A stretch of 46,361 bases of DNA from an uncultured Actinomycetes bacterium (GTDB lineage Bacteria > Actinomycetota > Thermoleophilia > UBA2241). The DNA lies in contig CAVWIH010000001.1 in assembly GCA_963755025.1 (NCBI GenBank), forward strand, positions 1 to 46,361. Reading direction: 5' to 3'. The notes under the pieces were generated by a model. It worked only from the letters and a program-made list of their open reading frames with translations. It was not told the origin of the DNA and ran no database searches. The position numbers and the translations under genes were made by a program. Below, piece by piece: positions 1-46,361 of the stretch (position 1 is the stretch's first letter; every line of letters starts with the position of its first letter).

Positions 1-75
1 GGTGGACCGCAGCGGGTTCGAACCGCTGACCTCCGCCGTGCAAAGGCGGCGCTCTCCCAACTGAGCTAGCGGCCC
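1..75 (-). tRNA. tRNA-Ala(TGC); terminal A of CCA falls just outside the window
   Basis: Reverse complement reads GGGCCGCTAGCTCAGTTGGGAGAGCGCCGCCTTTGCACGGCGGAGGTCAGCGGTTCGAACCCGCTGCGGTCCACC: full cloverleaf, TGC anticodon, G3:U70 pair. Confidence 0.97.
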
Positions 76-86
76 ACGAGGCCCAC

Positions 87-92
87 AGTATA
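87..92 (-). promoter_or_regulatory. -10 element (TATACT) of tRNA-Ala
   Basis: AGTATA on + strand, 11 nt upstream of the tRNA 5' end. Confidence 0.6.
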
Positions 93-99
93 GCGCCTG

Positions 100-990
100 C
101 TACCGCGCCGCCTCGGCGACCGCGTAGTCGATGAGGCGGCGGGCGACAGAGAGCCGGTGAGGCAGGGCCGGCAGCCGCCCCACCGGAAACCACTGCGCGT
201 CGGCGATCTCGCCCTCCTGGCAGTGGATCTCGCCGCCCGCGTACTCTGCCAGAAAGGCGACCATCAGCGAATGCGGGAAGGGCCAGCACTGGCTGTCGAA
301 GTAGCGCAGGCCGCCGACCCGCAGACCCACCTCCTCGTCGACCTCTCGGCGAATGCAGTCCTCGAGCGACTCCGAGGGCTCCACGAAGCCTGCCAGCGCG
401 CTGTAGATCGGCGACCCGCTGGGTCCCCATCGCCGCGCCGCGGTGGCGAGCAGTAACTCCCTCCCACCCGGGCCTTCTCGCGTCACCAGGACCATCATGG
501 CCGGCGCGAGTCTCGGGTAGTAGACCTGACCGCAGGCCGGACAGCGGCGCGCGCGTCCCCCGTCGCTCTCTTCAGTGGGCGTGGCGCAGGCGCCGCAGAA
601 GTGGTGAGTGCGCTCGAACGCGAGAACCTGTGCGGCGCGACCGGCCACCGCCACGAGTTCGTCGGGCAGGCGGTCAAAGAGCCGGCGCAGCGGCTCGAAC
701 GTGAACCCCGGCGGCGCATCTTCGTCATGCGCCCACGCCGCCCAGCAGGGAACGTCGCCCAGAAGGCCTATGCAGCGGGCGCCGTCGACGGGCACCGGCA
801 GCCCGTCGCCCAGCGGCACGGTGCAGTCGCCCGTCTGGCCCGACACGGCCAGCGTGAGGAGTTGCTCACCGGTCTGGCCCGACAGGGCCAGCGTAAGGAG
901 TTCCTCGCCGGCGAACACGAACCAGAGCCCTCCCGGCGGCCCCGGCGTGGGCGCAGACCACAGCGGCGTGAACGACTCAGGCAGCGACAT
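100..990 (-). CDS. nudC: NAD(H) diphosphatase, NudC family
   Basis: Zn ribbon CGAC...CPAC, YPRLAPAMMV, Nudix box GFVEPSESLEDCIRREVDEEVG, SQCWPFPHS motif; start at MSLPES preferred over 1032. Confidence 0.92.
   Translation of the reverse strand: MSLPESFTPLWSAPTPGPPGGLWFVFAGEELLTLALSGQTGEQLLTLAVSGQTGDCTVPLGDGLPVPVDGARCIGLLGDVPCWAAWAHDEDAPPGFTFEPLRRLFDRLPDELVAVAGRAAQVLAFERTHHFCGACATPTEESDGGRARRCPACGQVYYPRLAPAMMVLVTREGPGGRELLLATAARRWGPSGSPIYSALAGFVEPSESLEDCIRREVDEEVGLRVGGLRYFDSQCWPFPHSLMVAFLAEYAGGEIHCQEGEIADAQWFPVGRLPALPHRLSVARRLIDYAVAEAAR
827..906. repeat. 39-bp in-frame tandem duplication inside nudC (LLTLALSGQTGEQ / LLTLAVSGQTGD)
   Basis: Two near-identical units at 827-865 and 866-904. Confidence 0.9.
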
Positions 991-1160
991 CGACGATGAG
1001 TGAGACAAACCACACTCCGTTCCGGACGGCAAAGCTCGGCACTTTCGGGCCGGCTCAGCTTAAGCCATATCTCAGGAGGCACCGCATGTCAGCCCAACCC
1101 TCCCCGCCCGCCTGTGCGCGCCAACCTCTCCGGGTGCGCTGCGAGCCGCCTGCGCGGGAC

Positions 1161-2801
1161 TCAGTCTCCCCGCAAAGCGATCTTGAGATCGTTCACGTTG
1201 GTGTCGGTCGGGCCTGTGAACACGAGATCGCCGGCGCGGGCAAGGGCTTCGTAGGACTCGTGCGCGGCAAGTGCAGCGGCGCCGTCGCCGCCTGCCTCCA
1301 CGCCCCGCGCCGCCGGCGCCGCCGCGCCGCCTGCCGCCGCCGCCGCGCCGCGCGCGGCCCCGCCCCCCGCCAGCTTCGCCGCCGTGGCGTCGTCGACGGC
1401 GCCGCCGGCGGCGTCGGTGGGGCCGTCGCTGCCGTCGGAGTCGAGGCAGACGACGACGGCCGCCGGCCCGCCGGCCAACTCGAGCGCCGCGGCCAGGGCG
1501 GCCTCCTGGTTGGGTCCGCCGCGGCTCCGGGCCGGCCCAGCAGGTCCAACCGCGGCCCCGGCTCCCCGCTCGGCCGCGCCGCCGCGGCCCCGGGCGACGC
1601 CGCCGGTCAGCGTCACCGTGTTCTCGCCGCCCGCCACCAGGCAGGTGCGCGGCGCGCTGACCGCCAGGCGGCGCGCGAGGGCGAAGCCCGCGTCGCGCGC
1701 CTCGCCCTGCCAGTCCAGACCGAGCAACACGGCGGCGTAGCCCAACGCCTGCGCTTCGGCCACCGCCGCGGCGCACATGCGCGCCGCGTCGGCCATGACC
1801 CAGGTTCGGACGGCCGGCAAGTGTTTGGGCGTCTCCTCGTGCGGGTCGGCGCGCCGCAGCCGGGCGATGACGGCCGCGGGCAGCGCGTCCCACAGGGCGA
1901 AGCGATCGCAGACCGCCTGCGCCGCCGCCCAGGTCGACGAGTCGGGCACCGTGAGGTCGGTGACGTAGTCGAGGGGGTCGCCGACGACATCGCTGGCGGT
2001 GAAGTTCACGATCTCGCAGCCGCAGGCCGCGCCAAGGCGACCGCCCTTGATGGCAGAGAGGTGCTTGCGCACGTCGTTGATGCCGACGATGTCGGCGCCC
2101 GAGGCCAGCAGCAGGCGGTTCGTCTCGATCTTGTCGGCCAGGGAGATGCCCTTCGCGGGCACGACCGCCAGGGCGGAGCTGCCGCCGGTGACCAGCGCGA
2201 TGACGAGGTCGCCCGGCCGGGCCGCCTCGGCGATCGCTTGCAAGCGCAGGCCGCCGGCCAGGCTCGTCTCGTCCGGCACGGGGTGGCTCGCTTCAAGCAC
2301 CTCGACGTAGCGCAGCGCGTGGCCCTGCGCCTGGCCGCGCTTCACGACGACGACGGCGTCGGCAAACCGGGGGCCGAGGAGGCCGTCGAGCACCTCGGCC
2401 ATGCCCAGGGTCGCTTTGCCGGCGCCGAGCAGGAACAGGCGGCGGCCGGTCAGGTCGATCGCGGTGACGCCCTCGTCGCCGGGGCGCTCGGTGACATCGA
2501 TCGCGGTGACGCCGTCGTCGCCAGAACGCTCGATGACATCGATCGCGGTGACGCCCTCGTCGCCGCGGTGGTCGCCAGGGGGCTCGCCGCGCTCGCCGCG
2601 CTCGCCGCCGGAGTCGAGGCCGGCGATCGGCGTGCCGCGCACGAGCAGGCGGTCGCCCTCGACGCGCAGCGCGCCGGCGAGCGCCTCGGCCGGGTCGGCG
2701 GCGCGCAAGCCGGCGGCGGCGATCGCCAGCGCGTCGGCGCGCAGCGCCGGGCGTCCGTGTCCGGTCAGCTCCTCGTAGTTGGCAAAGCGCGCCGTCCCCA
2801 T
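1161..2801 (-). CDS. GckA/TtuD-type (DUF4147 + MOFRL) glycerate 2-kinase-like protein
   Basis: GAGKA, HPVPD, VTGGSSAL, RKHLSAIKGG, SDVVGD, GGE.TV, GGPNQE, SDGSDG, TGPTDTNVND motifs; start MGTARF. Confidence 0.88.
   Translation of the reverse strand: MGTARFANYEELTGHGRPALRADALAIAAAGLRAADPAEALAGALRVEGDRLLVRGTPIAGLDSGGERGERGEPPGDHRGDEGVTAIDVIERSGDDGVTAIDVTERPGDEGVTAIDLTGRRLFLLGAGKATLGMAEVLDGLLGPRFADAVVVVKRGQAQGHALRYVEVLEASHPVPDETSLAGGLRLQAIAEAARPGDLVIALVTGGSSALAVVPAKGISLADKIETNRLLLASGADIVGINDVRKHLSAIKGGRLGAACGCEIVNFTASDVVGDPLDYVTDLTVPDSSTWAAAQAVCDRFALWDALPAAVIARLRRADPHEETPKHLPAVRTWVMADAARMCAAAVAEAQALGYAAVLLGLDWQGEARDAGFALARRLAVSAPRTCLVAGGENTVTLTGGVARGRGGAAERGAGAAVGPAGPARSRGGPNQEAALAAALELAGGPAAVVVCLDSDGSDGPTDAAGGAVDDATAAKLAGGGAARGAAAAAGGAAAPAARGVEAGGDGAAALAAHESYEALARAGDLVFTGPTDTNVNDLKIALRGD
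2455..2565. repeat. 42-bp in-frame tandem repeat, about 2.7 copies (GDEGVTAIDV/L)
   Basis: Units start at 2455, 2497, 2539. Confidence 0.9.
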
Positions 2802-2836
2802 GGCGGCCCCGCGCCCCTGCGCGACCGTCCCGGAAC

Positions 2837-4231
2837 TCAGGCGCCGGGCGCGGCGGTCGCTCCCGTCACCGGCCGCCTGAAGTCGCGCCCCGCGTACACG
2901 GCCGAGCTGCCCAGCCACTCCTCGATCTGCAGCAGGCGGTTGTACTTGGCGGTGCGCTCGCCGCGCACCGGCGAGCCGGTCTTGATCTGGCCGCAGTTCA
3001 GGGCCACGACCAGGTCGGCGATGATCGGGTCTTCGGTCTCGCCCGAACGCTCGCTCACGCACACGCCGTAGCCGCCGCGAAAGGCGACGTCGGCGGCCTC
3101 GAAGGCCTCGGTGAGCGTGCCGATCTGGTTGACCTTCCACAGCAGGGCGTTGGCCGCACCCATGGCGATGCCCTTGCGCACCCGCGCAGGGTTGGTGACG
3201 AACAGGTCGTCGCCGACGATCTGCACACCGGTACGCGCCGCGCCGGCGGCCGCCGCGCCGGCGCCCGCCGCGGCCGTTCCGGTTCCCGCGCCGCCCGCCG
3301 CGGTCGCTCCGCCGACCTGCACCCCGGCGAGCTCGCTCGTGAGCGCGGCGAAGCCCTCCCAGTCGTCTTCGTCGAGCGGGTCTTCGATCGAGGCCACGCC
3401 GTAGTCGCGCACGAGCTCCTTATAGAGCTCGATCATCTGCTCGGTCGTGTAGGTACGGCCCGAGACGGCGTAGGTGCGGCTCTGCGGGTCCCAGAAGTGG
3501 GCGGCGGCGGCGTCGAGCGCGTAGACCACGTCGTCTTTGTAGCCGGCCGCCGCCACGCCCTCGTGCACCAGCGCCAGGGCTTCGTGCACGTCGACGATCG
3601 GCGTGGCGAAGTCGCCCTCGTCGCCGGTGTTGGCCGAGAGCTTGCCGTAGCGCGCGACCACGATCTCCTGCAGCGCCATGTGGGTCTCGCTGGCCATGCG
3701 CAGCGCCTCGCTGAAGCTGCGCGCGCCGACCGGCATCATGATGAACTCCTGAAAGGCGAGGTCATTCGACGTGAGGCGGCCGCCGCCCACCAGGTTGATC
3801 AGCGGCACCGGCAGCACGCACGAGTCGAAGCGCAGGTAGCGGTGCAGCGGCAGGCGGGCGGCGGCGGCGGCCACGCGGGCCACCGCGAGCGACACGCCGC
3901 AGAGCGCGTTGCCGCCCAGGCGGCTCTTGTCGGGTGTGCCGTCGAGCTCGCGCAAGAAGCTGTCGATGGCGCGCTGGTCTGAAGCGTCGCGGCCCGCAAG
4001 CGCCGGTCCGATTTCGTCGTTCACGTGGCCGACGGCGACCTGCACGTCGTAGCCGCCGTAGCGGGCGCCGCCGTCGCGCAGCTCGCGCGCCTCGCCGCTG
4101 CCGGTCGAGCGGCCGGCCGGCACGTCGGCGTGACCGGTCACCTCGCCACACGTGACTTCGACCTGGATGGTCGGAAAGCCGCGACAGTCGAGAATCGGAC
4201 GGGCGTGGACGGCGGTGATCGGTAGCGTCAC
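2837..4231 (-). CDS. Enolase-family protein with non-canonical active-site loops
   Basis: DCRGFPT, STG..EARELRDG, QEF, GDEG, IEDP, VGDDLFVTN, KVNQIG, RSGETED, QIKTG, KYNRLL; GTG start with GAGGAGG RBS. Confidence 0.92.
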   Translation of the reverse strand: MTLPITAVHARPILDCRGFPTIQVEVTCGEVTGHADVPAGRSTGSGEARELRDGGARYGGYDVQVAVGHVNDEIGPALAGRDASDQRAIDSFLRELDGTPDKSRLGGNALCGVSLAVARVAAAAARLPLHRYLRFDSCVLPVPLINLVGGGRLTSNDLAFQEFIMMPVGARSFSEALRMASETHMALQEIVVARYGKLSANTGDEGDFATPIVDVHEALALVHEGVAAAGYKDDVVYALDAAAAHFWDPQSRTYAVSGRTYTTEQMIELYKELVRDYGVASIEDPLDEDDWEGFAALTSELAGVQVGGATAAGGAGTGTAAAGAGAAAAGAARTGVQIVGDDLFVTNPARVRKGIAMGAANALLWKVNQIGTLTEAFEAADVAFRGGYGVCVSERSGETEDPIIADLVVALNCGQIKTGSPVRGERTAKYNRLLQIEEWLGSSAVYAGRDFRRPVTGATAAPGA

Positions 4232-4270
4232 TGGTTCCTCCTCGGTCCTTGCTGTACCTTGCGTCGCTTG

Positions 4271-5284
4271 TCAGTACCCTGCCTCGGGGTCGACCCGCCC
4301 GACGAACTCTGCGCCCCTTGCCAGGCGCGCCACGTTGTCGGCGATACGCGCGGCAAGCAGCGGCTTGGTCATCTCTTTGGTGTCGGCGGTGTGCGGCGTG
4401 ATGAGGCAGTTGGGAGCGCTCCACAGCGGGTGGCCGTCGGGCAGCGGCTCGGGGTCGGTCACGTCGAGGGCGGCGCCGCCCAGCCGCCCGGCGTGCAGGG
4501 CCTCGACCAGCGCGTCGGTGTCGACGATCTCGCCGCGCGCCACGTTGATAAGCCACGCCCCCGGCGCCATGGCGGCGAGCTCGGCGCGCCCGATCAGGCC
4601 GCGCGTGCGCGGCGTGAGCGCCAGGGCGAGCACGACCGCGCGGGCGCCCGTCAGAGCCTCGTCCAGGTGCCTGAGCCCGACCGTGCGCCAGGCCGCGGGC
4701 AACGGCTCGGGCCTGTGGCGCACGACGGTCACCTGCGCGCGGAAGGGCTCGAGCAGGCGGATGAACTCGCGCGCCACGCCGCCGGCGCCGAGCACGGTGA
4801 CCGGCTGGTCGAACAGGTTCACGCCGCCCGGTTCTCCCCAGGAGTGGGCCCGCGCGCGCTCGGGCAGCAGCCGCAGGCCGGCCAGCAGCAGCGCCAGCGC
4901 GTGCTCGGCGACCGGCTCGGCGTACGCCCCTTTGGCCGATGTCCACTGGCGTTCGCGGTCGACCACGCCGGCGGCCACGATGCGCTCGACGCCGGCCAGC
5001 GGCAGCTGCACCCACCAGATGCCGGGATGGCTGTCGAGGGTGGCGCGCAAGGCGTCGATGGCGCGCGAGTCGGTCCACACCAGACCGAGCGGCGATTCGT
5101 CGATGCCGACCGCCTGACCGCCGCCGCGCTCTATCGCCTGCCGCGCCCACTCCGACGATCGCGGGCCTACGGCGATGCGCGGTCCGGCGCCGGCGCCCGA
5201 GCCGCCGCTGCCGCCTGAGCCGCCGCTGCCGCTCTGGCCGCCGGCACCGCTCGACCCGTCGGCCCCGCGCGCCGCGGCGCTCAC
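4271..5284 (-). CDS. D-isomer-specific 2-hydroxyacid dehydrogenase with Gly/Ser-rich N-terminal extension
   Basis: [36 protein letters not shown]; GTG overlaps the SDR stop (GTGA). Confidence 0.88.
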
Positions 5285-6051
5285 GTGTGGCACAGCAGGC
5301 CGCCGTCGACCACCAGCGTCTGCCCGGTGATGTACGAGGCGTCGTTCGACGCCAGAAAGGCGACCGCGGCGGCCACCTCTTCGGGCGTGCCCTGGCGCTG
5401 CATGGGCACCGTGGCCTCGATCGCCGCGACGATGTCGGCGTCGGACATGTTGTCGTGCGCGAACTGCGGGTCGTTGAAGCCGGTGTCGACCCAGCCGGGG
5501 CACACCGAGTTCACGCGGATGCCCGACTTGGCGAAGTCGATGGCGAGCTGCCGCGTGAGGTTGACGACGGCCGCCTTCGACGCCGTGTAGGCGGTGAGCG
5601 CCGGCTCGCCGAGCAGACCGCTCACCGAGCCTGTGGTCACGATCGCGCCGCCGCCGCGCGCCTGGATGGCAGGCACTACCGCCTTGATCACCAGGAACAT
5701 GGCCGTCACGTTCACGACGAAGACGCGGCTCCACTCCTCGAGACTGACCTCGAGCACCGTGCCGGCGCTCAGTCGGCCGGCGTTGGAGTGCAGGATGTCG
5801 ATGCCGCCCGCCTCGTCGACCACGCGGGCCACGACCTCCGTCACCTCGTCGGGGCTCGTCACGTCGACGCGATAGGCGCGGCCGCGGCCGCCGGCCGCGT
5901 CGCACTCGCCGGCGACCTGCTGCGCCTCTTCGCCGCGCACGTCGACTATGGCCACGCTCGCGCCCTCGGCGGCAAAGCGCAGGGCGCTCGCCCGGCCTAT
6001 GCCGTGCGCGCCACCGGTCACCAGGACCGACTTTCCCTCAAACCGCGCCAT
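5281..6051 (-). CDS. Classical SDR oxidoreductase
   Basis: [34 protein letters not shown]. Confidence 0.95.
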
Positions 6052-6057
6052 CGGTCG

Positions 6058-7464
6058 TCACCTCGCTTCTTGGTCCGGCCACAGGGGCAACAGCGACCCC
6101 CGGTCGTCGAATCTCATCTCGACGCCGGCGTCGGTGGCAGCCACGACGAGGTCGTCGCGCCGCCGCGCCTCGGCGGCCAGCGGCTCGCTGACCCCAACGA
6201 CGTCGAGATGCTCGGTGTCTTCTATCCACATCAAGCGCGCACCGGCCGGCTCGCGCCGGCCGCACGAGGCCAGGGCGGCCTGTATGGCCAGGCGATCGCT
6301 GTCGAGCACCATGGGCAGCTTGGCGCGCTGCAGGTCAACGAGGCCGGCCGTCAGGGCGTTGGCGTAGATCGCGCCAAAGTCGAGCGCCCGCGCCAGGCGC
6401 GCCGAGACGAAGTCGACAAAGCCTATGCCGAGGCCGTTGCCCGACGAGGCCTCGGTCAGGCTGAGCGCGGCGATGCAGGCGATGCGCGGGCTCTCGGGCT
6501 CGGCCTCGCCGGTGATGTACAGGCGGCCGATCACGTTGGGGTCGACGCCTTCGCCGCTGATGTCCTTGCCGAGCCGCTGCACGACGAGCACATCGAGCTC
6601 GGTGAGCGGCAGGCGCGGCATCAGGGCCTTGGCCAGGTCCAGCAGGCGCTCCTCGGCTTCGCCGGCGATCTCGCCGGGGCGCAGCCCCTGCACGTGGGCG
6701 GTCTGGCCGACCTCGTTCTCGACCACGGCCAGGGCGCCCACGACCAGGCCGCGCGCCACGATCAGGCGCGCCGCCTCGCCGATGCCGGCGCGCAGGCCGG
6801 CCGGGCCGGCGGCGTGCAGCTCGGCGGCGCTCGCCAGGTGGCCCAAGCCCACCGCCAGCATCTTCGCCGGGCCGCTCTCGAGCGGACCGTGAACGTCGGT
6901 GTGCGCCTTGACGCGGCCGACCACGAACACCGCGCCGGCCCGCGCCGCGAGCCGGTCGACGTAGACGCGCGTGCCGCCGCCGGGGCCTACACCGCCGGCG
7001 CGCGCGCCACCGCCGGCACCAGCGCCGCCCGTCACACCCACCTCGTCGACGGCCATGGTCGCGCGTAACGGCGCGCCCACCGCCTGCTCGGTGATGCCCA
7101 GCTCGTCGAGCACCGCGAGCTGGCCGGCTTCGGTGCCGCCGCCGTGACTGCCCATGGCAGGCACGACGAAGGGCTCCCAGCCGGCGGCGCGCAGTTCGGC
7201 GACCACCGCTCTCAAGATGACGACGACGTTGGCGATGCCGCGGCTGCCGGCCGTCACGGCAATGGGGCCCGGCGTGCGCTCAGACTCGGCCAGCACGGCC
7301 GCCACTTCGCGGCGCGTGGCGGCCCGCACGTCGGCCAGCGGCGCGCCGACCGTCGTCCGGCGCACCGCCGTGAGGTGCGGCAGCGGCACGCTCCTGACGA
7401 ACGCGTTGAGGCCCGGCAGCGGCTGCGCCGCCACCGATGGATCCCCTGCCGTGTGACCGTTCAC
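6058..7464 (-). CDS. LarA-N (lactate-racemase domain, DUF2088-like) protein
   Basis: IAVTAGSRGIAN, PFVVPAMGSHGG, RVKAHT, KMLAVGLG, GKDISGEGVDPNVIGR; RBS GGAGAG before GTG. Confidence 0.8.
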   Translation of the reverse strand: MNGHTAGDPSVAAQPLPGLNAFVRSVPLPHLTAVRRTTVGAPLADVRAATRREVAAVLAESERTPGPIAVTAGSRGIANVVVILRAVVAELRAAGWEPFVVPAMGSHGGGTEAGQLAVLDELGITEQAVGAPLRATMAVDEVGVTGGAGAGGGARAGGVGPGGGTRVYVDRLAARAGAVFVVGRVKAHTDVHGPLESGPAKMLAVGLGHLASAAELHAAGPAGLRAGIGEAARLIVARGLVVGALAVVENEVGQTAHVQGLRPGEIAGEAEERLLDLAKALMPRLPLTELDVLVVQRLGKDISGEGVDPNVIGRLYITGEAEPESPRIACIAALSLTEASSGNGLGIGFVDFVSARLARALDFGAIYANALTAGLVDLQRAKLPMVLDSDRLAIQAALASCGRREPAGARLMWIEDTEHLDVVGVSEPLAAEARRRDDLVVAATDAGVEMRFDDRGSLLPLWPDQEAR

Positions 7465-7511
7465 CTGCGCACTCTCCGGCCTTGTCCGGGTGCTCCGTAA
7501 GACGCGCCGAC

Positions 7512-7517
7512 ACTATA
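7512..7517 (-). promoter_or_regulatory. Possible internal -10 (TATAGT) upstream of the LarA-like gene
   Basis: ACTATA on + strand in the permease/LarA-like intergenic gap. Confidence 0.4.
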
Positions 7518-7573
7518 ACGTTCGTGGAGCCCGGCCGCCCGTTGTGGCCGGGCCCCACCGCCTGCGCGCCGCG

Positions 7574-9058
7574 CTACGCGACGCGGTCGCGCTGCGATTC
7601 CTCGCGCCACGAGTCGGCCGACGTGGGCCGGCGCCGCTCCGCGATGTCGGCGAAGAAGGGCGACGACCTCGCCGTCTGGCGGATGATGAAGCCCAGCAGG
7701 TACGAGATCAGCACGCCCGCCACGGCCACCCAGGCCACCGGCGCCGACTGTGTGGTCAGGCCGTAGAAGAAGATGGCGCCCATGAACAGGCCGCCGATCA
7801 GGGGCAGCGCGCCGACCAGCACGGCCGAGCTCAGGTTGCCGCGCAGCTCGGCGCGGTAGAACCACACGCTGCTCAGCGCGATGACGAAGTACATGAACAG
7901 GCCGAGCATGCCGTCGGCGCTGATCACGTAGCCGATGGCCTTCGTCGCCGACGAGTTCGCCAGGTAGAAGATCAGCACGATGGGCGGGATGGCCGCCAGG
8001 ATGAGCAGCCCGAGCCAGGGGGTCTGGTGCACGCGGCTCATCCTGCCCCAGAGACGGGGGATCAGGCGGTCGCGAGCCATCGCGTAGAGCACCCGGCTGG
8101 GTTCGACCATCTGGATCTGGCTCGTGCCCAGCACGGCGATCAGCACCGCCAGCGGCAGCGCGCGGCCCCAGAAGCCGGGAACCAGCAGCGTGCCGGCGTA
8201 GCCCAGCACGTCCGAGCCGTGAGCCTGCACGGTGGACTGGCTCGCGATGCCCTGGAAGACCATGATGAGGAACGTGTACCAGAGCGTCAGAAAGCCGGTG
8301 CCCAGCATCATCGCGCGGCCCGGGTTGAGCTTGCGTTTGGTCGACTCCTCGCCCAGGGTGGCGGTCGCCTCCCAGCCCAGGTAGAGGAAGCCGCAGACGA
8401 CGGCCGCCTCGGTCAGGCCCTTGAAGCCGCCGATGCCGCCCAGCGAGTGCGAGATCGAGAAGTCGGAGATGCCGGGCAGCGAAGCGCCCCCGGCATGAGA
8501 CGCCTCGTGGATCAGGGCGAGCACGACGAACGAGATGACGGCGGCGTACTCGATCACCACGAAGGTCATCTGCAGCCACACCGTCGGCCTGATGCCGCGG
8601 ATGGCGAGCCAGACCAGCACGCCCATGATGGCGGTCGCGATGATCCAGGTGACCGGCTTCGAGAACGTGCTCGTCGGGGCGATGATGAACAGCAGGTAGA
8701 CGCCCGCCAGCGTGATGTTGCCCACGTTGGCGAGCGTGCTGGTGATGGCGTTGAGTAGCCCCGTGCCGATGCCGATGGCCGGCGCGACCGCTTCGCTGAC
8801 CCACACGTACGGGGCGCCGGCGTGAGCGCGCCAACGGTTCAGGTTGGCGTAGCCGACCGACACGAAGAACATGGCGATGCCGACCACCAGCACCGCAAGC
8901 GGCGAGGTGTGCCCGGCAAAGCTCAACAGGATGGCGAGCGTGAAGGCGACGCTGCTCGAGGGCGCTACGTTGGCGATCGAGACGATGAAATCGCCCCAGA
9001 GGCTGACGGCGTCTGCCTTCAGGCCCACTTCCTTGCTGCTACCAGTCTGCATAGACAT
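7574..9058 (-). CDS. APC-family amino acid/amine permease
   Basis: About 12 hydrophobic segments, AGAPYVW, YLGWEATATLGEE, SRVLYAMARD; GGAGAAGGAG RBS before MSMQT. Confidence 0.9.
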   Translation of the reverse strand: MSMQTGSSKEVGLKADAVSLWGDFIVSIANVAPSSSVAFTLAILLSFAGHTSPLAVLVVGIAMFFVSVGYANLNRWRAHAGAPYVWVSEAVAPAIGIGTGLLNAITSTLANVGNITLAGVYLLFIIAPTSTFSKPVTWIIATAIMGVLVWLAIRGIRPTVWLQMTFVVIEYAAVISFVVLALIHEASHAGGASLPGISDFSISHSLGGIGGFKGLTEAAVVCGFLYLGWEATATLGEESTKRKLNPGRAMMLGTGFLTLWYTFLIMVFQGIASQSTVQAHGSDVLGYAGTLLVPGFWGRALPLAVLIAVLGTSQIQMVEPSRVLYAMARDRLIPRLWGRMSRVHQTPWLGLLILAAIPPIVLIFYLANSSATKAIGYVISADGMLGLFMYFVIALSSVWFYRAELRGNLSSAVLVGALPLIGGLFMGAIFFYGLTTQSAPVAWVAVAGVLISYLLGFIIRQTARSSPFFADIAERRRPTSADSWREESQRDRVA

Positions 9059-9146
9059 GGCGTGCGCTCCTTCTCCCAAGCCCTAAGGCGACCAGAAACG
9101 CGGACGGAGACGGGAAGTGAGTCGCCTCCATCTCTGACAGAAGAAG

Positions 9147-9165
9147 TGTGCCAGCGCTTCTCACA
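9147..9165. promoter_or_regulatory. Possible LacI-family-type operator upstream of the catabolic operon
   Basis: TGTG-CC-AGCGCT-TCT-CACA imperfect palindrome with AGCGCT core; no regulator gene in window. Confidence 0.3.
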
Positions 9166-9451
9166 GTTCGAACCGTATAGAGGGTGTCTGTGCTCGTTAA
9201 GCCGTTGGCGCAGCGATCGGGGCTGCGGGAAAGCCGAGGCGCTGCGACCGGGGCTGCGGGCGGCGGCGCTTTGTGCGCCGCCGACCGGGGCCGCGCCCGG
9301 CGGCACGCCCGGCGCCGCGATCGTTGCTGCGTGACCGCCGACCGGTCCGCGCACTCCCCGCCTCAAGAGGATTGAAACCGTCCGGCTTTCGGGCAGGAAC
9401 TCTGGAGCGGCCGTCTATGGGTCGGCCGCTCCACGAAAAGGAGCTTCCTTC

Positions 9452-10592
<1,141 letters not shown>

Positions 10593-10596
<4 letters not shown>

Positions 10597-11402
10597 GCGT
10601 CACCACGCCGCGCGCGTACATGGCCCCGGCGCGTCGCTCGGCATTCTCCGGGCTGCGCGACGCCTGGGCCATCACCGGGCGCAACCTCATCGTCTACCGG
10701 CGCGTGCCCACGCTGCTGGTGTTCACGCTGATCCAGCCCGTCGTCTTCGTGCTGCTGTTCCGCTACGTCTTCGGCGGGGCGATCTCGGTGCCCGGCGGCA
10801 TACCGTACGTCGACTACCTCATGCCCGGCATCTTCGTGCAGACCGTGGCCTTCGGCGCGACCAACACGGCGATCGGCCTCGCCACCGACGTGAAGAGCGG
10901 CCTGCTCGAACGCTTCCATTCGCTGCCCATGGCGCGCTCGGCGGTGCTCACCGGGCGTACGTTCGCCGACCTCACGCGCAACGTCTTTGTCGTGGCCCTC
11001 ATGGCCATCGTCGGCGTGCTCGTCGGCTTTCGCGTGCAGACCAACGCCCTGCTCTTTCTGGCCGGCGTGCTGATCGTGCTCATGTTCGCCTACGCCTTCT
11101 CGTGGATCTTCGCCACGGTGGGCCTGGCGATCGGCGACCCCGAGAGTGCCCAGGCGGCCACCTTCCCGGTGCTGGCGCCGCTCGTCTTTGCCTCGTCGGT
11201 GTTCGTGCCGGTGAGCAGCATGCCGAGCTGGCTGCAGGGCTTTGCCACCTATCAGCCGGTCTCGGTCACGGCCAACGCCGCGCGCGCCCTCATGCTGGGC
11301 GGACCGACCCTCTCGTGGGTCCTGCAGTCGATCGCCTGGTGCGCGGGCATCGTGATCGTCTGCGCGCCGCTCGCCGTGTGGCTCTACCGGCGGACCAACT
11401 AG
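10593..11402 (+). CDS. DrrB-like ABC-2 permease
   Basis: QPVVFVLLFRYVFGG, YVDYLMPG, ERFHSLPMAR, FASSVFVP. Confidence 0.93.
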
Positions 11403-11538
11403 CGCCGGGCGCAGGCGCGGCGGCGCGGGCGGGGCCGGCCAATGGGCCGGCCCCGCCCGCCGCTCGTCCGCCCCGGCGACCCCCCGCCACCCGCCGCCCG
11501 CCTTTGCGCCCGGTCGCGCGCCGCATAGAATCGCGCCG

Positions 11539-12540
11539 ATGAGCGAACGGTTCCCCATTCTCGTCTCGAGCGCCGGCCGGCGCGGCGCGCTGGTCGGCAT
11601 CTTGCGGCGCACGCTGGCCGACCTGGGCCTCGACGGCGAGATCGTGGCCTCCGACATGACGCCGCTCTCCTCGGCCGCGCAACTGGCCGACCGGCGCGTC
11701 GTGGTGCCCCCGCAGGGCGACCCCAGCTTCATCGACGCGACTCTCGAGGCGTGCCGTACCCACGGCGTGCGCCTGCTGGTGCCCACCCACGACGGCGAGC
11801 TGCCGCTGCTGGCCGCGGCGCACGAGCGCTTTGCCGAGATCGGCACGACCGTCTCCATCTCGGCGCCGGCCACAGTGGCGATCGGCCGCGACAAAGCGCT
11901 GACCCACGACTGGCTCGTCGACCGCGGCTTTCCCACCGTACGCCAGGCCGCACCGGCAAAGGTGCTGGCCGCGCCCGACGGCTGGTCGTGGCCGCTGTTC
12001 GTCAAGCCGCGCGAGGGCTCGGCCGGCATCGGCGTACGGCGCGTGACCGACCCCGCCGACCTGGCTCGCGCCGTCGCCGGCGACGGCGGCGACGACCTCG
12101 TGGTGCAAGAGGTCGCGCCCGGCCGCGAGCACACCGTCGACGTGCTCGTGCTGGGCGACGGACGCTGCGTCGGCGCCGTGCCGCGGCGCCGCATCGCCGT
12201 GCGGGCCGGCGAGGTCGAGAAGGGCGTGACCGTCCGCGACCCGGCCATCGAAGGCCTCGCGCGCCGCGTGGCCGAGGCGCTGCCCGGGGCGTACGGTGTG
12301 CTCAACGTGCAGATCTTCGTCGACCCAGTCCAGGGCGACATGCGGGTGATCGAGATCAACGCCCGCTACGGCGGCGGGTTCCCGCTGGCCTACGAAGCCG
12401 GCGCGCACTACCCGGCCTGGACGATCGAAGAGATCCTGGGGCGGCCCTCGAGCGTCGCCGACCGCTGGCGCGACGGTCTCGTCATGTTGCGCTACGACGA
12501 CGCCGTGTTCGTCGAGGCGGCCGACGTGGGGCTCGCCTGA
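11539..12540 (+). CDS. Single-domain ATP-grasp protein (carbamoyl-phosphate-synthase-like)
   Basis: ILVSSAGRR, DK..TH, FVKPREGSAGIG, VVQE, EINARYGGG; TAGAAT 7 nt before ATG. Confidence 0.88.
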   Translation: MSERFPILVSSAGRRGALVGILRRTLADLGLDGEIVASDMTPLSSAAQLADRRVVVPPQGDPSFIDATLEACRTHGVRLLVPTHDGELPLLAAAHERFAEIGTTVSISAPATVAIGRDKALTHDWLVDRGFPTVRQAAPAKVLAAPDGWSWPLFVKPREGSAGIGVRRVTDPADLARAVAGDGGDDLVVQEVAPGREHTVDVLVLGDGRCVGAVPRRRIAVRAGEVEKGVTVRDPAIEGLARRVAEALPGAYGVLNVQIFVDPVQGDMRVIEINARYGGGFPLAYEAGAHYPAWTIEEILGRPSSVADRWRDGLVMLRYDDAVFVEAADVGLA

Positions 12541-12616
12541 TGCCGCGCTGCTCACTCTGTCGTCGGCCTCGCCCGATGCGCCGCCGGACTCCGCGCGCCG
12601 CCGTCCGCTGGGTCTG

Positions 12617-13291
12617 ATGAGCCCGGCCGCACTGCCGCGCTGCCTGGTCTTCGACGTCGACGACACCCTCTACTACGAACGCGACTACGTGCGCAGCGGC
12701 TTCGCCGCCGTCGGCGTTTATGCGGAGCGCGAGCACGGCATCGTCGGCCTGGGGCCGGCCTGCTGGGCGCTCTTCGAGTCGGGCGTGCGGGGCAGCACGT
12801 TCGACCGGGCGCTCACCGGACTCGGACACGCCCCCGACCCGGCGCTGGTGAGCCAGCTGATCGGCGTCTACCGCGCCCACCCGCCGCGCATCAGGCTGCT
12901 GCCCGACGCCCACGCCTGTCTGGAACGCTGGCTGGGGCGCGCCTACATCGGCATCGTGACCGACGGTCCGGCGGTCAGTCAGCGCGCCAAGATCGCCGCG
13001 CTCGAGCTCAGCGCCTATGTCGACCGCGCCGTCGTCACCTCTGAGCTCGGCGCCGACGCCGGCAAGCCCGACCCGCGCGCCTTCGCCCTGCTGCAGGGCG
13101 AATCGGGCTGCGCCGCCGTCGAGTGCTGCTACGTGGCCGACAACCCGGCCAAGGACTTCGGCGGTCCCCGTTCACTCGGCTGGCGCACGGTGCGCCTGCG
13201 GCGCGCCGCCGGCCTGCATGCCGCGGCGCCGAGCGGCGCCGACGTCGACCGCGAGATCGCCACCTTGGACGAGCTCGACGAGGCGCTGTAG
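12617..13291 (+). CDS. HAD-superfamily hydrolase
   Basis: FDVDDTLY, VTDG, GKP, YVADNPAKD. Confidence 0.9.
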   Translation: MSPAALPRCLVFDVDDTLYYERDYVRSGFAAVGVYAEREHGIVGLGPACWALFESGVRGSTFDRALTGLGHAPDPALVSQLIGVYRAHPPRIRLLPDAHACLERWLGRAYIGIVTDGPAVSQRAKIAALELSAYVDRAVVTSELGADAGKPDPRAFALLQGESGCAAVECCYVADNPAKDFGGPRSLGWRTVRLRRAAGLHAAAPSGADVDREIATLDELDEAL

Positions 13292-13367
13292 GAACCAGCC
13301 CGCGCAGGCCGAGCGGCCGGTGCGGGCCGCCGCACGACGACGCAGGCCGAAAGGAGGACCGACGGAC

Positions 13368-14004
13368 ATAGCAACCACATCCAGCGACGCGCTCGCCACC
13401 GGCGCCGACGGCCACGACCGCTGCTTCTGGGCGGTCGGGGCGCCCGAGTACCTTGGCTACCACGACCACGAGTGGGGGCGGCCGGTCGAGAGCGACGACG
13501 GCTTCTTCGAGCGTCTCTGCCTCGAGGCGTTCCAGTCGGGGCTCTCGTGGCTCACGATCCTGCGCAAGCGGCCCGCGTTTCGCGCCGCCTTCGCCGACTT
13601 TCACCTGGAGGCGGTGGCCGCGTTCGGCCCCGACGACGCCGAACGCCTCATGAACGACGCCGGCATCGTGCGCAACCGCCGCAAGATCGAGGCCGCCCTG
13701 CACAACGCCGGACGCTGCCTCGAGGTGGTCGACGAGCTCGGCTCGCTGGCGGCGCTGCTCTGGCGCTTTCGCCCCGCCGAGGCGCCGCCGCCCATCCGCT
13801 CGCGCGCCGGCTGGCCGGCGGTGACCCCCGAGTCGACCGCCATGGCCGCCGAGCTGCGCAAACGCGGCTTTCGCTTTGTCGGTCCGACCACGGCCTACGC
13901 CACCATGCAGGCCGCCGGCCTCGTCAACGACCACGCCGAGGGCTGCTTCGTGCGCGAGCAGGTCGAGCGCGAGCAGCGCGCGCGCCGCACGGCTCACGAA
14001 GTAG
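13368..14004 (+). CDS. tag: DNA-3-methyladenine glycosylase I (ATA at the expected start; probable indel before TAG at 14002)
   Basis: RCFW, YHDHEWG, LEAFQSGLSW, GIVRNRRKI, FVGPTT, NDH..GC; AGGAGG RBS 10 nt before ATA. Confidence 0.85.
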
Positions 14005-14043
14005 CCGGCGCCACGGACCGGCCGCGCAGCCTGTCGGCGCCCG

Positions 14044-14523
14044 CTACGAAGCCCGGCGTTCCTGATCGCGGTGCTGCGCGCTCACTGCGACGCGGCGCTC
14101 GGCCTCGGCTTTCAGGTCGGCGAGGCCCGACTCAAGCGAGCTCTGCAGCGTGCGCCGCAGCCGCCCGGCGAACAGGCGCACCACCAGGCCCTCCCACGAC
14201 TCCGCTTCGCGGACGAACGTGCCGCCGTCGCGCGGCTCGAGCCGGAACGTATCGATCGCTTTGATGCCCATGGTCGAGCCCGTCCACGAGATAGTCCGGG
14301 GAGGATCGACCTCTTGCAGCGTCGAGCTGATCGTGCCGGGACCCGACTTCCATACGAAGAGCGTGCCCGGCGCCAGCGAGCCGTGCAGCGCCATCGACTG
14401 CACGTCGTGCTTCCAGGTGGGCCACTTCTCGAGATCGGTGAGCAGCCGCCAGACTGACTCAGGGTCGGCTGCGATCTGCGTCTCGGCTCGCGCTATGGCG
14501 GGCGCCTTCTCGTGGATCTCCAT
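14044..14523 (-). CDS. SRPBCC/START-like (polyketide cyclase) protein
   Basis: IAADPESVWRLLTDLEKWPTW, C-terminal helix LADLKAEAE; GGAG RBS. Confidence 0.85.
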   Translation of the reverse strand: MEIHEKAPAIARAETQIAADPESVWRLLTDLEKWPTWKHDVQSMALHGSLAPGTLFVWKSGPGTISSTLQEVDPPRTISWTGSTMGIKAIDTFRLEPRDGGTFVREAESWEGLVVRLFAGRLRRTLQSSLESGLADLKAEAERRVAVSAQHRDQERRAS

Positions 14524-14701
14524 ACCGCCGCTCCTGTCCGACCGACTTGCTCTCTGCTTGTCCGTCTTCCCGCGGGCAGGCATCCCAACCACACAGCCCG
14601 GACCGCGCCGCGGCCAACGTCGGGCGCGGGCCGTCGGCCCGCACCGGCCACCGTCGTGCGGGCAGCCGCCCGCGCGTGCCCAACTGCTACACTGAGGCGC
14701 C

Positions 14702-16042
14702 ATGGAGTCCTCGTCCGAGCACCCCACCCGGCCGCCCACGCCTGCCGGCCCGCACGACGGCGGCGAAACGCCGCCCGCACCTGCCGGCCTGCACGACGAC
14801 GGCGAAGCGCCGCCCACCTCGCCCGGCCCGCACGACGGCGGCGAAACGCCGCCCGCGCCGCCGCCGCTCGAGTTCGGCGCGCGTGACGCCGGCCAAGCGC
14901 CGCCTACTCCGCCGGCGCGGCGCCACCCTCGGCCACCGCGCCGCCGTCCGCGCCCGCTGCTCGTCCTCGTGCTGATCGCAGCGCTGCTCGTCGTCGTCAT
15001 CGCCGCGGTCGCGGTCGCCACGCATCACACGACGGGGACGGGCACAGGTTCGTTCAGCGGGCAGGTGAGCGCGCCCGGCGGCGGGCGCCACCAGCGCGTC
15101 GCCGCCTGGCTCACCAGCACCTCGCGCTCCCTCGACACCGCTCTCGCGGCCCACGCCCTCGACGAGGTCGACTGCGACTGGTACACGATCGGCGCCGGCG
15201 GCACGGTGAGCGCCGGTCCCGAGAACCTCGCCCTGGTCGCCGACGCGCGCGCTCACGGCGTGCAGGCCTTCGCGACGGTCACCAACCGGCCCGACAGCAG
15301 CGGTTCGTTCACCAGCTCGATCCCGCGCGCCATCCTCTCCTCGCCCGCCCGGCAGCAACGCGCGATCGACGGGCTCGTCGCGCTGGCCGTGGCCAAAGGT
15401 TACGACGGCATCGACATCGACTGGGAGCTCGTGCCGGTCGCCGAGCGCAACGCCTTCAGCCACTTCATAGCGAACCTGGCGACGGCGCTGCACGCCCGCC
15501 ACCGCCTGCTCTCGGTGGCGGTCTTCGCCAAGACCTCCGAGCCCGGCAAGTGGGACTCGCAGAAGGTCTACGACTACCACGCGCTCGGCGCGGCGGTCGA
15601 CGAGCTCAAGATCATGACCTACAGCTTCAGCGGACCGTGGAGCTCGCCGGGGCCGCAGGCGCCGCTCGGCTGGACGCGCGCGGTGATCGACTTCGCCCGC
15701 ACCGTGGTGCCGGCCAAAAAGATCTACATGGGCCTGCCGTTCTATGGCTACGACTGGCACGCCGGCGGGGCGACCGCCGTGCAGGCCGCCGACGCCGCCG
15801 CCCTGATCGCGGCCCACCACTTCAAGGTCGCTCACGACGCGGCCTCGGGCGAAGCCGACCTGAGCTACACCGACACCCAGGGCGTGAAGCACGTCCTGTG
15901 GTTCATCGACAGCCGTGCGCTCACGACCAAGCTCGACCTGCTCGAGTCGCACTTTCCCGGCATCGGCGGCGTCGCCATCTGGCAGATGTACCGCGAAGAC
16001 CCGGGCTTCTGGACCGTGCTCGAACGCACGATGAGCCGCTAG
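14702..16042 (+). CDS. Membrane-anchored GH18 glycoside hydrolase (chitinase/peptidoglycan hydrolase-like)
   Basis: DGIDIDWE catalytic motif, IMTY, GLPFYGYDW, GVAIW; N-terminal TM helix after Pro-rich repeats. Confidence 0.9.
   Translation: MESSSEHPTRPPTPAGPHDGGETPPAPAGLHDDGEAPPTSPGPHDGGETPPAPPPLEFGARDAGQAPPTPPARRHPRPPRRRPRPLLVLVLIAALLVVVIAAVAVATHHTTGTGTGSFSGQVSAPGGGRHQRVAAWLTSTSRSLDTALAAHALDEVDCDWYTIGAGGTVSAGPENLALVADARAHGVQAFATVTNRPDSSGSFTSSIPRAILSSPARQQRAIDGLVALAVAKGYDGIDIDWELVPVAERNAFSHFIANLATALHARHRLLSVAVFAKTSEPGKWDSQKVYDYHALGAAVDELKIMTYSFSGPWSSPGPQAPLGWTRAVIDFARTVVPAKKIYMGLPFYGYDWHAGGATAVQAADAAALIAAHHFKVAHDAASGEADLSYTDTQGVKHVLWFIDSRALTTKLDLLESHFPGIGGVAIWQMYREDPGFWTVLERTMSR
14740..14857. 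repeat. 39-bp x3 in-frame repeat (PAGPHDGGETPPA) at the GH18 N-terminus
   Basis: Three 13-aa units visible in DNA and protein. Confidence 0.85.
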
Positions 16043-16416
16043 GTCGGGTTCTCAGCTTGCCGCAGCGCCTCGGCGAAGCGCTCGTAGGGTCCCGCCGGCA
16101 CGCAGATCTCGCAGCGGTTGGTGGTCTTCACCCGGTCGGGCTCGTCGGCCGCCCAGGCGGCGAGCTGCTCGCGAGCCGCGCTCGCCGCCGGCGTGGCTAC
16201 GCCCTCGAGGTCGACCTGCAGGCGCGCGAGGACCGCGCGATAGTTCTCGCAGGCGGCGCAGCGCGCCATGGTGTCGTGGATCTGGCCGAGGGCGCGCACG
16301 ATGTCGGCGATCGGCTCGTCGAGGCCTGTCGCCGGCGCGTCGGGGCTGCGCGGCGCGCTGCTGCGCGGGTCGTCGGCGCGGCGCGGCGTGCTGCTGCGTG
16401 GGTCGTCGGGCGCCAC
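16039..16416 (-). CDS. Small hypothetical protein with two CxxC motifs (putative Zn binding)
   Basis: GTG 5 nt after the HD-gene stop; CAAC and CEIC; N-terminal 11-aa duplication DDPRSS. Confidence 0.6.
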   Translation of the reverse strand: MAPDDPRSSTPRRADDPRSSAPRSPDAPATGLDEPIADIVRALGQIHDTMARCAACENYRAVLARLQVDLEGVATPAASAAREQLAAWAADEPDRVKTTNRCEICVPAGPYERFAEALRQAENPT

Positions 16417-16421
16417 GGCGG

Positions 16422-17823
16422 CTAGAGGTTCGTGAGGCTCGTCTCGGCGCCGTCGGTGAGCGCGCGGCGGGCCGCGTCGCGCGAGCTCGCGGTCGTGCTC
16501 GCGCGTGGTGGCGAAGACGCGATACAGGTGCGCCTTGGCCGGCACGAAGGCGAGGATGCCGGTGAGCAGCTCTTCTTCGACCTGGCCGCTGGCGGGGTCG
16601 TAGATGAGGATGCGCTTGGGACCGGTCATGGGGTTCAGCGGCCGCGGGTCTTGCGAGGCGACGTCGCAGACGAACTCGATGCCGGCCAGGGCGGCGGGCA
16701 GGCGCTCGACGGATACGCTGGTGGAACTGCTGGCGGGTCCAGTCGCTGGCCCCCGGCGGCAGCGCGACGCGCTCGATGGCCTGCTCGTAGACCATGCGGT
16801 ACTTCACGTCGCGGTGGATGATGCGCTCCCACTCGGCGGCCAGGCAGGCGGCGGCGCGGCGGCGAACCGGGGTCGTCGGCCCAGCGTTCGACCTCGGTGA
16901 ACAGCGACCACTCGGTGAGGTGGCGGTAGGCGCGCAGGTCGTCGAGCGGGCTGTGCGGCAGGATCGACGTCCATGGTGTCGGAGAAGATCTCGCGCATGT
17001 GCAGGTCGATGGCGTGGCCGATGCGGTGAAAGTAGACGTTCTCGTACATGTAGAAGCGCGCGTTCAGGAACGCCCGCAGGGCGTTCAGCGCGCGCTTGTG
17101 GAACGTGAGGCCGTCGGGCGAGCAGAAGCTGTAGTAGATGAGGCGCGGCACGTCGACCGCCGCCAGCGAGACGCCGCACATGTAGGCGTCGCGGCGCACG
17201 TAGTCCATGTTGTCGGCGGTCACGGCGCCCGACAGCACGGAGTGCAGCAGCCTGACCCAATGGGGCACCTCGCCGAGTCCCTCGTCGTGCGCGCGGATCA
17301 GCCAGGCCACGTGCACCGGGTCGATGCGCTCGCCGGGGGCGAAGGCCCCGTGGGGCGAGCGCTCGAGGGCGCGCAACAGGTCGCCCAGCTCGTTGACGAT
17401 CAGGTGCTGCGACAGGCGTTCGTGGTCGAGCCCGAACCTGGGGTGCAGGAACTGGTCGTCGAAGAAGTGGCTGAAGGGGCCGTGGCCCAGGTCGTGCAGC
17501 AGGCCGGCCATGCGCAGCGTCTCTTCGACCAGGGCGCGCGAGGGCGTGTCGGGGGCCTCGTCGCGCAGCGTGTCGTACAGGTTCTCGGCGAACTCGCCGG
17601 ACAGGTGCATGGCGCCCAGGCTGTGGGCGAAGCGGCTGTGCTCGGCGGTGGGGAACACCCACCACGAGCTCTGCAGCTGATGGATGCGCTTGAGACGCTG
17701 CACCCAGGGGTCGTCGATGATGGTCGCTTCGGCGACCTCGCCCTCGGTGCGCGGCACGGTGATGCGCAGATAGCCGTAGAGCGGGTCGGCGATCAGGTGA
17801 ATATCGTCGTAGGGCAGGCCCAT
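16422..17823 (-). CDS. HD-domain phosphohydrolase, SAMHD1/YdhJ dNTPase-like (several frameshifts in the 3' half)
   Basis: DPLYG, QRLKRIHQL, HSRFAHSLG, LLHDLGHGPFSH, DNMDYVRRD, MYENVYFH; C-terminal pieces continue in other frames to ...SLTNL*; TATGTT 7 nt before ATG 17823. Confidence 0.85.
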
Positions 17824-17890
17824 GGCGACAAACATACCACCTGTGCGTGGCCGCCCGTACGTGGCCGCGGCGCCGCTGCGGCGCGCAGGG

Positions 17891-18010
17891 GCCGCGGCGC
17901 GTGCACTGCGGGTCCGCTGCGCAGGGCCGCGGCGCGTGCAGTACGGGCCCGCGGCGCAGGGCCGCGGCGCGTGCAGTACGGGCCCGCGGCGCAGGGCCGC
18001 GGCGTGTGCG
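17891..18010. repeat. 35-bp intergenic tandem repeat, about 3.4 copies
   Basis: GCCGCGGCGCGTGCAGTACGGGCCCGCGGCGCAGG units at 17891 (degenerate), 17926, 17961, partial 17996. Confidence 0.9.
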
Positions 18011-18024
18011 ACCCGGCCCGTCGC

Positions 18025-19101
18025 TCAGGCCACGAGCGGCCCCGGCAGGCTGCCCGTCTGCCAGCTCGGGCCTTCGTCGAGCAGGCTGCGGTAGGCGGCC
18101 TCGTGCGCCCGCACGAAGCGCTCTATGCCGAAGCGCTCCTGGGCGGCGCGGCGGCACTCGGCCGGGTCGATCTGGTCGATCTGGCCCAGCGCCTCGACCA
18201 TCTCGTCGACGTCGTCGACGATGAAGCCGGTGCGGCCGTGCTCGATCACCTCGGGCACGGCGCCGCGGCGGAAGGCGATCACCGGCGTGCCGGCGGCCAG
18301 CGACTCGATCATCACGAGGCCGAAGGGCTCGGCCCACTGGATCGGGAACAGCGTGCAGCGCGCGCGCCGGTAGAGCTCGTCTTTGGTCTCCACGTCGACT
18401 TCGCCGCGAAAGTAGATGCGATCGGAGAGGTGGGGCTCGATCTCGGCGGCGAAGTACTCGTGCTCGGCGGCCTCGTTGACCTTGCCGGCGAGGATGAGCC
18501 GCGACTCGACCCGGCGCGCCACCTCGACGGCGTTGTGGGCGCCCTTGTCGGCGATCATGCGCCCGATGAACAGCAGGTAGTCGTCCTTTTCGGCCGAGAA
18601 GGGGTGCCGGTCGATGTCGATGGCGTTGGGGATGGTGGCCACGAAGGGCAGCTCGGGCAGCCCGCCGCGCTGGTAGTCGGAGATCGCGATGAAGCGCAGG
18701 TCGTGGCGCATGGTCGACAGCACTTCCTGCGTGAGCGGGTCGGCGGGGCCGTGCAGCGTGGCCACCACGGGGGCGCCCACCAGGCGGTGGACGAGCGCGC
18801 CCATGGCGCGCGAGGCGAGGCCGTCGTGGTCGTGGATCACGTCGAACTGGCGCGCCTTCGAGTAGGCCTCGAGGCCGTGGATGATCTCGACGTGGGCGTG
18901 AGTGGCGATCTTCTCGCTGGGGGCGCGGCCGTACACGAACGACAGCCGCGCCAGCGTGCTGGAGTCGCCGCTGGCGAACAGCGTGACGTCGTGGCCGCGC
19001 GCCACGAGGCCCTCGGTGAGCAGGTGGACGACCAACTCGATGCCCCCGTAGCCCGTCGGCGGCAGCGGAAACCAGGGCGGGGCGATCATGCCGATCCTCA
19101 T
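18025..19101 (-). CDS. GT4-family glycosyltransferase
   Basis: MRIGMIAPPW..PP.GYGGIE, GR...KG, EPFGLVMIE. Confidence 0.93.
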   Translation of the reverse strand: MRIGMIAPPWFPLPPTGYGGIELVVHLLTEGLVARGHDVTLFASGDSSTLARLSFVYGRAPSEKIATHAHVEIIHGLEAYSKARQFDVIHDHDGLASRAMGALVHRLVGAPVVATLHGPADPLTQEVLSTMRHDLRFIAISDYQRGGLPELPFVATIPNAIDIDRHPFSAEKDDYLLFIGRMIADKGAHNAVEVARRVESRLILAGKVNEAAEHEYFAAEIEPHLSDRIYFRGEVDVETKDELYRRARCTLFPIQWAEPFGLVMIESLAAGTPVIAFRRGAVPEVIEHGRTGFIVDDVDEMVEALGQIDQIDPAECRRAAQERFGIERFVRAHEAAYRSLLDEGPSWQTGSLPGPLVA

Positions 19102-19393
19102 GTGGCGTGCCTCCGGGGCGGGTCGACGCGTGGCCAGCGGCCGCGCGCTCGTGGTGCGCCAAGCCCAAGTCGCGACGCGGCGCTGCCGCCATCCTTCCCG
19201 TACGAACAAGCGGCACAAACCCACGTGGGGGCGCCCGACGTAGCGCGGCGGGCGGCGGGGCGGCGGGGCGGCCGCAGCGGGCGGCGCAAGCCTGCGGCGC
19301 GCGGCGGCGGCGCGCGGCGCAAGCCTGCGGCGCGCAGCGGCGGCGCCTGCCGAGCGGCTCTGGGGCGGCGTTGGGCGTGCTATCGTCTGGGCT

Positions 19394-20278
19394 GTGATCG
19401 ACCTGCACGCGCACACGACCTACTCCGACGGCACCTTCTCGCCGCGCGAGCTCGTTGCGCTCGCCGGCAGGATCGGCCTGAGCGCCGTGGCGGTCACCGA
19501 CCACGACTCGATCGGCGGCGTAGACGAGGCGCTCGCCGCCGGCGCCGAGCTCGGTATCGAGGTCGTACCGGGAGTCGAGATCAACCTCGAGCACGACGGC
19601 CGCACGGTCGACCTGCTGGGCTACTTTCCCGGCGGGCCGCCGGGCGCCGAGCTGCGCGCCGGCCTCAGCGAGCTGCGCGGCTACCGCGACGTGCGCAATG
19701 CCCAGATCCTCGAGCGCCTGCGCGGGCTGGGCTACCCGATCGAGCCGGCCGAGCTCGCCGACATCGCCGGCAGCGGTGCCGTCGGGCGGCCGCACATAGG
19801 CGAAGCCATGCGGCGACGCGGCTACGTGAGCTCGATCACCGAGGCCTTCGACCGCTTCCTGCACCGCGGCGCGCCCGCCTGGGTCGACCGGCAACGCCTC
19901 TCGCTGTCAGAGGCCGTGCGCCTGGTGCGCCGCGCCGACGGCCTGGCGGCGATCGCCCACCCCGACATCATCCGCACCGACGAGGCCGGCCTGGCCGCGC
20001 TGGTGGCCGAAGCGCGCGGCTGCGGCATAGGCGGCCTCGAGTGCTTCTACCCCGAGCACAGCGAGCAGACGGTGGCGCGCTGCCTCAAGCTCGCCGCCCT
20101 GAACGGCCTGGTGCCCACGGGCGGCTCCGACTTTCACGGCCAGACCAAGCCCGACGTGCGCCTGGGGCAGGCAAACGACGGGCGCCCCGTGCCCGACGCC
20201 GTGCTCGCCGGCCTCAAGGCGCGCTGGCTGCAGGAGCACGAAGCGCGCGCGGCGGGAGCGGCCGAACCGAGCTGCTGA
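19394..20278 (+). CDS. PHP-domain phosphoesterase (TrpH/YciV-like)
   Basis: DLHAHTTYSDG, TDHD, GVEI, GRPH, AHP, GGSDFHG; TATCGT 7 nt before GTG. Confidence 0.92.
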   Translation: MIDLHAHTTYSDGTFSPRELVALAGRIGLSAVAVTDHDSIGGVDEALAAGAELGIEVVPGVEINLEHDGRTVDLLGYFPGGPPGAELRAGLSELRGYRDVRNAQILERLRGLGYPIEPAELADIAGSGAVGRPHIGEAMRRRGYVSSITEAFDRFLHRGAPAWVDRQRLSLSEAVRLVRRADGLAAIAHPDIIRTDEAGLAALVAEARGCGIGGLECFYPEHSEQTVARCLKLAALNGLVPTGGSDFHGQTKPDVRLGQANDGRPVPDAVLAGLKARWLQEHEARAAGAAEPSC

Positions 20279-20364
20279 GGGATCGGCCACGGCGGGCGAT
20301 GGCGGTGCAAGGGTGAGACGACTACGCGCGGGGTTGGCCGCGCGAGAGCGCCGCGCGAGTCCGG

Positions 20365-21123
20365 CTACGACTGCTGCTGCGCCTTGCGCGCCGCCCGGCG
20401 CTCCTCCCACGCGGCGCGCTCTTGGCGTATGCGCTCCTCGGCGGCCTCGACCTGCTGGCGGTTCTCGGCGCGCTTCTGCATGCGGCTGATGAAGATGGCG
20501 ACGGCGATGCCCACGGCGATCGCGAACACCCAGGCGAGCACCCCGAAGACCTTGCTGATGCGCACCACGCTGGCGGCGAACACGTAGGCGAGCGTCGACA
20601 TGGTGGTCGCCCAGGCCAGGCCGCCGAGCGCGTTCCAGAAGACGAAGTGCTTCCAGTGCATGCGTGAGGCGCCGGCGAACAACGCCGCCCAGACACGCAG
20701 AAAGATCACCCAGCGGCCGAAGAACACCGTCTTGGGACCGTGGCGCTCGAAGAAGCTGTCGAGAATGGCGAGCTGGCGGTCTTTGACGTGCAGCACGCGG
20801 CCGTAGCGGAACAGGAGCGGCCGCCCCCCGGCCCGCCCGACCAGGTAACCCAGGTTGTCGCCCACGATGGCCGCCGAGGCGCCCACCAGAATGACGAGGG
20901 GCAGCGAGAGGATGCCCTTCGAGGCCGCCAGGCCGCCGGCCAGCAGCACCGTCTCGCCGGGCAGCGGTATGCCGGCGCTCTCACCCAGGATCGGCAGGAA
21001 GATGATGAAGTAGCCGTAGTGCCGAAAGGCGGTCTCGACGTTGTTCATGATGTTGCTGAAGAACGAGAAGACGCTGGCCACGACGGAGAGGTGCGCGGCG
21101 AGGGTGAGAAAGAGTGTGTGCAT
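20365..21123 (-). CDS. DedA-family membrane protein
   Basis: ESAGIPLPGET, GDNLGY, FFGRW..LR; TATCCT 7 nt before ATG. Confidence 0.92.
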   Translation of the reverse strand: MHTLFLTLAAHLSVVASVFSFFSNIMNNVETAFRHYGYFIIFLPILGESAGIPLPGETVLLAGGLAASKGILSLPLVILVGASAAIVGDNLGYLVGRAGGRPLLFRYGRVLHVKDRQLAILDSFFERHGPKTVFFGRWVIFLRVWAALFAGASRMHWKHFVFWNALGGLAWATTMSTLAYVFAASVVRISKVFGVLAWVFAIAVGIAVAIFISRMQKRAENRQQVEAAEERIRQERAAWEERRAARKAQQQS

Positions 21124-21227
21124 CCCGCGAAGGATACCATCGCGGCGGCAGCGGCTAACGCCGTGCCGCCGGCTTCACGGTTCTCGCGGCTAACGCCGCG
21201 CCGCCCTGCCTCACAGTTCTCGCGCGG

Positions 21228-21245
21228 TACCCCCTACGGTATACT
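21228..21245 (+). promoter_or_regulatory. CsoR/RcnR-type operator overlapping the -10 (TATACT) of the repressor gene
   Basis: TACC-CCCTAC-GGTA inverted repeat with C-tract at 21228-21241; TATACT 21240-21245, 6 nt before ATG. Confidence 0.7.
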
Positions 21246-21251
21246 GACCTC

Positions 21252-21653
21252 ATGAGCGATCTCAGCGACACCTCCGCCACCGGCTCCGACGCCGCGGCGG
21301 CCGCCAAGGTCGACGCCGAACCCGTCAGATCCGACGCGGCATCCGCCGCGGCCGCCCAGCCCGACGCCGAGGTCGACAAGATGGTCAACCGCCTGCGCCG
21401 CATCGAGGGCCAGGTGCGTGGCCTGCAGCGCATGGTCGCCGAAGGCGTGCCGTGCGAAGACGTGCTCACCCAGCTGTCGGCCACGCGCGCGGCGCTCGAC
21501 CGCGTCGGCATCTTCCTCATCACCCACAAGGTGCGCGAGTGCCTGCAAGACGAGGACGACGCCTCGTCCGAGACCGCCGTGCAGCGCGCCCTCGAGACCT
21601 TTCAGCGCTACGCCCAGCACCTGCAGGTGCAGCCCGGCCCCGACCAGCCCTGA
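21252..21653 (+). CDS. CsoR/RcnR-family repressor
   Basis: NRLRRIEGQVRGLQRM, CEDVLTQL, HKVRECL. Confidence 0.92.
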   Translation: MSDLSDTSATGSDAAAAAKVDAEPVRSDAASAAAAQPDAEVDKMVNRLRRIEGQVRGLQRMVAEGVPCEDVLTQLSATRAALDRVGIFLITHKVRECLQDEDDASSETAVQRALETFQRYAQHLQVQPGPDQP

Positions 21654-21674
21654 GGGCCCGGGCGCAGGAGCCTC

Positions 21675-22289
21675 GTGGCTGAGCCGTTCGATCCGCGTCA
21701 CGCCGCCCGTCTCGACGACCCCGCCAGGCTCGACTACCAGCCGGTCGCCGACATCCTCGATCTGCTCGCGCTGCGCGGCGACGAGACCGTCGTCGACTAC
21801 GGCGCCGGCGTGGGCTACACCACGCTCCCGCTGGCGGCCGCGCTGCCGCGCGGCCGCGTGGTGGCGGTCGACCGCAGCAAGGAGCTGCTCGACGAACTGC
21901 GCCGCCGCGCGACGGCGAGCGCCGCCGAGCGCACACCGGCAGCCACGGCCCCCGTCGACTACGTGCACACCACCGAGAACCGCGTGCCGCTGCCCGATGA
22001 GAGCGTCGACGCGATCCTCGCGGTGAGCGTGTGGCACGAGATCTACGACGACCAGTCGGCGCTCGCCGAGCTGCGCCGCCTGCTCGCCCCCGGCGGCGCC
22101 CTGGCGATCGTCGACTGGGCGCCGGTCGAGCGGCCCGTCGGCCCGCCGCCCGCCCGCATCCTCACCCTCGAGCAGGCGCTCGCCGTGGTCGCCGCGATGG
22201 GCCTGACGGCCGACGTCGTGCGCCCGGCCGGCACGCTTTTTGCCTACTACTACGCCATCGTCGCCCGCGCCCCCGCGGCGCTCGCCTAG
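21675..22289 (+). CDS. Class I SAM-dependent methyltransferase
   Basis: VVDYGAGVG, AVD, WHE, LAPGG, DW...GPP. Confidence 0.88.
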   Translation: MAEPFDPRHAARLDDPARLDYQPVADILDLLALRGDETVVDYGAGVGYTTLPLAAALPRGRVVAVDRSKELLDELRRRATASAAERTPAATAPVDYVHTTENRVPLPDESVDAILAVSVWHEIYDDQSALAELRRLLAPGGALAIVDWAPVERPVGPPPARILTLEQALAVVAAMGLTADVVRPAGTLFAYYYAIVARAPAALA

Positions 22290-22353
22290 CGGCGCCCCAC
22301 GGGCGCCGCGCTCGCCTGATGCCTTCGGGCACGTTCGTCAGAAAGGTCGTCTG

Positions 22354-23641
22354 ATGCCCTCAGAGACTCCCTCCGCCACGCCGCAGCCCACACCGTCGCC
22401 CACGCCCTCCGCCACGCCGCAGCCCACACCGTCGCCCGCACCCAACGCCGCACCGACGGCCCGGCCGTCGTCGCCGGCGAACGCGTCCGGTCCGGGCGCC
22501 GCGCCGGCGCGACCGGCGGTCGTCGAGCCACGTCAAGGCGCAGTACGACGCCGAGCTGCCGGCCGCCCTCGAGCGCGCCTGCGCCCCCTTCGGCGGCTTC
22601 GGCGCTCTGGTCAAGCCCGGCGAGCGCATCGGCGTCAAGGTCAACCTGCTGCGCGCGGCGCCGCCCGAGAAGGTCGTGACCACCCACCCGGAGACGCTGC
22701 GCGCCGTGCTGCGCGCCATCAAGGCCGCCGGCGCCACCCCCTTTGTGGGCGACAGCCCGGGCGGCCCCGGCCGCGAGCGCCAGGTGCGCCGCGGCTACGA
22801 GGTGAGCGGCATGGCGGCGGTCTGCCGCGAAGAAGACGTCGAGCTGCTCGTGCCCGACGCCGACGTGGTCGAGCTCGCCACGCCCGACGGCCGCCTCTTT
22901 CGCAGCTTCCCCGTGGGACGCTGCTGGACCACCGCCGACGGCATCATCCAGGTCGGTCCTTTAAAGACCCACGGCCTCATGCGCCTGACCGGCGCGGTCA
23001 AGCTCACCTTCGGCTGCGTCACCGGGCTGCGCAAGGGCCAGCTCCACGTGCGCGCCAGCGAGCGCGCCGACTTTGCCGACATGCTGCTCGACCTGCACCT
23101 CGCGCTGGCGCCGCGGCTCACCGTGATCGACGCCATCGTCGCCATGCAGGGCAAGGGGCCGGGCAGCGGCACGCCGCACGCCATGGGCTCGCTGCTGGCC
23201 GCCGTCGACTCGTCGGCGCTCGACGCGGCCCTGGCCGACCTTACGGTCCACAAGCGCGGCGACATCTACACGCTGGCCGCCGCCGAGCGCCGCGGCCTGA
23301 TAGACCTGGACGACCCCTACCGCCTCGAGGGCGACCCCATCGTGCCCGACCACGGCTTCGAGCACGCGCCGCGCGACGCCCAGGAGCGGGTGCCGCCGGT
23401 GCTGCGCCACCTGGCGCGCCACGCGCTCACGAGCCGGCCGCGCCTGGTGAACCCGGCCGTCTGCACGCGCTGCGGCGACTGCGCCCAGATCTGCGGGGCG
23501 AACGCCATCACCATGGCCCCCACGCCCGTCTACGACAACGACAAGTGCGTGCGCTGCTACGCCTGCACCGAGATCTGCCCGACCACCGCCATCCAGGACG
23601 TGCGGCCGCTCACGCTGCGCCTGATGAGGGTCGGCCGCTAG
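22354..23641 (+). CDS. DUF362 protein with C-terminal 2x[4Fe-4S] ferredoxin (frameshift near 22520)
   Basis: VKVNLL..TTHP, GDSPG, KTH..TGAVK, GKGP, two CxxCxxCxxxC motifs; GAAAGG RBS; 36-bp N-terminal duplication TPSATPQPTPSP. Confidence 0.85.
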
Positions 23642-24018
23642 CCCGACTGCGCTGCGATGTATCGCACACCCTCGACGGCCTGGAAGTCGGAGTCTTGCGT
23701 CCAGAGCGTGGCCGCGACCGAGCGAGCTGTGGCGAGCATGACGCTGTCGGCCATCGGCAGCCTCAGCGTCGCGCTCACGCGGGCGGCGTCGAGGGCGATA
23801 GGTGCCGTCAGATCGACGACGGAGCCTTGTTGCATGAGCGCCACCGCCTGCAATGCGTCGCTCTCGCCGCGCTGCTGCGCCACCTGCGTGAAGACCTCGT
23901 AGACACTGATCGTCGGCACGACCAGGTCGCTCGGCGCCTCGAGTGCCGGCGCGAAGAAGTCGGCGTTGGGTCCCGCGGCGAAGTACTCGAGCCAGCCGCA
24001 GGAGTCGACGACATTCAC
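23638..24018 (-). CDS. vapC: PIN-domain VapC toxin
   Basis: VNVVDSCGWLEYF, ISVYEV, LPMADS, LWTQDSDF (four conserved acidic residues); GTG overlaps the upstream TGA. Confidence 0.9.
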   Translation of the reverse strand: MNVVDSCGWLEYFAAGPNADFFAPALEAPSDLVVPTISVYEVFTQVAQQRGESDALQAVALMQQGSVVDLTAPIALDAARVSATLRLPMADSVMLATARSVAATLWTQDSDFQAVEGVRYIAAQSG

Positions 24019-24953
24019 AGGCGGTCGGTCTCGCGCGGCACGTCGGTGGCGATGCCGCGCAAGAAGCCGCGCATCTGCTGAGCGGACTTCACGGCCCCGC
24101 GCCGCAGCCTGAAGACGACGATCTCGGGGCGGCAGAGCAGGCGGAAGGGCAGAAAGCTCGTGCCCACGCCGCGGCTCACGTAGACGAGCGCGCCGTCTTC
24201 GTCGTAGAAGCCCTCGCGAAAGCGGGCGCGCGGCTGGCTGAGCATGATGCGCCCGCCCCTGGTGCCGGGCACCGGCAGGCAGATCTGGCCGCCGTGGGTG
24301 TCGCCCGACAGCACGAGCGCGACGTCGCCGGGGCTCAGGTGCTCGGCGACCTCGCCGTAGTGGCTGAGCAGCAGGCGCAGCGTGCCGGGCCGGCGGTCGA
24401 AGGCGGCGCGCACCGCGGCGGGGTCGCCGTAGCCGTGCTTCACGTCGTCGACGCCGCAGACCTGGAGCGTGGCCGCGCCGACCGCGAGCGAGACGCACTC
24501 GTCGTTCAGCAGTTGCACGCCGCACTCGCCCAGGCGCGAGAGGTCGGCCACCGCGGCGCGCTGCAGCTTGATCTCGCCGTGGTCGTGATTGCCCAGCACG
24601 GCAAAGGCGCCGCGCGCAGCGGGCAGGCGGCACAGCTCGGCGTAGAGCTCTTCGACGCGCGAGTCGCCGGTCACGAGGTCGCCGGTGATGACGATGAGGT
24701 CGGGGGCGGCGCGGCGCGTGGCGTCGACGGCCTTGCGGATGGCGCGCAGGTTGAAGCTGGGGCGCGAGCCGGCGTGCAGGTCGGAGAGCTGCGCGATGGT
24801 GAAGCCCTCGAGGTCGGGCGGCAGGTCGGCGACGGGCAGGTCGTGGGAGACCACGCGCAGCCACTGCGATTCGTAGAGCAGATAGCAAAGGGCGAGGGCG
24901 GCGGCGGCGCAAAGCGCCGCCGCCGCCCTCGCCGCGCGCCGCGCAGGCGTCAA
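24015..24953 (-). CDS. YkuE-like metallophosphoesterase with an extra VapB-like C-terminal peptide
   Basis: SDLH, TGD, GNHD, LSH, SGDTHGGQ, VSRGVG, R..CRPEI; tail VKSAQQMRGFLRGIATDVPRETDRL. Confidence 0.88.
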   Translation of the reverse strand: MTPARRAARAAAALCAAAALALCYLLYESQWLRVVSHDLPVADLPPDLEGFTIAQLSDLHAGSRPSFNLRAIRKAVDATRRAAPDLIVITGDLVTGDSRVEELYAELCRLPAARGAFAVLGNHDHGEIKLQRAAVADLSRLGECGVQLLNDECVSLAVGAATLQVCGVDDVKHGYGDPAAVRAAFDRRPGTLRLLLSHYGEVAEHLSPGDVALVLSGDTHGGQICLPVPGTRGGRIMLSQPRARFREGFYDEDGALVYVSRGVGTSFLPFRLLCRPEIVVFRLRRGAVKSAQQMRGFLRGIATDVPRETDRL

Positions 24954-25207
24954 GGCTGGCGCGGTTCGTCCTCCATCTGCTTGCGCAGGCGGGAGCGCGT
25001 CTCTTCGATCTTGCGCTTGAGGTCGTCGGAACGACCCATGGCCTGCTCGCGACCGGCGCTGACCGCCTCGGTGAGCCGCTCGCGCTGCTCGTTCCAGTCG
25101 GTGCCGGTGAAGAGCTGGTTGCGCACCTCTTTGCCGGTCTTGGGGGCAAGCAGCACGGCGATGCCGGCGCCGAGCGCCGCACCGAACACGAATCCCGCTA
25201 GCTTCAC
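24950..25207 (-). CDS. YtxH-domain protein
   Basis: FVFGAALGAGIAVLLAPKTGKEVR; GAGGTGG RBS. Confidence 0.85.
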   Translation of the reverse strand: MKLAGFVFGAALGAGIAVLLAPKTGKEVRNQLFTGTDWNEQRERLTEAVSAGREQAMGRSDDLKRKIEETRSRLRKQMEDEPRQP

Positions 25208-25301
25208 GGCGACCACCTCGCTTGTTGACCGTTTCGGCGTCTGTGAACCGACGCCCATTCTACCTTGCGCCGCGCCAAACATGAGCGACGGCGGGGGTTC
25301 T

Positions 25302-26006
25302 CTACAGCAGGTGCGTGCCGTTGATCACCAGGGCGAACTCGCAGCCCAAAAAGGCGGCGGCCCGGCGGCACATGAGCATGCGCGACAGGAAGATCTCGAA
25401 GTACTCCATGACGTGCGACACGGTGGTGTCGATGTCGAGCGACAGGGTGATGGTGCGCGCCGCCGCGTCGACCGTGACGGCGGCGTTCTGCGACGCCAGG
25501 TTGACGCGGTCGTGAATGTCGAAGGTGTGCGGGTCGGGGTTGCGCACGCGGTCGCGGTTCACGTCGGACTTGTCGCCCAGGATGAGGGCGGCCGAGACGT
25601 CGGAGATGGCCTCGCCGTACTGCTCTTCGTGGTTGCCGATGGCCGCCATGACCTCGACGTACTCCTCGACCGGCATGCCCATCTGGCTGAGCAGGTCGCG
25701 GGCGATCAGCGCCGCGGCGATGCCGTGGTCGAGCCGGGTGATGGCGTTGCCCACGTCGTGCAGGTAGCCCGCGATGGCGGCCAGCTCGGCGTTGCGCGCG
25801 GGGCGGTCGAGGTCGAGCAGGATCTTGCGCGCCGTGGTGGCGACGATCATGGCGTGGCGCTCGGCGTGCTCGGTGTAGCCCAGCACCTCGAGGTTGTGGT
25901 CGGCTTTGCGCACGAAGACGGCGACCTCGGGGTTGCGGCGCACGTCGTCTAGGGTGATGAGAGCCCTCGCGGTTTGAGTCGCGGGCTCGGTCTTGGGTTC
26001 GGTCAT
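25302..26006 (-). CDS. HD-domain phosphohydrolase
   Basis: GYTEH..H, YLHDVGN, IGNHEE, GDKSDV, FDIHDRVN, YFEIFL.RM. Confidence 0.88.
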   Translation of the reverse strand: MTEPKTEPATQTARALITLDDVRRNPEVAVFVRKADHNLEVLGYTEHAERHAMIVATTARKILLDLDRPARNAELAAIAGYLHDVGNAITRLDHGIAAALIARDLLSQMGMPVEEYVEVMAAIGNHEEQYGEAISDVSAALILGDKSDVNRDRVRNPDPHTFDIHDRVNLASQNAAVTVDAAARTITLSLDIDTTVSHVMEYFEIFLSRMLMCRRAAAFLGCEFALVINGTHLL

Positions 26007-26045
26007 GTGCGTGTTCTTGCTCCTTAGTGGCCCCGCGGGGGGACC

Positions 26046-26318
26046 TTACGGCCGGATGGAAAACCCGGCCAGTGTCGTATCGACAGGCACGGGCTCGCAC
26101 GTGAGCTGTTCGACCTCGGCGCCCGACGGACCCTGCCGGCACCAGTCGAGCATGGCGTCGACCGCCGCGCCGTCGCCCTGCAGATGCCCTTCGACGGCGC
26201 CGTCGCCGCGGTTGCGCACCCAGCCCTGCAGGCCCAAGCGTACGCCGGTCTGGTGAGCCGAGTAGCGAAATCCTACGCCCTGCACGCGCCCGGCGGCGCG
26301 AAAGCGCACGGCCTTCAC
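26046..26318 (-). CDS. acyP: Acylphosphatase
   Basis: GRVQGVGFR, GWVRN..DG.VE, GP..A.V. Confidence 0.92.
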   Translation of the reverse strand: MKAVRFRAAGRVQGVGFRYSAHQTGVRLGLQGWVRNRGDGAVEGHLQGDGAAVDAMLDWCRQGPSGAEVEQLTCEPVPVDTTLAGFSIRP

Positions 26319-26331
26319 GGCGCCGGCGCCT

Positions 26332-27010
26332 TCATTCGCCAAAGCCGCCGGCGCCCACCAGGGGCACGAACCGGCAGGGGATGCTTTCGACCTCGTGCAG
26401 GCCGTCGGCCGAGCGCGTGATGACGGTGAGCACCTGGTCGCGTCCGGCGGGGCCGATGGGCACCACCAGGCGGCCGCCCTCGGCGAGCTGCTCGAGGAGG
26501 AGCGGCGGCGCCTGCGGCGCCGCCGCCGTCACCACGATGCGATCGAACGGCGCGTGCTCGGGCAGCCCCAGGCTGCCGTCGCCCAGCACGGCGGTCACGT
26601 TGTGGTAGCCGAGCTTGGCGAGCACCAGGCGAGCGCGCTCTTCGAGCTCGGCGCGGCGTTCGATGGTGAAGACCTCGTCGGCGAGCTCGGCCAGCACGGC
26701 CGTCTGGTAGCCCGAGCCGCTGCCCACCTCGAGCACGCGGCTGCGCACGGTGAGCTGGGCGAGCACGGTCATGAGGGCCACGATGTAGGGCTGCGAGATG
26801 GTCTGGCCCGAGCCGATCGCCAGGGCGCCGTCGTCGTAGGCCTGCGTCGACCAGGCCCTCGGGCACGAACAGGTGGCGGGGCACGGTGCGCAGGGCCGAG
26901 AGCACGTCGGCGTCGTGGATGCCGCGGGCCTCGATCTGGTCGGTGACCATGGCGTGGCGGCGCTCGGTCTGGGCGTGTTCTGCGGTGGCGTGCGGACCGC
27001 TGGCGGCCAT
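26332..27010 (-). CDS. pcm: Protein-L-isoaspartate O-methyltransferase (frameshift near 26850)
   Basis: MV..QI..RGI, VPRHLFVP then in the next frame QTISQPY, LEVGSGSGY, APFDRIVVTA, RFVPL. Confidence 0.9.
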
Positions 27011-27011
27011 G

Positions 27012-27587
27012 TCAGCGGCTCAGCACCCGCAGGCCCTTGTACTTGGCGACGTGGCGGCGGCGCAGGCGCACGTCGAACCAGGTCGTCCAGGCGAAGACCG
27101 CGTAGCCGACCGGCGGCAGCGTGGCCGACAGCACCGCGGAGCCGAACGCGGTGAGGTCTTCGACCAGGCTGAGCAGCGGCATGGTCATGGTGCTGGTGGT
27201 GGAGCGCGGCCGCCACAGGCGCTTGGCGTTGATGCCCAGCAGGGCGAGGCCGGCACCGGCGACGATGCCCACAAAGAAGCCGATCGTGCCGTGCGACATG
27301 GCGGCCGCTCCGGCGATCGCCCCGGCGGCTATGCGCCAGGGCACCGAGAGGCGCGCGTAGAGGCGGTCGAACGACGGCACCTTGTCGACGGCGATCTCGA
27401 TGATGGAGAGCAGCACGAACACGGCGATGGCCGTCGAGCTTTCGAGCCAGCCAAAGCCGGCCGCCACGTGGAACCCCCAGCCCTGGCGCGAGAGCACGCC
27501 CATGATGAGCAGCGTCATAGACGCCCGCACGCCGGCGGAGATAGACAGGCCGCAGAGGCGGCCGACGGCCCAGATCCAACTCGTCAC
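27012..27587 (-). CDS. DUF4126-like membrane protein
   Basis: GLS..AG.R, EI..DKVP..D, SLVED; GAAGGAAG RBS before GTG. Confidence 0.7.
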   Translation of the reverse strand: MTSWIWAVGRLCGLSISAGVRASMTLLIMGVLSRQGWGFHVAAGFGWLESSTAIAVFVLLSIIEIAVDKVPSFDRLYARLSVPWRIAAGAIAGAAAMSHGTIGFFVGIVAGAGLALLGINAKRLWRPRSTTSTMTMPLLSLVEDLTAFGSAVLSATLPPVGYAVFAWTTWFDVRLRRRHVAKYKGLRVLSR

Positions 27588-27891
27588 GATGCTTCCTTCA
27601 CAGCCTGGTTGTACCCGCCTTCGTGGATAGGTCGCGGGCCGGCGCGCGTGAGCGGCGCGCTCGGCCGGCGCGAGCGAGCGCCACGCGGACGCTCGCCGGC
27701 CCGGGCTCGCCGACGCGAACGATAGCAAGGAACGTGAGGTCGCGAAAGCTCGAGACTACGCGCTTTTGGGCAAACGGTATCGAAAGCGCGCCGCGCGGCG
27801 GGCAAGCGCCCCGGCCGCAGCGACGCGTCAACGGTGTGCCGCGCGACGGCGCAGGGCAGACAGACCCGTTCCAAACGAGGAGTCGAGCGAC

Positions 27892-28152
27892 ATGAGTGAT
27901 GACAACGTCGGCCGCGGCCAGCGCATGGGTGGCTGGCTCGGCGACTACGAGGAACTGGTGGGCCACGACGCCGACGACGCCAAGCGCCGCGGCGAGCCGC
28001 CCCTTCAGGTACGCAAGCTGTGGAACCCCGTCACCTACCGCTGCGCCTTCTGCGGCGAGAGCTTTGTGAGCAAGACGATGATCCGCCGCCACCTCGAGCG
28101 CCACGCCGCGCAGAACGCGGAGCGCGTCGAGGCCGAGGAGCGCGCCGCCTAG
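27892..28152 (+). CDS. Small protein with one classical C2H2 zinc finger
   Basis: YRCAFCGESFVSKTMIRRHLERH; GAGGAG RBS; GC3-rich codons. Confidence 0.8.
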   Translation: MSDDNVGRGQRMGGWLGDYEELVGHDADDAKRRGEPPLQVRKLWNPVTYRCAFCGESFVSKTMIRRHLERHAAQNAERVEAEERAA

Positions 28153-28158
28153 CGAGCT

Positions 28159-28710
28159 CTAGCGCGCGTAACTCTTGCGGCCCTCTTCGTAGAGATCGGC
28201 CCCGTGGCAGTCGTTGACGACGATCGCCGGAAAGTCGTCGAACGTGAGTCGCGCGATGGCTTCGGGGCCGAGCTCCGGGTAGGCGATCACCTCGTTGCCC
28301 ACGATGCGCCGCGCGAGCAGCGCGCCGGCCCCGCCGGTGGCGGCGAAGTAGACGGCGGGCGCGGCGGCCATGGCCTGTTTGACTTCGGGCGTGCGCAGGC
28401 CCTTGCCGATCATGCCCCGCAGGCCGTGGCCCATGAGCGTGGGCGCGTAGGCGTCCATGCGGCCGCTGGTCGTGGGACCGGCCGAGCCGATGACGGCGCC
28501 GGGCCTGGTCGGCGACGGGCCCATGTAGTAGACGACGGCGCCGTGCAGCTCGAAGGGCAGCGGCTCGCCGGCCTCGAGCAGGGCGACAAGCCGCTTGTGG
28601 GCGGCGTCGCGCGCCTGGTAGACGACACCGCTGATGGCGACCTCGTCGCCGGCGTGCAGGCTGCGCACGACGTCGTCGGTGAGGGGCGTGACGATCTTTC
28701 TGACGGCCAT
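28159..28710 (-). CDS. Class I fumarate hydratase/tartrate dehydratase beta subunit
   Basis: ARDAAHKRL, GPTTSGRMD, MIGKG, ELGPEA. Confidence 0.92.
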   Translation of the reverse strand: MAVRKIVTPLTDDVVRSLHAGDEVAISGVVYQARDAAHKRLVALLEAGEPLPFELHGAVVYYMGPSPTRPGAVIGSAGPTTSGRMDAYAPTLMGHGLRGMIGKGLRTPEVKQAMAAAPAVYFAATGGAGALLARRIVGNEVIAYPELGPEAIARLTFDDFPAIVVNDCHGADLYEEGRKSYAR

Positions 28711-28718
28711 CTCGCCTC

Positions 28719-29582
28719 CTAAAGGACGATGCGCTTGTGACGCTGCGCGTGGCATTGCACGTTCACGGCGACCGGCATGCTGGCGATGTGGCAGGGCATC
28801 TCCTCGACGAACACGGCGAGACAGGTCTGCGTGCCGCCGAGGCCCTGCGGCCCGATGCCCAGCGCGTTGACCCGCTCGAGCAACTCGGCTTCCATGCCGG
28901 CGATACGCTCGTCGGGGTGCGTCGAGCCGATCTCGCGCAGCAGGGCCTTTTTGGCGAGCACCGTGACCATGTCGATGGTGCCGCCCAGGCCCACGCCGAG
29001 CACGATCGGCGGGCAGGGGTTCGAGCCGGCTCGCGAGACGGTGTCGACCACCGCCGCGACGACGCCCGGCCAGCCCTGAGCGGGCTTGAGCATGGCGAGC
29101 GCCGACATGTTCTCGGCGCCGCCGCCCTTGGCCATCATGGTGATCTCGACCTCGTGGCCCGGCACGATGGTGGTGTGCACGATGGCCGGCGTGTTGTCTA
29201 GCGTGTTGGCGCGGGCGTGGGCAGGCTGGGCGACGATCGACTTGCGCAAGAAGCCGTCGGCGTAACCGCGGCGCACGCCTTCGTTCAGGGCTTCGTCGAA
29301 CGAACCGCCGACCAGATGCACGTCCTGGCCCAGGCTCACGAACAAGACGGCAAAGCCGGTATCCTGACAGATCGGCACGCGGTCGTCGCGGGCGATGTCG
29401 GCGTTGTCGACGAGCTGCTCGAAGATCGCCTTGCCGGCCGGCGACTCCTCGGTCTCCACGCCGCCCTCAAGCGCGCCGTAAACGTCGGCCGGCAGGTCGA
29501 AGTTGGCCGTCATGCAGAGCTCGCGCACCGCCGCCGTGACGGTAGCGACGTCGAGCTCCCTGGTGGGGTGGGCTTCAGTCAC
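28719..29582 (-). CDS. Class I fumarate hydratase/tartrate dehydratase alpha subunit
   Basis: ICQDTG, KGGGAEN, NPCPP, CHIAS, QCHA. Confidence 0.92.
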   Translation of the reverse strand: MTEAHPTRELDVATVTAAVRELCMTANFDLPADVYGALEGGVETEESPAGKAIFEQLVDNADIARDDRVPICQDTGFAVLFVSLGQDVHLVGGSFDEALNEGVRRGYADGFLRKSIVAQPAHARANTLDNTPAIVHTTIVPGHEVEITMMAKGGGAENMSALAMLKPAQGWPGVVAAVVDTVSRAGSNPCPPIVLGVGLGGTIDMVTVLAKKALLREIGSTHPDERIAGMEAELLERVNALGIGPQGLGGTQTCLAVFVEEMPCHIASMPVAVNVQCHAQRHKRIVL

Positions 29583-29792
29583 GGTCGACCTCCCGTCGCC
29601 GCTGCCTGCCGCCGCGGAAGCCACGCTTACGCGGATCGCGCCGGCCTGTGTGCCTGTCTGTTCCACTCGACCGCGGTGACGATCGCCAGGGCGACCGGCA
29701 GCACGGCCCAGGGCAGCAGGACTTTCCAAGCCTTCATGGTCGCTAACTTAGCACCACGGCGAGCGGCCGCGACACTAGCCGCCGCTGCCGCT

Positions 29793-30644
29793 TCAACGCT
29801 TGTCCCAGCTCACCATGAAGCTCGAGCCCCCGGCCGACAGCGGCGAGGCGCCGGCCTGGCGGCGCCCGTCGACGAGCATGTTCACCCTGCTCCAGGGCAG
29901 CGCACCGAGAGGGCGGCCGTTCACGCGCACGTGCGTGAACCGCACCATGCCGAAGTCGGCGAGCGGCACCTGGCCGCTGCTCGCCGACGGCGCCTCGGTC
30001 ACCACTTCGGCCGACGAGAGCGTGGCTGCGTGGTCGACCTGCCTTGTCGCGAAGCGTTGCCCGTTGGTGGCGTCGCGCAGGCTCAGCGTGAAGGCGCCGC
30101 GACCGTCGCTTGCGACCGTCGCCACGACCACGTCGCCCGGGGCGACCGCCATGGGCGCGTCGACCGCGGGACCGGGCAGCATCTCCCACCACACGCCGTA
30201 GCGCGGCCCGAACCGGGTGAGGACGCTGGTCGTACCGATCTGCTGCAGGCTGTGGCTGTCGCGACCGTCGAGCCCCACCCAGAAGCTCGCGGCGGCGCCC
30301 GGACGCGTGGTGTCGCGGGCGGCCGGCACCACCCACGTCGCCGTGATGCTGGTGAAGCGACCGTGGGCGACGAGGTACCCGGCCCAGTTCAGCGACTCCT
30401 CGGTGTCGCCGGCGCCGCCGAAGAGCGTCGCCGCGCCGCTGCGCGCCAGTCCGAGCATCATGGCCGCCGCGAGCGCGACGACGAGCACCAGACCGACGAG
30501 CACCGGCCACAGGGGCAGGCGCGCGAGCACCGGGAGCGGTGCATCGGCCCCGCCACCCGCGGCCGGGGAGGGGTCACTCGAGACGGGACCGGCGGGAACG
30601 GCGTCGGCGCCCTCGAGAGTCGGCTCGTGACCTTGGTCGGACAT
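29793..30644 (-). CDS. Membrane-anchored G1-family (eqolisin) glutamic peptidase, copy 1
   Basis: SLNWAGY, WVVP, WVGLDG, QQIGT, SAEVVTEAP; N-terminal TM helix. Confidence 0.85.
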   Translation of the reverse strand: MSDQGHEPTLEGADAVPAGPVSSDPSPAAGGGADAPLPVLARLPLWPVLVGLVLVVALAAAMMLGLARSGAATLFGGAGDTEESLNWAGYLVAHGRFTSITATWVVPAARDTTRPGAAASFWVGLDGRDSHSLQQIGTTSVLTRFGPRYGVWWEMLPGPAVDAPMAVAPGDVVVATVASDGRGAFTLSLRDATNGQRFATRQVDHAATLSSAEVVTEAPSASSGQVPLADFGMVRFTHVRVNGRPLGALPWSRVNMLVDGRRQAGASPLSAGGSSFMVSWDKR

Positions 30645-30711
30645 GTCACAGACTGTTCCCGGCGCCGCAGAGGCGGACACCGGCGGCCGCTGGAGGGCGG
30701 CGAGGCCCCCG

Positions 30712-31617
30712 CTACTCGTGCTTCCAGGTCACCGAGAAGGTGGCGGCGTTGCGCGCCAGCGGCGAGGTGACCGCCTGCGGCGTGCTGTCGGAGCTCATGC
30801 TGAGCCGGTCCCAGTTGAAGGTGCCGATGGGGCGTCCGTTGACCCGGGCGTTGGTGAAGGTCAGGGTGCCGAAGTTCGGCAGCGGCGAGGGGCCCGACAC
30901 GGTGGCGGGCGCCTCGGCGACCACCTCGGCGGTCACGAGCTCGGCGCCGGGGCTGGGCTGCAGCGTGGAGTAAGCCGCGTGGGTCCTGTTGTTCCTGATG
31001 AACAGGGTGAAGTTGCCGTCGCCGTTGGTGGTGACGCTGGCCGTGACCGAGTCGCCCGGGCTCAGGGCCATGCGCACGTAGACCGGCGCCTTGGGCACGA
31101 CCTCGAACCAGACCTCGTAGGCGGGGCTGCCGCCGAGCTCGCCGCTCAGCGTGCCGATCTGTTCGAGGTTGCGCGTGCCGCGGCCGTCGATGCCGACCCA
31201 CACGGCGGCGACCTCGGTGGGCTGCGTGCCGGCCTTGACGGCGGGCACCACCCACGAGGCGCTCACGCTGGTGAAGCGCCCGTGCGAGGCCACGTAGCCG
31301 GCCCAGTTGCTCGAGGTCTCGAGCGCGCCCTGGGCGAGCCGCGGCGTGGCGGCGTTGCTGTGGGCGACGCCCAGGCCAAGGCTCACGAACACGCTGATCG
31401 CGGCGGGCGTGCACAGGGCGATGATGACGATGAGCGGCAGCGGTCCGACCGGGTGCAGGAGCGAGACAAAGCGTAGCCGCCTGAGGCTACGATAGGCTCG
31501 CGCAAGGCGGCCGGTGTGCGCCAGGCCGCCGGCGATCTGCTCGCCGGGCGAAACCAGCGCGCCGAGTTCGTGCAGCCCGCGGGAAGCCGAGTCAGGCTCG
31601 ACTGCTTGGTCGTGCAT
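30712..31617 (-). CDS. Membrane-anchored G1-family glutamic peptidase, copy 2
   Basis: SSNWAGY, WVVP, WVGIDG, EQIGT, TAEVVAEAP. Confidence 0.85.
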   Translation of the reverse strand: MHDQAVEPDSASRGLHELGALVSPGEQIAGGLAHTGRLARAYRSLRRLRFVSLLHPVGPLPLIVIIALCTPAAISVFVSLGLGVAHSNAATPRLAQGALETSSNWAGYVASHGRFTSVSASWVVPAVKAGTQPTEVAAVWVGIDGRGTRNLEQIGTLSGELGGSPAYEVWFEVVPKAPVYVRMALSPGDSVTASVTTNGDGNFTLFIRNNRTHAAYSTLQPSPGAELVTAEVVAEAPATVSGPSPLPNFGTLTFTNARVNGRPIGTFNWDRLSMSSDSTPQAVTSPLARNAATFSVTWKHE

Positions 31618-31767
31618 GTTCCCCCTTCAAGCGCACCGGCGTGACTCGCCTGCGCGCCCCTTCCTTCTACCCACGCGCGAACCATGGCACGTGTGTTGCG
31701 CGACGTCCAGTACGACGATCACAAGGCCGTTCTACGACCTTGGGGGCGGCTGGAGGAGCGCGGCGGC

Positions 31768-31950
31768 GCGGGGCCGCGGAGGGGTCAGTGGGTGGGCCGC
31801 GGGGCGGTCAGTGGATGGACCGCGGGGCGGTCAGTCGAACGGTCGCGGAGAGGTCGGGCGAAGAGCCGCGGAGTGGTCGGTCGAAGAGTCGCGGAGTGGT
31901 CGGTCGAAGAGTCGCGGAGTGGTCGGTCGAAGAGTCGCGGAGGGTCAGGC
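31768..31950. repeat. 23-bp tandem repeat, about 8 copies, degenerating leftwards
   Basis: GAAGAGTCGCGGAGTGGTCGGTC near-perfect at 31860, 31883, 31906, 31929; progressively diverged copies upstream. Confidence 0.88.
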
Positions 31951-31958
31951 GGGCGTGC

Positions 31959-32846
31959 TCAGCCGCGCGTATCCGGCTGCCGCAGGGCGGCGCGCACCAG
32001 GGCGGGCACCTCGTCGGGGCGGCGCGCGACCGGCACGCCGACCGCGCCCAGGGCCTCGGATTTGGCCGCCGCGGTACCGCGGCCGCCGCTCACGATGGCG
32101 CCGGCGTGACCCATGGTCTTGCCGGGCGGCGCGCTGAAGCCGGCGATGTAGGCCACTACGGGCGTGGTCATGTGCTGCGACACGTAGTCGGCGGCGCGTT
32201 CTTCGTCGTCGCCGCCGATCTCGCCGATCAGCACGACGGCCTGCGTGGCGGGGTCGGCCTCGAACAGCGCGAGGCAGTCGAGAAAGCCGACGCCGTGCAC
32301 CGGGTCGCCGCCCATGCCGACCACGGTCGACTGTCCCAGGCCTGCCTGGGTGAGCTCGTTGACGATCTGATAGGTCAGCGTGCCGCTGCGCGAGACGATG
32401 CCCACCGGCCCGGCGGTGAAGATGTCGGCCGGCATGATGCCCACGTTGGCCCCGCCCACCGAGACGAGGCCGGGGCAGTTGGGCCCGACGAGCTGCACGC
32501 CGCGGCGCTCGAACGCGGGGGTGACGGCCATCATGTCGTGCACGGGAATGCCCTCGGTGACGCAGACGACGACCCTCACGCCGGCCTCGGCGGCCTCGAG
32601 CAGCGCGGCGCGTGAGGCGCCCGCCGGCACGAACTGCACGGCCACGTCGGCGCCGGTAGCCCTTACCGCGGCGGCCGCGTCGCCGAACACCGGCACGCCG
32701 GCCATGGTCTCGCCCGCCTTGTTGGGCGAGGTGCCGGCCACCACGGCGGTACCCGCCGCCAGCATGCGCCTGGTATGGAACGAGCCCTCGCGGCCGGTGA
32801 TGCCCTGCACCAGCACGCGGCTCGACTTGTCGACCAGGATCGCCAT
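31959..32846 (-). CDS. sucD: Succinyl-CoA synthetase alpha subunit
   Basis: [33 protein letters not shown]. Confidence 0.96.
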
Positions 32847-32847
32847 C

Positions 32848-33999
32848 TCAGACCTTTCCGGCCGCGGCGGCGACCGCCGCCTGCACCGCTTGCCAGTCGC
32901 TGTCGGCGGTCTGCACGCCGGGCAGGGCCGCCTGGGCCACGATCTGCAGGCCTTCGACGGCGCCGTTGCCGTCGAGGCGCACCACCACGGGCAGGCCGCC
33001 GGCGCCGCGCGCGGTCAGCACGTTGACCAGGGCGTGGGCCACCTCGTCGCAGCGCGTGATGCCGCCGAAGATGGTGACCAGCAGGGCGCGCACGCGCGTG
33101 TCGGTGAGGATGAGGTCGAGCGCGGCGGCGATACGCGCTTCGCGCGCGCCGCCGCCCACGTCGAGAAAGTTGGCCGCGCCACCGCCGGCTTCGGCGATCA
33201 GGTCGAGCGTGCTCATGACCATGCCGGCGCCGTTGCCCAGCACGCCGACGTCGCCGTCGAGCGAGACGTAGTTGATGCCGGCCGCCGCGGCGCGCAGCTC
33301 GCGCTCGTCTGCGTCGGTCTGGTAGGCCGCCCATTCGGGGTGGCGGAAGGCGGCGTTGCCGTCGAGGGTGACCTTGGAGTCGAGCGCCAGCAGCGGCGCT
33401 CGCCCGCGGTGACGCACAGCGGGTTGATCTCGACCAGGGTGGCGTCGTTCTCGCAGAACAGCCGCCAGAGGTCGGCCAGCAGCTTGGCGAACTGCGCGGC
33501 CAGCGCGCCGTCGAAGCCCGCCAGCGCGGTGAGCTCGGCGAGCTGGGCGGCGGTCAGGCCGCTCACGGGGTCGAGATGCTGGCGCGCTAGCGCCTGCGGT
33601 TCGTCGCGGGCGACCGACTCTATGTCCATGCCGCCGCGCACCGAGAAGAGCAGCAGCGGCGCGCTTGGCGGCGCGGTCGACGGCGATGGCGAGGTAGAGC
33701 TCGCGGGCGATGTCGACGGCCTCTTCGAGCAGCACGCCCACGACGCGCTTGCCGCGGATCGTCATGGCGGCGATCTCGGCGGCATCGCGGGTGAGCTCGT
33801 CGGCCGTGCGCGCCACGCGCACGCCGCCGGCCTTGCCACGACCGCCGGTGAGGGCCTGCGCCTTGACCACCAGCGGCAACCCCAAATCGGCGGCCACCTC
33901 GAGCGGGTCGACGCCGCCGGGCAGGACCATGCCCGAGCGCCCCACGGGAATGCCGGCCGCGGCGAACAACTGCTTGCCCTGATACTCGAAGAGGTCCAT
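32848..33999 (-). CDS. sucC: Succinyl-CoA synthetase beta subunit (two compensating frameshifts near 33660 and 33400)
   Basis: [27 protein letters not shown] and EINPL in the shifted frame, [22 protein letters not shown]. Confidence 0.93.
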
Positions 34000-34067
34000 G
34001 AGGAAGTACTCTAACGCCAATCGCGCCCGCAAGACGAACCGGGCGCGACGACGAGCACGGAGATGAC

Positions 34068-34983
34068 GTGGACGGCATGATCAGAGATGGGCTGAGCGAA
34101 GACGACGTCGCCGACGAGGGCCGCGAGGACGAGGACGAGAGCGGCGACGAGGGCCGCGAGGACGAGGACGAGGAGCGCGGCGAAGGCCGCGAGGACGAGG
34201 ACGAGGCCGAAGGCCGCGGCGAACGCCTGACGGCCGACCTGCGCGACGCGGCGGCGTGCCTGGCGCAGGCGCGCCGCGTGGTCGTCTACAGCGGCGCCGG
34301 GGTGTCGAAGGAGTCGGGCATCTCGACGTTTCGCGACCGCGACGAGGGCCTGTGGGCGAAGTACGACCCCATGGAGCTCGCCACCGCCGCCGCCTACGCG
34401 CGCGACCCGGCCTTTGTGTGGGGCTGGTACATGGACCGCTTCGGCCTGATCGAGCAGGCCGCGCCCAACCCCGGCCACCACGCTCTGGCCGAGCTCGAGC
34501 AGCTCGTGGCGCTCACAGTGGTCACGCAGAACATCGACGGCCTGCACCAGCGCGCCGGCTCGCGCGACGTGGTCGAGCTGCACGGCAGCGCTCTGCGCTT
34601 CAAGTGCGTCGAGCGGACGGCACGACGGCTTCAGTCTGGCCGAGGTCGCGGGCAGCGACGAGGCTCCGCCTCGCTGCCCCCGCTGCGACGCCCACATCGC
34701 CCCGACATCGTCTGGTTCGGCGAGGCGCTGCCGGGCGACGCCATCGAACGGGCCCTCGACCTGGCGGCGCGCTGCGACGTGCTGATCGCGGTGGGCACGT
34801 CGGGGGTCGTCTACCCCGCCGCCCTGGTGCCGGTCACGGCGCACGAGAACGGCGCCGCGCTGATCGACGTCAACCCCGAACCCGACGCCTTCGCCGCCAT
34901 GGCCGACTGGTTCCTGCAGGGCCCGGGCGGTGAGGTGCTGCCGCGCCTGGTGGCCGAGGTAGAAGAGGCTGCGGGCGGAGTAG
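34068..34983 (+). CDS. cobB: NAD-dependent protein deacylase, class III sirtuin (indels in the Zn-binding segment and near the 3' end)
   Basis: GAGVSKESGISTFR, WYMDR, TQNIDGLH, ELHG, RPDIVWFGE, GTSGVVYPAA; CPRC in shifted frame; probable stop TAG 34981. Confidence 0.88.
34113..34220. repeat. Acidic 33-36-bp repeats (DEGREDEDE) at the sirtuin N-terminus
   Basis: Three GGCCGCGAGGACGAGGACGAG units. Confidence 0.85.
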
Positions 34984-35030
34984 CTTCGCGCGGCGGCGGA
35001 GCGGCTGCGGGCTCGCCAACGTCGGCGGGA

Positions 35031-35150
35031 GCCGGCGCTCTCGTCAGGCCGGGTCGCGGCGCAACTCGTCGCCGGCGCTCTCGTCAGGCCGGGTCGCGGC
35101 GCAACTCGTGGCCGTCGCTTTCGTCAGGCCGGGTCGCGGCGCAACTCGTC
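35031..35150. repeat. 40-bp x3 tandem repeat made of the ydeI-like gene 3' end and stop codon
   Basis: Units at 35031, 35071, 35111. Confidence 0.92.
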
Positions 35151-35717
35151 ACCGGGGCGCATGCCGGCTTCGGCGCGGCGCACGACGAAGTCGATGCGCC
35201 GGGCCCGCGTGTCGGGGCGCTTGGCCTGCAGCACGTGGACGATGTAGGCGCGCCGGTGCGACGCCGGCCAGTCGTAGAACTGACGTTGCGCCTTGGGTAC
35301 CGCGGCCAGCGCCGCCTCGAGGTCGGGCGGCGTCGTGTCGGCGGGCAGCGAGGTGAGCTCGTCCCAGGCGCCGCTCTTCTTGGCGGCCGCTACCGCCGCC
35401 AGGCCGGCAGGGGCCATCAGTCCCTCGCGGGTAAGGCGCTCCACCCGCTCCTTGTTGCTCGCCGACCACTGGCTCGCGGCCTTGCGCGGCGTGAAGCGCA
35501 GGACGTGGCTGCGGTCGTCGACGCGCCGCAGCAGGCTGTCGACCCAGCCAAAGCAGAGCGCCTCTTCGACCGCTTCGTCGAGGGTGACGCAGGGTTCGCC
35601 GACGTGCTTCTTCAGGAAGACGAGCCAGATCTCGGAGCAGCTCGCGTGGTTGGCCGTAAGCCAGGCGCGCCAGGCGGCGCGGTCGGCGGCGAAGAACGTC
35701 TCGGTGATCTCGGTCAT
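35124..35717 (-). CDS. YdeI/OmpD-associated family protein
   Basis: WRAWL..NH, EALCFGWVD, RFTPRK..SQWS..NK, AKRPDTRARR. Confidence 0.9.
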   Translation of the reverse strand: MTEITETFFAADRAAWRAWLTANHASCSEIWLVFLKKHVGEPCVTLDEAVEEALCFGWVDSLLRRVDDRSHVLRFTPRKAASQWSASNKERVERLTREGLMAPAGLAAVAAAKKSGAWDELTSLPADTTPPDLEAALAAVPKAQRQFYDWPASHRRAYIVHVLQAKRPDTRARRIDFVVRRAEAGMRPGDELRRDPA

Positions 35718-35756
35718 GCAGTCATGCTCGCAGGCTCGGGCGCACGACCGACCGCC

Positions 35757-36293
35757 TTAGCGTTCCTCGAGAACGGCTCCCATGCCGGCCGCGAGGTAGT
35801 CGCGAGAGCGCCGCACGTAGCGGTCGCACAGCTCGTTGCGGGGACGCAGGTCGTCGTCGGTGACCTCGCGCACAGCCTTGGCCGGCGAGCCCACGATGAG
35901 GCTGCGCGGCGGGAAGACCTTGCCCTGGGTGAGCAGCGCGCCGGCGCCCACGATGCTCTCGTCGCCCACGACGCAGCCGTTCAGCAGGATGGCGCCCATG
36001 CCTATGAGGCAGCGCGCGCCCACGGTGGCGCCGTGCACGATGACGTTGTGGCCGACGACGCAGTCGGGACCGATCTCGACCGGATACCCGGGGTCGGAGT
36101 GGGCCACCGAGTTATCTTGAAAGCTGCTGCGCGCGCCCAGATGGATGCGCTCGACGTCGCCGCGCAGCACGGCGCCCGGCCACACGTTGGCGCCCTCGCC
36201 GAGCACGACGTCGCCGACGAGCACGGCGGTCGTGAAGACGAAGGCCTGAGGGCCCAGCTGCGGGGTCTGTCCGTTGAAGGCGTAGAGCGGCAC
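35757..36293 (-). CDS. Gamma carbonic anhydrase-family (YrdA-like) protein
   Basis: Hexapeptide repeats, LRGD, QDN..H, GH..HG, IGMGA, GSPAK; TATACT 7 nt before GTG. Confidence 0.9.
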   Translation of the reverse strand: MPLYAFNGQTPQLGPQAFVFTTAVLVGDVVLGEGANVWPGAVLRGDVERIHLGARSSFQDNSVAHSDPGYPVEIGPDCVVGHNVIVHGATVGARCLIGMGAILLNGCVVGDESIVGAGALLTQGKVFPPRSLIVGSPAKAVREVTDDDLRPRNELCDRYVRRSRDYLAAGMGAVLEER

Positions 36294-36384
36294 GGCGGGC
36301 AGTATATCGCACCACAATGGTGGGTAGGATGCCCTCGACCACGCGTGCGACGACGCCCGCGAACGCCCACCCGGGAGGGACCCC

Positions 36385-36771
36385 ATGAAGTTTGTGCACG
36401 CCGCCACGCGCACGACCGACCTCGACGCCGCGATCCGCTTTTACGAGCAGCTCGAGTTGCACGAGTCGCGCCGCAGCGAGCTCACCACCAACCGCGCGAC
36501 CCTCGTGTTCATGGAACCGCCGGCCGGCAACTTCGCCATCGAGCTCGTCTACAACTGGGACCACGACAAGCCCTACGACGGCGGCGAGCGTTTTGGCCAC
36601 TTCGCCTTCTGGGTGAGCGACCTGGACGACACGTACCGGCGCCTGGTGGCGGCCGGCGCCCAAGAGGTGGGCCGCCCGCCGGCGGCGCTCGAGGGCAAGG
36701 GCCCGCGCATCGCCTTCGTGGCCGACCCCGACGGCGTCTGGGTCGAGCTGATCGAGCACAAGGACGCCTGA
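36385..36771 (+). CDS. VOC/glyoxalase I-like protein
   Basis: H..R..DL, IEL.YNW, GHFAF, FV.DPDG..VELI. Confidence 0.9.
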   Translation: MKFVHAATRTTDLDAAIRFYEQLELHESRRSELTTNRATLVFMEPPAGNFAIELVYNWDHDKPYDGGERFGHFAFWVSDLDDTYRRLVAAGAQEVGRPPAALEGKGPRIAFVADPDGVWVELIEHKDA

Positions 36772-36822
36772 AGCGGGGCATCCTCACGGGTGACGGCAAG
36801 CGCACGTGAGGAGGTCGACGGA

Positions 36823-37290
36823 GTGAGCACAGACACTGGCAAAGGCGCCAGCGCGGGCGCAGGGCGGCCTGGCGCGGACGGGGCAGCGGGCGACCCCGCG
36901 GCGTCGTACACCGTCGTTAACCTGAAGCAGGTCGAAGACCAGGCGCCCAAGTTCGGCCTGTCGCCCGGCCTCGAGTCGCGCTTCGCGCGGACGCATCTCG
37001 GCCTCGCTGTCTCGGGCCTCTCGTACTTTCGCCTGGCGCCCGGTTTTCGCGAGCCGTTCGGCCACCGCCATCACGATCAGGAAGAGGTCTACCTGGTCGT
37101 GTCGGGCAGCGTGCGGGCCAAGGTCGGCGACCAGATCGTCGAGCTCGGAGCCTGGGGCGCGCTGCGCGTGGCGCCCCCGGTCGTGCGCGACCTGGAGGGC
37201 GGGCCCGAAGGCGCCGAAGTGGTCGCCTTCGGCGCACCGAGCCACGACAACCGCGACGCCGAACCCATCCAGAACTGGTGGACCGACTGA
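36823..37290 (+). CDS. Cupin-domain protein
   Basis: GHRHHDQEEVYLVVSG, RVAP; GAGGAGG RBS. Confidence 0.82.
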   Translation: MSTDTGKGASAGAGRPGADGAAGDPAASYTVVNLKQVEDQAPKFGLSPGLESRFARTHLGLAVSGLSYFRLAPGFREPFGHRHHDQEEVYLVVSGSVRAKVGDQIVELGAWGALRVAPPVVRDLEGGPEGAEVVAFGAPSHDNRDAEPIQNWWTD

Positions 37291-37523
37291 GCGGCCGAGC
37301 TGGCCGCGGTCAGGGCGACAGCGGGCCGCGGTTAGGCCGGCGAGCGGGCCGCCGGTGGCGGGGGGAGCGAGCCGCCGGCAGGCCGCAGCCGAGCCATCGT
37401 CAACAGGATTGCCCGGCGTCGCGACCGGCAACGGTTCATCCATGCGAACGCGCAAAACGGGTGAGCGGCCCGTGCGCTTCGCGCGCCGCCCCCCGCCGCT
37501 CGCCCCAGACGAAGGGAGACGCG

Positions 37524-37862
37524 ATGTATGCACGGATCGCGCGCTTCGAAGGCGGCACGCCCGAGGTCGTCGAACGCCAGGTCGAACTGCTGCGCCGCGA
37601 CGTGGCCGCCGCCCGAGATGGCACCTCGACCAACCCTTCGACGATTGCCCTGAGCGGCGTGGTCGAGCGCGTGCTGATGCTCGTCGATCGCGAAAACGCG
37701 GCCGCCACCACCATCGTCTTCTGCGATACACGCAAGGACCTGCTCGAAGCCGACCGCATTCTCCGGGAGATGCCGGCGCCGGGCCAGTCCGGACGCACGT
37801 CGGTCGACATGTACGAGGTAGCGGTCGACGAGTCGCCGCGCGCGCAACGCAGGGCGGCCTGA
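37524..37862 (+). CDS. Hypothetical protein, probable dimeric alpha/beta-barrel
   Basis: MYARIARFEG...LVDR...YEV pattern; GGGAG RBS. Confidence 0.65.
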   Translation: MYARIARFEGGTPEVVERQVELLRRDVAAARDGTSTNPSTIALSGVVERVLMLVDRENAAATTIVFCDTRKDLLEADRILREMPAPGQSGRTSVDMYEVAVDESPRAQRRAA

Positions 37863-37998
37863 GTCTGGCTAGTGGGCCGCGGCGCGGGCGTTGGCGGCGC
37901 CGCGGCTGCGGCGGAGGCCCGGCGCGGGTGCCGCCCCGGCGGCGGGAGTGCCGCGACGGCTGGCCGGATCGGCGGGTAGCCGCCGGCATCGGCGGCGC

Positions 37999-38351
37999 TT
38001 ACGGCAGTGCGACGACCTCGTCGCGCCAGAGCACCCAGGGAGCGCTGCCGTCGCGCGCGAACACAGCGTAGCGCCACGAGCTGCCGGCGCCCACGTCGCG
38101 GTCGCGAAACGAACCGGTGTCGCCGTCGTAGATGACCTGCCACTGGTCGGCCGAGCTCTGGCTCGGGCGTGGGCGCGCGCGGCGCCCGGCGCCGGCGCGG
38201 CGCCCGCCGCCGCGGCGCGTACGATGCGCACGCGCAGCAGCGTGGATCCGGGGTAATCCCAGCCGAAGACCACGCTCCCGTCGGCGACTGCGGCCAGGCG
38301 CAGCCTGAAGACATTGACATTGGTCTCGACGCGCTTGGAACGGTCGCTCAC
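37999..38351 (-). CDS. Small Fn3-like beta-sandwich protein (frameshift near 38165)
   Basis: V.FGWDY...RVRIVR then YDGDTGSFRD...WRYAVFARD...W; GGAGAG RBS before GTG. Confidence 0.55.
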
Positions 38352-38391
38352 GGGCAGCTCTCCGACATGGTTTCGGGCGGGTTCGTCGGTG

Positions 38392-38400
38392 TGGTATCCT
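38392..38400 (+). promoter_or_regulatory. Extended -10 (TGGTATCCT) of the tRNA pair
   Basis: 14 nt upstream of the tRNA-like sequence. Confidence 0.6.
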
Positions 38401-38414
38401 ACCTCCCCGCATCC

Positions 38415-38487
38415 TGCGGGATGGCGCAGTGACCGGACAGGGAGCTCCGGGCCTTGGTCTGAGGCTCGAATCCCCGTCCCGCAGCCA
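38415..38487 (+). pseudogene. Degenerate tRNA-Gln-like sequence
   Basis: Perfect TGCGGGA/TCCCGCA acceptor stem, G discriminator, CCA; T-loop CTCGAAT, D arm and anticodon arm disrupted. Confidence 0.7.
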
Positions 38488-38503
38488 TGCTTTTCCCCAT
38501 TGG

Positions 38504-38579
38504 GGCGCATTCGTCTAGGGGCCTAGGACGCCGCCCTCTCACGGCGGTAACACCGGTTCGAATCCGGTATGCGCTACCA
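38504..38579 (+). tRNA. tRNA-Glu(CTC)
   Basis: GGCGCATTCGTCTAGGGGCCTAGGACGCCGCCCTCTCACGGCGGTAACACCGGTTCGAATCCGGTATGCGCTACCA. Confidence 0.97.
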
Positions 38580-38629
38580 CCCTCTTTGGGCGTAGATGCA
38601 GGGGTTTTGTGTATTCTCACGACCGCCTC

Positions 38630-38723
38630 GAAGCGCCTTCCGGCAAGCCCGCTTGCAACCCTCCTGCAACCGAACGCAGCGCTAGAAGATGGCACTCGGC
38701 GGTGCCGGATGGCACTCAGCGGC
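38630..38723 (+). repeat. Dispersed repeat copy 1 (att-arm-like)
   Basis: 31 nt AGCCCGCTTGCAACCCTCCTGCAACCGAACG (38646-38676) identical to 40411-40441, similarity extends about 95 nt. Confidence 0.88.
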
Positions 38724-38788
38724 AGTATCCCGGTTTCGCATAGACTTCCGTCACTGCGTGCCGTCGTGCTCCCACTTGAGGAGGCCGC

Positions 38789-39020
38789 GTGTCAGCCAGA
38801 CACGAGTCGCATTCCCCGCCACCGCTTGAGCTGGCCACCGTCCTCGTCTCGATCGAATTCCGGGACTTGTCGCGGTCACCAAGTCCATCCTCCAAAGTGC
38901 CGGCATCCCCTTCGTTGCCGATGGGGAGTCGCCTGGGCATCTGTACTACCGCGGACGGATACGCGTCAGTCGCGAGGACGCTACGGATGCTGAGGCGCTT
39001 CTGAAAGACTGGAGAGGTAG
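38789..39020 (+). CDS. DUF2007-like small protein 1 (frameshifted)
   Basis: ELATVLVS...LVAVTKSILQSAGIPFVADGE...RIRVSREDATDAEALLKD across two frames; GAGGAGG RBS. Confidence 0.6.
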
Positions 39021-39026
39021 AAAGCC

Positions 39027-39256
39027 GTGGGCGAGGGAGGTCGATCTCATCGTCGTGCGTGACCACAAGCTCGCCGAGCGAGATAGTGAAGGCCCTCAAA
39101 CACGCCGGCATCCACCATATTGGGTTTTGGCCCGAGGGCATGTTGTTCTCAAACCCTTGGGGGCCGCGGCATGGCCCGTTCCATGTCCGCGTACGCGAAG
39201 AGGACCTCGCCCAGGCGCGGCTGGTGCTGCCCAGCAGCGGGCTGACCGAGAGCTAA
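39027..39256 (+). CDS. DUF2007-like small protein 2 (frameshifted)
   Basis: VDLIVVRDHKLAE / EIVKALKHAGIHHIGFWPE...GPFHVRVREEDLAQARLVL. Confidence 0.6.
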
Positions 39257-39407
39257 GGCACCACCGAGGTTTCCTTCGCGTTCTTGCGCTAACTGCGGCC
39301 TAAGATAGCCGCCACCATCTCAGAGCGCGACGGAGATACCTTCCGTGGCCTCGGAGAGGCATCGGTCGTAGGCTTGTCCTGGTGATTACCTTCGAGCGGA
39401 GGGGACC

Positions 39408-39690
39408 GTGAGCGAGGGAGTCAACCTCATCGTCGTGCACGACCACAACCTCGCCGATCAAATCGTCGCGGCGCTCAAGCGGGCCGGCATCCAACACGTT
39501 TGAGTTCTGGCCGGAGCACATGTTGGGCGAGCGCCTCGACGTTCGGGCCATTGTGTTCGGCAGGTTCATTCACGAGTATCCGAAGCGAAAGAATCTCGGC
39601 CCCTTCCACATCCGCGTGCCCGGAGAGTGGTACCACGACGCGCATGTCGCCCTGATGAAGAGCGGACTTGCCGCATCCGACCAACGCTAA
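39408..39690 (+). CDS. DUF2007-like small protein 3 (one frameshift)
   Basis: VSEGVNLIVVHDHNLADQIVAALKRAGIQHV / EFWPEHML...GPFHIRVPGEWYHDAHVALMKSGL; GGAGGGG RBS. Confidence 0.62.
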
Positions 39691-39701
39691 GGAGCGTTAC
39701 C

Positions 39702-40217
39702 ATGCACCTTTTCGGTGATACGTCAGGACCCCACATGGCGCATTTCCACGCCCGCCGTGAGAACGGTTGCATCGAACTCGACTGGGAGGTCCGCAAGGCC
39801 GATGAAGTGCGCTGGCGGGTGCTGCGCTCGGAGCAGGACTATGCGGCCAGCGCTGAACCGCCCGGCACCAACGGCCAGGTGCTGGTCAGCGAAAGCCCGG
39901 ACACCTACCTCGCAGACCAGGGCCTCGACCCTGACAAGCACTACTGCTACACCGTCTTCTCACAGGAACCCGACGGCACCTGGCGCAAGCAAGTCGAGGT
40001 CAAGCTGCGCCCGCACGACCTACTCGGCTGGTTTCACCCCCAAGCGCACGACATCGTGGATGCCCAGGCGAGCCTGGCACGAATGCCTTCGGGGTCCGAG
40101 TTCACGCAGCGGTCGCCACTCGACGGGCTCACGCGCGGCGCAGCGGGAATGGGCATCGACACGCGTCGTCAGTCATCTGCGGTCCGGGACTGGCTGACTC
40201 TGGACGGCGGCGACTGA
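39702..40217 (+). CDS. Hypothetical protein with Fn3-like N-terminal domain
   Basis: IELDW...WRVLRS...D.GL...YCYTVFS...W; AAGGAG RBS. Confidence 0.65.
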   Translation: MHLFGDTSGPHMAHFHARRENGCIELDWEVRKADEVRWRVLRSEQDYAASAEPPGTNGQVLVSESPDTYLADQGLDPDKHYCYTVFSQEPDGTWRKQVEVKLRPHDLLGWFHPQAHDIVDAQASLARMPSGSEFTQRSPLDGLTRGAAGMGIDTRRQSSAVRDWLTLDGGD

Positions 40218-40396
40218 GGGGGCAGAAAGGACCCGGCCCCGCGTCCTTCACCAGGTCACATCCAAGCCTCCCACGGCTCGGGTCTGTTCCACGTAGCCGA
40301 AGATGTCTCCGTTGCCTCGGAGGTGTCATAGGCGACCGTTCTGCCACCCGCATGTGCCCGCATGCCCGGCAGGTCGTTAGCCTACTAGTGGTCGCC

Positions 40397-40490
40397 GAAG
40401 GGCCTTCCAGAGCCCGCTTGCAACCCTCCTGCAACCGAACGGAGCGGCAGAAGACGGCGCTCGGCGGTGTTGGACGGCACTCAACGGCGG
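40397..40490 (+). repeat. Dispersed repeat copy 2 (att-arm-like)
   Basis: See copy 1; an extra TGCAACC-AACC-GGTTGC site follows at about 40540-40556. Confidence 0.88.
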
Positions 40491-40578
40491 TCGGGCCATC
40501 CGCGCCAGGGCTGTTTAGCGAGGGTCGGCGGGGTTAGTCTGCAACCAACCGGTTGCCGAGATCCCAGGAGGCAGCGCA

Positions 40579-41220
40579 GTGCCGCCCGACAAACGTCCGC
40601 CCCGTACGCGTCGATCGCTCAGCAAGGCACGCATGGAAGCGCTTAGCGACGGCGTGTTCGGCTTTGCCATCACGCTGCTCGTGCTGGACATCGCGATTCA
40701 TCCGCCGGGCTCGCCGCTGCACGAAGTGCTTCAGGCCTGGCCGGCCTATTTCGCCTACGTCGTTAGCTTCATGACGATCGGCGCGGCCTGGCTCGTCCAC
40801 AGCTCGCTGACCGATCGGCTGGCGCAGGTCGATCCGATCTTCCAGCGACTCAACCTGCTCGTCTTGTTCGCGGTGGTGTTCCTGCCGTTCCCCACCCGGC
40901 TGGTCTCCCTGTCCCTGCACGACTTCCGAGGCGAGGTCGTGTACGTCACCATGTACGGGCTCACGATCCTGGCCATCCGCATCACGGGAGGGGTACTGGA
41001 TGCCTATGCCGCTCGTGCCCGTCTCTACTCGCCCGACAAAGACGACGAGGAGCTGCACCGACACCGCCGCAAGACGCTGCCGGCCTTGGCCGTGTATGTG
41101 ATCGCGATCCTCATCGGCCTGGTCGAGCCCTTGGTGGCGATGGCGCTGTACTTCACCCTGGCGGTCTTCCTTGTCGTGCCGTTCCGCGATGTCGGCCGGC
41201 TGTTGTTCCGGCGCTCGTGA
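40579..41220 (+). CDS. TMEM175/DUF1211 potassium-channel-like protein
   Basis: RMEALSDGVFGFAITLLVL, SF.TIG..W..H, LPFPT. Confidence 0.9.
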   Translation: MPPDKRPPRTRRSLSKARMEALSDGVFGFAITLLVLDIAIHPPGSPLHEVLQAWPAYFAYVVSFMTIGAAWLVHSSLTDRLAQVDPIFQRLNLLVLFAVVFLPFPTRLVSLSLHDFRGEVVYVTMYGLTILAIRITGGVLDAYAARARLYSPDKDDEELHRHRRKTLPALAVYVIAILIGLVEPLVAMALYFTLAVFLVVPFRDVGRLLFRRS

Positions 41221-41335
41221 CTCTGCCTCCGAACCGCGCACCTGCCAGAGCATCCGACCCGGTGACTACTCTCCATACCTCTCTCGCTCACGAAGGCCCC
41301 ACCCACCGGCACGGCATGCGCAGGAGACTCGGCTT

Positions 41336-41884
41336 TTGAGGTCGCCGCAGACGCTGAGCGAAACCGACCGGCGGATCGTCGTGGCTTGGGCAGCGGACTG
41401 CGCCGAGCGGGTACTCGGATTGTTCGAGGCCGAAGCTCCAGACGACGGCCGCCCGCGTGCTGCGATCGCCCGGGCACGCGCCTTTGCCCGTGGCGAGCTC
41501 GACGTTACAGAGGAGATTCGACGCCGTTTCGTCGGCGGTGCCGCTGCGCGCGAGGTGATGGCTCCCCAAGCCGTGGCTGCCGCACGAGCTGCTGGACAGG
41601 CCGCAGCCGTCCCCCATATGGGCGCGCACGCCCTGGGTGCCGCGGCATATGCGGCAAAGGCGGCTGGGCTGGCCGCGCCTGACCAGCCTGAGGCCGTCAG
41701 TCAGGAGATCCGCTGGCAGGTTGGCCGCATGTCTGCCGCGGTCCGATTCGCCCTGCGACAACTGCCACCCGTCGGTGAGAATCGCTCCGGTCCCCTCGGG
41801 CCAGGGCTTCTCGCATCGGGTCTCCTCGGCACGGTTATCCGTGAGCTGCAGGCCAGCTTGGCGGAGGACGCGTCGGAGGACTAG
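41336..41884 (+). CDS. Imm5-like putative immunity protein
   Basis: WAADCAERVL, DGRPRAAI, AARAAGQAAAV.HMGAHA..AAAYA; AGGAG RBS before TTG. Confidence 0.75.
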   Translation: MRSPQTLSETDRRIVVAWAADCAERVLGLFEAEAPDDGRPRAAIARARAFARGELDVTEEIRRRFVGGAAAREVMAPQAVAAARAAGQAAAVPHMGAHALGAAAYAAKAAGLAAPDQPEAVSQEIRWQVGRMSAAVRFALRQLPPVGENRSGPLGPGLLASGLLGTVIRELQASLAEDASED

Positions 41885-42120
41885 ATCCGTCAGCCGGACA
41901 CGTCGCTCCGGTGCGATCTGGTGGACTCGTCGCGCAAGTTCGAGATCTGTCTGGTTGGGTCCACCAAGCAGTAGCACGATGGTGGGCAATTTCGGCCGCC
42001 AGCATTTTTGAGCCCATCGCCCCCAATCGGCAGGCTCTTTTCGTTGAGTTCGGGCTGCCCGGGAAGACACCCCATACAAGACTATGCAGCGGGGGCAGCG
42101 CTGCTGGCGAGGAGGCGAGC

Positions 42121-42429
42121 ATGACCACAACGAGGATTTCCGGTGGCGTCGCACATGAGCTACCGACAGACCTGCGGTGCGCGTTATCGTCCGACCCTGA
42201 AGCTCTGGCGGCCTGGGAAGACATCACGCCACTTTCCCGCAACGAATGGATTTGCTGGACGATCTCCGTCAAGACCCCGGAGAAGAGAAAGGAACATGTC
42301 ACTAGGGTCGTCTCGGAACTTAAGGAAGGGATGCGCCGCCCTTGCTGTTGGTACGGCTGCGTTCATCGCAAGGACAAGGCGTTAAGCCCTTCCCAGAAGT
42401 TCATGCTCGACAGACGAGCTGGCAAATAG
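42121..42429 (+). CDS. Short YdeI/OmpD-associated family protein
   Basis: LPTDL..AL, ITPLSRNEWICW, K...R, RRPCCW.GC.HR; GAGGAGG RBS. Confidence 0.85.
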   Translation: MTTTRISGGVAHELPTDLRCALSSDPEALAAWEDITPLSRNEWICWTISVKTPEKRKEHVTRVVSELKEGMRRPCCWYGCVHRKDKALSPSQKFMLDRRAGK

Positions 42430-42455
42430 GTCGAGCGGGCATGACTGACCAGCGA

Positions 42456-42484
42456 GCTGTCCCCTGAGCGGATCAGGGGACGGC
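42456..42484. terminator. GC-rich hairpin between convergent genes
   Basis: GCTGTCCCCTGA-GCGGA-TCAGGGGACGGC, no U-tract. Confidence 0.5.
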
Positions 42485-42505
42485 ACTAGGCCCGGAGCGT
42501 GCGGC

Positions 42506-42853
42506 CTACCCTCGCACTTCCTGCCCCGCCGCCGCCAGCGCCTCATCCAGGGCGGCGTAAACGGGGATGACCGCAAGGAGCCCGGTGACCTCGATGAGCC
42601 GTTTCAGCTGCCCAGGCGCGCAGACCAGGAGAAGCGAAGCGCCTTCCTGTTTGAGCCGTTTGGCGTTCGAAACAAGGACAGCGAGCGCAGCCGAGTCGAT
42701 GAAGGGCACCGCCGAAAGGTCGACGATGACGTGCCGGGCAGTGCCGTCGACGTCACGATGGAGTACCTGGTCAAGGGTCGGTGCCGTGTAGAAGTCGACC
42801 TCGCCGTCGACCATGACGATGGCGACGGTATCGGAGGGTCGGTCGACGTCCAC
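42506..42853 (-). CDS. STAS-domain anti-sigma-factor antagonist (start uncertain)
   Basis: GEVDFYTAP, VDLS.V.FIDSAAL, L.EVTGL. Confidence 0.85.
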   Translation of the reverse strand: MDVDRPSDTVAIVMVDGEVDFYTAPTLDQVLHRDVDGTARHVIVDLSAVPFIDSAALAVLVSNAKRLKQEGASLLLVCAPGQLKRLIEVTGLLAVIPVYAALDEALAAAGQEVRG

Positions 42854-43005
42854 GCGAAGCTCAAGGTCGAGCCTCTCTGAGCCGTGTGCCGTCGGCGCCG
42901 CGTCGGCTGAGGCGCTGTATGCAGGACAAAAGCGGCGAGTACAGGTTCCGCAGGGCTGTGGCTGGTCAAGCCCGTTGCCCACCAGAGATCGAGACTGGAC
43001 TCGAC

Positions 43006-44019
43006 TCAGGGTGTCCCGGTCACCCCGTCGACTGCCGCCAGCGCCACGGCCTTGACCTGGGCAATGCCGATCTCCTCTGACGGCTGATGGTTGGACAGCA
43101 CCGCGACCAACAGCTGCTGGTGGGCATGCTCGATGACGCCGATGCTGTTGATCACCCACAGCTGGGGGTCCGGCAGCCAGCCGTCCTTGACCGCGAAGGA
43201 TGTGCCGGGCGTGGCGGCGGCGCTGACGCCCCAAGCCTGATCGGGTGTCACGTCCTCCATCAGGTCAAGCTCAAAGGACCGCGATGCCCTATCGAGTGGA
43301 GAAGGCGTCGAAGTCAGGTCGCGAAGCAACCTGAGCTGGTCCGAGACGGTCGTTGTGGTGAGACCCCAGTAGTAGTCGGCCCCGGGAGTCGTATGCGTAA
43401 GGCCGAGTTTGGCGTTGGCTTCGGCCATGCCCCACGCTGCGCCGTCATCGCCCCACAGGTCGGTGGCCGCGTCGTTGTCGCTGTCTTCGATCATCTGCTC
43501 GGCGAGTTCGTCTTCGCCAGTGCTGAGAGCGGTGCCCGACTGCTCGTTACGGAGCAGTAACGCCGCCAGCACGTCGGCCTTGACGATGCTGGCGGTGTGG
43601 AACAGCTCAGTAGGGTTGTAGAGGGCCCGTGCACCTGTAGTGCGGTCTATCACGCCGACGGCGAGGTCTCCGGTGTGGTGTGCGAGGATGGGGGCAAGCG
43701 CGGCGACGAGCGCCCTCTGGGGGTCGGCGACCGCCGGAGTTGGGGTGGCACGAGGCGACGATATCTTGACCGTGGGGCGGACCCGAGCCGAGGCAGACGG
43801 ACTGCCCTTGCGACGACGCGATCGGCCGGCATGCTCGTGGGCCCGCGCGACCGAGACGCCGGCCACGGCCGCGACCGCGATCACGACCACAAGCGCCGAC
43901 ACTGACGCCAGTCTTCTCAGGCGATTGGGTCGCCGATGGCGTGCCCTCGTCCTGCCGCGGGCCGGTCGGCCTCGGCCGCCCCGCTGCCGCGAGCGGGCCG
44001 GCAGGCTCAACCTCGCCAC
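43006..44019 (-). CDS. Membrane-anchored class A beta-lactamase-like serine hydrolase (start uncertain)
   Basis: ASIVK (SxxK), SDN, KDG in place of KTG; TM helix near N-terminus. Confidence 0.82.
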   Translation of the reverse strand: MARLSLPARSRQRGGRGRPARGRTRARHRRPNRLRRLASVSALVVVIAVAAVAGVSVARAHEHAGRSRRRKGSPSASARVRPTVKISSPRATPTPAVADPQRALVAALAPILAHHTGDLAVGVIDRTTGARALYNPTELFHTASIVKADVLAALLLRNEQSGTALSTGEDELAEQMIEDSDNDAATDLWGDDGAAWGMAEANAKLGLTHTTPGADYYWGLTTTTVSDQLRLLRDLTSTPSPLDRASRSFELDLMEDVTPDQAWGVSAAATPGTSFAVKDGWLPDPQLWVINSIGVIEHAHQQLLVAVLSNHQPSEEIGIAQVKAVALAAVDGVTGTP

Positions 44020-44187
44020 CCAGACGCCGATCTCATGTCCGTTTCCTGGTCGGTCGCATCCTAAGAGTGAAGCACGTAGCAAGCACAATACGGCCAGCCG
44101 CCTGTCCACGCCAACAAGTGGCTCTATGACGAGGGGTCCGACGGCGGCTCTAGAATCACACAAGGGGAGGTGCGAAGGTCTTTGAGG

Positions 44188-45771
44188 ATGCACAGACACA
44201 GATGGGCGACCGTGGCGATCGTCGCCGGCGCGCTTTGCGCCGCTCTTTGCGCCCTGGCCCTGCTTGCCTGGCCGCGAGTCGACATCGATTCGACCAACGT
44301 GGCACTGGCGCGCGTCACCCTGCCGCACTTCGCCGGACGGGTCACGGCGGTGACGGTCAGCTCGCCGAGCGGCCAGCCGGTCCCCGTGCAGCTGCATCGC
44401 GGTGAGCTATGGCCCCAGCGCAAACTTGTCGCTGGTGAACTTCTTTCGGTCGAGGTCACGGTGCGCCGTCCCGGTTGGGCAGGTTGGCTTGTTGGCGCCA
44501 GCAAGCAGCGCAGCTTCACTCTCAGGACGCCACAGGCGCAGCTGCTGGGCCGCTGGCTGCAGGTCAAGGCTGGCTCGCCGGTCACGGTGGCCTTCGATGC
44601 GCCGGTCGAGATGATCTCCCTCTCGGGGTCGCCGGCGCGGGCGTTGCCCAGCCCGCAAACAGTCGTGGCGCTGGGCGTGGTGGCAGGCAGCTCGCGCAGT
44701 GCCGGGACGATCAAGGTCGCGGCTTCTGCGCGCCCTTGGGAACGCCTGTCGGCACCCCTTAAAGTGAGCTGGTTTGCCGCACGGCCCTACGCGCAACTGC
44801 TCGCCGAGCCCAGGTCCGGGGCACGGCTCGCACCCAGCGGCACGCTGACCCTGACCTTCTCCCGGCCAGTTCGGGATGTGCTGGGCGGCGCCCGGCCGCA
44901 GGTCGCGCCCACAACCGCCGGTCACTGGCGCCTTGCCGACGCGCACACCCTGGTCTTTCAGCCGAGCGGCCTCGGTTTCGCGTTCGGTACGCAGGTGAGT
45001 CTGACGCTGCCAGTCGCGGTGCACCTCGCTGGCCAGCCAAACGCCACCGTCACGCGCACGCTCGACTGGCAGGTGCCGCAGGGCTCGACCTTGCGCCTGC
45101 AGCAGCTGCTGGCGCAGCTGGGCTACCTGCCACTTGCCTGGAAGCCGACGCATCAGTCGGCGCCGTCGCTGGCGAGCGAGCTGGCCGCCGCGGTCTCGCC
45201 CCCGCCGGGGCGGTTCGTCTGGCGCTACCCGCGACTGCGCTCCATGCTGGGCTCGCTCTGGCAGCCCGGGCAGTACACCGTCACTGCGCAGGGCGCGGTC
45301 ATGGCCTTCGAGGCCGACCATAGTCTGACCGCCGATGGCGTGGTCGACGACCAGGTGTGGGCCGATCTGCTGCGGGCCGCCGTGCATCATCAGGCCGCTC
45401 GCCAGCCCTACGACTACCTCGAGGTCTCGCAGGCGAGCCCCGAGACACTTTCGGTCTGGCGCGCCGGGCACATCATCTACTCGACGCCGTGCAACACCGG
45501 CATCGCCGCCCGGCCGACTGCCGATGGCACGTTCCCGGTCTATGCCCGCTATCTCTCGACGACGATGAAAGGCACCAACCCCGACGGCAGCCCCTACAAC
45601 GATCCCGGGGTGCCTGATGTCGCCTATTTCAACGGCGGCGACGCCGTGCACGGCTTTCTGCGGCCCGGGTACGGCTGGCCGCAAAGCCTGGGCTGCGTCG
45701 AGCTGCCCTACAGTGCCGCAGCCGTGGTGTTCAACTACGACCCCATCGGCACGCTGGTCTCTGTCTCCTGA
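44188..45771 (+). CDS. L,D-transpeptidase (YkuD) with Ig-like and peptidoglycan-binding domains (alternative start 44170)
   Basis: N-terminal TM, LQQLLAQLGY/LTADGVV PG-binding pattern, AVHG...SLGCV. Confidence 0.88.
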   Translation: MHRHRWATVAIVAGALCAALCALALLAWPRVDIDSTNVALARVTLPHFAGRVTAVTVSSPSGQPVPVQLHRGELWPQRKLVAGELLSVEVTVRRPGWAGWLVGASKQRSFTLRTPQAQLLGRWLQVKAGSPVTVAFDAPVEMISLSGSPARALPSPQTVVALGVVAGSSRSAGTIKVAASARPWERLSAPLKVSWFAARPYAQLLAEPRSGARLAPSGTLTLTFSRPVRDVLGGARPQVAPTTAGHWRLADAHTLVFQPSGLGFAFGTQVSLTLPVAVHLAGQPNATVTRTLDWQVPQGSTLRLQQLLAQLGYLPLAWKPTHQSAPSLASELAAAVSPPPGRFVWRYPRLRSMLGSLWQPGQYTVTAQGAVMAFEADHSLTADGVVDDQVWADLLRAAVHHQAARQPYDYLEVSQASPETLSVWRAGHIIYSTPCNTGIAARPTADGTFPVYARYLSTTMKGTNPDGSPYNDPGVPDVAYFNGGDAVHGFLRPGYGWPQSLGCVELPYSAAAVVFNYDPIGTLVSVS

Positions 45772-46060
45772 CACCGATCAGGCCGTCTTCGGGGAGCCGG
45801 GTGGAGCGAAGGCTGCATCGTGGTCGCTTGGCGCCAGGGGCGTCGGCATCGGGTCGGCACGACTGCCCACTTGCAGGGCTCTGACAAGACAAAAAGTCTC
45901 GCTGACCTACCCTCACCAGATGCACGGGCAGTGACCACCCTCCCTCTTGCTTGCCTCCTGGCCTTCGCGAAGCCCGACATAGCTCTGGCGTACTCTGAGG
46001 CGACGAAGATAGTGTCCGGGACCCAGAAGAGTGCTGCGCACGAGGGTGGCTTTCGGGGCG

Positions 46061-46361
46061 CTACTTGACCGCCAGCCTGTTCCAGCCCAGGCGGCTCTGA
46101 GCGTTGCCCGCCAGATCGCTCGCGTAGATGCGATAGGTGTAGCTGCCGCGAGCCAGCGTCACCCGCGACCTGTAGCCAAGCGAAGCGCCGGTCTTCTTTG
46201 TCCCCAATGCGATGCTTTTCGCCAGCTTCTTGTGTGCGCTGTAGATCTTCAGGGTCACCTTGGCTGTGGGACTCAACTTATCGGTGACCCTGTATGGGAA
46301 GGTGACGGAGGCGTCGCGGCGCACGCTGAGTGACTTCAGCGCGTAGGTGGCGGGACCAGTG
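46061..46361 (-). CDS. C-terminal Ig-like domain of a probably secreted protein, 5' part outside window
   Basis: Open to window edge; VTLKIY...LARGSYTYRIYASDLAGN pattern. Confidence 0.65.
   Translation of the reverse strand, partial: TGPATYALKSLSVRRDASVTFPYRVTDKLSPTAKVTLKIYSAHKKLAKSIALGTKKTGASLGYRSRVTLARGSYTYRIYASDLAGNAQSRLGWNRLAVK

Follow-up and report, generated by a model that had tools for sequence, protein, structure and literature searches.

A glutamate-type enolase variant and its partner MOFRL kinase: a predicted route from 2-phospho-isoserine to phosphoenolpyruvate

We describe here an enolase variant that, together with its co-evolved kinase, is a real and undescribed functional variant of enolase, and for which a reaction can be predicted. 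The kinase would make 2-phospho-isoserine or an N-substituted form of it, and the enolase variant would then eliminate ammonia or an amine to give phosphoenolpyruvate (PEP). Judged from sequence, this assignment has about an even chance of being right. A full-text literature search, in which few subscription journals were included, returned no description of the clade or of an isoserine kinase/lyase route.

The paralogue and its active site

The gene lies in a window of 46,361 nucleotides (the whole stretch of DNA analysed) from an uncultured Actinomycetes bacterium of the Thermoleophilia. It belongs to a same-strand run in the order APC permease, nickel-pincer isomerase of group 22, short-chain dehydrogenase/reductase (SDR), D-2-hydroxyacid dehydrogenase, enolase paralogue, MOFRL kinase, and NudC (Table 1).

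Table 1. Genes of the run that contains the enolase paralogue, with positions in the window
Feature	Position	Strand	Basis or remark
NudC-like NADH pyrophosphatase, downstream	100..1032	(-)	NF001299
Class II (MOFRL/DUF4147) glycerate-2-kinase-type enzyme, clade-linked subtype	1161..2801	(-)	PF13660 + PF05161, loop signature
Enolase paralogue, His373→Glu clade, 464 aa; proposed 2-phospho-isoserine (amine)-lyase	2837..4231	(-)	function inferred
D-isomer-specific 2-hydroxyacid dehydrogenase	4271..5230	(-)	PF02826; start uncertain, maybe nearer 5180
Short-chain dehydrogenase/reductase	5281..6051	(-)	family profile matches
Nickel-pincer (LarA superfamily) isomerase, group 22	6058..7464	(-)	NF052515, 412.6 bits vs cut-off 400
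APC-family amino acid/polyamine permease, first gene of run	7574..9079	(-)	PF13520

The open reading frame is an intact enolase paralogue under purifying selection. Its start codon is GTG, a few bases 5′ of which lies a strong Shine-Dalgarno sequence (GAGGAGG), and its dN/dS values against the close relatives L106, L107, and L108 were 0.21, 0.10, and 0.21, respectively. Since the frame is intact, dN/dS is this low, and the catalytic core is invariant, decay to a pseudogene was ruled out. A viral origin was also rejected, as both matches on viral contigs were canonical enolases. Scanning for promoters and terminators yielded 0 promoters and 2 terminators, against 2.0 terminators expected.

The product matches PF03952 and PF00113 (the enolase N-domain and barrel) and scores 485.9 with TIGR01060, the NCBIfam eno equivalog, whose cut-off is 300. 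Databases label the protein an enolase because this cut-off is passed. Besides Enolase_N and Enolase_C, Pfam gave only a sub-threshold MR_MLE_C match, and the MAL family was not matched. The AlphaFold model (pLDDT 86) superposes on enolases with a TM score of 0.87 and an rmsd of 1.2 to 2.6 Å in Foldseek, the nearest solved structure being MJ0232 of Methanocaldococcus jannaschii (PDB 2PA6; TM 0.87, 52% identity). A Gly/Ala-rich insert occupies approximately residues 302 to 334, with pLDDT below 50 at 308 to 333; in the DNA this low-complexity stretch lies at about 3230-3330. Repeats also occur in the two genes downstream, namely an in-frame 42-bp unit (2.6 copies) in the kinase at 2455-2565 and a 39-bp repeat in NudC at 810-911.

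The first-pass annotation had listed five altered enolase motifs, and all five are present when the paralogue is set against the canonical enolase of its own genome (contig C20), MJ0232, and the Mycobacterium tuberculosis enolase. The changed residues are C16, R41, L153, D207, W365, and E394, which we take to be S13, A38, H159, G213, L344, and H373 in yeast numbering, respectively. Its claim that the metal, phosphate, and base machinery is intact also held. The Mg ligands Asp246/Glu295/Asp320 and loop-1 Ser39 are kept as D240, E283, D341, and S42; the base Lys345, the acid Glu211, Glu168, Lys396, and the Arg374/Ser375 phosphate clamp are kept as K366, E205, E162, K417, R395, and S396; and Q161 is likewise unchanged. 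The two lost histidines are His373, the C3 water site (Glu394 here; His in 54/54 canonical copies fetched), and loop-2 His159 (Leu153 here; His in 52/54 canonical copies, with 2 gaps).

In Synechococcus elongatus enolase, His367 and Glu168 form hydrogen bonds to a water that lies 3.5 Å from C3 of PEP, and the two residues that follow His367, Arg368 and Ser369, bind the phosphate (PMC8996150). For the loop-2 His, contacts with the phosphate and with the hydroxyl of 2-phosphoglycerate (2-PG) are described (PMC10619443). The exchange of His373 for Glu would therefore place a third carboxylate at the C3 leaving-group site, leaving recognition of C1, C2, and the phosphate untouched. The annotated change of the pocket around C3 is supported in that this key substitution lies at the C3 site. 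A changed stereochemistry at C2, also suggested earlier, is disfavoured by the unaltered base Lys and by the racemases that occur with the gene.

A cross-phylum clade and its kinase

The best 120 homologues were taken from 8000 candidates sharing the most words with the query. All 120 (58 to 100% identity) carry Glu at the His373 position and Trp before the base Lys, and 117 have Arg at Ala38 (1 Lys, 2 gaps). The His159 position is Leu in 113 and His in 7. Barring one misaligned row, the Mg ligands, Lys345, Glu211, Glu168, Arg374, Ser375, and Lys396 are unchanged throughout this set. A second set came from loci found in genome and metagenome scans, both of which retained the best 80 loci. It comprises 115 distinct Glu-type ORFs, a few of them differing only in the start called for one gene, and near-copies occur among the loci; here the loop-2 residue is His in 32, Leu in 80, and a gap in 3. 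Thus, the statement that both active-site histidines are replaced is true of this member, but the family trait is His373→Glu only.

Do the substitutions define a clade? His373→Glu does, usually with Ala38→Arg, while loss of His159 and GDEGD are traits of subclades. Among the Glu-type ORFs from the loci, GDEGD was found only with N149G (18 with G/D versus 92 with N/G). Asp207 occurs in 33 of 34 G149 proteins, and one G149 protein among the top 120 lacks it. As a pocket change at the level of the family, GDEGD was accordingly ruled out; it marks one subclade, that of this member, and by its coupling to N149G is more likely a local structural swap than a remodelling of the pocket.

In a quick IQ-TREE tree built from 89 rows (34 of Glu type, hand-picked from the clade, 51 canonical, 4 others; trait columns left in), the Glu-type rows form a single branch (SH-aLRT 95) nested within archaeal-type enolases. 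Their hosts include Thermoleophilia, Solirubrobacterales, Anaerolineae, Dehalococcoidia, Desulfobacteraceae, Atribacterota, Clostridia, and Proteobacteria. By these sequence comparisons, the clade is a single cross-phylum group defined by His373→Glu. One of its deepest-branching members (L165:7992-9257) keeps His159, has Leu at Ala38, and lies with no kinase within 8 kb. At another locus (L098:8866-13813) the clade enolase and the kinase are in pieces beside an MttB-type gene, probably as a decaying copy.

The partner kinase gene of the window starts 35 bp past the stop of the enolase paralogue. Its product scores below the NCBIfam glycerate 2-kinase cut-offs, and in its ASGP loop T-D replaces S-G. 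A same-strand MOFRL kinase lies within 2.5 kb at 97/114 clade loci versus 0/54 canonical loci; of the remaining clade loci, 12 end too soon to judge and 5 have no kinase. Of the linked kinases, 79/80 carry T at the first of these positions, and the next residue is D in 61, G in 12, and C in 7. In contrast, S-G is found in 16/16 unlinked kinases, including the copy on contig C36 of the source genome, which is its canonical S-G-type MOFRL kinase, and in both solved relatives (1X3L and 2B8N). In two genomes the clade enolase stands without a kinase next to it, and a T-type kinase is encoded elsewhere.

The paralogue is an extra copy in its genome rather than the only enolase. A tblastn search of the source genome (84% complete) found exactly one other enolase, the C20 copy, which is 45% identical and has all canonical motifs. 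A second enolase match was also present in 11/11 family genomes of at least 90% completeness with a high-scoring clade gene and in 8/9 distant genomes, the motifs of the second enolase having been checked in the source genome only. Taken at the level of sequence, the enolase variant and its kinase are an accessory, co-specialised module and not a replacement.

Neighbouring genes and the predicted reaction

Locus L107 repeats the gene order of the window without NudC and contains a 75% identical partial copy of the permease. The 2-hydroxyacid dehydrogenase has 70 to 77% identical copies in 9 other clade loci, and the SDR has 74 to 82% identical copies in L107, L168, L169, L174, and L211; together, these two enzymes possibly form a two-step stereo-inversion module. 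The cofactor genes LarC (PF01969) and LarE-type (TIGR00268) are present in the source genome. NudC had no copy in the other fetched loci at E ≤ 1e-25 and is probably not part of the pathway. The sole hint of nitrogen in the window is the amino-acid permease. Elsewhere in the window, two tandem peptidase A4 (glutamic protease) genes lie at 29796-31617.

Other clade loci offer more clues to the substrate. Their genes were called with a simple in-house caller, and cluster representatives and selected singletons, not every ORF, were annotated. LarA-type racemases occur in 25/120 loci and group-22 isomerases in 5/120, and two of the neighbouring racemases pass the lactate-racemase cut-off. Dihydropyrimidinase and PreA lie near the clade enolase in L016, L027, L034, and L090; an agmatinase-like neighbour is found in L029, and amidinotransferase-like ones in L019 (ESM Atlas) and L027 (clustering). 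Locus L149 carries a class III transaminase with a malonate-semialdehyde dehydrogenase, and L150 carries MtmB-like (methylamine-type) methyltransferases with a corrinoid protein. Polyamine-type ABC importers, a LysA-like decarboxylase, M20 deacylases, hydantoinase-like proteins, and TynB-like cyclodeaminase homologues are further neighbours, and in Paraburkholderia caribensis the locus has a D-amino acid dehydrogenase with RidA and a hydroxypyruvate reductase. These neighbours recur in separate lineages. Known members of several such families release beta-alanine-type amines, and isoserine is the 2-hydroxy analogue of β-alanine. Amine-type families lie within 6 kb at 32/59 clade loci with enough flank versus 1/41 canonical loci, a descriptive tally that overstates the contrast, since the family list came from the same loci, kin were counted separately, and housekeeping loci served as the control.

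Solved-structure searches with a neighbouring transaminase, decarboxylase, and UxaA-like protein gave no clue to the substrate, the nearest structure to the transaminase being 5YKR, a "probable aminotransferase"; the SDR had no match at 1e-48. On a plasmid (L208, NZ_CP022016.1, 8989-16400), the clade enolase and a T-D kinase share one run with genes for an MFS transporter, a D-Ala-D-Ala ligase homologue, GntR, pyruvate kinase, and a GNAT acetyltransferase. A pyruvate kinase in a clade cluster fits PEP as the product. A separate same-strand run of the source genome (L187 = G000:C16:22000-40000) encodes an MttB-type methyltransferase, two corrinoid proteins, a class III aminotransferase, GAPDH and PGK paralogues, a LarA racemase, and a malic enzyme; it looks like a path from carnitine-like amine demethylation over malate semialdehyde and D-malate to the racemase and malic enzyme.

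The sequence changes, the clade, the kinase pairing and signature, and the neighbouring families form the basis of the proposed route. From them we infer what the substrate and leaving group are, in which direction the reaction runs, and what Glu394 and Arg41 do. The enolase variant would be the last step in a dedicated catabolism of a 3-amino-2-hydroxy acid, the simplest being isoserine (3-amino-2-hydroxypropionate) or an N-substituted form. The permease would bring in the acid or a precursor, and the D configuration would be reached via the nickel-pincer racemase and/or the SDR with the D-2-hydroxyacid dehydrogenase. The specialised MOFRL kinase would then phosphorylate the C2 hydroxyl. The resulting 2-phospho acid would be bound with two Mg2+, and Lys366 would take the C2 proton as in enolase, but the C3 substituent would leave as ammonia or amine and not as water, yielding PEP. 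The acidic cluster Glu162/Glu205/Glu394 would hold the C3 group, with Glu394 in place of the water-binding His, and Arg41 may substitute at the phosphate for the lost loop-2 His. The replacement of a neutral by an acidic residue where the leaving group sits is in keeping with a cationic C3 group. Going by the equilibria of aspartase, fumarase, and enolase, C-N cleavage should be favourable at cellular concentrations.

Several observations count against the amine route. At 27/59 loci, amine-type families are absent. Four Dehalococcoidia-like loci (L127, L132, L135, and L160) have 3 to 4 tandem UxaA/GarD-family paralogues (PF04295/PF20629, ~395 aa) directly upstream of the clade enolase, together with a short ORF, SDRs, an epimerase, and a phosphotriesterase-like hydrolase, and look more like sugar-acid or sulfonate catabolism. 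Locus L040 has an HpcH-type aldolase. In addition, a transaminase acting earlier in the pathway could remove the nitrogen and leave plain glycerate.

A sister family of enolase variants (L102:9949-11214, L103, L104; L209, L210) is paired with a MOFRL kinase and a TynB-like cyclodeaminase homologue. It occupies the same kinase/racemase/decarboxylase gene set as the clade enolase and is widespread, including in cultured rhizobia. Its position beside the clade in the quick tree depends on a long branch. Glu211→Ser and His373→Gly are found in 120/120 of its homologues, with the base and metal ligands kept, and His159→Tyr and Gln167→Asn are further changes. The missing general acid suggests a leaving group that needs none, and the family would handle bulkier C3 substituents. 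A third enolase-like gene, strongly divergent in sequence (L105:9007-10008), has as its neighbours a MOFRL kinase, a mandelate-racemase-family gene, and a molybdenum hydroxylase set.

Alternative readings and known systems

The same logic of kinase and elimination could serve another substituted 2-hydroxy acid, which we consider unlikely. Such a substrate might have four or more carbons, carry a distal amine, and lose water (4-amino-2,3-dihydroxybutyrate and a 4-deoxytetronate are examples), or it might bear a C3 thioether or sulfonate (3-sulfolactate, releasing sulfite); substrates may differ among subclades. Gene contexts do vary by subclade, and Arg41 could bind an extra anion. The ~395-aa PF04295/PF20629 protein with a short ORF, as seen in the Dehalococcoidia-like loci, has the architecture known for the sulfolactate sulfo-lyase SuyAB. 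However, Glu394 is invariant across contexts, which argues for one chemistry, and it would repel a sulfonate; His→Glu also frees little space. The addition of sulfite to PEP by ComA is reportedly practically irreversible, which tells against the sulfonate, and, the SuyAB-like architecture aside, the annotated ORFs included no sulfite-handling or other sulfonate-catabolic neighbours. For the deoxy acids, LarA enzymes are reported to epimerise 4-deoxytetronates (PMC11770544).

A private lower glycolysis is an equally unlikely reading. Here, amines or hydroxy acids would be converted to D/L-glycerate, racemised, and passed through 2-phosphoglycerate to PEP, with Glu394 and Arg41 tolerated or compensating. 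The TIGR01060 score and the retention of Lys366, Glu205, and Glu162 are in line with it, as are the transaminases, 2-hydroxyacid dehydrogenases, and GhrA-like reductase nearby. Class II kinases make 2-PG (PMC2063504), and the lactate racemase group acts on glycerate, isoserine being absent from the main text of that report (PMC11770544). In contrast, this reading leaves unexplained both the matching kinase subtype and a C3-site Glu that is invariant across phyla where every canonical copy has His. Moreover, a second enolase is nearly always present, an S-G kinase was also present in 3/4 distant genomes tested, and the sister family without a general acid sits in the same gene set. Water elimination is chemically possible, Glu205 being kept; retained dehydratase activity, as the first-pass annotation had it, nevertheless appears less likely than amine elimination on the sequence evidence.

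We regard as improbable an enolase for L-2-phosphoglycerate with the acid and base roles swapped (Glu205 as base, Glu394 as acid). In its favour, L-glycerate is a substrate of class II kinases at 13 to 34% (PMC2063504), and the new Glu adjoins C3; against it, the base Lys366 is invariant, and the LarA-type racemases and group-22 isomerases would leave an enolase specific for the L form without a purpose. A copy that is inactive or moonlights (as a scaffold or metabolite sensor), for which the loss of both histidines in this member and the low-complexity insert might speak, is very improbable given the residues for Mg, base, acid, and phosphate that are invariant in the clade, the low dN/dS, and the kinase pairing.

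The predicted amine-lyase can be compared with four known systems. With canonical enolase (EC 4.2.1.11; MJ0232) it has in common the fold, the Mg ligands, the Lys base, the Glu pair, the Arg/Ser phosphate clamp, and TIGR01060. It differs in His373→Glu, Ala38→Arg, Ser13→Cys, Trp before the base Lys, and His159→Leu, and in being an accessory copy coupled to a distinct MOFRL kinase subtype. 3-Methylaspartate ammonia-lyase, also of the enolase superfamily, uses Mg-assisted enolate formation followed by ammonia elimination and is a superfamily precedent for the proposed chemistry, although it belongs to another subgroup and acts on a dicarboxylate substrate without phosphate. The branch from glycerate over 2-PG to PEP in the non-phosphorylative Entner-Doudoroff pathway (PMC2063504) likewise uses a MOFRL-type kinase and then enolase, with PEP as the probable shared product; in contrast, both window enzymes have clade-specific changes, and canonical versions of both are already in the genome. 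Catabolism of HAEP, the phosphonate analogue of isoserine, by the ammonia-lyase PbfA and the racemase PbfF shares the logic of a racemase and an ammonia-lyase acting on a vicinal amino-hydroxy compound (PMC8154272; PMC12366243). Unlike the enzyme proposed here, PbfA depends on PLP, works without a kinase, and does not act on isoserine (PMC8154272).

Enolase proper has been treated as a one-reaction family, and the clade genes pass the standard model and are thus annotated as glycolytic. The broader proposal is an undescribed cross-phylum route of kinase and "enolase", in which a C-N lyase of the enolase subgroup would convert 2-phospho-isoserine or its N-substituted forms to PEP and ammonia or amine, as a common sink for the breakdown of hydroxylated pyrimidine, guanidino, polyamine, and diamino-acid compounds. 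We advance this tentatively from sequence, with a little less than an even chance. The hypothesis is cheaply testable, as D,L-isoserine is commercially available and the kinase would make the substrate; furthermore, the cultured soil bacterium Paraburkholderia caribensis MWAP64 carries the enolase-variant/kinase pair under the accessions WP_060610894.1 and WP_060610896.1. If true, one or two active-site changes give enolase a new reaction, thousands of "enolase" genes could be misannotated, and a widespread catabolic route for nitrogen compounds in soil, sediment, and marine bacteria would have been masked by annotation.
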